A stretch of 64,000 bases of DNA from a virus. Location of the stretch: positions 23,160 to 87,159 of IMG/VR virus record IMGVR_UViG_3300013000_000010; one strand, written 5' to 3'. A program made the translations under genes and the position numbers. Of this stretch, positions 1 to 64,000 are shown in pieces. Within the stretch, counting starts at the first letter, position 1, and each line of letters starts with the position of its first letter. The notes under the pieces are model-generated. The model was not told the DNA's origin, searched no databases, and saw nothing but the letters and a program-made list of their open reading frames with translations.

Positions 1-1
1 G

Positions 2-988
2 ATTTTCATTGATAAAAACGCTATGGGCGAAGAATGCCGCCCGATCGGCTTTATCACTGACAAGAAGACCTTTCAGCGCGCAGAGCACCTGCTGGCCGAC
101 TGGCAGAGCTTTGCCGACCTGGCAGAAGAGAAACGTCAGGCGCGCTCTATCGCGATCACGACAAACCTTTACCTGCCGGTGCCGACCCTGATCGTTGAGC
201 CGAAGCACGTCACTATCAACCGCTTCCGCGCTACGGCGACCGCGAACCACACCCGCGAAGATATCCTGAAGCGTTATGAGAAGCAGATCGGCAAGCTGCG
301 CAAGGTTCCGTTCGCTGCAGGTGCCATCATGTCGCTGGAAGACGAAATGAAGGCGTTTGAAGCCGCAGCGCCGGGTGCAATGTACCGCGCCCGCACCAGC
401 AACTACTCTGACATTCAGGTGACTGCGCGTTATACCGACGACAAAAAAGATGAGGGTGAGTCGTTCCGTTATGGCGCGCACGGCATGCTTATTTACGGTG
501 AGAACCTGAATAAAGAGCGTGATATCAGGCTGAACGTTAACAGCAACGGCGGTTACACGTCCTCTTACGACGCGATTTCCCCTGTGGCATGCTCAGTACT
601 GCCGAATGCCAAGCTGTACACGATGGAAGACGTGGATTACAGCAAGCAGCTGGCCGCTCAGCGTTCCTCTGTGGCCTATACGGTGAACACGCGCCGCACT
701 CAGTTTGAGACCAGGGCAAAGGCGAAGATTGCGAAGGCAAAGGACGCGCAGGAAGCACGTCTGTTTAAGGCTGAAATCGACGAAAACCGCGACCTGCTGG
801 AAAAGCTGGAAGCATACGACTGGGCGCTGCTGGAGAAGAAGGTTGCTGCAGGCGATACCGAACAGCTGACCATGCCGGAGATCCGCAAGCGCTACGGTGG
901 CGAAGAGCCACGCGCCGGAAAGAACATGCGCAACATGTACAGCCTGCTGCGTGAGCTGGAAAGTAACCTGAAAAACCAGGGCAAATAA
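2..988 (+). CDS. c1: C1-type primary repressor, frame open at the left window edge (likely 5'-truncated)
   Basis: RPIGFI, NLYLPVP and SSYDAISPVACSVLPNAKLYTMEDV resemble P1 C1 (RPVVVL, ILYPVP, SLYDSIEPIICDRWPQAKIYRLADI); convergent on pacB as in P1. Confidence 0.8.
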   Translation: MFIDKNAMGEECRPIGFITDKKTFQRAEHLLADWQSFADLAEEKRQARSIAITTNLYLPVPTLIVEPKHVTINRFRATATANHTREDILKRYEKQIGKLRKVPFAAGAIMSLEDEMKAFEAAAPGAMYRARTSNYSDIQVTARYTDDKKDEGESFRYGAHGMLIYGENLNKERDIRLNVNSNGGYTSSYDAISPVACSVLPNAKLYTMEDVDYSKQLAAQRSSVAYTVNTRRTQFETRAKAKIAKAKDAQEARLFKAEIDENRDLLEKLEAYDWALLEKKVAAGDTEQLTMPEIRKRYGGEEPRAGKNMRNMYSLLRELESNLKNQGK

Positions 989-1021
989 CAGTCGGTATTT
1001 TGCCACCAGCAGGCAAAACAG

Positions 1022-1045
1022 AAGGGCGCATAAGCGCCCTTTTTT
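1022..1045 (+). terminator. Intrinsic terminator after c1
   Basis: AAGGGCGC-ATAA-GCGCCCTT followed by a T-run. Confidence 0.85.
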
Positions 1046-1111
1046 ATTGCCTTGCTAACCCTAATCAACCGTTTAATAATCACTCAAAACACTCATACAT
1101 AGGATGTAAAA

Positions 1112-1816
1112 ATGAGCACTTATCGCGATGAAGATGGCAACTACAGAAGTCATACCGATCCTTACACTTCCTTTGAGTTTGAGCATCAAGCGAGCAGGCA
1201 TGAACAGGACCGATTGAACGCTGTCCCTTATTATATTCCTGAACCACCTGAACCGATTTCAGCCCCATCATTTTCTGATGGCATCACGCACACTCCCAGT
1301 AAGGACTATGTACCGGTTGAAGGTGACACAAAAATTGACATTTGGGTTAAGCCTTTTGTTGTTCTATGGGCTTACTGGTTGCTTGCCTTTCCGGCCATTA
1401 ATGCGGCATGGCTTTTACGAACATCAGGCTTCCCCTTTAGCTGGCTCGGCACCGTTTTATATTACCCCTGGACGTTACTGGTTAAAGCTATCGGCGCGCC
1501 TTACTATCTCGCATATCTTTTTGATGGTGTAGCCCAAGCCTTTGCTATGGCTGTCATTGCAGTAGTCTGGTTTTGTGTACTGAGTTATGTGTGCAACAGG
1601 CTCTGGGATACTGCGCCCCAGCTGTTAAACAAAGTTTTAAAGGGGCTGGCGATCGCCGCGATTATCCCGGTTGCGTTGGCAGTTCTGGCATACATGACCG
1701 GGTCGTTGAGTGGAGACATTGCTCAGAATTTTTGGTTTGGACACGATCCATATACCTATGTAATTAGGCATTTTTTTAACTTCCCCAGTCCCGGATATGG
1801 ATTCCCTGCCGAATAA
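1112..1816 (+). CDS. Multi-pass membrane protein, moron-like insert
   Basis: 234 aa; hydrophilic Pro-rich N-terminus then several hydrophobic segments; AGGA RBS; AT-richer than flanks; terminators on both sides. Confidence 0.8.
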   Translation: MSTYRDEDGNYRSHTDPYTSFEFEHQASRHEQDRLNAVPYYIPEPPEPISAPSFSDGITHTPSKDYVPVEGDTKIDIWVKPFVVLWAYWLLAFPAINAAWLLRTSGFPFSWLGTVLYYPWTLLVKAIGAPYYLAYLFDGVAQAFAMAVIAVVWFCVLSYVCNRLWDTAPQLLNKVLKGLAIAAIIPVALAVLAYMTGSLSGDIAQNFWFGHDPYTYVIRHFFNFPSPGYGFPAE

Positions 1817-1823
1817 TAGTCTA

Positions 1824-1846
1824 GCGAGGCCACCCGCCTCGCTTTT
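1824..1846 (+). terminator. Intrinsic terminator
   Basis: GCGAGGC-CACCC-GCCTCGC-TTTT. Confidence 0.75.
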
Positions 1847-1874
1847 ACTTACTATAGTGGTTGCCTGCTGGTGG

Positions 1875-3386
1875 TCAGGCCAGCAGCGCATCCAGCTCCG
1901 ATAGTTCGTCCAGTTTGCTCTGCGTAAAGTCAGCCATATCTTCGCTCAGTTCGGCCTCTGCCGGACGGTAGCCAATCAGGAAGATGAAGCAGTAGGTATC
2001 CCAGCGGTCAGGCGATTTGATGTTAAGTTTCTGCCGCATCTGAGGCTTCGGCACCATCATAATTCGCCCCATTTCATCCATGAAGTACGGAATCTTTGAG
2101 GCCTGCTCTGCCGTGTGCTGTGACATATCAATGCGCATCCGGCCCGACCGGATCGCGTCAGCAGCCATGATGTTCGACCAGGCGCGCTGATTCTTGAATC
2201 GCTCTCTCACCTTCTTACTGAAAGGCGGCTGCCCCCAGCGGATACTGATTGCATTAACGCCCCGGCGCTCCAGCTGCTTGAGCGTACCAGACCCCACACC
2301 GTCGCCATCTACCGCAATGGTAATGCCCGGATAGCGCTCCTGGGTGCATTCGTTAGCGATGTAGTCACCGAACGAGATCGGGTCCATTGTGCCGGGCATT
2401 TCCAGCAGCTTAAACGACACGACGCGGCGCGCATCGCCGTACCCGGACACCTTGCAGATGTTGAGGATCGACTTATCGCGCCCGTTACCGACGTCGGCGG
2501 TGGCCACCCAACCCCAGCCCTTCTCCAGATACACTTTCCGGCGCGCTGCGCGATCGCACTCATCACGCCCCAGCAGATAGCCGCTGACATTGCGCGGGAA
2601 GCGGCCCAGCACCTTCACCATGTATTCCAGCGAGTCGCGCCCGCCGTACTCCACCAGCTTTTCACGGATGAATTTCAGGGTGACGTGTGGCGCTTCCTCG
2701 GAATTGAGCACGATGGCATTCCAGAAGCCGTTAGGGTTATCCGGGTGTCGGGCTAGCGAATGGTGCGAGTCGTAGAAGTAACCACTGGGGCGAGTAGGCT
2801 GCGACATCATCAGCATGCGGTTATCTTCTTCTGTCAGCGCACCACGCATGATTGCGATCGCTTTGTCAGAGATACCCGACGCCTCATCGAGGATCAGCAG
2901 AATGTGTGCGGCGTGCTCACCGGCAAGCGCTTCCTCGTTACCCAGGCGATAGCCCTTACAGAGCACCTCCCAGATGCCCTTACGCGACTTTTCATAAAAC
3001 ATAGTGTCGGTCAGGGTGAAGTAGTTCTGAAGCCACGGGTGGCGTCTGGCGGCGTTCGCCCAGTAGGTTTTGACGTACTTGAAAACGCCGGTCTTAACCT
3101 GCCCGATTTTGTTGGCCACGATGATTACGCGCGCATCCGGGTACATGATCATGTAGATCAGCAGCATCATGGCCGTCAGGGATGATTTACCCGTACCGTG
3201 TCCCGACGTCACGGTAGTCTGGCTCCCCGTCTCCTGTACGGAGTTCATGATCTCTTCCTGCTGCCAGGTGGGGATCATGCCAAACAGCTCAACGACGGCC
3301 AGCGCCCAGTTATAGCGGTAGCGGATAACCATGTCGCGCCAGCGCGGGTCTGTCGTGACGCTCTTTATGCGCTTCTTACCGCTCAT
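1875..3386 (-). CDS. pacB: Terminase large subunit
   Basis: Walker A SGHGTGKS, Walker B LILDEASG, RNase H-like nuclease ADVGNGRD ... PDRWD. Confidence 0.95.
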   Translation of the reverse strand: MSGKKRIKSVTTDPRWRDMVIRYRYNWALAVVELFGMIPTWQQEEIMNSVQETGSQTTVTSGHGTGKSSLTAMMLLIYMIMYPDARVIIVANKIGQVKTGVFKYVKTYWANAARRHPWLQNYFTLTDTMFYEKSRKGIWEVLCKGYRLGNEEALAGEHAAHILLILDEASGISDKAIAIMRGALTEEDNRMLMMSQPTRPSGYFYDSHHSLARHPDNPNGFWNAIVLNSEEAPHVTLKFIREKLVEYGGRDSLEYMVKVLGRFPRNVSGYLLGRDECDRAARRKVYLEKGWGWVATADVGNGRDKSILNICKVSGYGDARRVVSFKLLEMPGTMDPISFGDYIANECTQERYPGITIAVDGDGVGSGTLKQLERRGVNAISIRWGQPPFSKKVRERFKNQRAWSNIMAADAIRSGRMRIDMSQHTAEQASKIPYFMDEMGRIMMVPKPQMRQKLNIKSPDRWDTYCFIFLIGYRPAEAELSEDMADFTQSKLDELSELDALLA

Positions 3387-4660
3387 CAGGCGTCGTCCTC
3401 GCCCTGTATGACGTCTATATCAGGCGGGATATCGTCATCGTCTCCGTACAGCTCCGCCGTGGCCATATAGTCAAAGTTGCCACTGAGATTACCCTCGCCC
3501 GCTGTTTCGCCGGCGCGGTTCTCTCCGTCCGCCTGGACGTCACCGAATCCCCCGCCATCCACCAGCGCTGCCACTTGTGCACGGCGTTCCTCTACAAAGG
3601 CCGCGCTGGTGGCCTGCTGCTCACGAAATTTCCGCGCATCCCGGTCCAGTTCGTCCTCAGTGACCGCGCCGCTGTCATCTACTGGCGGTTCGGCGTTCTT
3701 GAGCTCGTTCTCAAGGCGTCTGGATAATGACTCCGGCAGTTTGATACCGTGCCGCTCGATGTACTCGGCCGTCTCCAGTAAATCCCAGTCCTTTTCCTCG
3801 CGCAGCTGGTAGGCGCGGCTGATCACCTCACCGGCGTTATGCGTCAGTGCATGCTTCTCATTGTCGCGCCGGTTCTTGTCGGTGCCGCTGGCGATCGCCG
3901 CCACCCGCGTAGCGTGGTCATTGACCAGATAACCGACCTCGATCATCAGTTTGGTCATCTTGAGGATGGGGTGTGGCCCGCCGCCGCCCTGGTCATCATC
4001 CTTTTTGCCGCCGTTCTCCAGGTTACTGGCTTCCAGCTCAAACAGTTCGACCGCCCGCGCCGTGGTGCGCTTCAGCAGGTCCATGTGCGCCAGCGAGTCA
4101 AACAGCACCGTCATGGCGCTGGCTTCCACGCCCTCGCCCAGCACCTCTAATGCTGATTCGTAATCCTCCGGCCGCGGATAACCGCGCCGGTTGGCCACCA
4201 GCTTGGTTTCATGCCCTTCCTCAAACGGTTTTCCCTCCCCGCGAGGCTTTGGGGTGTGCTTCGGGCGCCCGGAATCCTGATCTCCGGCATTTATGATCTT
4301 TTTGGCATGTGAAGCATTGGGCTTTTTCTTCCCGCCAGGCTGCGCTGCTGCGTCAGCGCGTGGTTCCAGCACCCCCTCTAAAGCCGCGCTATGCCTGACT
4401 TTGCGCCCGTTTCGGCGGATGATCAGGTCTTCTTGTCTGGCGTGATCATTTTGATGATCAGAAGCGTGATCACTCGAATGATCATGATTGTGATCACCAG
4501 CCAGATCACGCATTGCGGCCAGCGCTTTGCCGTTCAGCTCCCGACGTGCGGTGTTAAACGGCAGACCGTAGTGCTCACAGTACTCTTTGACGGTTATCCC
4601 GTTCTGCGCCTTCTGCTCGATGAAGGCTTTTCTGTGGTCATCCCAGTTAACTTTGGACAT
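3386..4660 (-). CDS. pacA: Terminase small subunit
   Basis: N-terminal HTH; overlaps pacB start; contains TGATCA array like P1 pacA. Confidence 0.9.
   Translation of the reverse strand: MSKVNWDDHRKAFIEQKAQNGITVKEYCEHYGLPFNTARRELNGKALAAMRDLAGDHNHDHSSDHASDHQNDHARQEDLIIRRNGRKVRHSAALEGVLEPRADAAAQPGGKKKPNASHAKKIINAGDQDSGRPKHTPKPRGEGKPFEEGHETKLVANRRGYPRPEDYESALEVLGEGVEASAMTVLFDSLAHMDLLKRTTARAVELFELEASNLENGGKKDDDQGGGGPHPILKMTKLMIEVGYLVNDHATRVAAIASGTDKNRRDNEKHALTHNAGEVISRAYQLREEKDWDLLETAEYIERHGIKLPESLSRRLENELKNAEPPVDDSGAVTEDELDRDARKFREQQATSAAFVEERRAQVAALVDGGGFGDVQADGENRAGETAGEGNLSGNFDYMATAELYGDDDDIPPDIDVIQGEDDA
4420..4508. repeat. pac site: TGATCA (Dam-site) hexamer array inside pacA
   Basis: TGATCA at 4420, 4443, 4455, 4467, 4479, 4491 and AGATCA at 4503; two more at 4719 and 4731. 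Confidence 0.8.
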
Positions 4661-4695
4661 GGTTTATCGTTCAAAAGAGGCCAATAAACCGGGAT

Positions 4696-4714
4696 GGTAT
4701 GGAGTCTGTAATTT
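4696..4714 (-). promoter_or_regulatory. Late-promoter motif upstream of pacA
   Basis: AAATTACAGACTCCATACC; one of seven related copies upstream of late genes. Confidence 0.7.
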
Positions 4715-4845
4715 GTAGTGATCACATTAATGATCACTATCGCAGCTAACGCGCCGTTTTGGTGCCTTACTAATGGACAAAACCGGAATATGTGGTACTT
4801 TGATTGCTCGTTCGTAGTATGAAATTAACCACTGGATAAAATTAA

Positions 4846-5973
4846 ATGACTAAGAATAAAGCTGTTTTAGTGGCAGTAGACGCAGGCTCTGGTAACGTAG
4901 CGCTGACTTATGCTGAAGATGGCACAGGGCGCTGGATCACCTCGGTCACCCCTTCGCTGATACTGGAAGGCCACCAGCAGTCTTTCGCGGCTGAATCACA
5001 GTCTACGTGGCTGACAAAGGATGCCAGCGGCAAAGAGCGCGCCTACACCGTCATGAAGAAAGGCTATGACCTGTATGACACATGCGACCCTAACTATCAG
5101 GTCTCACCTGCTCACCGCGTCCTGATTGCCGATGCACTGCACCGTGCTGGCCTCGGTGGCCGTGATGTGATCATTGGTGAAACGCTGCCGGTGAATCAGT
5201 TCTACAGCGCTATGGGTGTGATTAACGAAGCCCGTATCCGTGAGAAGGTTGCCAGCCTGAAGACGCCTGTCACCAATTATCGCGATGGTAGCGAACCGGC
5301 TAACATCATTCACGTCGAAGTATTCCCTGAAGCCGTTCCTGCCATCGTTTCGGCACAGGCAGATAATCCGGAGCTGGCTGACGCTGAGCAGACGCTGGTA
5401 GTGGACCTGGGACGCTTTACCTGTGATATCGCCCTGGTTGATAAAGACCTGATGCCTGTGAAAAAGGCCAGCTATGAGCACGGCGTTCAGAAGATGATCG
5501 AGCGTGTTCATGCGCTGCTGCCAGAGTTTGAAGAAAAGCTGGGTAAATCGTTCGGTGCATCCGATCTCAGCGTTGATAGCGTTGATGCCATCATTCGTCA
5601 GGGCTATATCGGCTCCCGTCTGGAAAGCGCTAAATCGAAGCGTATTGATATCAGTGAAGTCATCAACCAGGCCGCATCTGAGCTGGCAGAGAAAATCTGG
5701 CAGGACGTGCGTGCGCTTCACCGTAATACCCGCGATGTTGACGTTGTTCTGGTTGTTGGTGGCGGCGCTAACTATATCGCTGGCAAGCTGCCAGGGCTGA
5801 CCGACCACACCGATGGCTGGCATGATGTTGTTGTTGTGCCGAATAACCCTGAAATGGCTATTGCGCGTGGCGTCTATCTGGCGCTGCAGGCCTCTGAGGC
5901 CGATATTCTGGCTGATATCAGTAGTGCGGCGTCTGTAAGCGATATTCGTAGCCGGACCAACGAGAAGGGCTAA
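4846..5973 (+). CDS. parM: Actin-like plasmid partition ATPase (ParM/StbA family)
   Basis: Actin-fold motifs VAVDAGSGNV, VVDLGRFTCD, VVGGGA. Confidence 0.9.
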   Translation: MTKNKAVLVAVDAGSGNVALTYAEDGTGRWITSVTPSLILEGHQQSFAAESQSTWLTKDASGKERAYTVMKKGYDLYDTCDPNYQVSPAHRVLIADALHRAGLGGRDVIIGETLPVNQFYSAMGVINEARIREKVASLKTPVTNYRDGSEPANIIHVEVFPEAVPAIVSAQADNPELADAEQTLVVDLGRFTCDIALVDKDLMPVKKASYEHGVQKMIERVHALLPEFEEKLGKSFGASDLSVDSVDAIIRQGYIGSRLESAKSKRIDISEVINQAASELAEKIWQDVRALHRNTRDVDVVLVVGGGANYIAGKLPGLTDHTDGWHDVVVVPNNPEMAIARGVYLALQASEADILADISSAASVSDIRSRTNEKG

Positions 5974-5975
5974 CT

Positions 5976-6518
5976 ATGGCACAGGTGATTAAATTTACCG
6001 GGCTGGAGGAAGGCGGGCTGTTCAGCCGCTCTATGCTCGAAGACTATAACAAGCTGAAGACGAATCCCGCAAAGCGCGCCTTTGTGATAAACGTTATTCG
6101 TTCGGGCTATGCAGTGGAGCAGATGGGGCTTGCACCAATCCTCGCGCTGATGGAAGAGACGTACGGTGATACGTTCATGACAATGACCAAGCGTGAGCGG
6201 CTGCAGCGTCTGCTTTCGCTAATCAGCGTCACGCTGGGTGAAACCACTCCACCGACGCCGGGTATGCAGCCGGTACAGGCACCAGTGGCTGAACCAGCAG
6301 CCGCTGTCGTTGCAGCGCCACCAGCTGAAAAGGCTCAACCGGCACAGGCCGAGAATCCTTCCAGCGAAGCCGCTCAATCAGCACGGGCCGAGAGTCAGCC
6401 GGAGGCGGTTAGCGTTACTCATAATCCGGATGACAATTCATCCAAGCGCGTAGAAGAAGCACCCAAAGGTGTTACATCAAGCGCCTTAAAGCTGCAACGC
6501 CACAGAGTTTCAGGCTAA
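5976..6518 (+). CDS. Probable partition adaptor (ParR/StbB-like)
   Basis: Directly downstream of parM; folded N-terminus and low-complexity Ala/Pro/Gln tail; assigned by position. Confidence 0.6.
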   Translation: MAQVIKFTGLEEGGLFSRSMLEDYNKLKTNPAKRAFVINVIRSGYAVEQMGLAPILALMEETYGDTFMTMTKRERLQRLLSLISVTLGETTPPTPGMQPVQAPVAEPAAAVVAAPPAEKAQPAQAENPSSEAAQSARAESQPEAVSVTHNPDDNSSKRVEEAPKGVTSSALKLQRHRVSG

Positions 6519-6525
6519 GCCGCTC

Positions 6526-6553
6526 TGCCCCGTTCACATGAGCGGGGCATTTT
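6526..6553. terminator. Hairpin between convergent partition and lpa genes
   Basis: TGCCCCGTTCA-CA-TGAGCGGGGCA. Confidence 0.55.
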
Positions 6554-6941
6554 CCATCCTTCCCCGTCTGCACATATCCATCAGTTGCCTCGCCAGCGCG
6601 CATACCGACAGCTGTTCCATTTCCTTCTTCTGCAGCACACGCTTTGTGGCGCTTTCCACACACAGCGAGTCGTAATTCAGATCCTTTCTTCCCCGCACCT
6701 TGAAAATGTAGCCGTTCATGGCCTCCAGGCGATACTGCCGGGGATAGGCATCGGGATGTACCCGGCATTGTGCGAACGGCGAACGGACAAAGGAGCGCAG
6801 GATATTCGAGATAATGCCGGTGTTCACCAACAGGTGCGGGTATTCCGTTTCCACCAGCTTAGTGACTTCGGCCACTGTCATATAGTCCTTCCTGCGAATC
6901 AACAGATCGGCCACCTCTATACTGCTCACCTTTTGCTCCAT
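6534..6941 (-). CDS. lpa: Probable late promoter activator (winged-helix)
   Basis: 135 aa wHTH-like; lies upstream of pacA on the same strand once parMR is discounted, the P1 lpa position. Confidence 0.6.
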   Translation of the reverse strand: MEQKVSSIEVADLLIRRKDYMTVAEVTKLVETEYPHLLVNTGIISNILRSFVRSPFAQCRVHPDAYPRQYRLEAMNGYIFKVRGRKDLNYDSLCVESATKRVLQKKEMEQLSVCALARQLMDMCRRGRMENAPLM

Positions 6942-7292
6942 ATACTGCTCCGCTTGTATTAACTACAAGCAATTCTAAGGATTGTATAATTCGCACAAGT
7001 GGTAATGGTTTAAATATCGCCATTATTAGCAGGTATAAGCGCGTTTTAGAGACGATTCCGGGGGCGAACGGCGCATGCCTAAACTGGCTGGTGGCTGTAT
7101 GAGTGAATGACGATCGCAGTACTGGCAGTGCATTACTGTACGCTCGATGCCGCGTAACCGGACCGCTTTAAATATAGTTTTAAGGGGGATTATCACGGTC
7201 AACCCGATTTTTTTACTTAGAGTTTATGCGATGTGTGGAGTGCTGCCGGTGCCGGGTGAGCATCTTCACCCGGACGATCATGTATCAGGCTG

Positions 7293-7691
7293 TCAGCGGA
7301 GGCTTCTCAGGAAGTGGCTGACGGTCGGGGACCACAAAGTTACTATGTCACTTCCTAACTGCTGGATGACTGCGCTGTAATCGCTTAATGGCACATGCTC
7401 CCCTGCATCACCCATAAAAATCAGTTGCTGAGATGTACCGGCTTTCGCTGCGTCCACGCTGTAGGCAAATCCGGGAGTAGAACCGAAATGCTCCACCAGC
7501 TGCTCTGCCCGCCATGCGAAACGCACACCACAGTTCTTCCGGAGCTCGAGCGTCACCGTGCCGCCGACGAGCATAGCCGAAATTTCTGTACCGGCACTGG
7601 GATAACTGCGTTTACAGGAGACAGACGTAATTTGGCAGTTGGCAGCTTGCCAGTCCAGCGCTGGCAGGTCACTGATTTTAACTGTTTCCAC
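7293..7691 (-). CDS. Hypothetical protein
   Basis: 132 aa ORF coupled to the upstream gene. Confidence 0.65.
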   Translation of the reverse strand: METVKISDLPALDWQAANCQITSVSCKRSYPSAGTEISAMLVGGTVTLELRKNCGVRFAWRAEQLVEHFGSTPGFAYSVDAAKAGTSQQLIFMGDAGEHVPLSDYSAVIQQLGSDIVTLWSPTVSHFLRSLR

Positions 7692-8275
7692 TACACCAGC
7701 CTCCAGTCGCTTGCGAGAAGATCCGTTGAGGCTGGCGCCCAGTCGGAAACCGTTAGCTTTTCGGTATCAATGAGCAAAAGCTGGGGCATCTGCGTTACGG
7801 CCACATCTTGGCTGCAATCAAAGTAGCGGGCCGGTACGCCATACATATCTGATCCATTCAGTGCTGCGCGTGTCAGCCCTCTGGTGAGGCGCAGATGAAC
7901 ACCCTTCCCCCATGCTGCCCGCGCCACTTTGCAGCCCTCTGACAGCCACAGCTGCGCGACCGCCAGCGGTGCTTGCTCCTGCCTGAAACTCAGTTCGCCG
8001 GTATCAATCATCGCTTCGTTGCGCAGGATAAGATCATTCAGCTTAATCAGCGCGGCACAGGCGGCGTGGTTCAGGGTTTCGCCAAAACCGGTCATTGTCA
8101 GGCCGCTTTTGCTGATAACGGCTGCGTATCCGTCAGTTTTGGTCTCAGAAGTCTCTGTAATGGTGTATCCCAGGCGGGCAATGACAGCCAGCAGCGCCAT
8201 GTAATCGCCTGCATAGTCGGCTTCTGCGTCTGCAATCATGGCGATCGTTGCATTCAATTGTTGAGCGGTCATCAT
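7691..8275 (-). CDS. Two-domain protein: phage ABA-sandwich-like N-terminus plus Tad2/DUF2829-like C-terminus
   Basis: C-terminal KVARAAWGKGVHL ... DWAPASTDLLASDW matches the DUF2829 pattern; N-terminal GETLNHAACAALIK resembles ABA-sandwich domains. Confidence 0.65.
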   Translation of the reverse strand: MMTAQQLNATIAMIADAEADYAGDYMALLAVIARLGYTITETSETKTDGYAAVISKSGLTMTGFGETLNHAACAALIKLNDLILRNEAMIDTGELSFRQEQAPLAVAQLWLSEGCKVARAAWGKGVHLRLTRGLTRAALNGSDMYGVPARYFDCSQDVAVTQMPQLLLIDTEKLTVSDWAPASTDLLASDWRLV

Positions 8276-8277
8276 TA

Positions 8278-8586
8278 TCAGTAGCCCCGTTTCTGCTTGC
8301 GCTTCTGCGCTGCTTGCCTGCGTTTCTTCTCTGCGGCCCAGTGCTGCTGAGCTTCCGCAATGCTTGTGGCCAAATGACGCATTCCCCGTTCGATCTCTTC
8401 CTGTATGGGTGGACGGGTCTCATCCACCAGCAGCGCTCTCACCTGCGGGACCGGAACGGTCGGCGGACGACGGGCTACCCAGCTGAGGCTTCCCATAATT
8501 GCGCCCATCAGTGCGATCTTCTTCATGCGTTTTCTCTTCCTGCAGGCGTGCCGAATCCCCGGCAGGCGCCGGTGATTAAAGTTCAC
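8278..8586 (-). CDS. Small basic hypothetical protein (true start may be MKKIAL)
   Basis: ORF in the leftward operon with a Lys/Arg-rich tail. Confidence 0.5.
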   Translation of the reverse strand: MNFNHRRLPGIRHACRKRKRMKKIALMGAIMGSLSWVARRPPTVPVPQVRALLVDETRPPIQEEIERGMRHLATSIAEAQQHWAAEKKRRQAAQKRKQKRGY

Positions 8587-8665
8587 CTGGTTAAATCCGG
8601 CGTGGGATAAGCACGGCGATAATTTGAAGCCTGCGCCGGCGCGTGGCCGGGTGGCTGTAATAGCA

Positions 8666-8765
8666 TTGTGCTGACCGGATTCGAACCGGATACCGTCCGT
8701 CTGTCCCCATCAGGCCTTACGGCTGTTACATGGAACGGCGGTTGCTTCCGTTAAGCGACAACACA
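8666..8765 (-). ncRNA. tRNA-like RNA with an extended (~50 nt) arm replacing the anticodon/variable arms
   Basis: Acceptor TGTGTTG/CAGCACA, D-arm GCTT-AACGG-AAGC, T-arm CCGG-TTCGAAT-CCGG; central arm ends in GCC-GTAA-GGC; no encoded CCA. Confidence 0.55.
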
Positions 8766-8802
8766 ACGGTAAAAGCACATTGCAGGCGCTCTTACCTGTT
8801 GT
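8763..8802 (-). repeat. Conserved stem, copy 1 (RNase III-like)
   Basis: ACAACAGGTAAGAGC ... GCTTTTACCGTTGT. Confidence 0.55.
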
Positions 8803-8808
8803 CCTGTC

Positions 8809-8973
8809 TCAGCCCGCCACCAGCTGCGCGATAAGCCATTTGTGACCGGCAAACAGTCCGGCATTCAGAAGGCAGTGAAACATGACAAACTGCATGGCTC
8901 TGATGGTCTTTGTGTAAGTGCTGTCACTCATGCGCATTGCGTCCGGATTGGCTGGCTGTCTTACCCTGATCAT
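8809..8973 (-). CDS. Possible 54-aa small protein
   Basis: MIRVRQPANPDAMRMSDSTYTKTIRAMQFVMFHCLLNAGLFAGHKWLIAQLVAG; weak RBS. Confidence 0.3.
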   Translation of the reverse strand: MIRVRQPANPDAMRMSDSTYTKTIRAMQFVMFHCLLNAGLFAGHKWLIAQLVAG

Positions 8974-8988
8974 GCCAGAAATAGCGTC

Positions 8989-9378
8989 TCAATATTCTGG
9001 TAAATAAAAACCGCGAATACGTGTTGCTAATAGCTTATTGCAAAGGGATATTGCCCCTCTCTGCGCCAGCATCAGCTGTGACTCTACGGGCGATAATTCC
9101 TGAAAATGAGGTAAGTCCTGCATCATTTTAATCATCTGATCTTCCATATCTGACAGTATTTTCAGTTCCATAATGGCGCGCTGCTGATACGGTTTAAGAT
9201 GTGAAACATCGTCCATAACGACGTAGCTTTCAGCCAGTTCCTGCTCAGTTACAAGGGCGATACAGGATCCATTTTCATCCCATAATGCGTATCTGCAAAA
9301 CCCACTATGTTTTTCTATGCGCTCAATGGTTAAAGGCTGCGGTCTTGCTAAAGCGAGACGATTTTTACCCTGCCCCAT
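8989..9378 (-). CDS. Hypothetical protein
   Basis: 129 aa; GAGAGGGA RBS. Confidence 0.7.
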   Translation of the reverse strand: MGQGKNRLALARPQPLTIERIEKHSGFCRYALWDENGSCIALVTEQELAESYVVMDDVSHLKPYQQRAIMELKILSDMEDQMIKMMQDLPHFQELSPVESQLMLAQRGAISLCNKLLATRIRGFYLPEY

Positions 9379-9535
9379 ATATCCCTCTCATAAACGTTTA
9401 TGGTGGCCGGTGCCATACCCGGCAAATAACCTCTCAAGTGACTGGTCAACCTGGTTACTGGCGGCTTTAACCCCTGTGTACGCGACTGAAGAATCGGGGG
9501 CCAGTCTTGCGATCGCAGCAGCAACTGCGAATGCA

Positions 9536-9610
9536 CCACAACGGATAGAGCACTGACCATTCCTAGTCCAATGGCGCTCTGCGCAAAGCATCAATGCTCT
9601 TTCCTGTTGG
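9536..9610 (-). repeat. Conserved stem, copy 2 (RNase III-like)
   Basis: CAACAGGAAAGAGCATTGA ... TCAGTGCTCTATCCGTTGTGG. Confidence 0.55.
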
Positions 9611-9616
9611 TATGCC

Positions 9617-9745
9617 TTATTTGCGGCGCTGCTTCTTCCTGCCGCCTCTTAACGCCCTGATGAATGTCTCGATGGCATAGATGGCCACCAGCGCGTAAAT
9701 CACGGTGAGAAATGGGTGCTCTGCAGCAAATTCTGATAACGACAT
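9617..9745 (-). CDS. 42-aa single-TM peptide missing from the ORF track
   Basis: MSLSEFAAEHPFLTVIYALVAIYAIETFIRALRGGRKKQRRK; AAGGA RBS; basic tail. Confidence 0.65.
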   Translation of the reverse strand: MSLSEFAAEHPFLTVIYALVAIYAIETFIRALRGGRKKQRRK

Positions 9746-10140
9746 AATGCGTCCTTTGTAGAGGAATGCTGTCTCTTCCAGCTGTCAGAACTAATCGCCC
9801 AGGCGCTCAACCTGCAATGACGTTATCCCGCTGGCTGGCACATTCTGTGTTGACCGGATAACCAAATAGACGAAAAGGAAATAAAACGCCCAGGCTCCGC
9901 ACCCACATGTCCCAAATGCCCCACTTTCAGCCACCAGCAGGGATCGCTGGCTTGTCGTTACTGGCCGGGTTCAATAGAGTTGCGGTGACCGTTTCCCGTT
10001 AACGCGATTGTTCACTGAGGCGGGACTTAAACCCGCTTTGCTTTCGCAGCCCATCGCTGACCGCCCGTGTTAATTCACAGGCAAGGCTTCCGCCCCGTGG
10101 ATTCCGGATCCACAACTCCTACGGTGTGTTAAAGCGATCA

Positions 10141-10218
10141 CCACAACGGCCGAGAACACTGAGCAACCACGCGCCGGGTGCTCGTTTAAGTCACCCTTCA
10201 ATGTCCTCGCCGTTGTGG
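10141..10218 (-). repeat. Conserved stem, copy 3 (RNase III-like)
   Basis: CCACAACGGCGAGGACATTGA ... TCAGTGTTCTCGGCCGTTGTGG. Confidence 0.55.
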
Positions 10219-10415
10219 GCTGGTCTTTCCCAGCAGCCACGGCGTGTTGGGGCCTGCCGATACCCTGCCCCGCCACCAGCCAAATTAGCAAGTAAACAAG
10301 GCATCGCCTGGTGTTGACGTGTAGCGCATGGGGGACTGGTGCCACCAGCTGTCCGATACGGAATCTACGGACGGGTCATGTAAAGGAATTTGCAAAACGT
10401 CAGGTAACTATTCCG

Positions 10416-10586
10416 TCCCGCGTGCGCATAGCCGCATTCCCCCATTTGTGAGCACGCTGTAAGAGGTAATCTTTCGCCAAACGCCAGGTAAAACGTCAGA
10501 TGCACCAGCGCGCTCACAAATGGTGATCCCTTACGAGGATCAGGCGGGAACGTGTTTAAGCCTCATGGGGCGTTCTATGCGCGGGA
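10416..10586 (-). ncRNA. Large nested structured RNA candidate
   Basis: Outer TCCCGCGCATAG pairs with CTATGCGCACGCGGGA; inner 18-bp stem CCATTTGTGAGCGCGCTG/CAGCGTGCTCACAAATGG; side hairpin TGATCC..GTAA..GGATCA. Confidence 0.45.
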
Positions 10587-10695
10587 TTAGTCCATCAACC
10601 GCGTTCACTGCCATGACAGGAGGGGCTACTTGCCGTTCACCGTACTCATAACACACCCGGAAAAAGCTAATAACCGGGGGCGGCCCGTTACGAAC

Positions 10696-10759
10696 TGGTG
10701 CAGGTTGACGGAATTGAACCGCCGACAATGGAACACTCTACCGACTGAGCTAAACCTGC
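10696..10759 (-). ncRNA. 64-nt tRNA-derived RNA lacking the anticodon stem-loop (tRNA-Thr-like; pseudogene or mimic)
   Basis: GCAGGTT-TA-GCTC-AGTCGGTA-GAGT-GTTCCATTGTC-GGCGG-TTCAATT-CCGTC-AACCTGC-A-CCA. Confidence 0.8.
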
Positions 10760-10937
10760 TGAATACTTGCCGGTGCATACCCGGCGCGGACACTTAGGTA
10801 TCTGGTCAACCTGTCCGCTTGCGTCACGTATGAGGTCAGGAAACCTCGCCAGATTTGCAGTGCGTTTGCCTCGCTTGCTAAAGCGTTTTCCCCGTTTCAG
10901 CCGTCAGCACACCCTGATGCACTCACGGCTGAAGCTG

Positions 10938-10962
10938 AAAAAAAGCCCGGAAACTACCGGGC
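10938..10962 (-). terminator. Intrinsic terminator in the leader of the RNA-rich region
   Basis: GCCCGG-TAGTTT-CCGGGC-TTTTTTT. Confidence 0.75.
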
Positions 10963-11016
10963 CAAAAACCCTACTACACACAGCAAAGCCTACTCTGGAA
11001 TAGACTCTGATTTGTG

Positions 11017-11056
11017 AAAAAAGAGCGGATTAAACAGACAGTTATGATTAATCCGC
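11017..11056 (-). terminator. Terminator/attenuator close to the promoter
   Basis: GCGGATTAA ... TTAATCCGC-TCTTTTTT. Confidence 0.65.
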
Positions 11057-11111
11057 CAAATGCCTATTATGATTTTTGCACGGAGCCTTAAAGCTCTTGT
11101 CAGCGGGGAGG

Positions 11112-11140
11112 AATGTACACAAAACGGAGTAATGAAGCAA
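11112..11140 (-). promoter_or_regulatory. sigma70 promoter reading leftward into the RNA-rich region
   Basis: TTGCTT-17 bp-TACATT with TG immediately before the -10. Confidence 0.6.
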
Positions 11141-11170
11141 TGAAAATCTAAGAAAACTCTTAGATTTTCA
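11141..11170. promoter_or_regulatory. Operator-like inverted repeat (candidate C1 operator)
   Basis: TGAAAATCTAAGA-AAAC-TCTTAGATTTTCA, perfect 13-bp arms abutting the -35. Confidence 0.65.
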
Positions 11171-11188
11171 AAGCAAGAAAGAAGGGGG

Positions 11189-12478
11189 TTAGCGGCGTTT
11201 TACTTTGGGGTTTCTGATGTTCTCTATGTCGCCGTTCGCCTGCGCCCACTTTATGCACCAGCTGTTCACGGCAGCGCGAATTTCATTCACAGAGGCCTCA
11301 CTCAGCCCCTTCACTTTTGCCAGCTCGTCAGGCAACTCACCACCAGCATCGGCAACCGTCTCATACCCGGCCTTTGTCAGAACGTTAAGGAGGCGTGTCG
11401 GTATGGCCAGCTCGGAAACAGGCGCAGCCTTGCCGTCAAGAATGCGTTGGTGAAGACGCGGGAAATCCTGCGCCAGACGCTTCATGATCCGTGTGTGCAG
11501 CTCGTCATTGATAGCCGTGTCCCACATCGGCGCAAGCTCAGGCAGCAGGCGGAAGACCGGGTTGCCCCATATCCCTGGCACCACGTCCATTGCCAGCATC
11601 ATCGCGGTACGGATCTGGAAGTGGAAATCAGCCGTCTCGATAGACACATCCCGGACACCGTGGAAAACGCTCAGGCCAAAGTGGAAGTTGTAGATGTAGC
11701 AGCCCACGTCGCCAGAGCCATCCGGCAGCTGAAGAAGGAACTGCTGCACATCTTCCCGGCCATCATGAAATTCGACACGCTCCTTCAGATGGTTATAAAG
11801 TGCGGTCGTCTTCATCAGGTCATTGGCCGTTGCGGCGCGCTGGCGGCGTTCTTCTCCGACAACTTTATCCGCGATGTTGAGTTTGCTCTGTAGCTCCTGC
11901 CGCTTAAGGCTGTCTTTTTTGCGATCGGCGCGCTGCTGTGAAATGGTTTTGTCACGTTCATTCAGGTCTCGCGCCAGGCGCTCAGGATTCTTGCGGCGAT
12001 ACTGTTCATATTCCTGTGAGACAGAGGTAAACGCCAGCTGCGCGGTGGTCAGGGCAGACCTGATACCCTCCAGCTGATTCTCTGCATTGATTACGCGGTT
12101 GTCCGCCTCCAGCACCCTCTGAGTAGCCGCCTCACGGGCCTCTTCAATGGCGTTCTCGGCATCGAGCCGAATTTTTGTTACTTCGTTGACCAGTGCGGAC
12201 TGCGCGCCCAGCTGCTGCTGTACCTGCTCCAGTGTGTCTAATAGCAGGTTGTAGGTATCAGCCTCATGATTGAGCCGCATGCCGATATCGATCTGGATCT
12301 GCTCCAGAGCGTTCGTGCAGTTATCAAGAAGGCGCAGCTCCAGGTCATCAAGCGTCAGGCGTTTACGGATGGAATTAAGCTGGCTGTAAGCGGTGACAAA
12401 CGCCTGGTGCAGAACATCGTCATCGACGTTGCATACAGGGAGATTTTGCAGCTGCTGGAGTGGAGCGAGTGTAGTCAT
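11189..12478 (-). CDS. pmgS: PmgS-like coiled-coil protein with C-terminal RNAP alpha-CTD-like HhH domain
   Basis: 429 aa; long coiled coil; PVSELAIPTRLLNVLTKAG...VKGLSEASVNEIRAAV resembles RpoA CTD; symbol from size and phage context. Confidence 0.6.
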   Translation of the reverse strand: MTTLAPLQQLQNLPVCNVDDDVLHQAFVTAYSQLNSIRKRLTLDDLELRLLDNCTNALEQIQIDIGMRLNHEADTYNLLLDTLEQVQQQLGAQSALVNEVTKIRLDAENAIEEAREAATQRVLEADNRVINAENQLEGIRSALTTAQLAFTSVSQEYEQYRRKNPERLARDLNERDKTISQQRADRKKDSLKRQELQSKLNIADKVVGEERRQRAATANDLMKTTALYNHLKERVEFHDGREDVQQFLLQLPDGSGDVGCYIYNFHFGLSVFHGVRDVSIETADFHFQIRTAMMLAMDVVPGIWGNPVFRLLPELAPMWDTAINDELHTRIMKRLAQDFPRLHQRILDGKAAPVSELAIPTRLLNVLTKAGYETVADAGGELPDELAKVKGLSEASVNEIRAAVNSWCIKWAQANGDIENIRNPKVKRR

Positions 12479-12536
12479 ATTGAGAATCAGATCCGCGTGT
12501 AATTTGCGGCGGATGATAACTCGAAATTAACCACTG

Positions 12537-12554
12537 TCTAAGGTTTTTCTTAGA
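12537..12554. promoter_or_regulatory. Operator-like palindrome over the pmgS promoter
   Basis: TCTAAG-GTTTTT-CTTAGA overlapping a minus-strand TTAGAC-17-TATCAT. Confidence 0.55.
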
Positions 12555-12619
12555 TTTAGTTAAACTATCAAGATGAGGTTGCTGGTGGCGTTATCGTGGA
12601 CTCCGCCACCAGCGGAGGG

Positions 12620-12916
12620 TTACAGCAGTTTCAGCGCCGTTACGGCTATGGCGGCCACAGTGATAATCATCAGCACGTTCAGCAGTACAGACGGCACTTT
12701 GATCTCGCCGGTCTCATACTCTGTCTGCGTCATCCTGCCCAGGTAGCTGTGCGAGATCAGCACTGCGTTCTCGTCAAAGCTCAGCGTAGCCCGGACGTTC
12801 TCAAGCGCCGGGCGGGAAATCTGACGTGTGGCCAGCTGGACGATTCCGGATCTCATCTTACCGTTGTCGCCCATGTAGCAGACAGTATGGTAGTGGTATG
12901 GCTTATCCTGGCCCAT
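12620..12916 (-). CDS. Hypothetical protein with C-terminal membrane anchor
   Basis: 98 aa; hydrophobic C-terminus. Confidence 0.7.
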   Translation of the reverse strand: MGQDKPYHYHTVCYMGDNGKMRSGIVQLATRQISRPALENVRATLSFDENAVLISHSYLGRMTQTEYETGEIKVPSVLLNVLMIITVAAIAVTALKLL

Positions 12917-13434
12917 CAGCTGATAACTACCCAGTCGCTGACGCGCATATCGTTAATGCTCAGTTCGTGTATCTCAACGCCGCCGTCCGGTCGGGTCAGT
13001 ATCAGCACGTCACAGCCTTCATGCTCCTGCTCAAGCGACACAAAGTAACCCGCCTCCCACGCTTCCCGGCGCATCAGCAATTCCGGATCCTCTTTCATCT
13101 TCAGCAAGGCGCGGTCATAGCTGCACGTAATGGCACCGATTCCAATTTTGCTCAAACCTTCGATCTGTGCCGTCGTCATGCGTCCGCGTCCTTCTGTTAA
13201 TGATTTTCTCAAGATGTAACTGATCCCCTTCACGCCGCCGAAATAGTTCAGCTGGCGGTTACTCATGCCGCTGCGCGACATAAGCTCCTGCTTCGGTACT
13301 TTGAAAATGCCGACGTCCATAGCCATGTCGGCAAAAACCGAAAGCCCACGGCCCAAGCCGTCGCGCGTCTTTTTACGGCGCGCATACTGCTCAAAGGTGG
13401 GGCATCCGGTAAAAAACTGCGCGTCAAAAAGCAC
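12916..13434 (-). CDS. TetR-like HTH fused to a Tad2/DUF2829-like domain
   Basis: ELMSRSGMSNRQLNYFGG (HTH); YDRALLKMKEDPELLMRREAW ... ELSINDMRVSDWVV (DUF2829 pattern). Confidence 0.55.
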   Translation of the reverse strand: MLFDAQFFTGCPTFEQYARRKKTRDGLGRGLSVFADMAMDVGIFKVPKQELMSRSGMSNRQLNYFGGVKGISYILRKSLTEGRGRMTTAQIEGLSKIGIGAITCSYDRALLKMKEDPELLMRREAWEAGYFVSLEQEHEGCDVLILTRPDGGVEIHELSINDMRVSDWVVIS

Positions 13435-14112
13435 TTATTCGCTCCAGAAACCGTCATTCTCATGCGCTGGCATTGCTTCGCCTGCTTTGAGAACTGCGTA
13501 TTGTTCCATCACGCTGATCGTCTCTTCAGGTGAAAATGATAAAAGAACGTAGTACCCCTGCTTTTTCAGGCGACGCATCCACGTCAGCTGAAACTCAGAA
13601 GGCATATTCTTACCGTGTTTCTGCTCTACCCGCATTCCGTGATAGATGCCTGCCGGTATTTCCAGGGACATATCCGGAACGCCCCGCTTTGCGCCCTCAG
13701 CCTCGATCGCTGCGGCGGTCGCCTTTAAGCGAAATCCTCCGTTTGGTACGGCATACAGATGGTCATAAATAACCCTGTTGTGACGGTGAAAATGGTCAAA
13801 GATTCGAACCTGATCGTAATGCTCTTGTTTGCCTTTGCGCAGATCGGGATTTTTGACGAGAGCGGCCAGCGCTTTTGCGTGAACCGATATTTCTAAAGCT
13901 GCCGCTAACCAGGCAGAGGTTTTGCCGGATTTTACCGACACTCCACCAGCAGATTTAACAGCTGCTTTGGTGCGGGTTTTTTGATTTTTTTTATAGGAGT
14001 GCAACCACTCTTCACTGAAGCGCATATCCGAAATTGCCAACCGATGATTAATTAGTCTAAAAAGTGGATCTGCGTTGGGGGGTATTTTTAACGCTGAGAC
14101 GGGAAAAAACAA
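13435..14112 (-). CDS. VRR-NUC family PD-(D/E)xK nuclease
   Basis: YAVPNGG ... GAKRGVPD ... VEQK ... SEFQ. Confidence 0.85.
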   Translation of the reverse strand: MFFPVSALKIPPNADPLFRLINHRLAISDMRFSEEWLHSYKKNQKTRTKAAVKSAGGVSVKSGKTSAWLAAALEISVHAKALAALVKNPDLRKGKQEHYDQVRIFDHFHRHNRVIYDHLYAVPNGGFRLKATAAAIEAEGAKRGVPDMSLEIPAGIYHGMRVEQKHGKNMPSEFQLTWMRRLKKQGYYVLLSFSPEETISVMEQYAVLKAGEAMPAHENDGFWSE

Positions 14113-14161
14113 GCCTGTAATCTACATCTTTGAAAGATAGTTATTACAGGCAGTTATCATT

Positions 14162-14326
14162 TTACTGGTGGGCCATCCACATGAACGCCAGGCTGTAAAC
14201 GATACCGAGCGTACTGAAGCAAAGCACAAGGAACCTGCCAATCACATTAGAAAAAGGCGTGGCTTTTGCCGAAAGAGTCTTGTTTGAGGTGGCATTAACA
14301 AAATCACGCTGCGCAAAATTATTCAT
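14162..14326 (-). CDS. 54-aa peptide with C-terminal TM helix, missing from the ORF track
   Basis: MNNFAQRDFVNATSNKTLSAKATPFSNVIGRFLVLCFSTLGIVYSLAFMWMAHQ; AAAGAG upstream. Confidence 0.5.
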   Translation of the reverse strand: MNNFAQRDFVNATSNKTLSAKATPFSNVIGRFLVLCFSTLGIVYSLAFMWMAHQ

Positions 14327-14386
14327 GATATATTCTCTTTGTTAGGTGCAGGGGTGTACGTCGCCAAACTGAACCCCTGCAAAGTG

Positions 14387-14414
14387 AAAGCCCGGCCTTA
14401 TGGTCGGGCTTTTT
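14387..14414. terminator. Bidirectional-looking terminator
   Basis: AAAGCCCGGCC-TTAT-GGTCGGGCTTTTT. Confidence 0.75.
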
Positions 14415-14480
14415 CTTTGTCACCACCTTAGCGGCTTAACGCAATCTAAGGGTTTTCTAATTTACCGTCAATTTAAATCG

Positions 14481-14762
14481 CTACTTTTCGTCACTTTTCA
14501 CCTGTAACAGGACTTCCCCGGCTGTTTTCAGACGTTCCAGCGCGTCCTGTAGGGCAAAAATCCAGCTGGCCTTATCCAGCTCCCGTACACGCTTTACCCT
14601 CTCCTGTGTTGATGGATTGATGACCCATACCCATGCTTCATGATCCTGGCGATTACGCATCGTAAATACCCCAGTCGGGGGGTAAAAATTCAGCTCAGCA
14701 CCATTGGCATAGGCATAGGCTTCCAGTTCCTCCAGCTTAAGGTACTTGTTCTCTCGCGGCAC
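14481..14762 (-). CDS. lxc: Lxc-like corepressor
   Basis: 93 aa; after ulx and darB as in P1; weak similarity (LEELEAYAYANGAEL; VRELDKASWIFALQDAL). Confidence 0.55.
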   Translation of the reverse strand: MPRENKYLKLEELEAYAYANGAELNFYPPTGVFTMRNRQDHEAWVWVINPSTQERVKRVRELDKASWIFALQDALERLKTAGEVLLQVKSDEK

Positions 14763-14770
14763 GGTGTCTC

Positions 14771-15199
14771 CTAAAATCTTCTTTTCTCTATGGATTCATC
14801 ATAGCTGACGTACATGTAAGGTTCAGTATCATCCGCCGAAGGCATCACGGGAAGCAGATGTACCGCGCTGAATACGGCATCGTTTTCGGTACGGTCGTCA
14901 GCGTACAGGTGCGCAGCTATGACCGTAAGAGCAGGACGTGAAAGCGAGTATATTTCAGCTACATCGCTTTCGACTATCTGCCCAAATTTAGTAGTAGCAC
15001 GTTCCAGCAATAACGTTTTGACGGCAGGCCACCACGGCCCAAAAGCCCGGTACGCAAACCTCGCACTGCTGACGCGCTTTACTAAATTTTCCAGATAGTT
15101 TACTAAAAAGGCCTCTTCGGTTCGCCCGTCCAGCGCCAGCGGTAGCAGGCTCTCGATGTAGGTTTCGGTTGGCTTGATGGTATCAATGAGTGTCGTCAT
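14771..15199 (-). CDS. ulx: Ulx (DarB packaging/chaperone factor)
   Basis: 142 aa immediately downstream of darB. Confidence 0.7.
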   Translation of the reverse strand: MTTLIDTIKPTETYIESLLPLALDGRTEEAFLVNYLENLVKRVSSARFAYRAFGPWWPAVKTLLLERATTKFGQIVESDVAEIYSLSRPALTVIAAHLYADDRTENDAVFSAVHLLPVMPSADDTEPYMYVSYDESIEKRRF

Positions 15200-15229
15200 G
15201 TTTGACGGCCCTCGCGGGCCGCTCCTAAA

Positions 15230-18200
15230 TTATGCGTTTACAATATCGTTGCGTAGCGCATCGAGATCGTGGGAGGAAGGGATAAGCCAGGCGGCTTGTG
15301 TGAACTCGTTTCCGGCTACCGGATCTTCTTCAAAATTCCAGAATTTCGCGCCGTACTTCTCTTTGATGAGATCACGCACCGCTTTGCGCTTAAGCACCGG
15401 CTTATCACTGGTGTCCGTCAGGACATAAGCGCCACCAGCCGGGAAGTCGATTTTAAAGGTGCGGTTCTTCCACTTGCGCGAAGCCACCAGCTCCTGCTCG
15501 TTTGTCATGACCTGGAAGCCATCGGACTGCTTCTCTGCCTGAACGGTACGCACGGTCGTTGCCGCGGCCGCCGCGAGTCTGTTGGCTTCTTCACGGCGGG
15601 CCTCCACAACGTCAGGCGACAGCTTGCCGGTTATCAGCGCTTTATAATCGTCCCACGTCGTCGCGTACTCGCGGTAATCGCCTTTTTCCATTCGATCCAG
15701 CCACAGATAAACCATCGTTAGCTGCCGCTTAATAGCGCTGGATGAGGCGAACGTTTCGACGTTGATTCCGGCGTCATCGAGCGCACTCAGTGCAACGCCG
15801 GCGCGCAGATAAATTGCTGCCGGTGACTCCGTTACGGTTGCTGCCCGGTCAACGTCACTGTAAGCATCAAACTTAGACTTCACCAGCAGCACGGCAATAC
15901 CGGCCTGGCTATCACTCTCGCTCATCTGGCGGAACTGCTGCAGCGCGGCGGCGGCATACTGTTCTGTCAGTGATTTGACAGCCTGCACCTTGCCGTCGGC
16001 CATCTCGTTACGCAGTTGTTCGAATATTGCTTCGTACTCATGACGGTTAGAGAAGCCCTCCATGCCGTTACGGAACTGACGAAGGCTGATAACGTTGCTC
16101 CAGTAGTAACGGTCCTGCGCCGAACCCAGGAAGGCAGCATGAGCCTCTTCATCATTCGCGCCGGTCACTGACCGCTTTTTGGGGTCATTCGCTTCGAACT
16201 CGGCCACTAGTCTGTTAAAGACTTTAACCACGTCCGCCATGCCCGCCTGCTTCCCGTAAGCCTGCAATGCTGTGTCGTAGTTACGGCCAAACATTGCCTT
16301 AAAGAAGCCCTGCGCGCTGTAGATGTTGTTGTCCACGCTGTACTGATAAAGCTCACGCTTCAACTGCTCATCGGTGTGATCCGGGTACAGCCACGTTTCA
16401 GCCGGTCGCTCTTCGCTGGCGCTGATCGTGCCTCTCAAGTAAGCCAGTTTCAGGCTGCCGTCATTGTCGCGGTAGAGCCATCCGTCGGTGTTCACATTCA
16501 GGACGCCCGCGTGAATGGCCGCGTAGAAGTCAGCACGGCTCAGCGTGTCAGCCAGGTTTACCGGCTCGATGCCCTTCACTGCTGTCTGGAGCGCTTTTGC
16601 CTGGTCACTGGTGATATCCACGCGGTCGCCCACCAGCGCAGACGGCATTTCAGCAAAGCCACCGACATTCGGACCGGTATAGCAGCGCAACGGCTTGTGG
16701 ATCAGCTCAACCTCAACCGTATTTTTCTCCGGGAAGAATTTGCGGATCTGGAATACGCCCTTTTCTTCGCGGTCATCGTTGAGCCAGATTTCATAGGTCG
16801 CGCCAATTCGCACCAGCTGGCCATCGGGCAGTTTCATGTACTGCTCCGGGGCGCGCAGCACGTCCGGATCGACTTCCAGCGCGCCGGACTTAATTGCTCG
16901 TTCCACTTCCCCGCGAGAGCGCTTAATGGTGCTGGCCGCACTTTTAGAGCGCGTCAGCGCTTTGCGTGCGCCGCTCAGCTCCTGCTCCAGCTTCTTCTGC
17001 TTCGCCAGATTTTCACGCAGTGCAGCACGCGCTACGCGGCGATCCTGACCACGCCAGGCATCAGCTGACCGCTTGCCCTCTCTTTCAAGCTCACGGTTAT
17101 AGGCTGCTTCAGCGTCGGTGACGTCCTCGCGCAGGCCATCAATCTCGCCGTTGATCGCATCAAACGCTGCTGACAGCCTGGTAATGTTCTCTTCCAGCAC
17201 TTCAACAGGTGTAGCAGCGGCGACGCTTGCCTTCAGGTAGATATCCAGCGCGGCAGCGGCTTCGCGCTCGGCCTGCTGACGGTCGGCTTCACGCTTCGCT
17301 TTCAGCTGTGCATCGACGCGGGCGCGGCGCTCTTCCGGATTAGCGGCCAGAAGTAGGCTTTGCTCTTCTTTCGACTCCACATCGCCGTTTTTAATGCTGG
17401 ATACGTCGGATTTCATGACGTCGTTGATCCAGTTTTTCTTGCGCTGCAGCGTCTCCAGACGGAACTCGTCAAATGACCCTTTGCCACAGTAGTAATGCAC
17501 GCGCATGGTGTCGCGCTCGGAGCCCACGCGGGCGCCGCGTCCGTTACGCTGGTCGATACTGGCTGGCGTCCAGGGGAGTGTCAGATGGTGCGTATCGGCG
17601 GTGCCTTTATGCAGGTTGATCCCCACTTCGGCCTTTTTGTTGCAGATGATGATTGGCGTGCGGCCTTCGTTGTAGTCGGCGGCGATCCCTTCCATACCGG
17701 CCAGCGAGGCGTCACTCTGCGCGGCCTGATAATCCTCATAGCGCGCCAGATCCTGATAGTACTTATCCCATGCGCCTTCCTTAAAGCTGCCGTCCGCTTT
17801 TTCCACCGGCTCAACCGGTTTCTTCACGGGCTTCAACTTCACGCCAGACGCTTTGCTGACTGTTGTGGCGTTGATGATGCCTATCTGCTGCTCCGCCAGG
17901 CCCAGGGCGCTGGCGATGATGCGGCGCAGCTTGTTGTGCTGGGACTTTTCATCCATGAAAATGATCTGCTTGCCATCTGGCAGGCCTGCCTTCAGGTTTT
18001 CAATCAGCGCGGCATACTTCGGCGGTACCGGGTGCGAGACGTTTTCCATGCTGATACCGGCAGCGGCGATCGCATCCAGTACCTGCTGCTCCAGCGTGTC
18101 GCTCACCATCAGCTCCACGACGCCCCCGCGATTCTTCAGCGTGGTCTTGACTACCTTGCTGGTGCGCGTGTCGGTTAGGCCGGTTTCCGCGTCCTCAGCG

Positions 18201-21200
18201 GTCTCTTCATCATCACCGACAAGCAGCTGGCCACCAGCCTCACCCGGCAGCGAGCGCGCCACCTGTTTCGCCAGCTCTGTGTCCTCTTCACGGAAGCGGA
18301 ACGTGATAGCAGAGCGGTACAGGTCCGGATCGATAACCACCTTATCCATGTCGCGGATAACAGAGAAAATGAAGTCGTCTTCGTTTTGCACAATGGAAAT
18401 ATGACCATCGCCATTGTCCTCTACGATTTCCTTTTGCCCGATACGGCTGGCGCGCAAACGGAGCTCTTCATAAAGCTCTTTCTGGTCCCGCGTCATCGGC
18501 ACGCCAACGGTTTTCTCGTCGAGGCCTGGGATCTTCACGCTGTCTTTCACGTCAGCAGCAGATTTAAGCGTCGTCCAGCGATGGAAGATGCCGCGCAGAC
18601 CATCAAGGTTTTTGAAGCCCACCAGCCCCTGCTTGTCTTCTAGTTCGCCTGAAATCTTCTGGACGGTAACGGTGTCGGTTTCCCCGAATACGCGCACAAA
18701 GTCATCCGGCGTCAGTATCCCCATCGCCTTCCACTCATCCAGCGACACGACGTGTGACAGCATGTTAAAGGCGTCAATCGGGGAGTTAACCAGCGGTGTT
18801 GCGGTCAGCATAACGACGCCGCGGCCGTTGTACTTCCTCATCATGTACTGGCTTTTCACGGCCATATCGCGGGCAATCTTGGAGACGGACGGATTAGGCA
18901 GGTAGGCCAGCTGGCCCGCTTCACGTCCGGCGCTGTGCGAGTTGCGGTAGTTATGCCCTTCGTCTGCGATCACGCTGTCAAAGTGCATATCCTCAAAGTA
19001 AGGGATCTGACTCTTTTTCTTCGTGCCGGTATCGGCGGCTTTGTCGCGGAGTTTGTTACGGGACGTGGCGGCGCGGTGCGTGGACTTCATCAGATCCGTG
19101 CGGCCATTCTCAATCTGGTTAAAGACTGCCTGACTGGAGTTTTCCTCAATCGTCTCCGGACGCATCGGAATATCGCCAAACTGCTCTTTGGTCATTATCA
19201 CGGCGCGGTAGTTGGAGACCGGGATCATGTTCATGCGCTCAAGCACGGTTGCGGCTGCGGACTCTTTCACCACGTTACGCATTACCGGCTGGCCGTCTTT
19301 GTCCAGTTTCGGCTCGTTGTTCTCGTCGCGCTCCTGGGCCTGCATGATCTGGCCATCTTCGCCGCGCACTTCATCCAGGCCGACAAACAGCATGTTCTGG
19401 AAGGCTTCGGCACTGTAGAAACTCTGTGCTTCGTGATACCAGTTCTGGAGGACGGCTTTCGGTACGACGTAGACGGTTCGCTTACTGCGCCCCACCTCGT
19501 AGTTATAGGCTTCCAGCGCCAGCGCCGTGGTGGTTTTACCCAGACCCGTGCCAAAGCCCATGATGCCGCGGCCGTCTTCCGACAGGCGCCGGACTTCCGC
19601 ATTCTGATAGCTCAGAGGAATACGTTTGCCGCTGATCTGCTTCAGCTGCAGCGAGGCAGACGAGTGCTCAAACGGAACGTAGCCGTTAAAGGCGTCGTTG
19701 TAGTCGCTGACGACGGTTTCCACATCCGGGTGCGTGCGCAGCCAGTCGTTGAAATGTGACTCCAGATCGCTGATGCGCTTCAGGTACGCATTGGCATTTA
19801 CCCCGCGTGGCTTCACGCCATTCAGGTAGTTTTCCAGCTGATTGTAGAAGCCGTCTTTGTAGCTGGCGCGCTTGAACTCGGTCACGCCGCCTTTGCTGGT
19901 GACAGAGCGAACCTGGTAGCCAGAGAAAACGCCGTCTTTGCCTGCGTAATTGTCTTCTGCGGTCAGATAACCGTTGTCGTTTTCCAGGTCCTGCGTGTAT
20001 TTGAAGTCATCAAAGCCCTGCTCGATCAGAAACTCTTTGATCAGGCGGCGGTCCAGCCAGCGGGCATTGAGGTTAACCGTAATGTCTTCGATCGGCGTGT
20101 GCTTGCGCTTCTCGTTAATGGCTTCCAGCTGGCGGACATAGTTCGCCTTTACCGGGCCATCCGGCGCGTCATCAATCAGCCCCGCCAGGCGGGAGACTTT
20201 GCCGCGCACGTTCCCGCTGGTGGCGCGGGCCAGTGGCATGATGTTGCCGTTGCCATCGAGGGCGATCTCCGGGAAGGTCGCCAGGTGCGCCAGCAGCGCG
20301 TCGTCATCCTCCGGCAGCTGGCCGGTAAACGCGGCGCGGAAGGCGGCCAGTGCAACCGGAACCAGATCAACGTCGCTGAAAAGATGTGATACCACCTGCT
20401 CCGGGCTGGCGAAATCAACTGCCACAGCCTCGCTACGGTCGATGGTGCCGTTCAGCAGCGCCGACAGATCGCCTTCACGGCTGACGTTGGCCTGAAAACT
20501 CAGCCAGCCCTTTGCGCTGGCGTCAGACAGCCCCGCCAGTTTCAGGCCTTTCGGCGTGCCGTACTGGCCCACCTCTTCGCTCACCAGGCGGGCAGCGTCG
20601 GCAATGATGCCGCTGGCGTCGCCGCCCAGCATCTGCGTATTCAGCGCGTCATTGATGCGCAGACCGATAATCGAGGCACGCATAACGCGCCATCGGTGGC
20701 CGGGCTTCTGCTGCATAGCGAAACGGATCGCGGCGTGAATGCGATCGTCAAACAGCTGCGGGTATTCCATGCTGGCGGCATACAGGGCGCGGCTGTCCAG
20801 CGACAGCATGCCGTTGATGGTGCGCGTTTTTGTCTGCAGGTCGCCAAACGTCGCCGCGCCGAACCGCTCCGCGTCGATTCCGCTCGATGCGGTGGTGGCG
20901 TCTTTGATAAAACGGGTGCCGTCATAGGTGTGCCAGACGCCAGCCATAAGGCGCTTATCACCTTCAACCGGCGACTGCCAGACAGCGGCAGGCGTACCCA
21001 GCCGATCCCAGTCGATACGGCTATCAAAGCGGCGCGACAGCGCGGCCTTCATTGCCGCATTGGTCAGCTGGCCATCTTTCTTCACGACCAGGATGTTATT
21101 GAAGTCAGATCGCTCAGTTTCACCGTGAACAAAGCGACGGCCTTCGGTTTCGAACCATTTGCCCCGGATGAACGTTGGCCATAGCACGCTTGCCGCCTCA

Positions 21201-22099
21201 AGCGACTGTTCATCGCTATCATGCACCAGCTGCGTCAGCGCTTCGGTATGCTTTCGCAGTACCCACACATCCACCACCGTTGCGGTACCGCTTTCGGCAA
21301 ACGTGCCGGACGGCATGCGGTGCGCGCCCAGGAACTCCGCCACACGGGAAACGCGATCGCGCAGCTTTTTGTTGTTGCCGCCGCCGTCGGTCATGCCGTT
21401 CGGCACCACCAGCACCACCAGCCCGCCATACTTCACCTTGTCGATGGTGCGCATCACAAAGTAGTGGCCGACGTTAGTTTCATCGCGGTAAGCGGGATCG
21501 AGCTCGGCAAAGCCAGTGCGCGAGTCGCCAAACGGCACATTGCCTACGGCATGGTCATAGCTGTTATCCGGCACTGATGCCGCCAGCTTCTCAAACGCGC
21601 CCAGGCGAACATCGTCCTCCGGGTGCAGCAGTTGGTTAATGCGTCCCGACGTGTCCGAAATCTCGGCCGACGTCATCATGGCGCCAGCCGGTTTTGTCTC
21701 CTGAAAAACGCCAGTACCGGCAGACGGCTCCAGCATGTGACCGCTGGTAATACCGTAATCGGAAAACAGATCCCAGATACCTTCCGCCATGAATGGCGGT
21801 GTGTAGTACTCATACTGACTGCCGCCGCTGCCTTCCAGACCGCCCTCGCCGCTGTAGCCCGCCAGCACCCGGCGCTGATCGTCGGTCAGTTTATTGCCGT
21901 CGAAGCCCTGGGGCAGTGAGTTAAGCAGCGCGATCGCATTGTCGTTTGCATTCCGGCGCTCACGCTGCAGGCTCACGCCTTCACGCTTGGTCACGCCAAA
22001 CGCTACTACGGTTCGCTGTTTGTGCAGGCGCATGACCAGCCGGATCAGTTCCTCAACCGATCCCGCCTCCTGCACAGCCCTGTTTACTGGATTTTCCAC
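15230..22099 (-). CDS. darB: DarB, virion anti-restriction protein (N6-MTase plus SNF2 helicase)
   Basis: 2289 aa; LEPSAGTG and GNVPF methylase motifs; GTGLGKT, DEGH, TATP helicase motifs. Confidence 0.95.
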   Translation of the reverse strand: MENPVNRAVQEAGSVEELIRLVMRLHKQRTVVAFGVTKREGVSLQRERRNANDNAIALLNSLPQGFDGNKLTDDQRRVLAGYSGEGGLEGSGGSQYEYYTPPFMAEGIWDLFSDYGITSGHMLEPSAGTGVFQETKPAGAMMTSAEISDTSGRINQLLHPEDDVRLGAFEKLAASVPDNSYDHAVGNVPFGDSRTGFAELDPAYRDETNVGHYFVMRTIDKVKYGGLVVLVVPNGMTDGGGNNKKLRDRVSRVAEFLGAHRMPSGTFAESGTATVVDVWVLRKHTEALTQLVHDSDEQSLEAASVLWPTFIRGKWFETEGRRFVHGETERSDFNNILVVKKDGQLTNAAMKAALSRRFDSRIDWDRLGTPAAVWQSPVEGDKRLMAGVWHTYDGTRFIKDATTASSGIDAERFGAATFGDLQTKTRTINGMLSLDSRALYAASMEYPQLFDDRIHAAIRFAMQQKPGHRWRVMRASIIGLRINDALNTQMLGGDASGIIADAARLVSEEVGQYGTPKGLKLAGLSDASAKGWLSFQANVSREGDLSALLNGTIDRSEAVAVDFASPEQVVSHLFSDVDLVPVALAAFRAAFTGQLPEDDDALLAHLATFPEIALDGNGNIMPLARATSGNVRGKVSRLAGLIDDAPDGPVKANYVRQLEAINEKRKHTPIEDITVNLNARWLDRRLIKEFLIEQGFDDFKYTQDLENDNGYLTAEDNYAGKDGVFSGYQVRSVTSKGGVTEFKRASYKDGFYNQLENYLNGVKPRGVNANAYLKRISDLESHFNDWLRTHPDVETVVSDYNDAFNGYVPFEHSSASLQLKQISGKRIPLSYQNAEVRRLSEDGRGIMGFGTGLGKTTTALALEAYNYEVGRSKRTVYVVPKAVLQNWYHEAQSFYSAEAFQNMLFVGLDEVRGEDGQIMQAQERDENNEPKLDKDGQPVMRNVVKESAAATVLERMNMIPVSNYRAVIMTKEQFGDIPMRPETIEENSSQAVFNQIENGRTDLMKSTHRAATSRNKLRDKAADTGTKKKSQIPYFEDMHFDSVIADEGHNYRNSHSAGREAGQLAYLPNPSVSKIARDMAVKSQYMMRKYNGRGVVMLTATPLVNSPIDAFNMLSHVVSLDEWKAMGILTPDDFVRVFGETDTVTVQKISGELEDKQGLVGFKNLDGLRGIFHRWTTLKSAADVKDSVKIPGLDEKTVGVPMTRDQKELYEELRLRASRIGQKEIVEDNGDGHISIVQNEDDFIFSVIRDMDKVVIDPDLYRSAITFRFREEDTELAKQVARSLPGEAGGQLLVGDDEETAEDAETGLTDTRTSKVVKTTLKNRGGVVELMVSDTLEQQVLDAIAAAGISMENVSHPVPPKYAALIENLKAGLPDGKQIIFMDEKSQHNKLRRIIASALGLAEQQIGIINATTVSKASGVKLKPVKKPVEPVEKADGSFKEGAWDKYYQDLARYEDYQAAQSDASLAGMEGIAADYNEGRTPIIICNKKAEVGINLHKGTADTHHLTLPWTPASIDQRNGRGARVGSERDTMRVHYYCGKGSFDEFRLETLQRKKNWINDVMKSDVSSIKNGDVESKEEQSLLLAANPEERRARVDAQLKAKREADRQQAEREAAAALDIYLKASVAAATPVEVLEENITRLSAAFDAINGEIDGLREDVTDAEAAYNRELEREGKRSADAWRGQDRRVARAALRENLAKQKKLEQELSGARKALTRSKSAASTIKRSRGEVERAIKSGALEVDPDVLRAPEQYMKLPDGQLVRIGATYEIWLNDDREEKGVFQIRKFFPEKNTVEVELIHKPLRCYTGPNVGGFAEMPSALVGDRVDITSDQAKALQTAVKGIEPVNLADTLSRADFYAAIHAGVLNVNTDGWLYRDNDGSLKLAYLRGTISASEERPAETWLYPDHTDEQLKRELYQYSVDNNIYSAQGFFKAMFGRNYDTALQAYGKQAGMADVVKVFNRLVAEFEANDPKKRSVTGANDEEAHAAFLGSAQDRYYWSNVISLRQFRNGMEGFSNRHEYEAIFEQLRNEMADGKVQAVKSLTEQYAAAALQQFRQMSESDSQAGIAVLLVKSKFDAYSDVDRAATVTESPAAIYLRAGVALSALDDAGINVETFASSSAIKRQLTMVYLWLDRMEKGDYREYATTWDDYKALITGKLSPDVVEARREEANRLAAAAATTVRTVQAEKQSDGFQVMTNEQELVASRKWKNRTFKIDFPAGGAYVLTDTSDKPVLKRKAVRDLIKEKYGAKFWNFEEDPVAGNEFTQAAWLIPSSHDLDALRNDIVNA

Positions 22100-22178
22100 T
22101 GTGTAACTTTTCCTCAGATTGCATAAAGCGAATATGCTTTATCTGATTCTAAAGGTTTATTAAATAGGGCGTATAACT

Positions 22179-23876
22179 TTGGCTACTAAAAATAAGGCAC
22201 TGTCTGTTTTAAGCGCATTGAGGCAGGCATTCCGGGGCGCGGCAGCAGAAGCACCACAAAGCCTCGCATGGACCAACGGACAGAACGTGGTCGTCTCGCG
22301 CTCCGGGCTGGCGGCAATGGCCTACAAAGAGGGAAATGCGGGGGAAATGACTTCCGCCGGCGACAGTCTTTTCCTGGGCGCGGAGCTGCCGCTGGACAGG
22401 CTGCAGCGCTATGCGATTCTGGAAGAAATGGCGAATAGCCCAACGTGCTCAGCCGCTCTGAATATCCACATTGGCCACGCACTCGCGCCGGACAAAAAAA
22501 CCGGGCTGGCGTTCTCTATTGTGCCGGTTGACCCGTCCGACGCAGAAGGCGCGGCGCGGGCCAAAGAGCTACAGGATGATTTGGGCGCGATGATTAACCG
22601 ACACCTGCCGTCGCTGGCTATGACAATGGCGATTTTCGGCGTGTCCTATGTGCGCCCTTATGCCCGCTCAGGGAAAGGGATCACCAGCCTGGAAAATAGC
22701 TATTACTCGTTGCCCTACTTCATTCAGGAGTTTTACAAAGGCGATCAGCTGGTGGGCTTCGGCGGGGACTATGTGCTTTCGCCAGACACCCATACCCGCA
22801 CACTATCTACGCCGTGGTCTCTGGTCCCGATGAAAAATCCGTACTGGACCCCGACGCGCAACGTTCAGCCCGTGACGTCCGGCAATCGTGGTTACTCTCT
22901 GCTATCAGAGGAAGAGGACAAGGAGGTTGCGGAGACGCAGAATTACGGCACCAGCTTCCTGGCGCATGCCTATGAGCCTTTCCTGAATCTGGTCGGCGCG
23001 CTGAATGCGCTGAAGGCAACGCGCTACAACGCCGCCAAAATTGACCGCCTGATTGCCCTGACAACCAACTCACTCGATCCGGTTGTCGGTGCGAACTACA
23101 CCCGCACTGTGTCGCAGACGCTCAAGCGCCACGGCGAAGCACTCCAGAAAAAAGCGGTTAACGGCAACACTATGCCAACCGTGATGAACCATGTGATCCC
23201 GGTGATGGGAGACGGTAAAAACGGCATTACGATCGACACGCAGTCGATACCCGCGGACATTACCGGCATTGAGGACGTGATGTTTCACCTGCGCCAGCTG
23301 TGCGCTGCGCTCGGTATCGACTCGACTATGCTGGGGTGGGCCGATCAGATGGCGGGCGGGCTGGGTGAAGGCGGCTGGATTCAGACGGCTATACAGGCGG
23401 CACTCCGGGCGCAGTGGCTGCGACAGGGCGCGCAGGAAATGATTTACCGGCTGATCGATATTCACCTGGCGTTCAAATACGGCAAGGTTTACCCGGTTAA
23501 GGATCGGCCCTATGTAGTTCAGTTCAACTCGATGAACACCGCCATTCAGGAAGAAGAAAGCCGCGAAATGGACGCCCGCGCCAACTTCATTACCCTGATG
23601 GTGCAGGTCATGGATGCGCTGCAGGCCAACAACAAGCTGGCGGAGAACGACACATTCATGCGCTACCTGTTCAGTGATCAGCTGAAGATGGACGGCGACA
23701 CGCTCGACAAAATGCTGGCGGAGTTTGAGAAGAGCAGGAAGAAAGCGGACGCTCAGGAGGATGAGGGCGGCGGCAGCATGATGAATGAATCTGCTCCTGA
23801 CGGCAGTGATCCGGCCAGCTGGTCCCGTGAAGAACTCATAGCCTTTGCTCGTTTTGTAACCTCACCAGACAAATAA
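22179..23876 (+). CDS. prt: Portal protein
   Basis: 565 aa; divergent from darB and upstream of the protease as in P1. Confidence 0.85.
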   Translation: MATKNKALSVLSALRQAFRGAAAEAPQSLAWTNGQNVVVSRSGLAAMAYKEGNAGEMTSAGDSLFLGAELPLDRLQRYAILEEMANSPTCSAALNIHIGHALAPDKKTGLAFSIVPVDPSDAEGAARAKELQDDLGAMINRHLPSLAMTMAIFGVSYVRPYARSGKGITSLENSYYSLPYFIQEFYKGDQLVGFGGDYVLSPDTHTRTLSTPWSLVPMKNPYWTPTRNVQPVTSGNRGYSLLSEEEDKEVAETQNYGTSFLAHAYEPFLNLVGALNALKATRYNAAKIDRLIALTTNSLDPVVGANYTRTVSQTLKRHGEALQKKAVNGNTMPTVMNHVIPVMGDGKNGITIDTQSIPADITGIEDVMFHLRQLCAALGIDSTMLGWADQMAGGLGEGGWIQTAIQAALRAQWLRQGAQEMIYRLIDIHLAFKYGKVYPVKDRPYVVQFNSMNTAIQEEESREMDARANFITLMVQVMDALQANNKLAENDTFMRYLFSDQLKMDGDTLDKMLAEFEKSRKKADAQEDEGGGSMMNESAPDGSDPASWSREELIAFARFVTSPDK

Positions 23877-23939
23877 AGTCAGGCTGAATATTATTCATAG
23901 CCGCACATGAGCTGATCCTGCGCGGCTAATCCAACCTTC

Positions 23940-24197
23940 TCAGTGCAGAAGCGAAATAACCTGCCAGTCGGCTGACAAAATATCTTCAGGTGTTGGATCA
24001 TAAATTGATAACGCGCCGGACTCGCCCATGAATATAAATTGCATCTGGCTGTCTGAGTCGGCCTGCGTAAATACGTGAATAGGTTTATCACCCCATTTGG
24101 CACGGCGACAGATGCTACTGTCTGTCTGGCTTATGGCAAGCATGGCATTGGCGAACCTAAGCACTGCCTGGGACGGCGTATAAGGGATATCAGGCAT
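23940..24197 (-). CDS. Stand-alone Tad2/DUF2829-like protein (85 aa; start at 24197)
   Basis: CRRAKWGDKPIHVF ... YDPTPEDILSADWQV; GAGGAG RBS 6 nt before ATG. Confidence 0.7.
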   Translation of the reverse strand: MPDIPYTPSQAVLRFANAMLAISQTDSSICRRAKWGDKPIHVFTQADSDSQMQFIFMGESGALSIYDPTPEDILSADWQVISLLH

Positions 24198-24330
24198 GGA
24201 GTGCTCCTCGTACAAAAGGAAGCGTCACTACGGGAGGTTCCAATCTCCGGGTGGTGACGTTGACAGGGTTGGAACTACCGGCGTACGAGGAGACCGGCCT
24301 ACCCGAAGGTAGCCCCGCCAACGCCACCAT
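24190..24330 (-). CDS. Ash/Icd-family leader peptide (46 aa)
   Basis: MVALAGLPSGRPVSSYAGSSNPVNVTTRRLEPPVVTLPFVRGALHA; stop overlaps the next start (ATGCCTGA). Confidence 0.7.
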   Translation of the reverse strand: MVALAGLPSGRPVSSYAGSSNPVNVTTRRLEPPVVTLPFVRGALHA

Positions 24331-24434
24331 TGAAACATCTGGCAAACTCCAGACGTGGTAGCGCCGGAGGCACTAAGTGCCTCCTCGTACATTCGTTCGG
24401 GGTTCCAATCCCGACCACTGTTTTACAGTGGCGC
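24320..24434 (-). ncRNA. C4/CI-type antisense RNA
   Basis: Multi-branch fold with CGGG-ATTGGAAC-CCCG loop and GTACGAGGAG, complementary to downstream CTCCTCGTAC (24283-24292) and GTTCCAACCC (24266-24275). Confidence 0.75.
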
Positions 24435-24438
24435 GCAC

Positions 24439-24466
24439 ACTATATCCCCGGCGCGGATAAATTCAA
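24439..24466 (-). promoter_or_regulatory. Promoter of the C4-ash-tad2 cassette
   Basis: TTGAAT-16 bp-TATAGT. Confidence 0.6.
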
Positions 24467-24533
24467 TATTTCTAATATGAAATTATCCACTGGTTATTAG
24501 ATCCACTGATAATCGAAGAATCGCTACCCCGAT

Positions 24534-24552
24534 AAATTACAACCTCCCTACC
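24534..24552 (+). promoter_or_regulatory. Late-promoter motif upstream of pro
   Basis: AAATTACAACCTCCCTACC. Confidence 0.65.
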
Positions 24553-24624
24553 ATCTTTTCACGCTGGCTATCGCCAGCGCTGCCGCCGCTCTGCGGGGCA
24601 TAACCCTGTGAATATGAGGTATTT

Positions 24625-25626
24625 ATGGAAGCACTCCGTACGGTGACGGATCGTTTTTCATTGATTGATAAAATTCGTCGATTTACTCCACAGAATGATC
24701 GCAACTACCTGCTGCGCTCTGTCCGCGAGACGTTCGCCAGCCTCGAAACTCTGGAGAGAATCCAGCTGGGGGAAATGTTCGGATATTACGGCCACGGACG
24801 TCGCGCCGCCTATTACGCTAAGACCGGGCGGCTCAATCTGCCGGAATTTGCGGTTGTCATGGTTGATGGGAAACCGGTGACGCTGGAAAACGTACCGTCT
24901 AACCGTACGCTGGATGTCAGCGTGGACGATAACGGCATTGTGACTCACGTTCAGGAGATTCTGGACACTGAACCTGGCAACATCGTTGACGGCATGAACC
25001 GTTCCCGCGCTGGTGGCTGGTCGTGGGCGACAGGTGGTGATGATAACGCCATTTCCAAAGTGACCAGTTTCCACGGCTTCGATTATGTGACCAATCCGAA
25101 CTACATCAGTCAGGATCACCCTGCTCTGCTGCTGGAGTCGGCCAGCGAACGCGCTGACGCTATGCACGCGGGCCTTATTGAAAAGGGGTATTCGGAGAAC
25201 CAGACGGCCGACATTATCCAGCATTTTGAAACCCTGCGCGGCCAGGCGGCAATGCTGGAGTCTGCGGATTCTTCGCTGATGGAATCTGCGCTTCACATCG
25301 AGCATGGAAAGCGTTTGGAGCTGGAGGAACGTCTGCGCAACGCGCAGCTGATGATCGAGAGTGCAGGTACTGTTGCAAAGGCGCGCCGCCGGATTATGAA
25401 GGATGCGCTGGCTAACATGCCGCTGTTTTTAAGTAAAGCCCAGCAGGCGGCACTATGCCGGATGGACACGCCGGAAGATGCGCAGATCGTCGCGGCAATG
25501 CTGGAATCAATCGGTACAAATGCGACGGCCACGCTGCCGATCGGAACCGCCCACCAGCACGCATTACCAGAGACGCGCCCGCCAGCCGTAGACTCAGCAC
25601 CGCTGCTGTGGATTAACACACGATAA
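24625..25626 (+). CDS. pro: Prohead protease
   Basis: 333 aa; YYGHG and GGWSWA catalytic-like motifs; repeated MLES processing motifs. Confidence 0.85.
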   Translation: MEALRTVTDRFSLIDKIRRFTPQNDRNYLLRSVRETFASLETLERIQLGEMFGYYGHGRRAAYYAKTGRLNLPEFAVVMVDGKPVTLENVPSNRTLDVSVDDNGIVTHVQEILDTEPGNIVDGMNRSRAGGWSWATGGDDNAISKVTSFHGFDYVTNPNYISQDHPALLLESASERADAMHAGLIEKGYSENQTADIIQHFETLRGQAAMLESADSSLMESALHIEHGKRLELEERLRNAQLMIESAGTVAKARRRIMKDALANMPLFLSKAQQAALCRMDTPEDAQIVAAMLESIGTNATATLPIGTAHQHALPETRPPAVDSAPLLWINTR

Positions 25627-25639
25627 GAAGGGAAAAAGA

Positions 25640-25669
25640 AATCGTGCCCTGAAACTGGGGGCACGTTTT
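25640..25669 (+). terminator. Terminator after pro
   Basis: CGTGCCC...GGGCACG-TTTT. Confidence 0.6.
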
Positions 25670-25702
25670 AGTCATAACTAAAAATTAGGAAAAAACTGAG
25701 TG

Positions 25703-25731
25703 TTGATCCTTTGTCGGATCGCGTTTATCAT
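25703..25731 (+). promoter_or_regulatory. repL promoter containing two GATC sites
   Basis: TTGATC-17 bp-TATCAT; GATC in the -35 and in the spacer. Confidence 0.55.
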
Positions 25732-25742
25732 CCGGCCTCAAA

Positions 25743-25953
25743 TTCAGTTTAGCGGCTGAATGTGAAGACGAAAAAAAATCGCCTGTTAGCGCAGACGATT
25801 TTCAAACAACATTGTGTGGTTTTGCGGACCACACCGGCGTTGTGCCGTACAGCTTCTGTAGCAGGAAGTTGCTTTTAAACCACTGACACAGGCATTGCAC
25901 CTGCTGTCTCGTGGAGGACATCATCTCTTAATTCCCAGTAGCAAGGAATTAAG
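25743..25953 (+). repeat. Six tandem hairpins with a shared loop motif
   Basis: Loops TTAGCG, TTAGCG, TTTGCG, GTAGCA, CATTGCA, CAGTAGCAA on unrelated stems. Confidence 0.7.
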
Positions 25954-25989
25954 GCATGCCCATGTCCCAAATATCAAGGACTCAAAAGC

Positions 25990-26880
25990 GTGTCTATAGT
26001 AGCTAAAAGCGCCGATCCCGGCAACACTTTTCCCGCATTTCGCTCAAATAACGAGCACAGTTCTGTCCGAATTACAGGCTTTGATCTCACCCATATTATC
26101 GAACTTTCCCCCCTCCCGAAGTCAGTTACCCGTGTCTTAAAATTCGCCTGCAATCTGGCCGGTTCCACGTCCGATTTCATTATCATCAAATCGCTCAGGA
26201 ATCTGGCCGAAGAAGCCGGTTGCAGTATCTCTACAGTTCAGCGTGCTTATCGTGCTGCAGTCAAGCTGGGGATCCTCAACTATGAAGAGCAGCGTGACGA
26301 GAAAAATCACAGCGTCAGCAAGCCCAGTAAATACACGTTTACCAATAAAGCGCTGTCCTTTGTCCGGGCCAGCCTGGAAGCCCTGAAAGAGGCAAATCTG
26401 AAGCCGTCAGGACGCCAGACCATAGTCCGGAGAGTTATCGCTAAGGCATTCTTTAAAAACGATTTTATCCACAGCACCCCTAGTCAGAATGAACAGGCTC
26501 CCCCTGGTCAATCTGACCAACAAGAATTAAGAGATCCCTCCAGTAAAAGAGAAATACAAAATGGGAAGCCATTAAATTCTGTGGTTGAAAAATCGTCAGA
26601 TCCTCAACCGGCCGCGGTGAAAAAATTCGGGCTCTACCAGAACACGCAAAAGCAGCTGGCGGCTGCATCGTCAGCAGCGCAGAACGAACGTAGCGCTGAA
26701 GAGTTTCAGCGAAAAGGCGGTGTACTGCATGAAGCCTATCAGGCGCTGAAGTCTACCTTCAGGGCAAAGCCTGCTGGTGGCATTAAGCCGAAAGGCCGCC
26801 GCTACTCTGACCCATTGAGCGGCAGCTTTTCGGCGGGTGTGGATTACTCTGTCATACCTGAAGGCTTTCGAGGCTGTTAA
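25990..26880 (+). CDS. repL: Lytic replication initiator RepL
   Basis: HTH LAEEAGCSISTVQRAYRAAVKLGIL; TPSQNEQAPPGQ; C-terminal IPEGFRG as in P1 RepL (IPAGFRG). Confidence 0.85.
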   Translation: MSIVAKSADPGNTFPAFRSNNEHSSVRITGFDLTHIIELSPLPKSVTRVLKFACNLAGSTSDFIIIKSLRNLAEEAGCSISTVQRAYRAAVKLGILNYEEQRDEKNHSVSKPSKYTFTNKALSFVRASLEALKEANLKPSGRQTIVRRVIAKAFFKNDFIHSTPSQNEQAPPGQSDQQELRDPSSKREIQNGKPLNSVVEKSSDPQPAAVKKFGLYQNTQKQLAAASSAAQNERSAEEFQRKGGVLHEAYQALKSTFRAKPAGGIKPKGRRYSDPLSGSFSAGVDYSVIPEGFRGC

Positions 26881-27374
26881 TCGGTAACAGTGCCACCAGC
26901 GTTCACATAGGCCGTCAGCAGCGCTTCAATCTTGTGCGTTTTCTGACCATAAGGTGAGCCAGTAAGCGAGGCCCAGATATCATTGGTTTTACTGATCGCC
27001 GTGCGGATCCGCCCTGCCAGCACGTCGGCATAAGCACCCTGCTCTTTCAGCAGCTGATCGAGTAACCGCTCCTGTGAGGCAGGACTAAAATCAGGCAGGC
27101 CCAACTGCTTTTTATAGGCAGGCCAGTAGCGATAAAGCTGCTGATAGCGGCCCGCAGCGGTTGATGCCAGGCCATTGTGATTAATCTGTTTCGCATTGCG
27201 ATGTGCAAACGGGTGATCACCGAAGTCGGTGAAGATCTCGCCCTGCATTTCGCCCAGCCCGGTCACGATGACGTCGTAGCCACGCATACGGGTTAACGGG
27301 TGAGTACTGGTTCCTTCAGAAAAGGCCAGCATGTCGCCAAAGGCTTTACGGTTGCTTGTAAATTGAATTTCCAT
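26877..27374 (-). CDS. Endolysin, lambda R-type lytic transglycosylase
   Basis: AFSEGT, YDVIV, STAAGRYQ, LPDFSPASQ motifs; no N-terminal SAR helix. Confidence 0.9.
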   Translation of the reverse strand: MEIQFTSNRKAFGDMLAFSEGTSTHPLTRMRGYDVIVTGLGEMQGEIFTDFGDHPFAHRNAKQINHNGLASTAAGRYQQLYRYWPAYKKQLGLPDFSPASQERLLDQLLKEQGAYADVLAGRIRTAISKTNDIWASLTGSPYGQKTHKIEALLTAYVNAGGTVTD

Positions 27375-27409
27375 AGGTATCGCTCACTACTAAAAATTGG
27401 AGCAGAAAC

Positions 27410-27428
27410 TGTATGGAGTTTGTGATTT
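27410..27428 (-). promoter_or_regulatory. Late-promoter motif upstream of the endolysin
   Basis: AAATCACAAACTCCATACA. Confidence 0.65.
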
Positions 27429-27486
27429 AATCAGTGATCATTTTTTTAATCTTACTTTTCCTGCTAATTTGATTTAAGGATGACTA

Positions 27487-28500
27487 ATGAAAGACAAGAT
27501 TGATCAAGCTATAAAGTCCGGTGATTTATTTTTTTTAGGCAATAAGTTACCGGAGGATTTTTATAGTGCAGTCTTAGAATGGAAGCATTTAGCCGAAGAG
27601 ACTCAAGATCCAAAATCATTTTATAACCTAGCCTACTGCTACAGATATGGTGAAGGTATAGAGCGCGACATTAACGAATCAGTTAGACTATACCGAGCTG
27701 CACTTGATGGTGGAATAGAAAAGGCCGCAGGGAAACTTTATGATTGCTATGGGACAGACCCTCTAAATAACATTATAAATCTCTTTGATCCTGAATCAAG
27801 CATTGAATACGCTGAAAAATATAAGCAAAGTGCTGTCCTTTTTTATGGCACACTAAATAAGCTGATTGATAAAGGCTATACACAATACAAATCTAAATTA
27901 AAGTCTGCTAAAAGCATAATTGATATACTTGAATTACATATTAGTTTCTTAAAAGGGACGTCTGAGTTTAAAATTTGTGCTGAAGATCTTAACAAGCAAG
28001 GCTATACGTGGGTTCCAGAACTCGTAAAGTTGATGGGATGCGAAGTTTTACACGTGTGGACGTATACAGAAGCACAAAAAACCCATTCATATATAAAAGA
28101 TGGGAATACAACTTATGCAAATGGTAGAAAATATCACACTTTAAAAACTGCCAGCTACATCGTTAATAAAACCGACCACAAGTGCCACATTTACACGCCA
28201 AATCAGGTTGAAATCCTACCTGGGCAGAGCTTTTTGTTTTCAGAAGATAATAGCAATCAAGAAGCTTCAATAAAAAGAGACTTCAGCTCTTCACGCAAAA
28301 CAATGCAAATTCCTTTTATTGATTTAAGCGAAATTAATAAAGATCTAGGTATAAAAACGGCAATAAATGTGATCGCACCTGCCTTACCTGTTAAGTATGA
28401 AGTGAAAGAAAAAAGCCTTGCAATGAGGCCAGGTAATATAATCAGTTTTTTAGGTGCAGTTGCATTTGTTGGCATGTGCATTTACTTTGCAATGCACTAA
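27487..28500 (+). CDS. Sel1-repeat protein with C-terminal TM, AT-rich moron
   Basis: FYNLAYCYRYGEGIERDINESVRLYRAA (Sel1-like repeat); hydrophobic C-terminus; AAGGA RBS. Confidence 0.75.
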   Translation: MKDKIDQAIKSGDLFFLGNKLPEDFYSAVLEWKHLAEETQDPKSFYNLAYCYRYGEGIERDINESVRLYRAALDGGIEKAAGKLYDCYGTDPLNNIINLFDPESSIEYAEKYKQSAVLFYGTLNKLIDKGYTQYKSKLKSAKSIIDILELHISFLKGTSEFKICAEDLNKQGYTWVPELVKLMGCEVLHVWTYTEAQKTHSYIKDGNTTYANGRKYHTLKTASYIVNKTDHKCHIYTPNQVEILPGQSFLFSEDNSNQEASIKRDFSSSRKTMQIPFIDLSEINKDLGIKTAINVIAPALPVKYEVKEKSLAMRPGNIISFLGAVAFVGMCIYFAMH

Positions 28501-28538
28501 AAATAATGGGCCATGAGAATGGCCCATTATCATCATCC

Positions 28539-29912
28539 TTATGAACAACGCATAAATGTTGATTCAAACATGGAAAAATTAATCCCTTTACCTTCGCCAA
28601 ATTCCTTTTCGATCTCTCCTGAAACGGCGGTCAGAACGTCGGTCAGCGTCAGCTTATCGCCGCCGAACATATCCCCTAGCGCCTGCTGCTGGTATAACAG
28701 CTCGTCATTGATCTTCTGCGCCATCTTTTTAAACGCGGCCCCGATACGTTTCGCGCTGCGGTTGTTTGCCACGATAAACAGCGCCAGTGCTTCGGCCTCT
28801 TTGCTGGATTCCTCAAAGAGTCCCTGCTGTGCCAGCACTTCCTGTATGGCCTGCCCGCTATCTTTTGCCTGACGCACCAGCTTGATCGCATCCTGCAGCG
28901 CGACGATTGCCTGCTGTTCAAGCCCATCAACCAACTGCACCCCGTCCACCAACCCGGTTACGGCCTGCCTGTGAACGTCTCCGGAAAGCATCTGCATCTG
29001 CGCAAACTCGCTTGCCGCTGTGTTAAGCGCTGTCAGGATGTTGCGCATCTCCGGATCCGGCTCTTCGGATACCAGCTTAACTAGGCGTTCGTCCTTATAG
29101 GCGCGGGCAAAGATCGCATTCTGCATACGGTCAATAAGCTGCTTCGTCGGGCGCCCGTCTTCGGTCAGCAGGCCTGCCGTCGCCGTGTCGCCAATCTCTT
29201 TCATGAATGCCCGGATAAAGCCGTCATTTGAGCGCGCCAGAAGGTTGCCGTCGTCGGACGGATTGAATATGGCCATCAGACGCTCATCGAGCATTTCGGC
29301 ATCAACAAAGGCCTTCTCACTCGCTGCCATTTCCTGCAAATCGGAGAGGTTGGAGTCTTTCGCAAACTGCGCCCGATCGACGTCAGTAATGCGCTCACGC
29401 ACCAGTACCGGCATGTCCATCTGCGCGATATCCGACGCTTTCAGGCCGTAATCTTTTGCGTGCTCAATCAGATACTGGCGGTACTCATCGGCCTGCCCCT
29501 GCTCATAGGCGCGGGTGATCCCCATCGAGCGCCCGTTACCCGACTCAACCACGTTATCTGCGCCCACGATTGGCGCGCCGTGGCTGCTCATGCCTGAATC
29601 GGTCAGCTTCGCCGGTCGGAGGTTGCCCGCGATTTTGGAGACCTGCACTTTACTGGTAAGGCGCGTGCGGTCGCGTGGCTGCAACTCAGCCGGGAAAAGC
29701 GGGTTTATGGTGCCGTCGAGGTTGTTAGAGATAATCAGGTGGCGCGCATCCACCACTTTAAACGCCGTCTTTACTTCCTGCCCTTTACCGGTCACGACGT
29801 ATGACGATCGCCCCGTTGTGGTCTGCGCTTTACGCAGTGAGCCCACCAGCCCAATCAGGGCAAATATGCTGCCAGCATCGCTCAGCAGATTTCGTAATTT
29901 CTCGTTCAGCAT
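28539..29912 (-). CDS. ddrB: DdrB-like protein (ParB-like domain)
   Basis: ELQPRDR, GAPIV, VESGNGR motifs; downstream of darA. Confidence 0.8.
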   Translation of the reverse strand: MLNEKLRNLLSDAGSIFALIGLVGSLRKAQTTTGRSSYVVTGKGQEVKTAFKVVDARHLIISNNLDGTINPLFPAELQPRDRTRLTSKVQVSKIAGNLRPAKLTDSGMSSHGAPIVGADNVVESGNGRSMGITRAYEQGQADEYRQYLIEHAKDYGLKASDIAQMDMPVLVRERITDVDRAQFAKDSNLSDLQEMAASEKAFVDAEMLDERLMAIFNPSDDGNLLARSNDGFIRAFMKEIGDTATAGLLTEDGRPTKQLIDRMQNAIFARAYKDERLVKLVSEEPDPEMRNILTALNTAASEFAQMQMLSGDVHRQAVTGLVDGVQLVDGLEQQAIVALQDAIKLVRQAKDSGQAIQEVLAQQGLFEESSKEAEALALFIVANNRSAKRIGAAFKKMAQKINDELLYQQQALGDMFGGDKLTLTDVLTAVSGEIEKEFGEGKGINFSMFESTFMRCS

Positions 29913-29927
29913 TTTGATTCCGGGAAT

Positions 29928-29950
29928 AAAAAACCCCGCCGAAACGGGGT
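29928..29950 (-). terminator. Terminator between ddrA and ddrB
   Basis: CCCCGTTTCGGCGGGG-TTTTTT. Confidence 0.6.
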
Positions 29951-29955
29951 GATGA

Positions 29956-30351
29956 TTAAGCAGCGAGGCCGCTGGCGGCTATCCAGCTGGCGGTCTGTTG
30001 TCTGGCGTCGTCGAGCTCCAGATAGACGCCGATGTAGTCACCGACGCGGCGCAGCGTCTCGACAAAATCCAGCTGCGCCTGGCTGGTGAACTTACCGGCC
30101 AGAAAGTCAGTAACCACTTCGGGAACGGGCTGATCTTCCTTCACGGAATCCGGCTGTGGCTCAGTGACCGGCGCGGGTGCCGGTTCGCTGGTGGCAGGTG
30201 CTGGCGCAGCGCCATAACCCAGCTGGAGCATGATCGTCTCCATCTGGTCATTGAGATCCAGCAGGTCCAGCCCCTTCACGGTCGGCGCTTTGATGATCAG
30301 CTCGTCCAGCTGGTCGGCTAAGTCCAGCTTTTGCAGTGCGGTCAGGCTCAT
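29956..30351 (-). CDS. ddrA: DdrA-like protein (short)
   Basis: LTALQKLDLADQLDEL...LQLGYG; between darA and ddrB. Confidence 0.55.
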   Translation of the reverse strand: MSLTALQKLDLADQLDELIIKAPTVKGLDLLDLNDQMETIMLQLGYGAAPAPATSEPAPAPVTEPQPDSVKEDQPVPEVVTDFLAGKFTSQAQLDFVETLRRVGDYIGVYLELDDARQQTASWIAASGLAA

Positions 30352-32540
30352 GCGGCCACCCCATTACGCTGCACGGCCACCAGCAGATCGCTCAGGTGCT
30401 GCACGGCGTCATTGACCAGGGACTCGTTTTCATCGAACACGCCCGCGGCCGTCAGTGCTGCGATGGCTTCCCGGACCTGGCTACGCCCAGCGCGGATCAC
30501 GTCCATATCGTCGGTATCGAGCGCAGTCAGTCCCTGGAGGTAATCAATCGCCTTCTGTGCTTCGGTGTCAGCTTCCGGCACTGGTTCCGGTGCTGGCTGC
30601 GGTTCCGGCTGTGGCTCTCCTGTGCTCAGTTCCTCCACCAGCGGAATACGCTTGCCGGTAATCATCGCGATCTCCACTGCCTTCAGATACTCAGGACTCT
30701 GATTAGCTTCCACGTAGTCCGCTGCCTGCTTGACCTGCTCAATGCCATAACCCAGCGCTTCGGCCCAAGCATTTACCAGGTCAGACGCCCAGCCTACGAG
30801 ATCGCCCAGGCGTTTCGCCGCCATCCACAATGGGTCAGTGCTTTCACGGTCGTCAGTCACGTCTGTCTCTTCCTGCTTTGGCTCACCTGCGGCCAGGGTC
30901 TGCAATCTGGCATTAATGGCCTGGTTGAAGTAGGTCAGATCTTCGCCTTCAGGGTAGGCCACGCCAGTCAGGTTTTTACGGGCAACCATGCGCACCTGTT
31001 TTGCATAGGTGTCCGGGTCTTCTGCGGACATTTCCAGATACTGCGCGGCGTAATCACCCATCTTGTCGGCCACGGTGACGGCCAGCGCATCGAGATCCGC
31101 ATGTGTCGGGATCAGCTTCAGCTCAAAGTCGGCAATCTCTTTGTCGGTCAGCGGACGGTCGTAGGAAATGATGCCGTTGCGGGCAACGCCGCTATACGGC
31201 TGGCCCGCTGCAGGCTGGTCGGTAACGGAGGCATATTCAGGCGGTACCGCGCCGATACCTACTGGCCGGTTCACCAGCGCATAGCGCCAGACTGCTGCAG
31301 TTGTGACAGGTTCCGGTTGTGGCTCTGGCTCTGGCTCTGGCTGTGGTTCAGGCTGTGGTGTTGGTTCAGGTTGCGGCTGAGGTCCGGGCTCTACCGGCGC
31401 TGCCGCACCTGCCGCAACGCGATATGGATCCACCGCACCGGTGCGATAGGCTTTCAGCAGTTTGGTAGCCGCTTTACCCATCTCAGCGCCCTGGCTGGAT
31501 TTGGACGGCATTGCAAACGTGGTCCCGTCCGCTTCGGTGATGATCACCTTGCCTTTAAGCTCTCCGTCTTGGTCATAGCTGTGATATCGGACCGTCGCGC
31601 CGTTGCTCAGCGTCGCCTGTCCGTCCATGTTCAGGCGCGCTTTAACCTGGATAGTGCGATCGCTGAAAGTGTCCGTGATCTCAGGCTCACTGGCTTTCGC
31701 CTGCTGCAGCGCCGTCAGCTGTCCGGTAAGGTCGGCATTAATCTGGCGCTGTGCTGCAACTTTGCCGCGCAGCGTCTGCTCATTATCCTGCTGCATCTGC
31801 ACGCGCGCGGTTTGTGCATCCACCACCTCCAGCAGCGCAGACTGCTGCTCAGCCAGCTTGTCCGTTTCAGCTTGCGTGGTTTCAACTTCGGCGCGCAGCT
31901 TCGTCTGTGCATCCTTCTGCTTTGTGAACTTGCCGCTGTTCTTCTCAATCAGATTAGAAAGCGCCTGCGTAACCTGCTGCAGCGATACATCCCGTCCACC
32001 GATCGGAGCCACAATGTGCGTCACATCGCGCTTGTTGATCAGGAACTGAAACGCCACCAGCGTATCCTGATTGCGGATTTTGCCGTTGTCAGCGGTCGGA
32101 GAGTGGAACACCAGCGACACGCTTTGCCCGTCTGATAATGGGATCAGCGCACTCATAACCGGTATGCTGGCCACACGGCGCACTTTACCAATCACCGCGC
32201 CGCCCACGGTTTTCTGCCCGGTCGTATCAGCGCCAGCATCGTTAGTGCCGGCGCTGATGTTGGTCCCGTTCAGGCCACGGTTTAAGGCCTTCACAAAGGC
32301 GCGCATGGTCTGGGCCAGACGCATGCGCTCGGTGCTGATCGCTTCAAACATCGCACCCTGCACCAGGCTTTCATTTCCCAGGTAGGTGTGATCGATGTCG
32401 TCGATCGTGGCGCTTTCCAGCATCATATCCGCGCTACTGCCAGTCATCAGGCCATCGTAAACCGCCTGCGCCAGGACTGCGCCCGGTGTGCGGCTCTGAA
32501 GGTCCAGCACCATACGGTTGCTTAAAATCTCATTCATCAT
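30348..32540 (-). CDS. darA: DarA, virion anti-restriction protein
   Basis: DarA N-domain LSDGQSVSLVFHSP...NKRDVT; C-domain YALVNRPVGIGAVP; PE/PQ linkers. Confidence 0.9.
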   Translation of the reverse strand: MMNEILSNRMVLDLQSRTPGAVLAQAVYDGLMTGSSADMMLESATIDDIDHTYLGNESLVQGAMFEAISTERMRLAQTMRAFVKALNRGLNGTNISAGTNDAGADTTGQKTVGGAVIGKVRRVASIPVMSALIPLSDGQSVSLVFHSPTADNGKIRNQDTLVAFQFLINKRDVTHIVAPIGGRDVSLQQVTQALSNLIEKNSGKFTKQKDAQTKLRAEVETTQAETDKLAEQQSALLEVVDAQTARVQMQQDNEQTLRGKVAAQRQINADLTGQLTALQQAKASEPEITDTFSDRTIQVKARLNMDGQATLSNGATVRYHSYDQDGELKGKVIITEADGTTFAMPSKSSQGAEMGKAATKLLKAYRTGAVDPYRVAAGAAAPVEPGPQPQPEPTPQPEPQPEPEPEPQPEPVTTAAVWRYALVNRPVGIGAVPPEYASVTDQPAAGQPYSGVARNGIISYDRPLTDKEIADFELKLIPTHADLDALAVTVADKMGDYAAQYLEMSAEDPDTYAKQVRMVARKNLTGVAYPEGEDLTYFNQAINARLQTLAAGEPKQEETDVTDDRESTDPLWMAAKRLGDLVGWASDLVNAWAEALGYGIEQVKQAADYVEANQSPEYLKAVEIAMITGKRIPLVEELSTGEPQPEPQPAPEPVPEADTEAQKAIDYLQGLTALDTDDMDVIRAGRSQVREAIAALTAAGVFDENESLVNDAVQHLSDLLVAVQRNGVAA

Positions 32541-33154
32541 GCTGCCTCTTCCAGTTGGGCGATCTGCTTTTTCAGCTGGCGGGTGATCGCCTGCTCCTGA
32601 TTAAGCTCGGTCTGTAAGCTGTCCGCATTTTTCTGTGCCGTGTCGGCATCCCGCGTCAGCTGGTCAGCCTTCTTCTGAGTTTCCTCGATACCCGCTTTGT
32701 AGGCGTCGCGCTGCTGGCGCACTTCGGCCAGCATCTGCACTGACGATTTCACACCGCGTTTTGGCTGCGGAGAGTCGTCTTTGCTGGCGGCGGCGCGTGC
32801 CATCTTGCGCGCCAGCGCCTTCTGGAATGCCGTCGAGCCTTTTTTAAATAACGCGGCCAGCTGGCGTCCCAGGTCGGAGATCGTAGTAACGTGGGTAAAC
32901 GGCACGTTTTTACCGTTCAGCTTCAGGCCGGAAATGTCGCCGCTGTCGTTGACCTGCACGGTCATAACCTGCTCGTCCATGCCGGTGAGGCCGAAGGTTT
33001 TAGTGAGAACGCCATCCTTTTTCCGGGCTGCGCCGGCGGCGGTGATTTTGGCTACTTCAAAGCCGCTGGTGGCGATCGCCTTTTTCAGCTTTGCAAGCCC
33101 CTTCTCGTTGAGCTCGTCAAAGCTCAGCAGAACGTAGGTCTTAGGATTCGACAC
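32537..33154 (-). CDS. hdf: Hdf (DarA N-domain homologue)
   Basis: 205 aa; upstream of darA; ISGLKLNGKNVPF. Confidence 0.8.
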   Translation of the reverse strand: MSNPKTYVLLSFDELNEKGLAKLKKAIATSGFEVAKITAAGAARKKDGVLTKTFGLTGMDEQVMTVQVNDSGDISGLKLNGKNVPFTHVTTISDLGRQLAALFKKGSTAFQKALARKMARAAASKDDSPQPKRGVKSSVQMLAEVRQQRDAYKAGIEETQKKADQLTRDADTAQKNADSLQTELNQEQAITRQLKKQIAQLEEAA

Positions 33155-33596
33155 GGTATTCCCCCTGCTCTGACTGGCTCAGCTGGTAGGTTCTGGTGAC
33201 GGTATCCTGCAGCGGGAAAATGCGATAAAGCGGGTTCAGGCGGCTGTTACCGTGGGTGACACGCACTGTCAGTGACCACTCGCCTGGTTCCAGATAGCGC
33301 GTATCGATCAGCAAAAACTCTTCGCTTACGCCTTTTGGTGAGAGGTCCAGCGTGCGCTGCTTGCCGGAAATGACCACTGTCGGATCATTACTATCGCGCA
33401 GCCAGTACTCAATTTTGGCTCCTGCAAGTTTACCCACGCAGGCAATGTTGAGGCGGACCGGGAATGCCAGCGCGTTGCCGCGTACGGTGGCCACACCACA
33501 TCCCAGCAGAGACACTTTTTTACGTGCAAAGGCGCAACGATCGACAACCATCGCCGCCGCCATCGCTGTGATAAACAGGTTCTGGTAATCAATCAT
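33141..33596 (-). CDS. lydB: Antiholin LydB
   Basis: YWLRD..PT.VI.G.QR and VTHG.S..NPLYRIFP as in P1 LydB. Confidence 0.85.
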   Translation of the reverse strand: MIDYQNLFITAMAAAMVVDRCAFARKKVSLLGCGVATVRGNALAFPVRLNIACVGKLAGAKIEYWLRDSNDPTVVISGKQRTLDLSPKGVSEEFLLIDTRYLEPGEWSLTVRVTHGNSRLNPLYRIFPLQDTVTRTYQLSQSEQGEYRVES

Positions 33597-33910
33597 GGGC
33601 CGGAGCCTCCTTTTGACCCAAATACGCCATTTATTGCCGCAATGAGTCGTTCTTTAAACACGGTTGAGAGTTCTCGCCAGTTGTTGCTTGCAACTAACAC
33701 GGCGAGGTAAATCACGATTTCGTCCAGTCCCTGCTGGCGGGCAAAGAAATAGGCCGTGAGGCCCGTAATCAGCGCCAGCACAAGCTCGGTGGTAAAGTTG
33801 AATACTGTCGGTCGGATACGGTATTCGCGTACTCCCAGCAGAAAAACGCCTGTGCCACTCAGCAAAGACAGGAGAAGCGAAACCGCGAGCATTTTTTCTA
33901 CATCGGTCAC
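33593..33910 (-). CDS. lydA: Holin LydA
   Basis: Three hydrophobic segments; ASNN motif as in P1 LydA. Confidence 0.85.
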   Translation of the reverse strand: MTDVEKMLAVSLLLSLLSGTGVFLLGVREYRIRPTVFNFTTELVLALITGLTAYFFARQQGLDEIVIYLAVLVASNNWRELSTVFKERLIAAINGVFGSKGGSGP

Positions 33911-33947
33911 ATACCCCCCTTAGCACCTGGTAATCAGGTGGCGAGAG

Positions 33948-33966
33948 GGTACGGAGTCTGTAATTT
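33948..33966 (-). promoter_or_regulatory. Late-promoter motif upstream of lydA
   Basis: AAATTACAGACTCCGTACC. Confidence 0.7.
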
Positions 33967-34013
33967 AGAGAGGTAAAGAAAAACAGCGCACGGGGGCGCT
34001 GTTTTAAGGGGGA

Positions 34014-34604
34014 TCAGAGTGCTGCCGGTGGTGCAGGCCAGGCAGATTCCGGCACGCTGCCAATATCTGTCTCTCTCAGCTGTCGAATATAGGCCATCCA
34101 TTCCACCAGCTGCGCCTTGTCAGTGTCCGGCAGCAAGCCAAGCGCCAGCTCCGCCTGCCAGTCGCTGATATAGGCCCGCGCTTTGATTAATAGTGAACTT
34201 CTGGTGCGCTCCGCCATTTCCTGCCGCTCTGCGGGGGTATGCTCATACGCCCGTACTTTGCCGTTACGGTAAGCCCACCCGCCTAATCTATCCATGCCTT
34301 CTGGAATATCGGAAGCGTCCACTTCTGCCACCCAGCAGTTGATTGGCCACAGCTTTGAAACATCCATGTCAAAGCTGACAATCCGGCCCGCTTCGTCATA
34401 GACAATTTTCATCGTGTCAGGTGAAAACAGTGCTTGAGATTCATACCAGTCCTGACCACTTTTGCACCGAATGAAAATAATATTCATGTCAGTGAGTGAC
34501 TGAATCTTAGCGGCCTGCTCTTTTTCTTCGTCAGTGGAAGATTCATTAATGACCGGCATATCCGGTGTATATTTTTTAAAAGGTCCGAAATTTAACATGT
34601 TCAT
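34014..34604 (-). CDS. Tail fibre assembly chaperone (Tfa/gpU-like)
   Basis: GQDWYESQ, LWPIN, WMAYIRQL...WPAPP motifs. Confidence 0.85.
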   Translation of the reverse strand: MNMLNFGPFKKYTPDMPVINESSTDEEKEQAAKIQSLTDMNIIFIRCKSGQDWYESQALFSPDTMKIVYDEAGRIVSFDMDVSKLWPINCWVAEVDASDIPEGMDRLGGWAYRNGKVRAYEHTPAERQEMAERTRSSLLIKARAYISDWQAELALGLLPDTDKAQLVEWMAYIRQLRETDIGSVPESAWPAPPAAL

Positions 34605-34606
34605 CC

Positions 34607-37600
34607 TTACGCAAAGCCTGCTGTATACCAGCCACCGTTAATACAATACTGAACACATCGCGCAGTCACGACGTCGATATATGCATCCGAGTTGTCATTC
34701 CTAGCTGAAGTTAAAACGTAGCCGCTCTCTTCAGCAAGACCGGGACCGTTCCAAGATGTTGCCTGTTTAAAACCAGCAAATCTGACGCCCGTAACAAATC
34801 TATTAAGCAAATAATTAGAGAGATATCCACCCCATATAGAACCAGAGAGATTTCCATCCGGATGTATAATTACCGCTCCATTACCGCAGCGTAAGTAGTT
34901 CTGAGCAATCACATCGCCAGCGGAGTTGATGTTGGCGTTTACAGTTAAGTTGCCACCGATGCTCACATTATGGGACATATTAACGTTGCCATTAGTGCCG
35001 CTAAAACTGAACGGTCTGAGGCTGTTATAACCGCCATCGGGATCGTTCTGATTTGTGACGAGCATGTAATAGTTTGCGCCATCGAATCTGTGGATCATAC
35101 CGATGCCGTTACCGCCAGGCGGACGTATACGCAGGCCGTTTGCATCTTCGGTGACAAATCGTCCGTAGGCATAAATCTGATTGGGACTTAAGCGAAATGT
35201 CAGCGCATTATTTGCGTAAAAATCAAGAATGCCATCCCCAGGGCAAACAAAACCTGTATCTGCGTCTCCAATATTGATAGACGCACTGGTGCTTGCAAAA
35301 ACTCCTGTACCCTGATTACCTATGCAAAAACGAGTAGAAGTGAAGATATTGCCGCGAGAATAAATAGCGTCTTCGAAGTGCGCGTCTTTATCTACAACCA
35401 GCTGCCCCTGAATATGCGACTTCGCACCAATATTCAGAAGACCGGCAACAATATTCATTGTTGCCTGACCTATTGTAGTTGCATTTGTCGGGTCAACCAG
35501 AATACGAGCGTCGTAGTCATTTAACTGTGAAGTCGATGAATTGAAGTCAATATATGGATTCGCTGAAATTAGACTGACTTGGTTCCTGAACTCCGCAAAT
35601 CCTTTAACTCGTAGCGAGTCAGTTACTTCTGCTGTCCCTCTAACAGACAGTGTCACGTAGCTATCTGGAATGCTTATATCCGTACCGCCAATGATCGTCT
35701 GACCGCGCATGTAATTTGGCGCGGTTCCCTGCATAAACAGGTTCCAGCGGCTTAATCCACTGCGTGCTGTCTGACGGCCTTCAAAAGCATAGGCTGTTGC
35801 AATACTGGCACTCGCTTTGTCATAAGAGCGGAAGGAGGTCAAAAGCGAGACTGCCGCATTGGTGTTTACAACACTGCTGTTGCCCCAGAACTCTACCAGG
35901 TCAGCTACGATCTGCCCGGTATTACCATCACCTACTGATAATTCTACCCCGAAGCCAATACCGAGCGTTTTTGCGTCTGCGCCAATATTTGCATAAGCCA
36001 TTGCAGCAATTTGCGTCGAACCGGACATATTGCCTTTGCCGGGTGCTGAGTTCCCGATTGTCAGCATGCGGCCTGTGCTGTCACTCCCGCCGCCAAGTGC
36101 AAGGTGGCCTTTGTCGCTGAAAAGCGCGATATTCTGGTTCCATGTTACGCCGTTGTTCCGGTTATCCACATCAAGGCGCAGGCTGCTACCCTCGCCTCTC
36201 AGGCGGAAGCCCGCTGCGTCTGCGTCACGATCGATGAGGGTGACAGTAGGTGCAAAGCTGTTAACTGTTATCCCCTGAGTGCCGTCACTGCTGCTGCCCG
36301 TCACCACCAGCGCGGCATTGGTCAGATCGCCTACCGCTGTTGCCCCCTTCGCAAGCACATTTACCGGGCCAGTAAAGTCAGCGCCCCTATTTACCGTAAG
36401 GTTGCCGCCGACAACCGCGTTGTTCAGGAGATTCATTGTCGAAACGTTGGTTTCGCCCGTACCGTCACCTGACAGGGTGAGCCATGTACTCGTGATTGAG
36501 TTCCCCCAGGTAACGGCATCGTTACTGTCCTTGGACTGGCCGAAATACCAGTGCAGCGTGTCATCTGACTTTTTGCCGCGCAGATAGTAGGCTTTATCTT
36601 TGGTTTTGGGCTTCAGCTGCAGCGTAGTTGCGTCAGCGGCAAAGAGTCCGGCGCCATCCGACGACAGGCCTCCGCCACCGGTGATAGCCAGTCCTCCAGC
36701 CCCCTGCAGCGTTGCAGAGCCATTCCCGCTGTCCAGCCAGAGCCGTGCAGTGACATTGCCGCTGACTGCGCGCGCATCGAGGATAGTTTTACCGCCGCCA
36801 TGACTCATGTTACTGACGGTCAAGCCACCCAGCGCCCTGCCGTTCCACTCGTCGTCCGTGGCTGAAGCCAGGCGACCATAGATATTAAAAATGCTGGTTT
36901 CACTGGCAGGCGCAACGCCATCAACCTGATCGGTGCGGACAAACGTCATGTACGCAGGGTATGGCGTTGAACGGATTACCCCAAATCGGTATCCGGCCCG
37001 GACCTCAGAGCCTACCGTCAGATCCTTTGACAGCGTTAATTTATCAGTGTTGATATTGGTCAGCTTACTGGTGCTGGTTATATCGTTATTATCGCCCGCC
37101 TTTGCTGCGCCTGCCTTGACCAGATCGGCTAGTGTCATGCTGGCGCTGTCCATGACCTTTCGCCAGCCGTTGTTGTCCGCGCCAGCTGACTGCCCGGACC
37201 ACGCCCAGTCGCCTGAAACTTTGGCGGCCAGTCGCAGATACATTACACCACCCTGCGCCACCAGCAGCTGCAGGAGTGCAGCGTCGGCATCATATTTTCG
37301 GCGCATATTGAATAGCTGGCCGCGCAGCGTCTGCGTGGTTTTGCCAAAATCAATCGGGCCATCACTGAAGGTCCCGCTCAGCGTCCAGAAGGCATTCTGC
37401 TCAGTAACTGATACATCGGCCAGTAAGGTGATTTTGCTGTCGAGTACCAGTGACGGCGCGCCTACTCCAAATGCACCTACGGCCATCAGCGCACCTGGCG
37501 TCATATCCAGAGGGCTGTTCTGCTGATCTGCCTGTGCGGCGGAACCGAGGCCGAGGTGATTACGGGCCTCTGATACGTCAGGCAGATCACCCAAATTCTC

Positions 37601-38323
37601 ACTGGCGACAAGCTGCTTCTCATTGACCAGCTGATCCAGCTCGATGTTTTTACGGAACATCGCTTTGTCGTGAATATCCGAGCCATTATTGGCAATGACC
37701 ATGTTGTTATCGATCATGCCTTTGAGGATTTTCAGCCCTTTCAGGTTGGCCGCAATCAGCTCATCATCGCTGGTGTAAATCGAATCCAGCGTGATACCGA
37801 CCTGCCGGTTGATACGGTAGTTGGTGACGATCATCGCCTGCGTAACTTGCGTGGTACCGGTTGGCACCAGTACGCGGCAGAGCTCCAGCTGGTTCGGCAT
37901 CAGCGCAACTGAGATATCCTGGGCAAAGACGCGTGCGGCCTCAACTGTGGAGGTGATATCTACCTGATCTGTCTTCACTCCCGGCTTATAGTTTGCTTCC
38001 AGCACGATACGGGTAGTTTTGCCCGCTAGGACCGGCAACGTCAGATCGGCCAGGTGCTGCACGGTGATCTGGTGTGCGTTTACGTCGATTGAGGCCGCGC
38101 CCTGCCCACCTTCCGCCCCTTTTGAGGTAACGATAACGTTCAGCCCGGAACCGGCGACCGGCGAGAAGCCCAGGTAAAAGCCGGATCGCACTATGCCTTT
38201 CAGTTTTCGGTTCAGCGCGGAACTGGTGTAGGTCTCCAGATACTGCATATCGGCCGACAATGGCGCGGTGCCATAAGCCTTCCCCGCCATAACGCCGATA
38301 TCGGTAATTTCATTACTGCTCAT
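34607..38323 (-). CDS. S: Tail fibre (P1 gpS-type N-terminus)
   Basis: N-terminal ADMQYLETYTSSALNRKLKGIV matches P1 Sc; fibre repeats; C-terminal VQYCINGGWYT tip. Confidence 0.9.
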   Translation of the reverse strand: MSSNEITDIGVMAGKAYGTAPLSADMQYLETYTSSALNRKLKGIVRSGFYLGFSPVAGSGLNVIVTSKGAEGGQGAASIDVNAHQITVQHLADLTLPVLAGKTTRIVLEANYKPGVKTDQVDITSTVEAARVFAQDISVALMPNQLELCRVLVPTGTTQVTQAMIVTNYRINRQVGITLDSIYTSDDELIAANLKGLKILKGMIDNNMVIANNGSDIHDKAMFRKNIELDQLVNEKQLVASENLGDLPDVSEARNHLGLGSAAQADQQNSPLDMTPGALMAVGAFGVGAPSLVLDSKITLLADVSVTEQNAFWTLSGTFSDGPIDFGKTTQTLRGQLFNMRRKYDADAALLQLLVAQGGVMYLRLAAKVSGDWAWSGQSAGADNNGWRKVMDSASMTLADLVKAGAAKAGDNNDITSTSKLTNINTDKLTLSKDLTVGSEVRAGYRFGVIRSTPYPAYMTFVRTDQVDGVAPASETSIFNIYGRLASATDDEWNGRALGGLTVSNMSHGGGKTILDARAVSGNVTARLWLDSGNGSATLQGAGGLAITGGGGLSSDGAGLFAADATTLQLKPKTKDKAYYLRGKKSDDTLHWYFGQSKDSNDAVTWGNSITSTWLTLSGDGTGETNVSTMNLLNNAVVGGNLTVNRGADFTGPVNVLAKGATAVGDLTNAALVVTGSSSDGTQGITVNSFAPTVTLIDRDADAAGFRLRGEGSSLRLDVDNRNNGVTWNQNIALFSDKGHLALGGGSDSTGRMLTIGNSAPGKGNMSGSTQIAAMAYANIGADAKTLGIGFGVELSVGDGNTGQIVADLVEFWGNSSVVNTNAAVSLLTSFRSYDKASASIATAYAFEGRQTARSGLSRWNLFMQGTAPNYMRGQTIIGGTDISIPDSYVTLSVRGTAEVTDSLRVKGFAEFRNQVSLISANPYIDFNSSTSQLNDYDARILVDPTNATTIGQATMNIVAGLLNIGAKSHIQGQLVVDKDAHFEDAIYSRGNIFTSTRFCIGNQGTGVFASTSASINIGDADTGFVCPGDGILDFYANNALTFRLSPNQIYAYGRFVTEDANGLRIRPPGGNGIGMIHRFDGANYYMLVTNQNDPDGGYNSLRPFSFSGTNGNVNMSHNVSIGGNLTVNANINSAGDVIAQNYLRCGNGAVIIHPDGNLSGSIWGGYLSNYLLNRFVTGVRFAGFKQATSWNGPGLAEESGYVLTSARNDNSDAYIDVVTARCVQYCINGGWYTAGFA

Positions 38324-38328
38324 GTGCG

Positions 38329-38772
38329 TTACGCCGTTTTCTGTTCGATGGTGACGATAAGACGGTAGGCCTTACCACGGAATACGGTGTCCTGCTGCAG
38401 GCACAGCACGGCAAAGGCGTTGCCGTCAGCGTCCACCAGCGTCAGCGTATTGAGGTCATAGGCTTTGCCTTCCGGAAGAATGGCTTCATCCAGCTGAATG
38501 GTGATCGAGATATCCGCGCCGGTGCTGGTGAGAACCAGAGGCGTTTCAGTGAATTTACCGGTCAGGTTGTCGTTGCTGAACGTGGAGGGAATATCCGCGA
38601 TGTTCCAGCCGCCAGCGGCGTTACTGCTTACCAGCGTGGACTTACCCCAGTAGGCTTTCACCATCTGGAATCGGGATCCCTTACCGATAGAGGATTCAGC
38701 GCGACGGATGTAGTAGTAATCCAGCAGCTTCGCTTTAAACAGCTTGCTGCTGACAGAGATAGTATCAGCCAT
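38329..38772 (-). CDS. R: Tail fibre adaptor gpR
   Basis: 147 aa between 16 and S. Confidence 0.7.
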   Translation of the reverse strand: MADTISVSSKLFKAKLLDYYYIRRAESSIGKGSRFQMVKAYWGKSTLVSSNAAGGWNIADIPSTFSNDNLTGKFTETPLVLTSTGADISITIQLDEAILPEGKAYDLNTLTLVDADGNAFAVLCLQQDTVFRGKAYRLIVTIEQKTA

Positions 38773-38803
38773 AAAAAAGCCTCTCAGAGTTAAGAGGCCA
38801 GAG

Positions 38804-38822
38804 GGTATGGAGTTTGTAAAAT
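38804..38822 (-). promoter_or_regulatory. Late-promoter motif upstream of R-S
   Basis: ATTTTACAAACTCCATACC. Confidence 0.65.
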
Positions 38823-38833
38823 CCGATGGTCAA

Positions 38834-39925
38834 CTACGCGACAAATTGCTCATAAAAAAGCGTGGCGATCGTGCTGGTGCCGTTGCCGTCGTCGGGCAGC
38901 GCCAGGACAAACTCTGGTGTCCCGTCAAACGGAAACGCCATTGTGACGCTGCTGCCGTCCGTGCTGGTGGCTGTAACGCCCTGACAGCTACCCTTCTGAA
39001 TGCCAATGTACTGCACGCCACCTTCGGTGAATAACCGGGCGCGGCTGTCAGTGGCAGCACTGGCAATATCAATGGGTGCTGGCGCTGCGTCCGGCCTGGC
39101 GCGGTAGTCATTCGTCCAGGCATCAGCGGCAAACATGTCGTAGCGTTCGCAGCGCCTTACCTGCCGCAGTGGCACTGCGGGAATATCAAACTGCTGCTGT
39201 GTGGCCATGTGCAGATTTTTGATCTCAGACTGAAGATCGGCGTATGACATTTTTGCCTGATAGTCGATACCGGCACTGATGAGCGTGATGTTCTCAGCAT
39301 CAGCACTCATTTCAAACGAGATGAAGAGCGCCAAGCCGTCAAACACAATGTGAAGCGGCAGCAGCGGCGCAATGATACGGTCAAACTGCGTCAGCAGCTT
39401 CTGCACTGCCTGATCCTGCTCCATGTAGCCATACCGCTCGTACAGCTCATTCAGCGCCACCGAGATCTGCGCCCGTGACGTCAGGAAAAACTCGCCATAT
39501 TTCGCTTCGGCAATCGCCAGGCCCTCTTTTGTGGTGAAGAAGGTGCCATAAGGTGCCAGCTCCTGATCCACGGGCGCATACAGCTCCTGCCAGCTGACCG
39601 GCAGGTTATCAAACTCACGCCAGAACGTTGAGGTGATCGGCTTATCGGTGCCTTTAAAATGCACTTCGTCCAGGCGTTGCGCCAGCAGTACGGGCCTGCT
39701 TGTGTCCGTGGTTTCAGCCACAATGAAGAAGCGGCCATATTCGCCCATGCGCAGCGTCAGATCGTCCTTATCCATTGTGTAATAGCTTTTGCGGTTGGTA
39801 ATGCGCTCCAGAATCGGCTCGATCGTATCCTCAAAAATACTCTGGAGGACGTTAGCGAACCCCGACCATAATTCAGAGCTCTGCTTTTCCGGTGTAAGAC
39901 GGTCTTTTACCCAGTTTCTGATCAT
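38834..39925 (-). CDS. Baseplate wedge protein gp16-like
   Basis: 363 aa; synteny; PLLPLHI motif. Confidence 0.7.
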   Translation of the reverse strand: MIRNWVKDRLTPEKQSSELWSGFANVLQSIFEDTIEPILERITNRKSYYTMDKDDLTLRMGEYGRFFIVAETTDTSRPVLLAQRLDEVHFKGTDKPITSTFWREFDNLPVSWQELYAPVDQELAPYGTFFTTKEGLAIAEAKYGEFFLTSRAQISVALNELYERYGYMEQDQAVQKLLTQFDRIIAPLLPLHIVFDGLALFISFEMSADAENITLISAGIDYQAKMSYADLQSEIKNLHMATQQQFDIPAVPLRQVRRCERYDMFAADAWTNDYRARPDAAPAPIDIASAATDSRARLFTEGGVQYIGIQKGSCQGVTATSTDGSSVTMAFPFDGTPEFVLALPDDGNGTSTIATLFYEQFVA

Positions 39926-39934
39926 GACCGTGCC

Positions 39935-41368
39935 TTACAGGTAGTTAAAATCAAACGTGGAGTCAGCCACATTGAGATAGATAAAATCATTCAGCTGCAG
40001 AGCCGTTTTCATGTTGTGTGGCGTCAGTTGATAAGAGATAAACAGGTTGAGCTCTTCAATGACGCGCCACAGGTCTTTAACCTGCACCTGCGGGAAGTGT
40101 TTACCGGCATCTACCCCATTCTGATCGCTGTCGCCAAATGTCGTTGCATCGCGCCCAAATTGGGCTTCCAGCGCCTCCTGAACGGCTTTCAGTGCATCAG
40201 AGAGGATGACGTTCTTTTTCGCCAGCGCAGTCAGGGAGATCGTGAATGGTTCTTCATTTGTCTGGACGTAGCGAAAGTTCTTATTGATCTCATTCGGAAT
40301 TGCCGTGACAGCGGTCATGATCATAGTTTCGAGCTCAGCCTGGGTGTAACCCGGCTTATGCCCGCAAAAGAAAATCGTATTAATGTTGCTCAGCGACTTA
40401 ACGCCGGTTGAAAGCTCCTGCTCTTGCTCACCCCAAGCGCTGATCCAAGACATACCCGGTACAGCGCCTTTCAGGAAGTACTTATAGTCGCCACCCCACA
40501 CAACCTGTTCGTCATACGCTACGTAGTACTGTGCCCGGTTGCGCGTTTCCTCCGTGCTTTCAAAGCCACTGCCGCCCGTAATAGGCGTCATGGTCATGAC
40601 TTCAATCTTACTGTTCATATCGGCAATATTGCCCGCTGGCGTCAGCTTCTGGCCCTGTGTCAGCGTGGTGTCGCCCCGGCTACACCATACATCTAGATCA
40701 ACCTTACTGCCGGTCTTCGGCATCTTGCCGATCGCGCCGTCACCAAAACGCACGCCCAGCTGTTCAGACGGCTTATAAACCAGCACGTAATGCTGGCTGG
40801 TGCCGCGAGAAAGACGGAACAGCGGGTTATTTTCCCATCGGGATTTATTTTCGTTCTCCGTCACAAACACGTCCATTGAGACGGTTTCCTCCGTGATATC
40901 ACGCGGCAGCATTACCGTATAAAACGGCGCTTCGGCGTCGATTGCGGAGGACACGTTGACGTGCTCCATCTGGCGGACGTCGTTCACAATAACACTGCCA
41001 CCAGCAGGGATAATCACCACGTCGGTTGTGACATAGGGCAGCTGCGCATTCGACAGGAACTCTGCATAGATTGGCAGCTGAATGACTTCATCCGTTTTAT
41101 TGGTGATCTTCACACTGCCCCACGACGGCGTGATCAAGTGGCCGAGATAGTTACGGTCTTCGGCTGCGGCCAGAATGCTCGACCGCTTCGTCGCCGTGGA
41201 GATAAAGCCCTCCGTGAGGCCGCGCTCAGCGGTGGTTTGTGCAGCGTAGATGATCTGTGCGCCAAACACAGCCATCATCTGAATGAACTGGCTGTTGGTA
41301 AACTTTCTCCACCAGCTGTTCGCCTGCAACTTGCCGTTAAAATTCTCCAGTAATTCTCCAATACTCAC
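39935..41368 (-). CDS. bplA: Baseplate wedge protein (gpJ-like)
   Basis: 477 aa; VRFGDG..G and GGSGFESTEETR motifs. Confidence 0.85.
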   Translation of the reverse strand: MSIGELLENFNGKLQANSWWRKFTNSQFIQMMAVFGAQIIYAAQTTAERGLTEGFISTATKRSSILAAAEDRNYLGHLITPSWGSVKITNKTDEVIQLPIYAEFLSNAQLPYVTTDVVIIPAGGSVIVNDVRQMEHVNVSSAIDAEAPFYTVMLPRDITEETVSMDVFVTENENKSRWENNPLFRLSRGTSQHYVLVYKPSEQLGVRFGDGAIGKMPKTGSKVDLDVWCSRGDTTLTQGQKLTPAGNIADMNSKIEVMTMTPITGGSGFESTEETRNRAQYYVAYDEQVVWGGDYKYFLKGAVPGMSWISAWGEQEQELSTGVKSLSNINTIFFCGHKPGYTQAELETMIMTAVTAIPNEINKNFRYVQTNEEPFTISLTALAKKNVILSDALKAVQEALEAQFGRDATTFGDSDQNGVDAGKHFPQVQVKDLWRVIEELNLFISYQLTPHNMKTALQLNDFIYLNVADSTFDFNYL

Positions 41369-41380
41369 AATTTCCCCCGG

Positions 41381-41740
41381 TTAACTTTTGTTCATGGATA
41401 CGCCCAGCGGGCCGTATGACGTGATGAATGTGATTTGCCATGTATCGACGTTTTGCGGCGCGCAGCGGATAGCACGCAGCCCCAGCCCTGGCAGATCGAT
41501 ACGCAGCTTGCGGATCAGCGCGGCCTCAATAGCCACTTCGGTTAAATGGCCGGTTTCAGAGCCGACCGGTTCATGTTTGTAGTCCTGCATGGTGTTGCCC
41601 CATCCGGGCAGACCGTAAACGCTACCCTGCGGCGTTCTCAGCCATTCCTCCAGTCGGGCAAGCCAGGCGTCTGACTCCCCCGCTTTCACCACCACCCCGC
41701 CCTGATCTACGCGCATCAGGCAGTCGATTTCGTTTTGCAT
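41381..41740 (-). CDS. pmgA: Baseplate gp25/gpW-like protein
   Basis: 119 aa; WLRTPQGSVYGLPGWG. Confidence 0.7.
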   Translation of the reverse strand: MQNEIDCLMRVDQGGVVVKAGESDAWLARLEEWLRTPQGSVYGLPGWGNTMQDYKHEPVGSETGHLTEVAIEAALIRKLRIDLPGLGLRAIRCAPQNVDTWQITFITSYGPLGVSMNKS

Positions 41741-41743
41741 GTT

Positions 41744-44700
41744 TTAGTCCTGCAGGAGTTCGTTGAGAGCCGGGTCATTGATGCTCAGGGTTGATGACGT
41801 GCGGGGAGCCGGTTGCGCCGTGTTGACCACTTTGTCCGGCGCGGTATCGCTTTTCTTCTTCGTGACGCCCAGTAGTGCCTCCAGCTGGGTGCGCATGCCT
41901 TTCAGCTCTTTGAGCATGTCCTGATCGTGACTGTTGGTGTCACCGCTCATCATCGGACGCATACCGCTGCGCGGGAGATCAGTCACATTCTGGATCTGCG
42001 TAGGGTGATTCAGCAGAGGCTGCTGTAGAGGCCTTGTCTGCGCCGCACTGGCTCCGCTCAGGTATGATTTACCGGCGCTGGTCAGCGACTCAATGCCACT
42101 GTCGAGCCAGCCGCCAGCCTTACTTGTAAGCGGTGCAATGGCACGGAGCATGCCGGGATCGGTAATGCCTGCCTGGTCCAGCACGCTGCTGATCATGTCA
42201 TTGCCGCTGAAGCCACCCAGTGTCTGACTGAATGTGTCACTGATTGCGGGCATGATCGAAGCGCTGACGGCGTTCACTCCGTCCCTTGCACCACCCAGCA
42301 TGCGATCAAACAGGCCGCTGGACTCCGGTGCGGCGGCGGGTGTCCGGGTGCTGGCCACAGTGATCGGTGCATCAGAGGTTGCAGAGCCTGGACGGGCGCG
42401 CACGCTGCCGGTTGAGACGTGAGATACAGTAGCGGGACGTGAGCGGCTGGCAATCTGATCGGGCGCCAGCGCGGCCAGCTGGAGGCCCGCGGGAAGAGAT
42501 TCACCACCAGGCAGGGACAGGCCGCTGGTAGGACGTTTGCGGGACATACCGGCCACGCCCAGGGATTCAGTTGCGCCCTGCACTTTCCCGTCAGCCCACT
42601 CATTCAGGGCTTTGATCTGCCCCCATGCACCTGCTCCAGCGTGTTTAATCTTGTCCGCTGCGCCGTTAGCCGGCTTATCCTTACCGGCTTCTTTTGCTGC
42701 AGCAACCTGCGAGGTCGTGGGCGCTGCCGGGGCCACTGCTGGCGATGCTGCAGGCGCTGGCATGGGTGTGGGAATAGCAGCCGGTGCGGCGGCGGCCACT
42801 GCGCCAGCCGTCAGCTTCACTTTGTCGCCAGCAGAATAGAGTGAGTCCACCGCAATGGGTGCCTGGCCCTGCTTCGCACGCGCTTCATTCACCGACTTAA
42901 GGGATTCGTCACTGAATTTTCCGCCGACCCACTTGCCATTTTCATTGTGGCCAATGGCGTTCATCATGAAGTCGTTCGTGACCTGCGGGTTGCCGCCTTC
43001 GATGGTGGCAATGCCACGCATCATCTGCGTCATGACTTTAGGATCTTTGAGGTCCAGCTGCTGATCGCCACGCACGCCCAGCTTTTTCGATAGTGAGTCC
43101 ACGTACTGTGACGTGTTGTTTTCACTCTCCGGCGCGTACAGCTTGATGATGTCCTGCACGGTATTCAGCTTCTTGTAACCAGCTGCTTTAGAGGTACCTT
43201 CTGAATAACTTGTCAGCTGATTCGCCAGCGCCCTGAATCCTTCCTCTGGCGTGTTGAACTTAGCGAACCGGGCCTCACCTTTACCGTTTTTGGCCTCCAG
43301 GCTTGCGCCCTCCTGCCCCACATAATTCAGGTTGCCAAAGTTGTTGTTGCGGAAGGAACGAACCTTTGCATTTGCGCCACCCACATTGAGATCTGCGCCG
43401 ATGCTGTTTTGCGCCACATCGGCATAATCAGCGGCGTTTTTGCCCTGCGTACCTACGCCGTCTTCGCCCCACTCGCCACCCTGCAGCTGTGTACCGAGGC
43501 GATTTATAGCCGTGACGGTTTTCGTGGTGCCATCAGTGATCGCTTTCGTCTGCTCAGCGCTGGTGCCGGTCAGCTTGTCATAGACGCCCGACGCGCTGGT
43601 TGAGAAGGCGCTGAACATGTCACCCACTTTGCTCAGCCCGGAATCCAGCCCTTTCGCAATGTCGCTGGTATCAAAGGTCAGTGACTTTGCCACGCCGTCC
43701 ATACCCAGCGCTGACGCTCCGGATGCTAGTAACCCGGACGCGCCGGATACCAGCCCGCCCATGTTCAGCACATTTGCTGCGGTGTACTCGCCCTTTTGTC
43801 TGCCGCTGACGGTAGCGCCTTCTTTAAGGCCAAAGGCCCTCTGCTGCCCCGCTGTGTCGTTGTAGCCTTCGTATGCGTCCATGCCAGCGCCGAACACGGT
43901 TCCGACCAGCGGGATCGCTTTAAGAGCCGTTTTACCGGCGAGTTTACCGGCCACTTTTAGCCCGCCTTTTTCTGCGGTCTTCTCCGCTGCGGCTTCCGTG
44001 GTTTTTTCAGCAACTTTTATCCCACCTTTTGCAGCGGTTTTCTCTGCTGCAGCCTGTGTGGCCTTTTCACCTGCTTTAGTCGTTTCACTGCCCGCCACGC
44101 TGCCTGCGGCTATCGTTGCACCGGCTGCAGCCGTCGTCGCTGCTACGCCACCAATCGTTGCCGCTTTTTTGCCGCCTTTGAGAACGCTCAGCGCTTTCGA
44201 CAGCAGGCTTTTCTTTTTCGGCTTAGGCTTGGGTTTAGAGGCATCGGGCTTGCCTTTGCCGTCCGGCAGCAGATCACCGGCTACGTCAGCAACATCAGCA
44301 GCAGTCGAGAGCGCACCGCGTTTACGGCCGCGGCGTTTACGCCTACCGGGGATCAGCGAATCCATGAGCCCGCCAGCTCCTTTCTCCGACACATGCGACA
44401 GCTTTTTAACCTCCTCCCGCACATCGTCCAGGGCATCCACAATGCGATCGTCATTGGCGGCAATCACTTTGGTCTGTTCCTGAGTTACCTGAATGGCTTT
44501 TGCCTGTTGCGTGGATTTAAAGCCATCAGCCGATTTTGGCTTGCCGATCGCTGGTGGCGTTCTGGCTTCGGTTGTCACTGGCGGGTGCGTCAACGGTGGC
44601 TCAATTTTCAGCGCAGCGTTGCCTTCGGTTTTACCCTGCATGAAGTTTTTCAGCGTCACGACGTTCTTTCCAACTGCGGCGGAAATGTCGTACATGCCTT

Positions 44701-45427
44701 TACCCATCATCCATAGCGGACCACCTGCAGCCGTTCCAGCCATGTCTGCGCCGGAAGACATACCATCGCTGTTCGTTTCGGTGGCAGATTCCAGCATGCT
44801 ACTCAGGGAGCGGAAAAATCCCTGCTGCTGTTTTTGCTCAGCGCGGCGCGCATTTTTTTCCTGTGTTTCGGCTGATGCAGCCGCAGAATCACTCCGTGCT
44901 GTAAAGCGCCCACTTGAATCACGCCCGCCAGCGCTCGACTTTCTGGTGTCGAATAAAGATACCTTTTCGGCCTCATAATTCCTTTTTTGTGCTTTATCAG
45001 AGTCTTTTTTAAGGCCATAACCGCCAACAGGAACTAAATTAGCCCCTACAGGTCTTTTCTGTACCTTATTAAAGCCCTTTTCGGTGCTTTTATCATTGCC
45101 CCAGTCGGTTAAACGAACGGAATTGGATTTATATGTCCTTTTTTGGTCTTTAATAAGGCTCTTTTTATTCCTATTTGGTTCCTTGCCAGAGCGGGGTGTT
45201 TTTCTGATGTTCTCGCTATTTTCCGGCTGTACATCATTTTGACCGGCGCTACGACGTGTCAGCGATCGCGTCACAGTCATCCCTGACGCGGCATTATTTC
45301 TGTCGGCGGAGGACGGCTGTTTTGTACCTGTGAGCGCATTGCGAATCAGGGTTAATTGTTTTAGCTCTGCTTCGCTGGCTTTCTGAATTGCATCAATGAT
45401 GCGGGCCTGATCCTGCTGCTTCATCAT
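41744..45427 (-). CDS. sit: Tape measure protein with muralytic-like domain
   Basis: 1227 aa, Ala/Gly-rich; RNNNFGN...FNTPEEG...YAPESENNT. Confidence 0.85.
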   Translation of the reverse strand: MMKQQDQARIIDAIQKASEAELKQLTLIRNALTGTKQPSSADRNNAASGMTVTRSLTRRSAGQNDVQPENSENIRKTPRSGKEPNRNKKSLIKDQKRTYKSNSVRLTDWGNDKSTEKGFNKVQKRPVGANLVPVGGYGLKKDSDKAQKRNYEAEKVSLFDTRKSSAGGRDSSGRFTARSDSAAASAETQEKNARRAEQKQQQGFFRSLSSMLESATETNSDGMSSGADMAGTAAGGPLWMMGKGMYDISAAVGKNVVTLKNFMQGKTEGNAALKIEPPLTHPPVTTEARTPPAIGKPKSADGFKSTQQAKAIQVTQEQTKVIAANDDRIVDALDDVREEVKKLSHVSEKGAGGLMDSLIPGRRKRRGRKRGALSTAADVADVAGDLLPDGKGKPDASKPKPKPKKKSLLSKALSVLKGGKKAATIGGVAATTAAAGATIAAGSVAGSETTKAGEKATQAAAEKTAAKGGIKVAEKTTEAAAEKTAEKGGLKVAGKLAGKTALKAIPLVGTVFGAGMDAYEGYNDTAGQQRAFGLKEGATVSGRQKGEYTAANVLNMGGLVSGASGLLASGASALGMDGVAKSLTFDTSDIAKGLDSGLSKVGDMFSAFSTSASGVYDKLTGTSAEQTKAITDGTTKTVTAINRLGTQLQGGEWGEDGVGTQGKNAADYADVAQNSIGADLNVGGANAKVRSFRNNNFGNLNYVGQEGASLEAKNGKGEARFAKFNTPEEGFRALANQLTSYSEGTSKAAGYKKLNTVQDIIKLYAPESENNTSQYVDSLSKKLGVRGDQQLDLKDPKVMTQMMRGIATIEGGNPQVTNDFMMNAIGHNENGKWVGGKFSDESLKSVNEARAKQGQAPIAVDSLYSAGDKVKLTAGAVAAAAPAAIPTPMPAPAASPAVAPAAPTTSQVAAAKEAGKDKPANGAADKIKHAGAGAWGQIKALNEWADGKVQGATESLGVAGMSRKRPTSGLSLPGGESLPAGLQLAALAPDQIASRSRPATVSHVSTGSVRARPGSATSDAPITVASTRTPAAAPESSGLFDRMLGGARDGVNAVSASIMPAISDTFSQTLGGFSGNDMISSVLDQAGITDPGMLRAIAPLTSKAGGWLDSGIESLTSAGKSYLSGASAAQTRPLQQPLLNHPTQIQNVTDLPRSGMRPMMSGDTNSHDQDMLKELKGMRTQLEALLGVTKKKSDTAPDKVVNTAQPAPRTSSTLSINDPALNELLQD

Positions 45428-45591
45428 TCCGACCTGCTGTTAGTCTTTCTCATTTGCTCTGTGAGCGTGTTATTCATCTGAATGGCGCGCCATAACGGCA
45501 GTGCGTCAACGTCACCGACTGGCTGGCGTGCGGTCAGCGTCAGGTTGTCAATGATGGTTAGCCATCCATTGAGGTGAAAATCGTGGAACAA
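45424..45591 (-). CDS. Hidden 55-aa ORF (TTG start or frameshift extension of the upstream chaperone)
   Basis: LFHDFHLNGWLTIIDNLTLTARQPVGDVDALPLWRAIQMNNTLTEQMRKTNSRSE; stop overlaps the sit start (ATGA). Confidence 0.5.
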   Translation of the reverse strand: MFHDFHLNGWLTIIDNLTLTARQPVGDVDALPLWRAIQMNNTLTEQMRKTNSRSE

Positions 45592-46366
45592 AAAATCCAG
45601 AGCGAAATGGGATAAACAGTTGAGTGGTATTCATCTGTTTATCCTCCTTTTCGCAAGCGACGGGCGGCAGAAGAAGCCGGACTTCACCGTGTGTGATTTG
45701 CATCAGCAAGCCGTGGCGCAGGTTGCGCTGCATTAACTGGATATGAGCCACCAGCGGCGCGAACTCGAGATCGGGAACCATGCTTTCCAGAATGTCGAAG
45801 CGACGATTTGCGGCCTCTTCAAAATCAGCTGGATCGTCATCCAGCGCGGTGCAAAGCGCGAACTCTGCAATACGCATGCGCATAATGGCGGTTTCATAAT
45901 CCGGCGCGTCAGCATCCGGCAGACCGGCGCGCATGCGCTCCAGCATTTCCTGCCCGCGCCCGGTCAAAGGCTTGAGCGTCCAATCAGTTGGTACGCCGTT
46001 TACCGGGACATTCACGCGCTCAACGGGCTCGATAGTTAGCAGCTCAACGGTCTCCGCCAGTTCACTCAGATCAAAGTCATAGGTGTGCAGTTCCTGACAG
46101 TGCTCACAGCTGTAGTGAAACGCCTCAAGGTTGTCAGCGCGGCTGTTGATCATGATCCACCACAGCGCTGTGCGTCGCTCCTGTGCGGTCCAGTCACGGC
46201 TGTCATTAATCGGACCTTCCTGCAGGGCATTCAGGTATTCCGTAACGCGCCGTTCGTCACCTAACACGTCGGGAGAGCAATATTTCAGGGCGTCTTTGAT
46301 CACCGGCTGTCGGAAGATGATTTCAGTGGCAGGGCGCGACGCCAGCGGCAGTGGAGGAATGATCAC
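45548..46366 (-). CDS. pmgB: Tail/baseplate assembly chaperone
   Basis: 272 aa; CEHC motif; directly upstream of the tape measure; symbol by synteny. Confidence 0.6.
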   Translation of the reverse strand: MIIPPLPLASRPATEIIFRQPVIKDALKYCSPDVLGDERRVTEYLNALQEGPINDSRDWTAQERRTALWWIMINSRADNLEAFHYSCEHCQELHTYDFDLSELAETVELLTIEPVERVNVPVNGVPTDWTLKPLTGRGQEMLERMRAGLPDADAPDYETAIMRMRIAEFALCTALDDDPADFEEAANRRFDILESMVPDLEFAPLVAHIQLMQRNLRHGLLMQITHGEVRLLLPPVACEKEDKQMNTTQLFIPFRSGFFVPRFSPQWMANHH

Positions 46367-46377
46367 AGTGTTGTCCT

Positions 46378-47100
46378 TCAGAATTTTATGAGGTTTGATG
46401 CGGATGATTGAACCTGGTTTGTAATTCCCCCTGTTACTCCTTTCAGCAGTCCGCTTGCGAGACTTCCGGCGCTGGTGTACTTCACAAATGTCACCGGAAT
46501 GGTGGCAAACTCGCCCACGGCATCGCGGGCGCGGGAGATCTCGCCGATCGTGGTGATAAAGCCTTTCATTTCCTCTTCAAGTGAGGTGCGGCCGTCCTGT
46601 GAGACACGGTAGATCCGGATGTTGAGCAGGTAGGCTGGCGGCAGATTAAAGGTGCCGTCTCCGTTATGGATCCGCGCACGGCGCTCCTTAAACTTCTGGA
46701 GAATTTCGCCATCCTCGTTATCACGAACGGTCATCGAGACAGAGCCCGCCGTGATGTGAGTGGGCTTCACGAACTCGTTACCGCCGATCAGTTTGCTTTC
46801 GGTCTCAACGTTGCCCGTGCTGTAGGTGATATCTTTCACGTACATGTCCACGCGGGAGAAGCCGTCTATCTCGATGTTCCACTGCCAGCCCTGCGCGTAC
46901 CGGATGCGCATAGCCAATTCGAGGATGGTTTTCGCGTTGGCCAGCTCAGGCGGCAGACCGGCATACGATGCGCCGGCGCCGCCGCTCATGGTGGCGGAGG
47001 CACGGGACAGGATGTTAGAGATCAGGTTGCTTCCAGCCTGTTTTGCCGTGCTGGCGGCAAAGCCTTTGATGTTCCCGGCCAGACCGTTAAAAAAGCTCAT
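46378..47100 (-). CDS. tub: Tail-tube-fold baseplate protein
   Basis: 240 aa; tube-like fold signature; symbol by synteny. Confidence 0.55.
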   Translation of the reverse strand: MSFFNGLAGNIKGFAASTAKQAGSNLISNILSRASATMSGGAGASYAGLPPELANAKTILELAMRIRYAQGWQWNIEIDGFSRVDMYVKDITYSTGNVETESKLIGGNEFVKPTHITAGSVSMTVRDNEDGEILQKFKERRARIHNGDGTFNLPPAYLLNIRIYRVSQDGRTSLEEEMKGFITTIGEISRARDAVGEFATIPVTFVKYTSAGSLASGLLKGVTGGITNQVQSSASNLIKF

Positions 47101-47109
47101 AGCGCCCCC

Positions 47110-47661
47110 TTACCAGGTGCTCATTGCGGGGATAATTGCCCGGCTGGCGGAGATCTGCATTTCCAGATCGGTTTTACGCTGGTGGAGCGTTGCCTCATCC
47201 GGCAGAAACGAGGCGTCGAACTTACCGGCGATGTGCAGGCGGCGCAGGCGCTCGACATTTGGAATGGCGATCAGCACTTCCAGGTAGTCTTCGAGCAGCC
47301 CGGTAATGTCTGCCGGTAGCTGTGTCTCTTCGTAGTCGCAGTCACGGATATTGCGGAAGTAGAGCAGGGTAAACGGCCATTTCTCGCGGCCAGTCAGCTC
47401 AAGCTCTATGGTTGAATCGTAGGGATCGGCATACACCAGCGCGCCATTGAAATCGTTCACGTTTACCAGTGACAGGTAATCAGACGGAAAAGGGAGGCTT
47501 GCGCCCCCCAGTTTCTCAATGCGTTTACGGCCTGGTACACCGGCCCGATCCTGATAGACGCCGAGAGCCTGGCGAAGAAGGCTGGTTAATAACGCCTCTT
47601 CATCCACCAGCAGCGTCGTGAAGCGCGCTTTCACGGCTTCAAGCAGTTCGACCGGCGTCAT
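47110..47661 (-). CDS. pmgC: Head-tail adaptor candidate
   Basis: 183 aa; symbol by synteny. Confidence 0.55.
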   Translation of the reverse strand: MTPVELLEAVKARFTTLLVDEEALLTSLLRQALGVYQDRAGVPGRKRIEKLGGASLPFPSDYLSLVNVNDFNGALVYADPYDSTIELELTGREKWPFTLLYFRNIRDCDYEETQLPADITGLLEDYLEVLIAIPNVERLRRLHIAGKFDASFLPDEATLHQRKTDLEMQISASRAIIPAMSTW

Positions 47662-47663
47662 GA

Positions 47664-48155
47664 TTATTCAGCCCAGTTGTAAACAACGCGCAGCGGCAGC
47701 TTCACGGCAGCAGTGGTGTCTTCAGAGCCAAAATCGACGGCATCTGAGTACACTTTGCAGTGCAGGTAGCTGCGTGTCAGGCCAGCGCTGTCGCCACCGT
47801 TCGACTCCGCTGCTGCAGCAAAGGTGATATCAACGTATTCCTTGTTGAGCACCATCTGGCGCACCGCTGCAAACACGTCACCTTTGATGGTTTCAACGCA
47901 GGTCATCTGGAACTCACCAGAGTTTTTCAGGGTGCCATGCTGGTTAAACTTCATGCCACCAGGTGCCACGTCTTCCACATCCTCACGGGCCATTTCTGGC
48001 AGCTGCGTGGTACGGATCAGGATCGACAGGTTCGGGTAGCCTTTAACGGTCATCCAGTACTCAGAGCCGATAAGTTTTTCGCCCGCGGCAAGGTTCTGGT
48101 TAAAGCGCTTTTTCAGAAAGGCAGTATCGGCTTTCGTGTTGGAAAATCCGGACAT
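47664..48155 (-). CDS. bplB: Tail tube protein
   Basis: RTTQLPEMAREDVED..PGGMKFNQHG and VYNW as in P1 BplB. Confidence 0.75.
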   Translation of the reverse strand: MSGFSNTKADTAFLKKRFNQNLAAGEKLIGSEYWMTVKGYPNLSILIRTTQLPEMAREDVEDVAPGGMKFNQHGTLKNSGEFQMTCVETIKGDVFAAVRQMVLNKEYVDITFAAAAESNGGDSAGLTRSYLHCKVYSDAVDFGSEDTTAAVKLPLRVVYNWAE

Positions 48156-48165
48156 AATTTGTTCC

Positions 48166-48756
48166 TCAGATAAACATATATGGAATATCAGACTGGTTCT
48201 GGACGCTCAGGCCAGAGCACTGGAGCGTGACGGTGTTGTGGGTGTAATGCCCTTCGGCAGTGCGGGGTGCGTCCAGCTGGTAGCCGACGTTTCGGATCAC
48301 CACATCCATCAGCTTCAGGCGACGGCCAACGTCCATGATCACGGGAAGAGGACGGCGGCCACCCGGCAGCGCAGCGTTCAATTCAGGGGAGGCCATCTGC
48401 TGCAGCGTCATGATTGCGTCCATCACTTCCACCTTCGCGTTCATCGTGGCCATCAGGTCTACAACGATGCTGAACTCAGGCGGCTGCTGGCCTTCCCAGA
48501 TAAGCAGGGAGTTGAAATCCGACTTTGATGTACTGCCGCTTACCGCCTGCACACCGCCCGCCAGCTTGCCGCCAGCAGCACTCACCGCACCGGCGACGCC
48601 GCCCAGCGAGTCATTGGCGAACGGGGATTCCCACATGGATTCAATGCTGGCTGTAGAGCCTTCCCCGATGTAGCCCACAACCATCGCCGTTTCTGACGTG
48701 ATATAGACTTTCAGGAAGGGGCTGACCCCATCTGGCATGATTGCACCGCAGATCAT
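48166..48756 (-). CDS. pmgG: Tube-initiator-like baseplate protein
   Basis: 196 aa; WESPF and LIWEGQQPPEF; synteny. Confidence 0.55.
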   Translation of the reverse strand: MICGAIMPDGVSPFLKVYITSETAMVVGYIGEGSTASIESMWESPFANDSLGGVAGAVSAAGGKLAGGVQAVSGSTSKSDFNSLLIWEGQQPPEFSIVVDLMATMNAKVEVMDAIMTLQQMASPELNAALPGGRRPLPVIMDVGRRLKLMDVVIRNVGYQLDAPRTAEGHYTHNTVTLQCSGLSVQNQSDIPYMFI

Positions 48757-48799
48757 CGCGCTATCCTCAATGCCGCCGGTCTTACCCGGCGGCTATCCC

Positions 48800-49510
48800 T
48801 TACAGGCCGCGCTTCTTACGCAGTTTCATCGACTTTTTACGGTGCGCATTTGCCATCGAGCTGTGCGCCTTCGTGCGGGCTTTTTTCAGCGCCTGCTTCT
48901 GAAGCGACGTCATGCGGCGCTTCTTCGGACGCTTGCGGATCAGCGTCACCTGGCCGTCACGCACAGCTTTGAAGGTGGCCGACTCAAGCATCGCTTCACC
49001 GCCTTCACCGCCAGCCACGGTGTAATCTGCGATCGCTTCATCGTCGTCAGCCAGGCCGGAAAGTGCCTCGAAAACGCTCTCAGCGGCGCTGTCATCGTCG
49101 TCGTCGATCATGCTGGTGACGTCATCCTGGTCTGCGCCCAGGGCTACAGCGGCGTTTGCCAGCTGGCCCAGCGCGTCGTTGAATGCGTCTACCTGCTCGT
49201 CATCCAGATCGTCGTCGTCAGACAGCGAATCCAGACCGGCCAGCACCAGCGCCAGCGCTTCAAAGCTGTCAGAATCGGCTTCGCCATCGGCCACCCAGCC
49301 CGCCAGCAGTGAAGCGGCTACGGAGCGGGCGTCTTCGCCGGCGCGACGCTCCACAGCCTCAAACATCGCCACATTGCGCGCAGATGCGGCGTTGCCTAAG
49401 CCCGCGCTTTCCAGCATGGAATCTTTAATGGCTGGCTCTCCAGCTGCAGCAGGTTTCTCGAATGCAGCACCCAGCAGGCCATGCGTTCTGTGATTAAAAA
49501 TGTTGTTCAT
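48800..49510 (-). CDS. Virion morphogenesis protein (gp21-like; start likely 49510)
   Basis: MLES/MFEA processing motifs, acidic core, basic tail; GAGG RBS before MNNIF. Confidence 0.7.
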   Translation of the reverse strand: MNNIFNHRTHGLLGAAFEKPAAAGEPAIKDSMLESAGLGNAASARNVAMFEAVERRAGEDARSVAASLLAGWVADGEADSDSFEALALVLAGLDSLSDDDDLDDEQVDAFNDALGQLANAAVALGADQDDVTSMIDDDDDSAAESVFEALSGLADDDEAIADYTVAGGEGGEAMLESATFKAVRDGQVTLIRKRPKKRRMTSLQKQALKKARTKAHSSMANAHRKKSMKLRKKRGL

Positions 49511-49521
49511 AATTTCCTCTG

Positions 49522-51099
49522 TTAACGGAACAGCGTTGGCTTGCCGACGATGCGGCGTGAAGATCCGGTAGGGCAGACAGACCAGGAGGCTTCCCACAGG
49601 TCGATATCTTTTTGCACCACGGAGACAACAAACGGCTCAGTGCCTTGCGTGACGTCACGCGGTTTAACCAGTGCCTCAGCGGCTACGAAGCGCTCCAGCA
49701 GATCGGTTAAGCCATCAGTCAGGCCTTTGAAGGTGATACCGTCCGGCTCATGCTTCAGCGCTTCTGCCACGTCATAAAAACCGCGTGCGATCGCGTTCAT
49801 CAGCGAACTGATGTGCTGCAGGCGCAGGTAGTTGTTTTTGGCGAACGTAGTCAGGGAGTCGTCGATATACATGTTCCCGGCTTTATCGAGGCTTACCGGA
49901 TTGATGCGCGCAGTCACAAAGGCCTCGCGGTCGATCTCGTCCAGATTCGGGATAGGCTTGATGTTCTGACGGTTGATGATTGCGCGCGACACGCCAGCAG
50001 GTGAGTAATGCCAGCCACCGACGTCGGAGACCAGCGCCACGCCTTTGGCTTTCGCCACAAACGCATCACAGGAGATCCCCCAGTTAACGTTGGTGCCGGT
50101 GAATGCGTCGCGTGCGGTGTACGGCCAGTAGTAACGTGCTGGCTGATGTGAACCGCCGAGCCCGTGGCCCTGCGCCTCCGCCATCGCCGCTGCAGACAGC
50201 TGCGCACCATGCACGTCGTAGAACATGTCGGTACGGGTGTCTTCCGCCAGCTTGACCAGCGCCGCGATCACGGTCGGGTCATAGCAGCCCAGCGACAGTA
50301 CAGCCGTCCAGGAGAACATGGATTTACGCAGAACCGTCAGGGCTTTGGTGTAGTCAGCCGTGGCAATAGCAGACAGATCGCCATCAATGCCGCCGCTAAA
50401 CTGCATATCGTCGAAGCCTTCAGTGATAGGCTGCATCAGCGTTTCAACGTCGTCCGATACGATAGCGCGAAGGCGGGTAGAGCCATTTTCCAGCGCGGTC
50501 GGCAGGAAGGCAGGCGAACCCATGTCGCTGGTGGCATTGGTGTTGAAAGAAATCTGATGGGATTCCAGCACTGACTCAACGCCAGCCGCGTCAACTTCCT
50601 TCAGCGTCAGGATGTAGAAGCCCGGTGCCGTTTTGTCAGCTTCCATGCTCAGAGTGCGATTTGCTGAGGCGTCGCCATCTTCGATGTAGATCATCGCTGC
50701 AGCGCCAGCCGCCAGAACCGGATCGGAAGACGGCGCAAAGTTGCTGGCCACCACGCTCAGCTCCTGCATGGTGGTATCAGCCATCAGGGACAGGGCAGGG
50801 ATCTTCATACCCGGCGCCGCCACACGGACCACATAACCATCACCGCCGTTAACGGCAGTCGCTACGTGGCGCAGCGGCTCAAATGCCGCACCGCTGCGCG
50901 GGTGAATGGCTTCGCCCAGCACCGCTTGATAGTTATCAGCCGTGACGCGCAGAACAGCGCCGATTTTGCCGCGGCGGGCAATAACCAGACCGGCAAAGAC
51001 GGACGCGCCGCCAGATGCAACGGAAGTCGTCGCATCAGCGTTGACTTCCTGCACCGCAATGCCGGACGCCTGGCCCACAGAAAAACGAATCTTATTCAT
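49522..51099 (-). CDS. Tail sheath protein gp22
   Basis: 525 aa; GWHYSPAGVSR and YIDDSLT sheath motifs. Confidence 0.9.
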   Translation of the reverse strand: MNKIRFSVGQASGIAVQEVNADATTSVASGGASVFAGLVIARRGKIGAVLRVTADNYQAVLGEAIHPRSGAAFEPLRHVATAVNGGDGYVVRVAAPGMKIPALSLMADTTMQELSVVASNFAPSSDPVLAAGAAAMIYIEDGDASANRTLSMEADKTAPGFYILTLKEVDAAGVESVLESHQISFNTNATSDMGSPAFLPTALENGSTRLRAIVSDDVETLMQPITEGFDDMQFSGGIDGDLSAIATADYTKALTVLRKSMFSWTAVLSLGCYDPTVIAALVKLAEDTRTDMFYDVHGAQLSAAAMAEAQGHGLGGSHQPARYYWPYTARDAFTGTNVNWGISCDAFVAKAKGVALVSDVGGWHYSPAGVSRAIINRQNIKPIPNLDEIDREAFVTARINPVSLDKAGNMYIDDSLTTFAKNNYLRLQHISSLMNAIARGFYDVAEALKHEPDGITFKGLTDGLTDLLERFVAAEALVKPRDVTQGTEPFVVSVVQKDIDLWEASWSVCPTGSSRRIVGKPTLFR

Positions 51100-51145
51100 G
51101 TGAAATGTCCATGAAATGCCCCCTTAACGGGGGCGTTAAGGGGGA

Positions 51146-52891
51146 TTAGCTGCCGGTGCCGGTGCCGGTGGCAGCTGCTTCAGGAGCGGTTTCGCCTTCG
51201 ATCTGCTTACCGGTCAGCATGTTGTAAGCGCCGACTTTGGTGTTGGTCAGGGTCAGCTTGGCGAAGTAGTTTTCACCATTGCGCGGGTGCAGCTCGTTAA
51301 GTGAAGAGCCCCAAAGCGTGGTGCGGTTGACCAGCGACGGGTTGGTTTCGTGGACATACGGAATGGCCGGAACTGCGTCACCCGCGATCAGGCCAGCGTC
51401 ACCGATAGAATCACCGCGGCCGTAGAAAAGAATGTCCTCTTTAGCCAGCGCCACGCCGTCTACCACGAACTGATCGCAGATAGCGGTAGGGACTTCGAAG
51501 ATCTGATAAATACCGAACAGGGTGCCGATACGCTGGATGTACGGTGACTGCACAAAGTTAGGATCAGCCTGGAAGACGTTAGCAGGCAGGCTCTTCAAGA
51601 AGTTCGCCGCCTCACCACCAGCGAAGCCGCCACGGATACCGGCCTTACGGGTACGGTTCACCATGTCAGTGCTCAGCTGGGTGATCGCGTGCTTCATCAG
51701 GCCTACCCACGATTCGTAGGTCTGGCCTTCCGGCAGTGCCACGTCAAATTCACGGTTATAGACGTTATGGAATGCCATCGTGCGCAGACGCATCATGTCC
51801 TGCTCATGGCTCAGCCAGTTACGCATAGCGGTAAACTGGGTAGACGACAGATTGATGCCAAATTCACGGCTCAAATCAGATGCGGCCATAACGGTGTGTT
51901 CAGACGCGATCACGAACTGCGATGGCTTAACGGTGAACTCACGCATGGACTGGTTGATAACCGGGATCAGGCCTGGTGCCTTCTCGACGTTGATCTCAAC
52001 CTGTGCCGCCAGCTCAGTACCCTTAGCCGGTGCATCGGTAAAGGTCACAGCAATGGTGCCTTTGTCGTAATCGACCTTACAGGTGGCCGCGAAAGCATTG
52101 CCTTTGACGTCTTTATCAGAGAAATACAGATTGCCGTCGCCGTCATCGACTTTGCCCGGACGACGGTTAATCAGCAGCTTGGCGCGGCCAGCGCGAATCG
52201 GCATATCAGCGCCTTCCACGGTCTTCATGGAGAAGGTGAAGGTTTTCTTGGTGCCGTCTGGCTGCATCGCAGCAGGGAACGGATACAGGCGTTTCATCTG
52301 CGAGTACACAGCAGCAGACTGCATGTGCATTTCGTCGCCCTGGTCAAAGCTGCCGAACTTTGTACCGGCGACGTTCAGGAGCTCGTAAATCTTCGCTTCA
52401 TCGCGCTCACACGGGACAAAGGTACATGCGTCGCTGGTGGCCGCGCCCAGTACAGCAGGCAGGATCAGAGCGGCAAACTGCGCCTGGCGCATTACACCAT
52501 CAGAAGTGCGCATGTCAGCCGCGACAGATTCAAACATCGCCTTGCCGTTGCCTTCGTGCTTCTCAGCCGCTGATTCAACCATCAGGTTTTCCAGCGCACG
52601 GCTGGCGTTCGCCAGCTGATCAGCTGGTGGATAGTGACCGTGACGCTCTTTGTACTCGATCATGCTCGACGCCCAGGCAGTGCCGACAATGCGGCAGAAC
52701 TCCGGGTTAACGCCTTCAAACATCGGATCCTGGCCTGCTGCAGCGCCAATGTTCCGTGACATTTCGACGCGATCGGTAATCATCGCGCCAGAAGCATTGC
52801 GCTGTGCATCAACGGTAAAAGCCATGACACGCGAAGCACGGGTCATGATGTCCTGCTCACGCATACGTGCAGGGGTAATATCTTTGCTCAC
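51146..52891 (-). CDS. Major capsid protein gp23
   Basis: 581 aa; MFES propeptide cleavage motif; adjacent to the sheath gene as in P1. Confidence 0.9.
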   Translation of the reverse strand: MSKDITPARMREQDIMTRASRVMAFTVDAQRNASGAMITDRVEMSRNIGAAAGQDPMFEGVNPEFCRIVGTAWASSMIEYKERHGHYPPADQLANASRALENLMVESAAEKHEGNGKAMFESVAADMRTSDGVMRQAQFAALILPAVLGAATSDACTFVPCERDEAKIYELLNVAGTKFGSFDQGDEMHMQSAAVYSQMKRLYPFPAAMQPDGTKKTFTFSMKTVEGADMPIRAGRAKLLINRRPGKVDDGDGNLYFSDKDVKGNAFAATCKVDYDKGTIAVTFTDAPAKGTELAAQVEINVEKAPGLIPVINQSMREFTVKPSQFVIASEHTVMAASDLSREFGINLSSTQFTAMRNWLSHEQDMMRLRTMAFHNVYNREFDVALPEGQTYESWVGLMKHAITQLSTDMVNRTRKAGIRGGFAGGEAANFLKSLPANVFQADPNFVQSPYIQRIGTLFGIYQIFEVPTAICDQFVVDGVALAKEDILFYGRGDSIGDAGLIAGDAVPAIPYVHETNPSLVNRTTLWGSSLNELHPRNGENYFAKLTLTNTKVGAYNMLTGKQIEGETAPEAAATGTGTGS

Positions 52892-52944
52892 AATTCAGCC
52901 CTTTTTTCAGGGCGCGGCTGCGAGGGAATTTTTGACGAGGCAAA

Positions 52945-52963
52945 TTTATGCGGTTTGTACTTT
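52945..52963 (-). promoter_or_regulatory. Late-promoter motif upstream of the capsid gene
   Basis: AAAGTACAAACCGCATAAA. Confidence 0.55.
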
Positions 52964-53060
52964 GCGGTGTGAGGGTGGCAAGAAAAGATTTTAAAATCTA
53001 AGGAAAATATTTATTTTTTGATGTACCTTTCCGCCATGTAATTGACCACTGGTAATCCTC

Positions 53061-53483
53061 ATGTCTTATAAGCTCTATTTTCAGTACGGTAACGGCACTA
53101 AATCGCACACCTTAGCAACCGGAAGCCAGCGCGACGCCCGTCACCATCTGGACTATCTGCTCAGCGAAAAAGAGCCACGTTCACTGGCTAAGCAGATCGT
53201 CATCATGTATGGCGCTGAAATCATCATGGAGGCATGCCCGACGTTAGAGGACGACGCTATCCGTGGCATGGCACGCTGGCGCAGGGCAGGCAATACGCAG
53301 CAGATGCACAACCCGGTAACAGCGTCCATTTACATGCCACTCGCGGCGCGTGAATTTCTGGTTAACCAGGGTGACGGTTCCCTGGCAGCGGGCATGCGTA
53401 AAATTATGCTGGAGATTGGCGGGCCGGAAGTGGCTGCGGGCTACATGGTAGAAAATCAGGGCGAAGCCATCGCTGAGGCATAA
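53061..53483 (+). CDS. UpfA-like hypothetical protein
   Basis: 140 aa; divergent from the capsid gene and convergent on the spanins. Confidence 0.65.
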   Translation: MSYKLYFQYGNGTKSHTLATGSQRDARHHLDYLLSEKEPRSLAKQIVIMYGAEIIMEACPTLEDDAIRGMARWRRAGNTQQMHNPVTASIYMPLAAREFLVNQGDGSLAAGMRKIMLEIGGPEVAAGYMVENQGEAIAEA

Positions 53484-53485
53484 AG

Positions 53486-53513
53486 AAAAACCGCCCTGAT
53501 GGGCGGTTTTTTT
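53486..53513. terminator. Bidirectional terminator
   Basis: AAAAA-CCGCCC-TGAT-GGGCGG-TTTTTTT. Confidence 0.85.
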
Positions 53514-53814
53514 ATAGCTTCTGATTATGATCGGAAATCAGGTCGTTTCGCCGGTTGCATTCATCCACTAATGTCAGTATTCGCGCCACATAAGCGGGTA
53601 ACTGGTCAGTGAATCCAGGTATGTTCTCATCCACCTGGCACGGCTGGTAGGCCTGCGCTTTTTGAGGCGGCAGCTCCACCAGTTTTGTAACCGTCACGAC
53701 TTCGGGTGTTAATGGCACGGGCTTTGTCCCGGAGCATGCGAATAACGCTGGCAGGCAAAGCAGTATGATTAACACCAGCAAGCAATATCGCACGGTTGAT
53801 CTCATCAATTTCAT
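53512..53814 (-). CDS. Outer-membrane spanin lipoprotein
   Basis: Signal peptide with lipobox LFAC; Pro-rich; overlaps the i-spanin 3' end in another frame. Confidence 0.8.
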   Translation of the reverse strand: MKLMRSTVRYCLLVLIILLCLPALFACSGTKPVPLTPEVVTVTKLVELPPQKAQAYQPCQVDENIPGFTDQLPAYVARILTLVDECNRRNDLISDHNQKL

Positions 53815-54151
53815 TCTGACTATCCTCTTTAATTTTCACTAATTCCTGCTCCAGCGCCGCCTGTTTCTGCGCGTATTCCTGCCGGTCTTTTTCCCGCTCA
53901 GCTAGGGTCCGCTGCAGCGTGGCCGTCTGCGCCTGTTGATCGGAAAGCGCGGTTTTCAGCGTGCTGTTATTGTCGGTGAGCCTTTTGTTGTTGGTGGTAA
54001 GCGTATCGTTAGCTGATTCCAGCTCCGCAACGTGCGCCAGGTGGTCCGTAACGGTCACGTAGCCCTTATGGCCCAGCAGCAGCAGAGCCGCGCATAGCGC
54101 CACGGCGACAGCGCGTTTAAGCCAGCCGGTGAAGGTGATTTCACTGAACAT
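53627..54151 (-). CDS. Inner-membrane spanin (start likely 54151)
   Basis: N-terminal TM followed by a long coiled coil. Confidence 0.8.
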   Translation of the reverse strand: MFSEITFTGWLKRAVAVALCAALLLLGHKGYVTVTDHLAHVAELESANDTLTTNNKRLTDNNSTLKTALSDQQAQTATLQRTLAEREKDRQEYAQKQAALEQELVKIKEDSQNEIDEINRAILLAGVNHTALPASVIRMLRDKARAINTRSRDGYKTGGAAASKSAGLPAVPGG

Positions 54152-54204
54152 GGTTATTCCTGTGTAAGCGCAGCCATGACGGCTGCGTGCATGAAAAAGG
54201 GCAA

Positions 54205-54489
54205 TCAGTTCACCTGGAATCCGGCATCGCCTGTTGCGACTGTCGATCCGCATGAAACCTGATCGTCAACGCACACAATGCCTTTGCCGTTAATGGTGAA
54301 CCACGGACGGCCAGAGACCGCCTTGCCGTTGTGAGTGCTTTTCCCGTCCGTGTGATCCTTAAACAGTTTGCCATCCACCAACACGGCCTTGCCGTTGATG
54401 GTTAGCCCCGCGTCAGCCTCAGCGGTCTGACGTGAAGGGAAGGCACCGTGTCCGGAACAAACGGAGTCCAGCGTACCGGCAGCAGGCAT
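54205..54489 (-). CDS. PAAR-like spike tip protein
   Basis: 94 aa; CSGHGAFP...TINGK...H..H...CG metal-binding pattern. Confidence 0.85.
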   Translation of the reverse strand: MPAAGTLDSVCSGHGAFPSRQTAEADAGLTINGKAVLVDGKLFKDHTDGKSTHNGKAVSGRPWFTINGKGIVCVDDQVSCGSTVATGDAGFQVN

Positions 54490-54516
54490 TAGCTGCCCCC
54501 GGCGCCAGAGCGCGTT

Positions 54517-54714
54517 TTACTGGTCATCAGGTATCAGCTCCAGATCCCAGCGACGGTAGTTAAGCGGGCAGGTGTAATGGGGATGCTTCAGCACATAGCG
54601 CTGTCCATCCTCCAGCCAGTCCACCCGGTCAACCACGCATATCGCCCCCTCAAACAGATTCCCACGCAGACGCACGCGAGAACCTTTGCGGATCGGCTTT
54701 TCGGCCGCGATCAT
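54517..54714 (-). CDS. Small SH3/KOW-like hypothetical protein
   Basis: 65 aa; coupled to the upstream gene. Confidence 0.55.
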   Translation of the reverse strand: MIAAEKPIRKGSRVRLRGNLFEGAICVVDRVDWLEDGQRYVLKHPHYTCPLNYRRWDLELIPDDQ

Positions 54715-55292
54715 TACGACTCCATCAGCTCGTAGAAATCATCCGGGATATCGCTGAAGGTTACGAACAGGCCCAGCCAGACAGCACGGCTGGCATCTGT
54801 GATGTAGCGCGACAGCTTGACGGTACTCAGTACCTTCTCAACCCATTTGGTCTGCGTCAGTTGGTCAGCCGGTGACATTGTGCTCCATACGTCGGTGGAC
54901 ATATCGCGCCCCAGGTTAAGCGCGTAGATCGCGGCCCACATGACCGGCATCAGATCGACGGTCGCAGGCTCGTCAGATAGTGAGTCCTTTACCTCCAGGT
55001 AGTACTCCGCTGTCGCAAGGCAGACATAGGTTGGGATCAGCAAATAGCGGTGTTCCGGACGCATGGCCATCATGCGCACGCGAGTATTCTCCGCCGTGGC
55101 GTTTGCCATCGTCTGCTCAATCATGGCGTTGCGAGAGGTGCGCTGGGATGGGGTAAGACGCCAGTACGGCGTTTCCATCAGGGTGCGCGTTTCACGCGAA
55201 TAGTCATATTCATAGGAAAATTGAGTGTCTTCGCGCATTGCCATATTCAGGTTATGGAATAGCTCAAAGTGCGTGGTCTTACGGTTGCTCAT
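54714..55292 (-). CDS. Hypothetical protein heading a late operon
   Basis: 192 aa; late-promoter motif upstream. Confidence 0.7.
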   Translation of the reverse strand: MSNRKTTHFELFHNLNMAMREDTQFSYEYDYSRETRTLMETPYWRLTPSQRTSRNAMIEQTMANATAENTRVRMMAMRPEHRYLLIPTYVCLATAEYYLEVKDSLSDEPATVDLMPVMWAAIYALNLGRDMSTDVWSTMSPADQLTQTKWVEKVLSTVKLSRYITDASRAVWLGLFVTFSDIPDDFYELMES

Positions 55293-55324
55293 AATTCATC
55301 CGATTGTGTAATTGGAGCGAGGAG

Positions 55325-55343
55325 AATAGGGGGTTTGTAATTT
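55325..55343 (-). promoter_or_regulatory. Late-promoter motif
   Basis: AAATTACAAACCCCCTATT. Confidence 0.6.
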
Positions 55344-55487
55344 AGAGGGGGGTGAGCGATGGCAACACAAAAAGATTTTAAAGTATAAAATTTACTTAAA
55401 AATTTATTTATGTTTTTGACACTTTTCCCGTATAGTCTGGTTTCGCGGCAGGTTGTGCCGCTGCTCACTGAAGAAAAGGAATGCAAA

Positions 55488-55889
55488 ATGAACGATGTTT
55501 ACGGACGAATGATCACCGATGCTAATTTGCCTGTTAAGAAAACCGTGCTGGCATCGTCTGAAAGAACTGGCGTGCAGCTGCTGGACTGCGGTGAGGACTG
55601 CCAGGGACGCTATGAAGTGATCACAGACAATATGCTGGTGGCCTGCACCGACGATTACGCGAGAGCGCGGGATTACTATTTCAGAGAGACCAGCCGTATC
55701 AGTAATGAATGTCAGAGCGCTTACAACGTAAGGGCGAGGGAGGCAAAGGCAGCAGGCCTTATCGGCTATCTTTTCCGTGAATATGCCTGTGAGCGCATCA
55801 CGATGGATCAGGCTCTTCAGCTGCTAAATACCCCTCGCGGTATTCCAGCGGAATCATTACCGATGTTCAGAAGCAACGAAACAAATTAA
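55488..55889 (+). CDS. Hypothetical protein (start likely 55488)
   Basis: AAGGA RBS before MNDVYG. Confidence 0.65.
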   Translation: MNDVYGRMITDANLPVKKTVLASSERTGVQLLDCGEDCQGRYEVITDNMLVACTDDYARARDYYFRETSRISNECQSAYNVRAREAKAAGLIGYLFREYACERITMDQALQLLNTPRGIPAESLPMFRSNETN

Positions 55890-56036
55890 CCTTATATCAG
55901 GCCGTATCTTCCTAATATCTCTGCATAATATTGCGAATAGCTTTATGGCAATGAAGGATTTTATTGCATAGAAAACATGCGCATATAAAATTGCGTTAGA
56001 ATGACAGCACGCTTTAAGGACGAAAGGTGATGAAGC

Positions 56037-56357
56037 ATGATAGTTAATGAATCAGAGCTATTGAAATCAGGCTTTACTGACGCTGATTTGAAGAAAATAA
56101 AAAATAATATTGAGAACTATGGTGGATCGCTGAATCAGGCTGTAGTTGATTTAAAGAACAGGTTTAGTGTGTTGTTATGGATCGCTTCAGCCTGCGTGCT
56201 GGTGTTTATCTTTCTTCTCTGTTTCTCAACTAAGCCATACATTTTAGGCGGAGGTCTGTCTCTGCTTATCGCAGTAGTCATTGTGACATTTATCCAACCG
56301 CCAGTATTGGCCTGGAAGTCATGGCGCTACTGGCGGTTGAAGAAAGAATCAGTTTGA
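56037..56357 (+). CDS. Two-TM membrane protein
   Basis: 106 aa; two hydrophobic segments; AT-rich. Confidence 0.75.
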   Translation: MIVNESELLKSGFTDADLKKIKNNIENYGGSLNQAVVDLKNRFSVLLWIASACVLVFIFLLCFSTKPYILGGGLSLLIAVVIVTFIQPPVLAWKSWRYWRLKKESV

Positions 56358-57161
56358 ATTGTCACCCACACTGATCAAATCAAACGTCACTTTAGCCTTT
56401 ACACCCCAGCCCACAATTTTCATGGTCAGTTTAGGGCGGCTCATGGTGTCAACTTTGCGGTAATAATCGCCAGCCATCCATCGGTATAGCCGCCATGCAC
56501 CAGGCTTTTTCGCCAGCCCATAAACGCTGTAAATACTGGATAAAAGCGTTACTCCGTTGTAGAAAGCCAGTCCCGACTGCGGCCTGAATCCCATGAATTT
56601 CGCGGCCTGCATTGCACCGTCGGCAAACATGCCTTCGGTTTGCACGTCAGACAGGCCAGAAATAAGCTCTTTTGATATCCCATTAACACCGTCCATAACG
56701 AGAACAGCACCGGCCAGTACGCCGAGAGGTGTCATCGTCGAGATCATCAAAGCACCGCCGACAACAGCAAAACCTGAAATCACGACATGAACAGCGGAAA
56801 TCACATAACCCACAATTTTGTTGTTTTCGCGCACGAACTCCACTTTGGCGTATAGTTCGGCTTTCTTGGTCAATAGTAGTCGCGCTTGCTCTTCCAGGCT
56901 CTCTGTTTCGAATCTGAGATTCTTAACGCATTCCAGGCATTCTTCATCAGATTTTGCCTGTCGGGCCGCGACGAACTGCTTATCAACGACGGATTTTATT
57001 TCCTGAACAAACTGTAATCGGGTAAGCCCATCCTTGAGATGGAAAGCTGCCAGCTTATTGGCTGTGTTAATCAGCTTTCTGGCTTCAAGATTGACCATTG
57101 TTTCAGCCCAGGCTTTATTCCTCCCACCTGAGCGCATCATTTCAAGTAAGGCTGCGTCCAT
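56349..57161 (-). CDS. DUF4225-like protein (start likely 57161)
   Basis: MDAALLEMMRSGG...; hydrophobic hairpin GYVISAVHVVISG...GAVLVMDG; GGGAG RBS. Confidence 0.65.
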   Translation of the reverse strand: MDAALLEMMRSGGRNKAWAETMVNLEARKLINTANKLAAFHLKDGLTRLQFVQEIKSVVDKQFVAARQAKSDEECLECVKNLRFETESLEEQARLLLTKKAELYAKVEFVRENNKIVGYVISAVHVVISGFAVVGGALMISTMTPLGVLAGAVLVMDGVNGISKELISGLSDVQTEGMFADGAMQAAKFMGFRPQSGLAFYNGVTLLSSIYSVYGLAKKPGAWRLYRWMAGDYYRKVDTMSRPKLTMKIVGWGVKAKVTFDLISVGDNSN

Positions 57162-57256
57162 TTTCGTCTCCCTGTACATTACATCATCAATAATACTCGC
57201 TGATTGCTGGCTGTAAACAAAAGCGGCCCGTTCCATCCTGAAAGTAAAGATCAAAT

Positions 57257-57285
57257 AATAAACCCCGCACAGAGCGGGGCTTATT
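57257..57285. terminator. Terminator after dmt
   Basis: CCCCGC-ACAGA-GCGGGG flanked by A/T runs. Confidence 0.7.
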
Positions 57286-57289
57286 CGTT

Positions 57290-59839
57290 TCAGAGCACGG
57301 CAATTATGTCGTTGACCGTTTTGCGCGTCTCACTTTTACAGGACACGGATCGACGTGTGGCCAGCGGGGCGATTCTGAAACCATTGCTGATATACAGATG
57401 CAGAATGGCTGGTGCGCTGCTGTTAGTGATGACCACCTTCGCCCCACGGTCCCGCGCCGCCGCCAGGCACTCCACCAGCCGCGCCTGATCCGCAAACGTG
57501 AATGAGGTGCCGCTGTAGGCCGTAAAACCGGCTTCGTCTGGCAAAGGCTCATACGGCGGATCGCAAAACACTACGTCGCCTTCACCCGCCTGCGCTATCA
57601 CATCCCCAAATCCGGCACACACGAACTCCATTTCTTTCTGCATGCCGGTGAAGTGCGCCAGCTCGCCCATCGGAAAATAGTTTGCTTCGCCCTTTTTATT
57701 CCAGCCCACATTAAACAGGCCTTTCTGGTTATACCGGCACAGTCCGTTATAGCTGGTGCGCATCAGCGCCAGGAAAAGCGCTGCATGCCGTACTGCGTGC
57801 GCCTCACGTCCGTTAAATTCATCCCGAATGGCAAGATACGCCTTATTGGACAGACAGCCTCGCTCCAGCTGGTAGGCCGTCTTAATCACGGCTTCAGGAT
57901 TACCCTGCAGCTGATTGAAGAGGTTGATCAGGTCCGGATTAATGTCGCCCAGCAGGTTACGCTTAAAGCCCGCGTTGATGAACACCGTACCACTGCCGAC
58001 GAACGGCTCAATCAGGCGCTTTCCTGCGGGCAGCATTGGCAGCACTTCATCCAGAACGGAGTATTTGCCGCCCGCCCATTTCAGGAATGAACGGGGGTAC
58101 TTGTCGTCCGGAACCTTTCGCGCCGGCGCACGCTTTTTCTTTGCCGCTGGTGGTACGGGCAGGGCAGCTGGCTGCGGCTCAATGTCGCCAGTCACAAGCA
58201 TGATTTGATTGGCAATGCGATCGCCAATCCAGCGCATAACCGGCACAGCCATAGAGTTACCGATCGCTTTGTAACGCGGACCATCAGCCGCCAGCCGGTG
58301 CGCCTCTTCTTCCGGCATGTCGGGGTGCATCAGGCGTAGATAGGTCAGTTCATCAGCGGCAAGCATATTGCGCTTCTTTTCCGGGATCAGGGTCCAGCCA
58401 TCCGGGAAGCCCTGTAGGCGCTCACACTCTTTAGGTGTCAGGCGCCGGACTTCGCACTGGCTGACGACAGAGGGGAAGCCCTGGCCGGGTTTACCGCCAC
58501 CAGCTGATAGCGCCCCGATGATCTGGCCGTCGCCATTAAACAACCGGAGCTCGCCGCGAGTGTTTTCGGCAAAAGCAGCATGATCCACACATCGTGCAAC
58601 ACATGGCGCTGCGTCACCTTTCCCCGTTTCCCCGGATTCAGCGTTAAGCGTGTGGCAAAGGTCGGCCATGTCACCGCGGCCGTTCCTCGCAATGCGAGTC
58701 TGAAAGCCATAAGCAACGGTTGGCGTGCCGCGCCCGGTGCCATCCTCAGAGGTGTCGTGACCTTCTGCGGTCAGAGTGTGGCTGACCTCACCCGTCGCGC
58801 TCTGCACAGCAAACGTCTCGACGTCAAAATCATTACGTTGGCCTTTAGCCGTCAGACACGCGGCCACGCTTAGCGCTCCTGAGCAGTTACCGCCGCCAAA
58901 CGCAACAGGAATAAAGTGACCCGCTGCTGCGCCTTCTGGCCTGCCACCAGCGCCACCAGTAAACGAATGGGCTGCAATAGCTCCAACTACCTGCCCGCTA
59001 TCTGTTTGCATGTGCGCATCAAACGCAGAAACTAAGTGACCGGCCGCGGCATGGGAGAAGTCAGGGCCACCGACTCCAGAGCCATTAGCAGTAAGGGGGG
59101 CAACTGCCTGCCCCGTTTCTCTGCGCGGCGGAGAATCCCGGCGCACGCCGTCGAACTCAAGAAGTATTTCTGCGGGATCAACGTCGTTTCGAGCACTTGA
59201 GACAACGAACACACGACGGCGGCGTTGGGCCACTCCAAAGTATTGGGCATCGAGGAGTCGCCAGGCGAGTTTGCGCTGTCGTCCAATAACACAACCAGAC
59301 TTCGGCCACTTTGCCACATGCTTGCCATCGCTTTTTTTCCATCGCCAGCCGGGACCGCTTTTGCCGTGTTCAGGTCGTGGGCCTGGTTCAAACGCTTCAT
59401 CTTCGCCAGCCATTCCGGCAAGGAAGTATCCAAAGGCGTTGTCATCTGTACTGAGGCTTCCCGGCACGTTTTCCCACAGGTGGACGGCTGGTGGTTCGCC
59501 GTCTGAGACTCGTTTTTCGTCAATTGCATTCGCTAAATCTACATAGGCAAGGGTGAGTTGACCGCGGGGGTCATCAAGGCTTTTACGGAGTCCGGCGATC
59601 GAGAACGCCTGGCATGGGGTGCCGCCAACCATCACGGCTGGGGCAGGGATGGAGCCAGCGCGAACGCCAGCGGCAATTTTGGTCATATCGCCCAAGTTAG
59701 GGACGTCCGGATAGCGGTGCGCCAGCACGGCCGCGGGAAACTTTTCGATCTCCGCGAACCATGCCGCTTTCCATCCCAGTCCGTCCCACGCGACGCTGGC
59801 TGCTTCAATCCCCGAACAAACAGAGCCGTAAGTGATCAT
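57290..59839 (-). CDS. dmt: Fusion methylase: C5-cytosine MTase plus Dam-type N6-adenine MTase
   Basis: CSGIEA, GGTPCQ, WENV, QRRRR, GNSMAV (C5); KWAGGK, EPFVGSG, DPPY (Dam). Confidence 0.9.
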   Translation of the reverse strand: MITYGSVCSGIEAASVAWDGLGWKAAWFAEIEKFPAAVLAHRYPDVPNLGDMTKIAAGVRAGSIPAPAVMVGGTPCQAFSIAGLRKSLDDPRGQLTLAYVDLANAIDEKRVSDGEPPAVHLWENVPGSLSTDDNAFGYFLAGMAGEDEAFEPGPRPEHGKSGPGWRWKKSDGKHVAKWPKSGCVIGRQRKLAWRLLDAQYFGVAQRRRRVFVVSSARNDVDPAEILLEFDGVRRDSPPRRETGQAVAPLTANGSGVGGPDFSHAAAGHLVSAFDAHMQTDSGQVVGAIAAHSFTGGAGGRPEGAAAGHFIPVAFGGGNCSGALSVAACLTAKGQRNDFDVETFAVQSATGEVSHTLTAEGHDTSEDGTGRGTPTVAYGFQTRIARNGRGDMADLCHTLNAESGETGKGDAAPCVARCVDHAAFAENTRGELRLFNGDGQIIGALSAGGGKPGQGFPSVVSQCEVRRLTPKECERLQGFPDGWTLIPEKKRNMLAADELTYLRLMHPDMPEEEAHRLAADGPRYKAIGNSMAVPVMRWIGDRIANQIMLVTGDIEPQPAALPVPPAAKKKRAPARKVPDDKYPRSFLKWAGGKYSVLDEVLPMLPAGKRLIEPFVGSGTVFINAGFKRNLLGDINPDLINLFNQLQGNPEAVIKTAYQLERGCLSNKAYLAIRDEFNGREAHAVRHAALFLALMRTSYNGLCRYNQKGLFNVGWNKKGEANYFPMGELAHFTGMQKEMEFVCAGFGDVIAQAGEGDVVFCDPPYEPLPDEAGFTAYSGTSFTFADQARLVECLAAARDRGAKVVITNSSAPAILHLYISNGFRIAPLATRRSVSCKSETRKTVNDIIAVL
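59032..59529 (-). CDS. Alternative-frame (+1) gene nested in the C5 domain; M.EcoHK31I beta-subunit-like
   Basis: 165 aa; CSLSQVLE...IPQKYFLSSTACAGILRRAEKRGRQLPPLL is a conserved motif of such nested subunits. Confidence 0.65.
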   Translation of the reverse strand: MQLTKNESQTANHQPSTCGKTCREASVQMTTPLDTSLPEWLAKMKRLNQAHDLNTAKAVPAGDGKKAMASMWQSGRSLVVLLDDSANSPGDSSMPNTLEWPNAAVVCSLSQVLETTLIPQKYFLSSTACAGILRRAEKRGRQLPPLLLMALESVALTSPMPRPVT

Positions 59840-61101
59840 GCGATCACCTCTTCAGCAGCATGAGGCGCTGCTGGTGGCTTCTCAAAGCTGATACGGCTCA
59901 TGGCTATGTCAAAGTAGCCATCATCCATTTCAATGCCAACGAAGCGGAATCCGTGGCGCACGGCGGCTTTACCGGTCGTACCGCTACCCATGAACGGATC
60001 GAGCACCACGCCACCAGCAGGCGTAACCAGGCGACACAGGTACTCCATCAGCGCGACGGGTTTTACTGTCGGGTGATAATTGCCTTGCATACTGTTTCCG
60101 CCGTTTTCGTGCTGGCGGGGTGTGCTGTCGTGGCTGAATTGTGGGCCGGGGTGCTTAACGCCTTCATGGCGCTCTTTAGAGCTCGTTTTAGCGCAGTAGA
60201 AGAAACGCGCCGTACTGCCGCTGTCGGTGTATTCGGTACTCTGATGGTTGTCTGTTCCCCAGCTGGTGCCGTCAACACTTGCCGCTTTGCTGGTGTCGCT
60301 GCGCTTACCCGTCTGGCTGGATTGAGGAAACAGCGCCAGAACCGGATCGCTGCCATCATGGATCAGGTTCGCTGGCCACCGTCCTGGCGGATTGTAGTTC
60401 TCCTGCAGGCGATCGTACTTACCGTAGCTATTAACCGTTACGGCACTGTCTGTATTGGAATCGCCGTGCTTATTCTTACTCTTGGATTCGCTTTCATCAG
60501 CATTACCAGCGAAAGGCACACGGCATTCTTCAATGTTAATCGCACCAACGCCGTCGTTCAGCAGGTTCGCCACCAGCGATCCCCGGAAGGGTTTACGCGC
60601 AACAGAAATAGGTTCATGTGCTGGTTTTAAGGCCGTTCCCCAGCCACTCCATAGCTTAATCGCATAGTGGCTGTAGTCCGTTACCTGCCGGTAAATGGCC
60701 TTACTGATGTCCATATTTTTCGGGAAGCCACTGCCGTACATCCAGGCGATAGAATCGCGGATCTCAAAACCAGCGAGGCGTATGGCCAGCGTGCCTAAAT
60801 CCTGTGTGCGGGGGCTGAAAAAGGCCAGCAAGTGTCCGCCAGGCCTGAGCACCCGCAGGCACTCTTTCCATACTGACGGACCCGGCACAAAGCCATCCCA
60901 TGATTTACCCATAAAGCCGCCGCCAGAATGCTGGTAATCATCACCGGCTAACCAGTGGCCCAGCACCTCAGCCATGTCAGGCTCTTTTGTATTCATACCA
61001 TAAGGCGGATCCGTAACAATGCTGTCTACGGAGTTGTCAGGAAGGGTGCGCAGGATATCCAGGCACTTTGCGTTATGAAGTGAAACAGCCGGGTAGTTCA
61101 T
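59836..61101 (-). CDS. Beta-class N6A/N4C DNA methyltransferase
   Basis: TDPPY near the N-terminus; HPTVKP...VLDPFMGSGTTG near the C-terminus. Confidence 0.9.
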   Translation of the reverse strand: MNYPAVSLHNAKCLDILRTLPDNSVDSIVTDPPYGMNTKEPDMAEVLGHWLAGDDYQHSGGGFMGKSWDGFVPGPSVWKECLRVLRPGGHLLAFFSPRTQDLGTLAIRLAGFEIRDSIAWMYGSGFPKNMDISKAIYRQVTDYSHYAIKLWSGWGTALKPAHEPISVARKPFRGSLVANLLNDGVGAINIEECRVPFAGNADESESKSKNKHGDSNTDSAVTVNSYGKYDRLQENYNPPGRWPANLIHDGSDPVLALFPQSSQTGKRSDTSKAASVDGTSWGTDNHQSTEYTDSGSTARFFYCAKTSSKERHEGVKHPGPQFSHDSTPRQHENGGNSMQGNYHPTVKPVALMEYLCRLVTPAGGVVLDPFMGSGTTGKAAVRHGFRFVGIEMDDGYFDIAMSRISFEKPPAAPHAAEEVIA

Positions 61102-62006
61102 CGCTTCGCCTCGCCGCCCAGCGCATCCACCAGCCCGGAGAAGAAGCCGGAAAACTCGGACGTGAAAAGCATGAAGTCGGCCAGCATGCGTGCGCGCTGA
61201 TCCTCACGGTCGATATCATCATTCTGCTCGGTGAGCATGTCGGCGTACTTAATGCCCTTAATGCTCAGGTCATCGGATACGCGGCAGAAAATGCGCTCTT
61301 GCCAATCCAGGCTAAGCTGCGTGACCAGTTTCCCGGCCTCGATGTGCGTACGCACCTCGTCACTCAGTAAATCCTGTTTTTTGCAGCGGATTTTGCCGCC
61401 GTCTTCCAGAATTGCCGCCAGCTCGGCCTCGTCGCCTAGCGCAAAACCGGCGGGCAGTTCTGCGGCGCGTAGCCATTCTGTCAGCGTCAGCTCAATGGGA
61501 TCAGCGGTCATCATTGGAATAACCGGCAGGGAGCCGATAGTTTTACGCAGCAGCGCCAGCATATCCTCAGCGGCTTTCGCGCTGGCGGCGTCAACATAGA
61601 TACGGCTGTTAACGCTATCGATCCAGATATAGGACTCAGAGCGACGCGTGAAAGCACGCGGCAGAAGCACACACAGTGCCTCGTCTCTCAGACTGACTCT
61701 TTCGCTGCGGCGTACCTTGCGCGCCTGTTCACGCTCGATTATCTCCACTTTCTCGGCAACGTAATCGTTGAGCGTTGCGGCTGGCATAATTTTGGTTTCA
61801 TGCTGACAGCACAGCAGGTACTGGCCGTTCACGGCCAGCAGTAGGCCGTCTGACGTGACATTGATCCAGCCTGATTTAGCCATGTCCTGCGCTGCGCAGG
61901 GGGAAAACGTCATCGCCTGCAGCTGCTGCTCCAGCTGCTCCGCATCGAGCGGAATATCCCGGTTCAGGCTGTAGGCCATGACGTTTTTAAAGAAGGGTGA
62001 TTTCAT
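61098..62006 (-). CDS. rdgC: Recombination-associated protein RdgC (P1 HrdC)
   Basis: FFKNVMAY, KIMPAA, LLPRAF, GKLVTQLSLDW. Confidence 0.95.
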   Translation of the reverse strand: MKSPFFKNVMAYSLNRDIPLDAEQLEQQLQAMTFSPCAAQDMAKSGWINVTSDGLLLAVNGQYLLCCQHETKIMPAATLNDYVAEKVEIIEREQARKVRRSERVSLRDEALCVLLPRAFTRRSESYIWIDSVNSRIYVDAASAKAAEDMLALLRKTIGSLPVIPMMTADPIELTLTEWLRAAELPAGFALGDEAELAAILEDGGKIRCKKQDLLSDEVRTHIEAGKLVTQLSLDWQERIFCRVSDDLSIKGIKYADMLTEQNDDIDREDQRARMLADFMLFTSEFSGFFSGLVDALGGEAKR

Positions 62007-62039
62007 TCAGGAATGTCTCAACTTATAGCGTTAACACAT

Positions 62040-62057
62040 TCTAAATAATATTTTAGA
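62040..62057. promoter_or_regulatory. Operator-like palindrome upstream of the rdgC-methylase operon
   Basis: TCTAAA-TAATAT-TTTAGA, same geometry as the 11148 and 12537 sites. Confidence 0.55.
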
Positions 62058-62070
62058 TTTAAGATAACCC

Positions 62071-62679
62071 TTACTGCTTGAACTCGAATTGCGGTGCGGT
62101 TGCGCTGAATGGCCCGCCAGACTGGAACACAATTTTCCCGCCAGCTTTGATAGTCAGGTCGCCGCCGACATCAATTACCAGGTTCCCCGGCCCCAGCAGA
62201 TAAATATCTCCGCCTTCGTTCATCCCGACACGCGAACCGCTGGCCGTATTGGCAATCTCGTACCCGCCACCAGCAGATCGGATCTCCAGCAGGTTATTGC
62301 GGTGCGACACAAAATCCGTTGTTGGATTCAGGGAAGGGCGCGCCGGCGCGCCGCCCACTGCTGGAGGCTCATACCCGCCACCCTGGCCGGATGCTTCAGG
62401 CGCGACGCTTGGCACGCCGCCCGGTGCCGACTGCGCAGCGCCGGTGATTAGCGGGCGTCGTGTGTCCGGCTTCCCGCGGCCGTCTTTGTAAGGAAACTCC
62501 ACCCATACCTGATCGCCTACAATGCAGGGTACAAACGTGTTGCCGATCGGCAGCTGATATTCCGCCCAGGGCAGGGTATCTGCATCTACGTCCGCCCACT
62601 GGGGAGTGAGGCGGATCTGCGCCCGCATGTGTCCCTGCGGGTCTTTTGTGGCCGTGATTATGGCGCGCTGCTTACTCAC
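62071..62679 (-). CDS. Baseplate spike gp5 (gpV-like OB fold)
   Basis: DPQGHMRAQI...LPWA...GDQVWVEF. Confidence 0.85.
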   Translation of the reverse strand: MSKQRAIITATKDPQGHMRAQIRLTPQWADVDADTLPWAEYQLPIGNTFVPCIVGDQVWVEFPYKDGRGKPDTRRPLITGAAQSAPGGVPSVAPEASGQGGGYEPPAVGGAPARPSLNPTTDFVSHRNNLLEIRSAGGGYEIANTASGSRVGMNEGGDIYLLGPGNLVIDVGGDLTIKAGGKIVFQSGGPFSATAPQFEFKQ

Positions 62680-63665
62680 TGATTGGGTACTCCTAAAATC
62701 ATGCGCGTGGTGTAGCCAATCCGATCCTCATGGTGAATGACCGCAACGGCGATAAAGTTTTTCGGTAACGTTTCGTCTACCTGGTTCTCCGCGTCATAGC
62801 GATGGATCTGCACGCCGATAATCATGCCAGCGGTGACGTCTGCGTTGCCGCTGACCTCAATATCCAGCTTAGGGACGATCACCCGCGCCATGTTGGTCAG
62901 CGTTGCCACATCGGCGTCAGAAATGTATTTGACCGGCTTCGTCTTATCGCCCACGGCCACGTAGCCCTCTGTCATGGAGTAGCCGACATACTGATAATCC
63001 CGGCTGCTGGTGGCGGCGGCATCCTGATTGATGTTGCTCAGCTTGCTGATCGTGTATTCGGCCTGCGGATTGTTGGCCTCATAGACAAATGCCGCCTTTG
63101 TGCCGATCAGCTTTGCCATGTCCTTCATGCAGAATTTCCCGCGGGCGCACCACACCAGCGCGCCGTGATCTTCCGCTATCTGGCGCAGCACGCCGGACGG
63201 CTTCTCGCCCATATTGAGGTGATAGGTCATCGCTTTGCGGAAGGCATCAGCCTCAATCGTCATTTTGCCTGCGAACTCGGCCATGACGTCACCTGGCTGG
63301 CGGTCGGCATACAGCCGCACGCGGGCGGATGGGGTTTTGAGACGCTTCAGGTCCGCGGACACAGCGATGATCCGCACCACGTCACCGCTGGCGGGCGCGG
63401 ACGTCACGAAAAACGTCTCTGTATACGCGCCGCGCTGCCCGGTCGGGTCGCCCAGCTCTGCCACCAGCTCAGCGCCATACCGGGCACCCATTTCGTCCAC
63501 CAGCTTTCCGGCTGGGTCGTGCGTCTCCAGCACCAGCAGCGGCGAAGTTAGCGACGTCTTCTCAATGTAAATCACAGACGTTATCCAGCTGCGCGGCATT
63601 TCCACGCCATTAAGCAGGACCGACTGCAGGAAATACTGCATGGGCTTGTTTTGCTGATCAGCCAT
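62676..63665 (-). CDS. Baseplate hub gp6 (gpD-like)
   Basis: 329 aa; between 24 and 5. Confidence 0.8.
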   Translation of the reverse strand: MADQQNKPMQYFLQSVLLNGVEMPRSWITSVIYIEKTSLTSPLLVLETHDPAGKLVDEMGARYGAELVAELGDPTGQRGAYTETFFVTSAPASGDVVRIIAVSADLKRLKTPSARVRLYADRQPGDVMAEFAGKMTIEADAFRKAMTYHLNMGEKPSGVLRQIAEDHGALVWCARGKFCMKDMAKLIGTKAAFVYEANNPQAEYTISKLSNINQDAAATSSRDYQYVGYSMTEGYVAVGDKTKPVKYISDADVATLTNMARVIVPKLDIEVSGNADVTAGMIIGVQIHRYDAENQVDETLPKNFIAVAVIHHEDRIGYTTRMILGVPNQ

Positions 63666-64000
63666 CAGTTGCCCCCTGGTGCCAGCTGGGTGTCATACCG
63701 GACGCTCCGGGCATCAACCTCATGCGCGGTCAGCACATCCACCATGACAATCAGCGACGCCTGGCAGGCGTAAATCCGATCCTGGGTGAATGGCGGTGAC
63801 ATATCGCTGAACATGATGGTTTTGGCGTCCTGAATGCTGCAGTTGATCTCAACGGGCCAGTTGACCAGCTTTTCCTGCGCCTTGAAGTTAGTGGTGAGCC
63901 GGGAGCGGAAGTTAGCGGCCAGCGTGTTGCACATCAGCGACAGCGTATCTTTGTCACTGGCAATCAGCGTGATGGAGTAATTGAGCGAGGCCTGCGTAGC
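63665..64000 (-). CDS. Tail terminator gp24-like, 5' part outside the window
   Basis: Frame open to position 64000; synteny 5-6-24. Confidence 0.6.
   Translation of the reverse strand, partial: ATQASLNYSITLIASDKDTLSLMCNTLAANFRSRLTTNFKAQEKLVNWPVEINCSIQDAKTIMFSDMSPPFTQDRIYACQASLIVMVDVLTAHEVDARSVRYDTQLAPGGN

Follow-up and report, generated by a model that had tools for sequence, protein, structure and literature searches.

The leader of the lytic replication gene repL in the window, by which we mean the whole stretch of 64,000 nucleotides analysed here, is a row of seven hairpins whose stems are kept among relatives while their loops vary. Our preferred reading, to which we give a probability of about one half, is that this leader is the region where a sense and an antisense RNA overlap in a countertranscript control of repL, and that it is the counterpart, in D6 and the Pantoea elements, of the P53/P53as pair of phage P1. 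The hairpins and the pattern of their conservation, a terminator, promoter-like sites and the parallels with D6 and P1 could be observed, and from these we infer the antisense RNA, its ends and its mode of action.

The source virus record has 90,665 bp with terminal repeats present, and the window is a part of it. Among public sequences it is closest to Pantoea plasmids (87-95 kb, non-mobilizable), which have P1/D6-like phage genes aboard. Judged by its translation, the open reading frame at 25990-26880 is a true RepL homologue. The match with P1 RepL in tblastn had approx. 30% identity over 94% of the length (E = 1e-15), and the protein has an HTH_36 domain and is a member of phrog_2418. The gene is flanked by pro (head-processing, 24625-25626) upstream and by the endolysin gene lyz (26877-27374, minus strand) downstream. 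This pro-repL-lyz position matches that in phage D6, while the repL of P1 follows ant and kilA instead; kilA was indeed found between the P1 promoter and repL, as the first reading of the leader, made from the letters of the window, had stated. The terminator behind pro could also act on the minus strand, given its A-rich 5' flank, and a terminator at the end of ant represents the same plan in P1. The features of the region are the following, in window coordinates and with the strand where one was assigned.

25643-25665, plus strand: pro terminator, found in the terminator scan; A-rich 5' flank
25703-25731, plus strand: repL promoter, TTGATC-17-TATCAT, 9/12 in the promoter scan; predicted start near 25738
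25738-25765 (core 25742-25761), plus strand: hairpin 1, from the fold; 5'-terminal stem-loop of the mRNA
25771-25803, both strands: hairpin 2, two-way intrinsic terminator by prediction, with an A8 tract on the 5' side and a T4-6 tract on the 3' side
25814-25834: hairpin 3, GTGTGGT-loop-ACCACAC
25836-25848: seventh hairpin, CGGC-gttgt-GCCG, which folds and was missing from the first list of hairpins
25850-25871: hairpin 4, from the fold; conserved CTTC/GGAAG core and hypervariable loop
25885-25908: hairpin 5, from the fold and the alignment; loop (C/U)(A/G)UUGCA, with GGAG next to it
25927-25953: hairpin 6, from alignments; inside an insertion of about 68 nt unique to window-type leaders
25956-26006, plus strand: mini-ORF of 16 codons, found by script; its stop lies 17 nt past the repL GTG start
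25990-26880, plus strand: repL, 296 aa, GTG start; homologue of the lytic replication initiator, by tblastn to P1, P7 and D6 RepL
25996-26024, minus strand: predicted antisense promoter, -35 TTGCCG (26024 to 26019), 17-nt spacer, -10 TACTAT (26001 to 25996); predicted start at about 25989
25767-25989, minus strand: predicted antisense RNA, length about 220 nt; it would pair with the repL start codon, the ribosome-binding site and hairpins 6 to 2

The leader at 25738-25953 contains the six hairpins that had been reported and, in addition, the seventh one. When the plus strand of 25738-25995 (258 nt) was folded, a free energy of -83.3 kcal/mol was obtained (z -3.65), and all six stem-loops were recovered in the minimum-free-energy fold at the positions reported for them; the fold of the minus strand of the leader was stronger (z -5.34). 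The loops of hairpins 1-6 are UUUAGCGG, UUAGCG, UUUGCGG, UGUAGCA, CAUUGCA and CAGUAGCAA, respectively, and T(A/T)GC(G/A) is present in every one of them; the convergence of the loops on a shared motif is real in this genome. In the genome-wide list of perfect hairpins (stem at least 5, loop 4-10; 867 entries per strand) the motif was found in only about five plus-strand hairpins outside the leader, and six motif loops within 210 nt are far beyond chance, even with the motif chosen after the fact. The TTAGCA hairpin near 10885, which had been brought forward as a similar case, does exist, but its stem has only 4 bp and it belongs to an unrelated non-coding RNA island. The same island contains a stretch (10699-10759, minus strand) which is a tRNA by Rfam (47 bits) and none by ARAGORN. 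The Rfam search of the leader gave no match at E values up to 10, and that of the whole window yielded just two matches, a C4 RNA and the tRNA-like one.

The comparison with relatives was based on 38 distinct leaders, taken from plasmids and viral contigs as well as from one genome and one metagenome scan. In the 21 closer ones the share of variable columns was 65% for loops, 40% for linkers and 16% for stems (loop versus stem, Fisher p = 4e-6), which is the reverse of the conserved loops on divergent stems that had been described from the single genome. Hairpin 3 has 13 and hairpin 4 has 9 distinct loop forms among the relatives, and the indel of about 68 nt that carries hairpin 6 was filled in 8 of the first 23 leaders, most relatives being without it; the loops are thus not conserved across relatives. 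In P. eucalyptii pEuc3 the stem of hairpin 6 is kept by a compensatory change, while the loop is different. The stems, on the other hand, were strongly maintained. In an alignment of 33 leaders that covered the promoter through the seventh hairpin, 92% of the cells were paired as compared with 34-46% when the partners were slid, and the value for the seventh hairpin was 97.7%. The covariation analysis of the repL leaders, which had been suggested as a check, revealed ten two-sided pair changes, six of them in hairpin 1 and four in hairpin 3 (the latter in L058/L080 and L048/L050), and the observed values were reached in none of 500 shuffles. The kept stems bear out the earlier view that the repL leader is a conserved regulatory structure. 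The loop of hairpin 3 (25821-25827) is TGTCGAG in one lineage, approximately the reverse complement of the CTTCGACA or CTCTGACA found in another, and these loops sit on an unchanged stem (L009:1269-1425 as compared with L014:2201-2356). This looks like a flip by recombination between the hairpin arms.

The sequence-only reading had taken the array for a multivalent set of binding sites for one RNA- or ssDNA-binding protein, which would be an antiterminator, a sponge or a translational regulator. This proposal draws on the T(A/T)GC(G/A) motif in all six loops, far above background, on the loops of hairpins 1 and 2, which remain alike in most lineages, and on the invariant stem sequence of hairpin 2. 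It is opposed by the fact that the loops proved to be the least conserved class, with the 13 and 9 forms in hairpins 3 and 4, one lineage's hairpin 3 loop being close to the reverse complement of another's, and hairpin 6 absent from most relatives; moreover, D6 has the same plan with unrelated loops. The more specific idea of boxB/nut antitermination fails as well, since no meaningful boxA was found within 2 mismatches and the loops are of 4-9 nt, variable and not GNRA-like. We regard a protein-binding array as very improbable, the evidence favouring RNA-RNA (antisense) control. The likeness of loops within one genome can mislead when relatives are not compared.

The TAGCG of the loops, which we take to resemble the CS-6 element of ssoA (presumably with the consensus TAGCG(T/A)), had also brought up the possibility of ssDNA signals, such as sites for priming or for the assembly of a primosome, or an origin like ssoA, which would become accessible once lytic replication or transcription has opened the DNA here. 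The hairpins do fold on either strand. In other lineages, however, TAGCG is replaced by TGACG, TGGCG or GGTAA and so is not conserved, and P1 RepL is an HTH initiator of theta-type replication, not a rolling-circle Rep; with an HTH RepL as the initiator here too, the CS-6 assignment is not supported. The layout of the promoter and terminator signals is one that suits transcripts. The oriL of P1 is located within repL, close by, but the RepL-driven replication of P1 needs a region in the second half of that gene (PMC9948254). Altogether, the chance that the hairpins serve as ssDNA signals seems to be very slight.

The most constant element of the leader is hairpin 2, the stem of which was identical in 33 of the 33 leaders, even in relatives whose RepL has no more than about 60% identity. 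In all of these leaders one position inside the stem is unpaired or pairs weakly. On the minus strand the hairpin has 12 pairs, a CGCUAA loop and then U8, and it is on this strand only that the scan calls a terminator; the 12 pairs are uninterrupted because the internal C-A mismatch becomes U-G there. On the plus strand the stem is interrupted, the loop is UUAGCG and U4-6 follows. The A-run on the 5' side consists of at least eight A's in the relatives, and of seven in one. Hairpin 2 is thus predicted to be a strong terminator of the minus strand and a weaker attenuator of the plus strand. The full invariance of its stem exceeds the needs of a terminator, and an additional sequence-specific partner may be involved.

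The core of the repL promoter is invariant among the relatives, and hairpin 1, which has a UAGC tetraloop with U-G closing pairs (loop motif UUAGCG), begins a few bases from the predicted plus-strand transcription start. Two Dam sites (GATC) are situated in this promoter, one in the -35 hexamer (25705-25708) and the other in the spacer (25717-25720), and the spacer of the predicted minus promoter also holds one (26014-26017). As in the Pantoea elements, the PkilA/P53 promoter of P1 and the repL promoter of D6 have GATC inside the -35 hexamer and more GATC nearby, three Dam sites being annotated at P1 PkilA and three being present at the D6 promoter. The Dam methylation state may couple the plus and the minus promoters to replication. 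A P1-type C1 operator (up to 4 mismatches) was not found near the repL promoter, and the genome-wide search gave one poor match elsewhere. Neither the sequence of the promoter region nor hairpin 2 has a second copy in the window that would suggest a repeated operator. As a candidate for a repeated box, ACTAAAAATTAGG upstream of the promoter was rejected, since similar copies occur at 22185 and 27389 but their count was not above that in shuffles; it bears no resemblance to the -22 box of the P1 late promoters either. The pattern ACTAAAAAT(T/A)(A/G)G is seen at 22185, 25677 and 27389 on the plus strand, ahead of three transcription units, in a number that is within the shuffled expectation. Upstream of the endolysin gene (27421-27440, minus strand) there is an imperfect palindrome, TCACTGATTAAATCACA, similar to the -22 box of P1 LPlyz (AAGTGATTT); this site in the window is probably the Lpa-dependent late promoter.

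Just inside repL, TTGCCG-17-TACTAT on the minus strand occupies +6 to +11 of the gene with its -10 and +29 to +34 with its -35, and it is the sole minus-strand promoter-like site common to all 23 leaders scanned. Other minus-strand promoters in the leader were discarded, as none of them was common to all; CATAAT near hairpin 5 was present only in the short-leader relatives. Divergent leaders, read by eye, have TTGCCG with TACCAT or TAACAT at the same spacing, despite an altered start codon and altered N-terminal residues. The Pantoea site agrees with the consensus at 8 of 12 positions, which is below the scan threshold. The mean minor-allele frequency at the third codon positions of repL was 0.077 in codons 5-15 versus 0.257 in codons 16-60, and no such drop could be seen over codons 5-15 at the first and second positions; this pattern indicates a constraint at the nucleic-acid level over the stretch. 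The conservation of the minus site could instead reflect the N-terminus of RepL, the translation start region or the stop codons which close the mini-ORFs. The predicted antisense RNA of about 220 nt folds with -83 kcal/mol (z -4.94), and a z of -4.30 was obtained for the predicted antisense RNA of a short-leader relative. In the short-leader relatives the GGAG after hairpin 5 is, according to the alignment, the ribosome-binding site of repL.

The same arrangement is encountered in D6 (MF356679.1). Its gene order is prt-pro-repL, as in the window, and its leader follows the plan of the window too; in D6 this comprises a TTGATC promoter with three GATC, a 5' hairpin and an A7-stem-T5 two-way terminator. 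The sole promoter-like match in the repL start region of D6 is TTGAAA-17-TAAAAT on the minus strand (10/12), at the same +6 to +34 offset, and the sole terminator-like match in the leader is a minus-strand hairpin with a T-run. The antisense RNA predicted from these would be of 95 nt with three stem-loops (z -6.64). The D6 leader differs from that of the window in its length (about 200 nt), its unrelated sequence, the lower number of hairpins and the mutually unrelated loops (UCCG, GAGA). Our literature search found no paper describing a D6 antisense RNA.

The lytic replicon of P1 is described in PMC9948254. PaskilA/P53as, the experimentally defined counterpart, is annotated in the P1 record; its antisense transcript has a mapped start at position +19 within kilA, which opens the operon. 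P1 and the window are alike in having a RepL homologue downstream, and the convergent promoter of P1 has a candidate equivalent in the window, namely the promoter-like site near the start of repL. The P1 sequence also contains an A7-stem-T-run two-way terminator, which has T7 on the minus strand and would limit the antisense RNA to about 180 nt. In P1, however, kilA is inserted between the promoter and repL, the leader of about 70 nt has one small hairpin, and the terminator is upstream of the plus promoter, so the antisense RNA crosses the promoter. In the window the terminator is located about 35 nt past the plus start, the overlap is the seven-hairpin leader and kilA is missing. The C1 operator of P1 overlaps the -10, while the window genome is without a P1-type C1 operator.

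The countertranscript reading would work as follows. The plus promoter (25703-25731) would give rise to an mRNA with its 5' part folded as hairpins 1 to 6, and part of the plus transcription would end early at hairpin 2. The convergent promoter just inside repL (25996-26024, minus strand) would produce the antisense RNA, which would stop at hairpin 2 after about 220 nt. Pairing of the two RNAs would start by loop-loop kissing at the U-turn loops (UUNR, clearest as UURRCG in hairpins 1 and 2), and the spreading duplex would block the translation of repL, probably together with duplex cleavage and promoter interference. Lytic replication would be damped in this way until the plus promoter is strongly induced. 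The loops would be free to drift, because a loop mutation in a cis-antisense pair alters both RNAs together and is neutral, and the stems would stay fixed because a stem mutation damages both folds. Countertranscript control would thus give fixed stems and drifting loops without invoking a protein, and it would also account for the kept A-run, the conserved site inside repL and the stronger fold of the minus strand. Such a control would be a variant of the theme known from P1 P53as and the plasmid countertranscripts.

The mRNA loops of hairpins 1 and 2 have the form UU(A/G)(G/A)CG, i.e. UUAGCG, UUGGCG or UUGACG, and fit the YUNR U-turn rule; UUGGCG was seen as the hairpin 1 loop in L009, L011, L013 and L018. 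Recognition loops of antisense systems generally have YUNR U-turns (PMC4485353), and UUGGCG is the loop motif of the ColIb-P9 Inc RNA according to a title cited in PMC10724649. Among the distinct loops of hairpins 1-4, YUNR was present in 25 of 35 on the plus strand and in 12 of 35 on the minus strand, and 7 of the 9 distinct hairpin 4 loops have it on the plus strand. The TAGC/TTGC motif noticed in the sequence-only reading is thus largely a lineage-specific state of such U-turn-type loops.

For hairpins 1 and 2 the idea that the common loop motif matters was upheld; the two loops co-vary. The hairpin 1/hairpin 2 loop haplotypes are AG/AG, GG/AG, GG/GA and GA/GA, and in each of them the hairpin 1 loop can form an unbroken run of six pairs with the complement of the hairpin 2 loop, the two intermediate haplotypes making use of G-U. 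Among the leaders compared, the combinations AG/GA and GA/AG, which would be mismatched, were not seen. In the divergent PSNIH1-like clade loops 1 and 2 share GGUAA or GCAA in some haplotypes (5-7 pairs), and the match of the hairpin 1 loop to the complement of the hairpin 2 loop is poor (2-4 pairs) in 5 of the 33 sequences, all of them from this clade. Few independent events are behind the pattern, and the co-variation is suggestive. Hairpin 1 would lie beyond the 3' end of the antisense RNA, and because of this its loop would have to co-evolve with that of hairpin 2. It is conceivable, if rather doubtful, that the loop of the antisense 3' terminator (CGCUAA), which complements hairpin 2, also recognises the loop of hairpin 1 outside the overlap. 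If true, a cis-antisense RNA would also act in a trans-like manner on the 5' hairpin of its own target, possibly in order to reach the growing transcript ahead of the synthesis of the attenuator, or for immunity or incompatibility specificity between related phage-plasmids.

When trans targets of the hairpin 1 and 2 loops were searched for in the genome, the sole long match was a 12-mer at window position 50392, which is compatible with chance; it is a same-sense sequence at the start of a minus-strand ORF. The C4 RNA was rejected as a loop partner, its pairing stretches GUUCCAA and CUCCUCGUAC matching sites before its own downstream ORF and not UUAGCG. This C4 antisense RNA (Rfam, 81.8 bits) is encoded at 24247-24334 on the minus strand and is followed by two target boxes and an 85-aa ORF (24197-23940, minus strand), which is annotated in relatives as 'MW1434 family type I TA system toxin'.

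The small ORFs of the leader have a bearing on a reading that confines the control to the sense strand. The block right after the repL start is invariant, and in each of the other two frames it supplies a stop codon, by which mini-ORFs of 9-24 codons are closed. In many relatives the stop of the mini-ORF is located 0-17 nt past the repL start; elsewhere the mini-ORF is absent or lacks a Shine-Dalgarno sequence. In the window the AAGG in the 3' arm of hairpin 6 could be the ribosome-binding site of the mini-ORF. The PSNIH1 clade has a leader ORF of 12-24 codons with a good Shine-Dalgarno sequence and a TGA which overlaps the repL GTG (GTGA). In the PSNIH1-like leader ORF, MEISIHRE...GNNQ, a 12-codon tandem repeat differs among relatives (L004:2754-3049 as compared with L089:1293-1555). 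Translational coupling of some form may share the conserved sequence at the repL start.

Without any antisense RNA, such a leader would combine a 5' stability hairpin, hairpin 2 as a constitutive or factor-modulated attenuator, distal hairpins masking the ribosome-binding site and coupling to the mini-ORF. The invariance of the plus promoter, the U4-6 after hairpin 2 on the plus strand and the mini-ORFs ending at or just past the repL start, with the GTGA overlap of the PSNIH1 clade, are compatible with this, even though the mini-ORF is not conserved across relatives. Certain one-sided stem changes yield G-U only on the plus strand, which would also fit; the G-U versus C-A asymmetry in the stems, as an indication of the strand, was mixed, since other changes give G-U only on the minus strand. 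A control of the sense strand only leaves several observations unexplained, namely the A-run of hairpin 2, invariant with eight A's or more (seven in one relative) and read as a U-run from the minus strand, the promoter-like site that D6 and the Pantoea elements have at the same offset despite the different sequence, the silent-site conservation of codons 5-15 and the co-variation of the loops of hairpins 1 and 2. We consider it unlikely that the sense strand acts alone.

The countertranscript reading places the repL leader beside plasmid systems such as ColIb-P9/IncB Inc RNA (repY-repZ), R1 CopA/CopT-tap-repA and ColE1 RNAI/RNAII. They have in common a structured leader of a replication initiator gene, an antisense RNA of stem-loops (predicted in our case) which ends in its own terminator, U-turn recognition loops, UUGGCG itself occurring in some relatives here, and conserved stems with loops that vary from one related replicon to the next; there are also small ORFs in the leader which adjoin the start of rep. 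The window differs from these systems in having no sequence homology with them, in the greater length of the predicted RNA, which would cover the ribosome-binding site itself, and in that two mRNA hairpins share one loop motif, one of them being outside the overlap. It also differs in that a pseudoknot has no co-variation support and in that it is a phage lytic replicon, not a plasmid maintenance replicon.

The likeness to the plasmids could go further. In a switch of the IncI/IncB type, the UUGGCG-like loop of hairpin 1 or 2 would form an activating pseudoknot with a CGCC past the repL start, and the antisense RNA would compete for the loop. The mRNA loops are UURRCG, leader mini-ORFs are present, and the CGCCGA at +21 to +26 of repL pairs at 6 of 6 positions with UUGGCG and at 5 of 6 with UUAGCG or UUGACG; yet 4-6 complementary bases are weak evidence. 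No co-variation was found, as CGCCGA is fixed while the loops change and the CACCGA and CGCAGA variants do not track the loops, and the clade with the GGUAA loop is without a complementary site near the start. Moreover, the ribosome-binding site would already be covered directly by the predicted antisense RNA. Such a switch is therefore a quite unlikely explanation of the leader.

RepL starts the lytic replication of P1-like phage-plasmids, elements that are widespread in Enterobacterales, and it is used in synthetic biology as a copy-number amplifier. In P1 the expression of repL is gated by the C1 repressor and by an antisense RNA that has been little studied. As a P1-type operator is missing at this place in the D6/Pantoea lineage, the passage from plasmid maintenance to lytic replication may be gated there mainly at the RNA level, i.e. 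by the attenuator and the antisense RNA. The natural series of loop variants on fixed stems is a ready test set for the evolution of kissing-loop specificity, and the leader family is a possible source of orthogonal RNA regulators.
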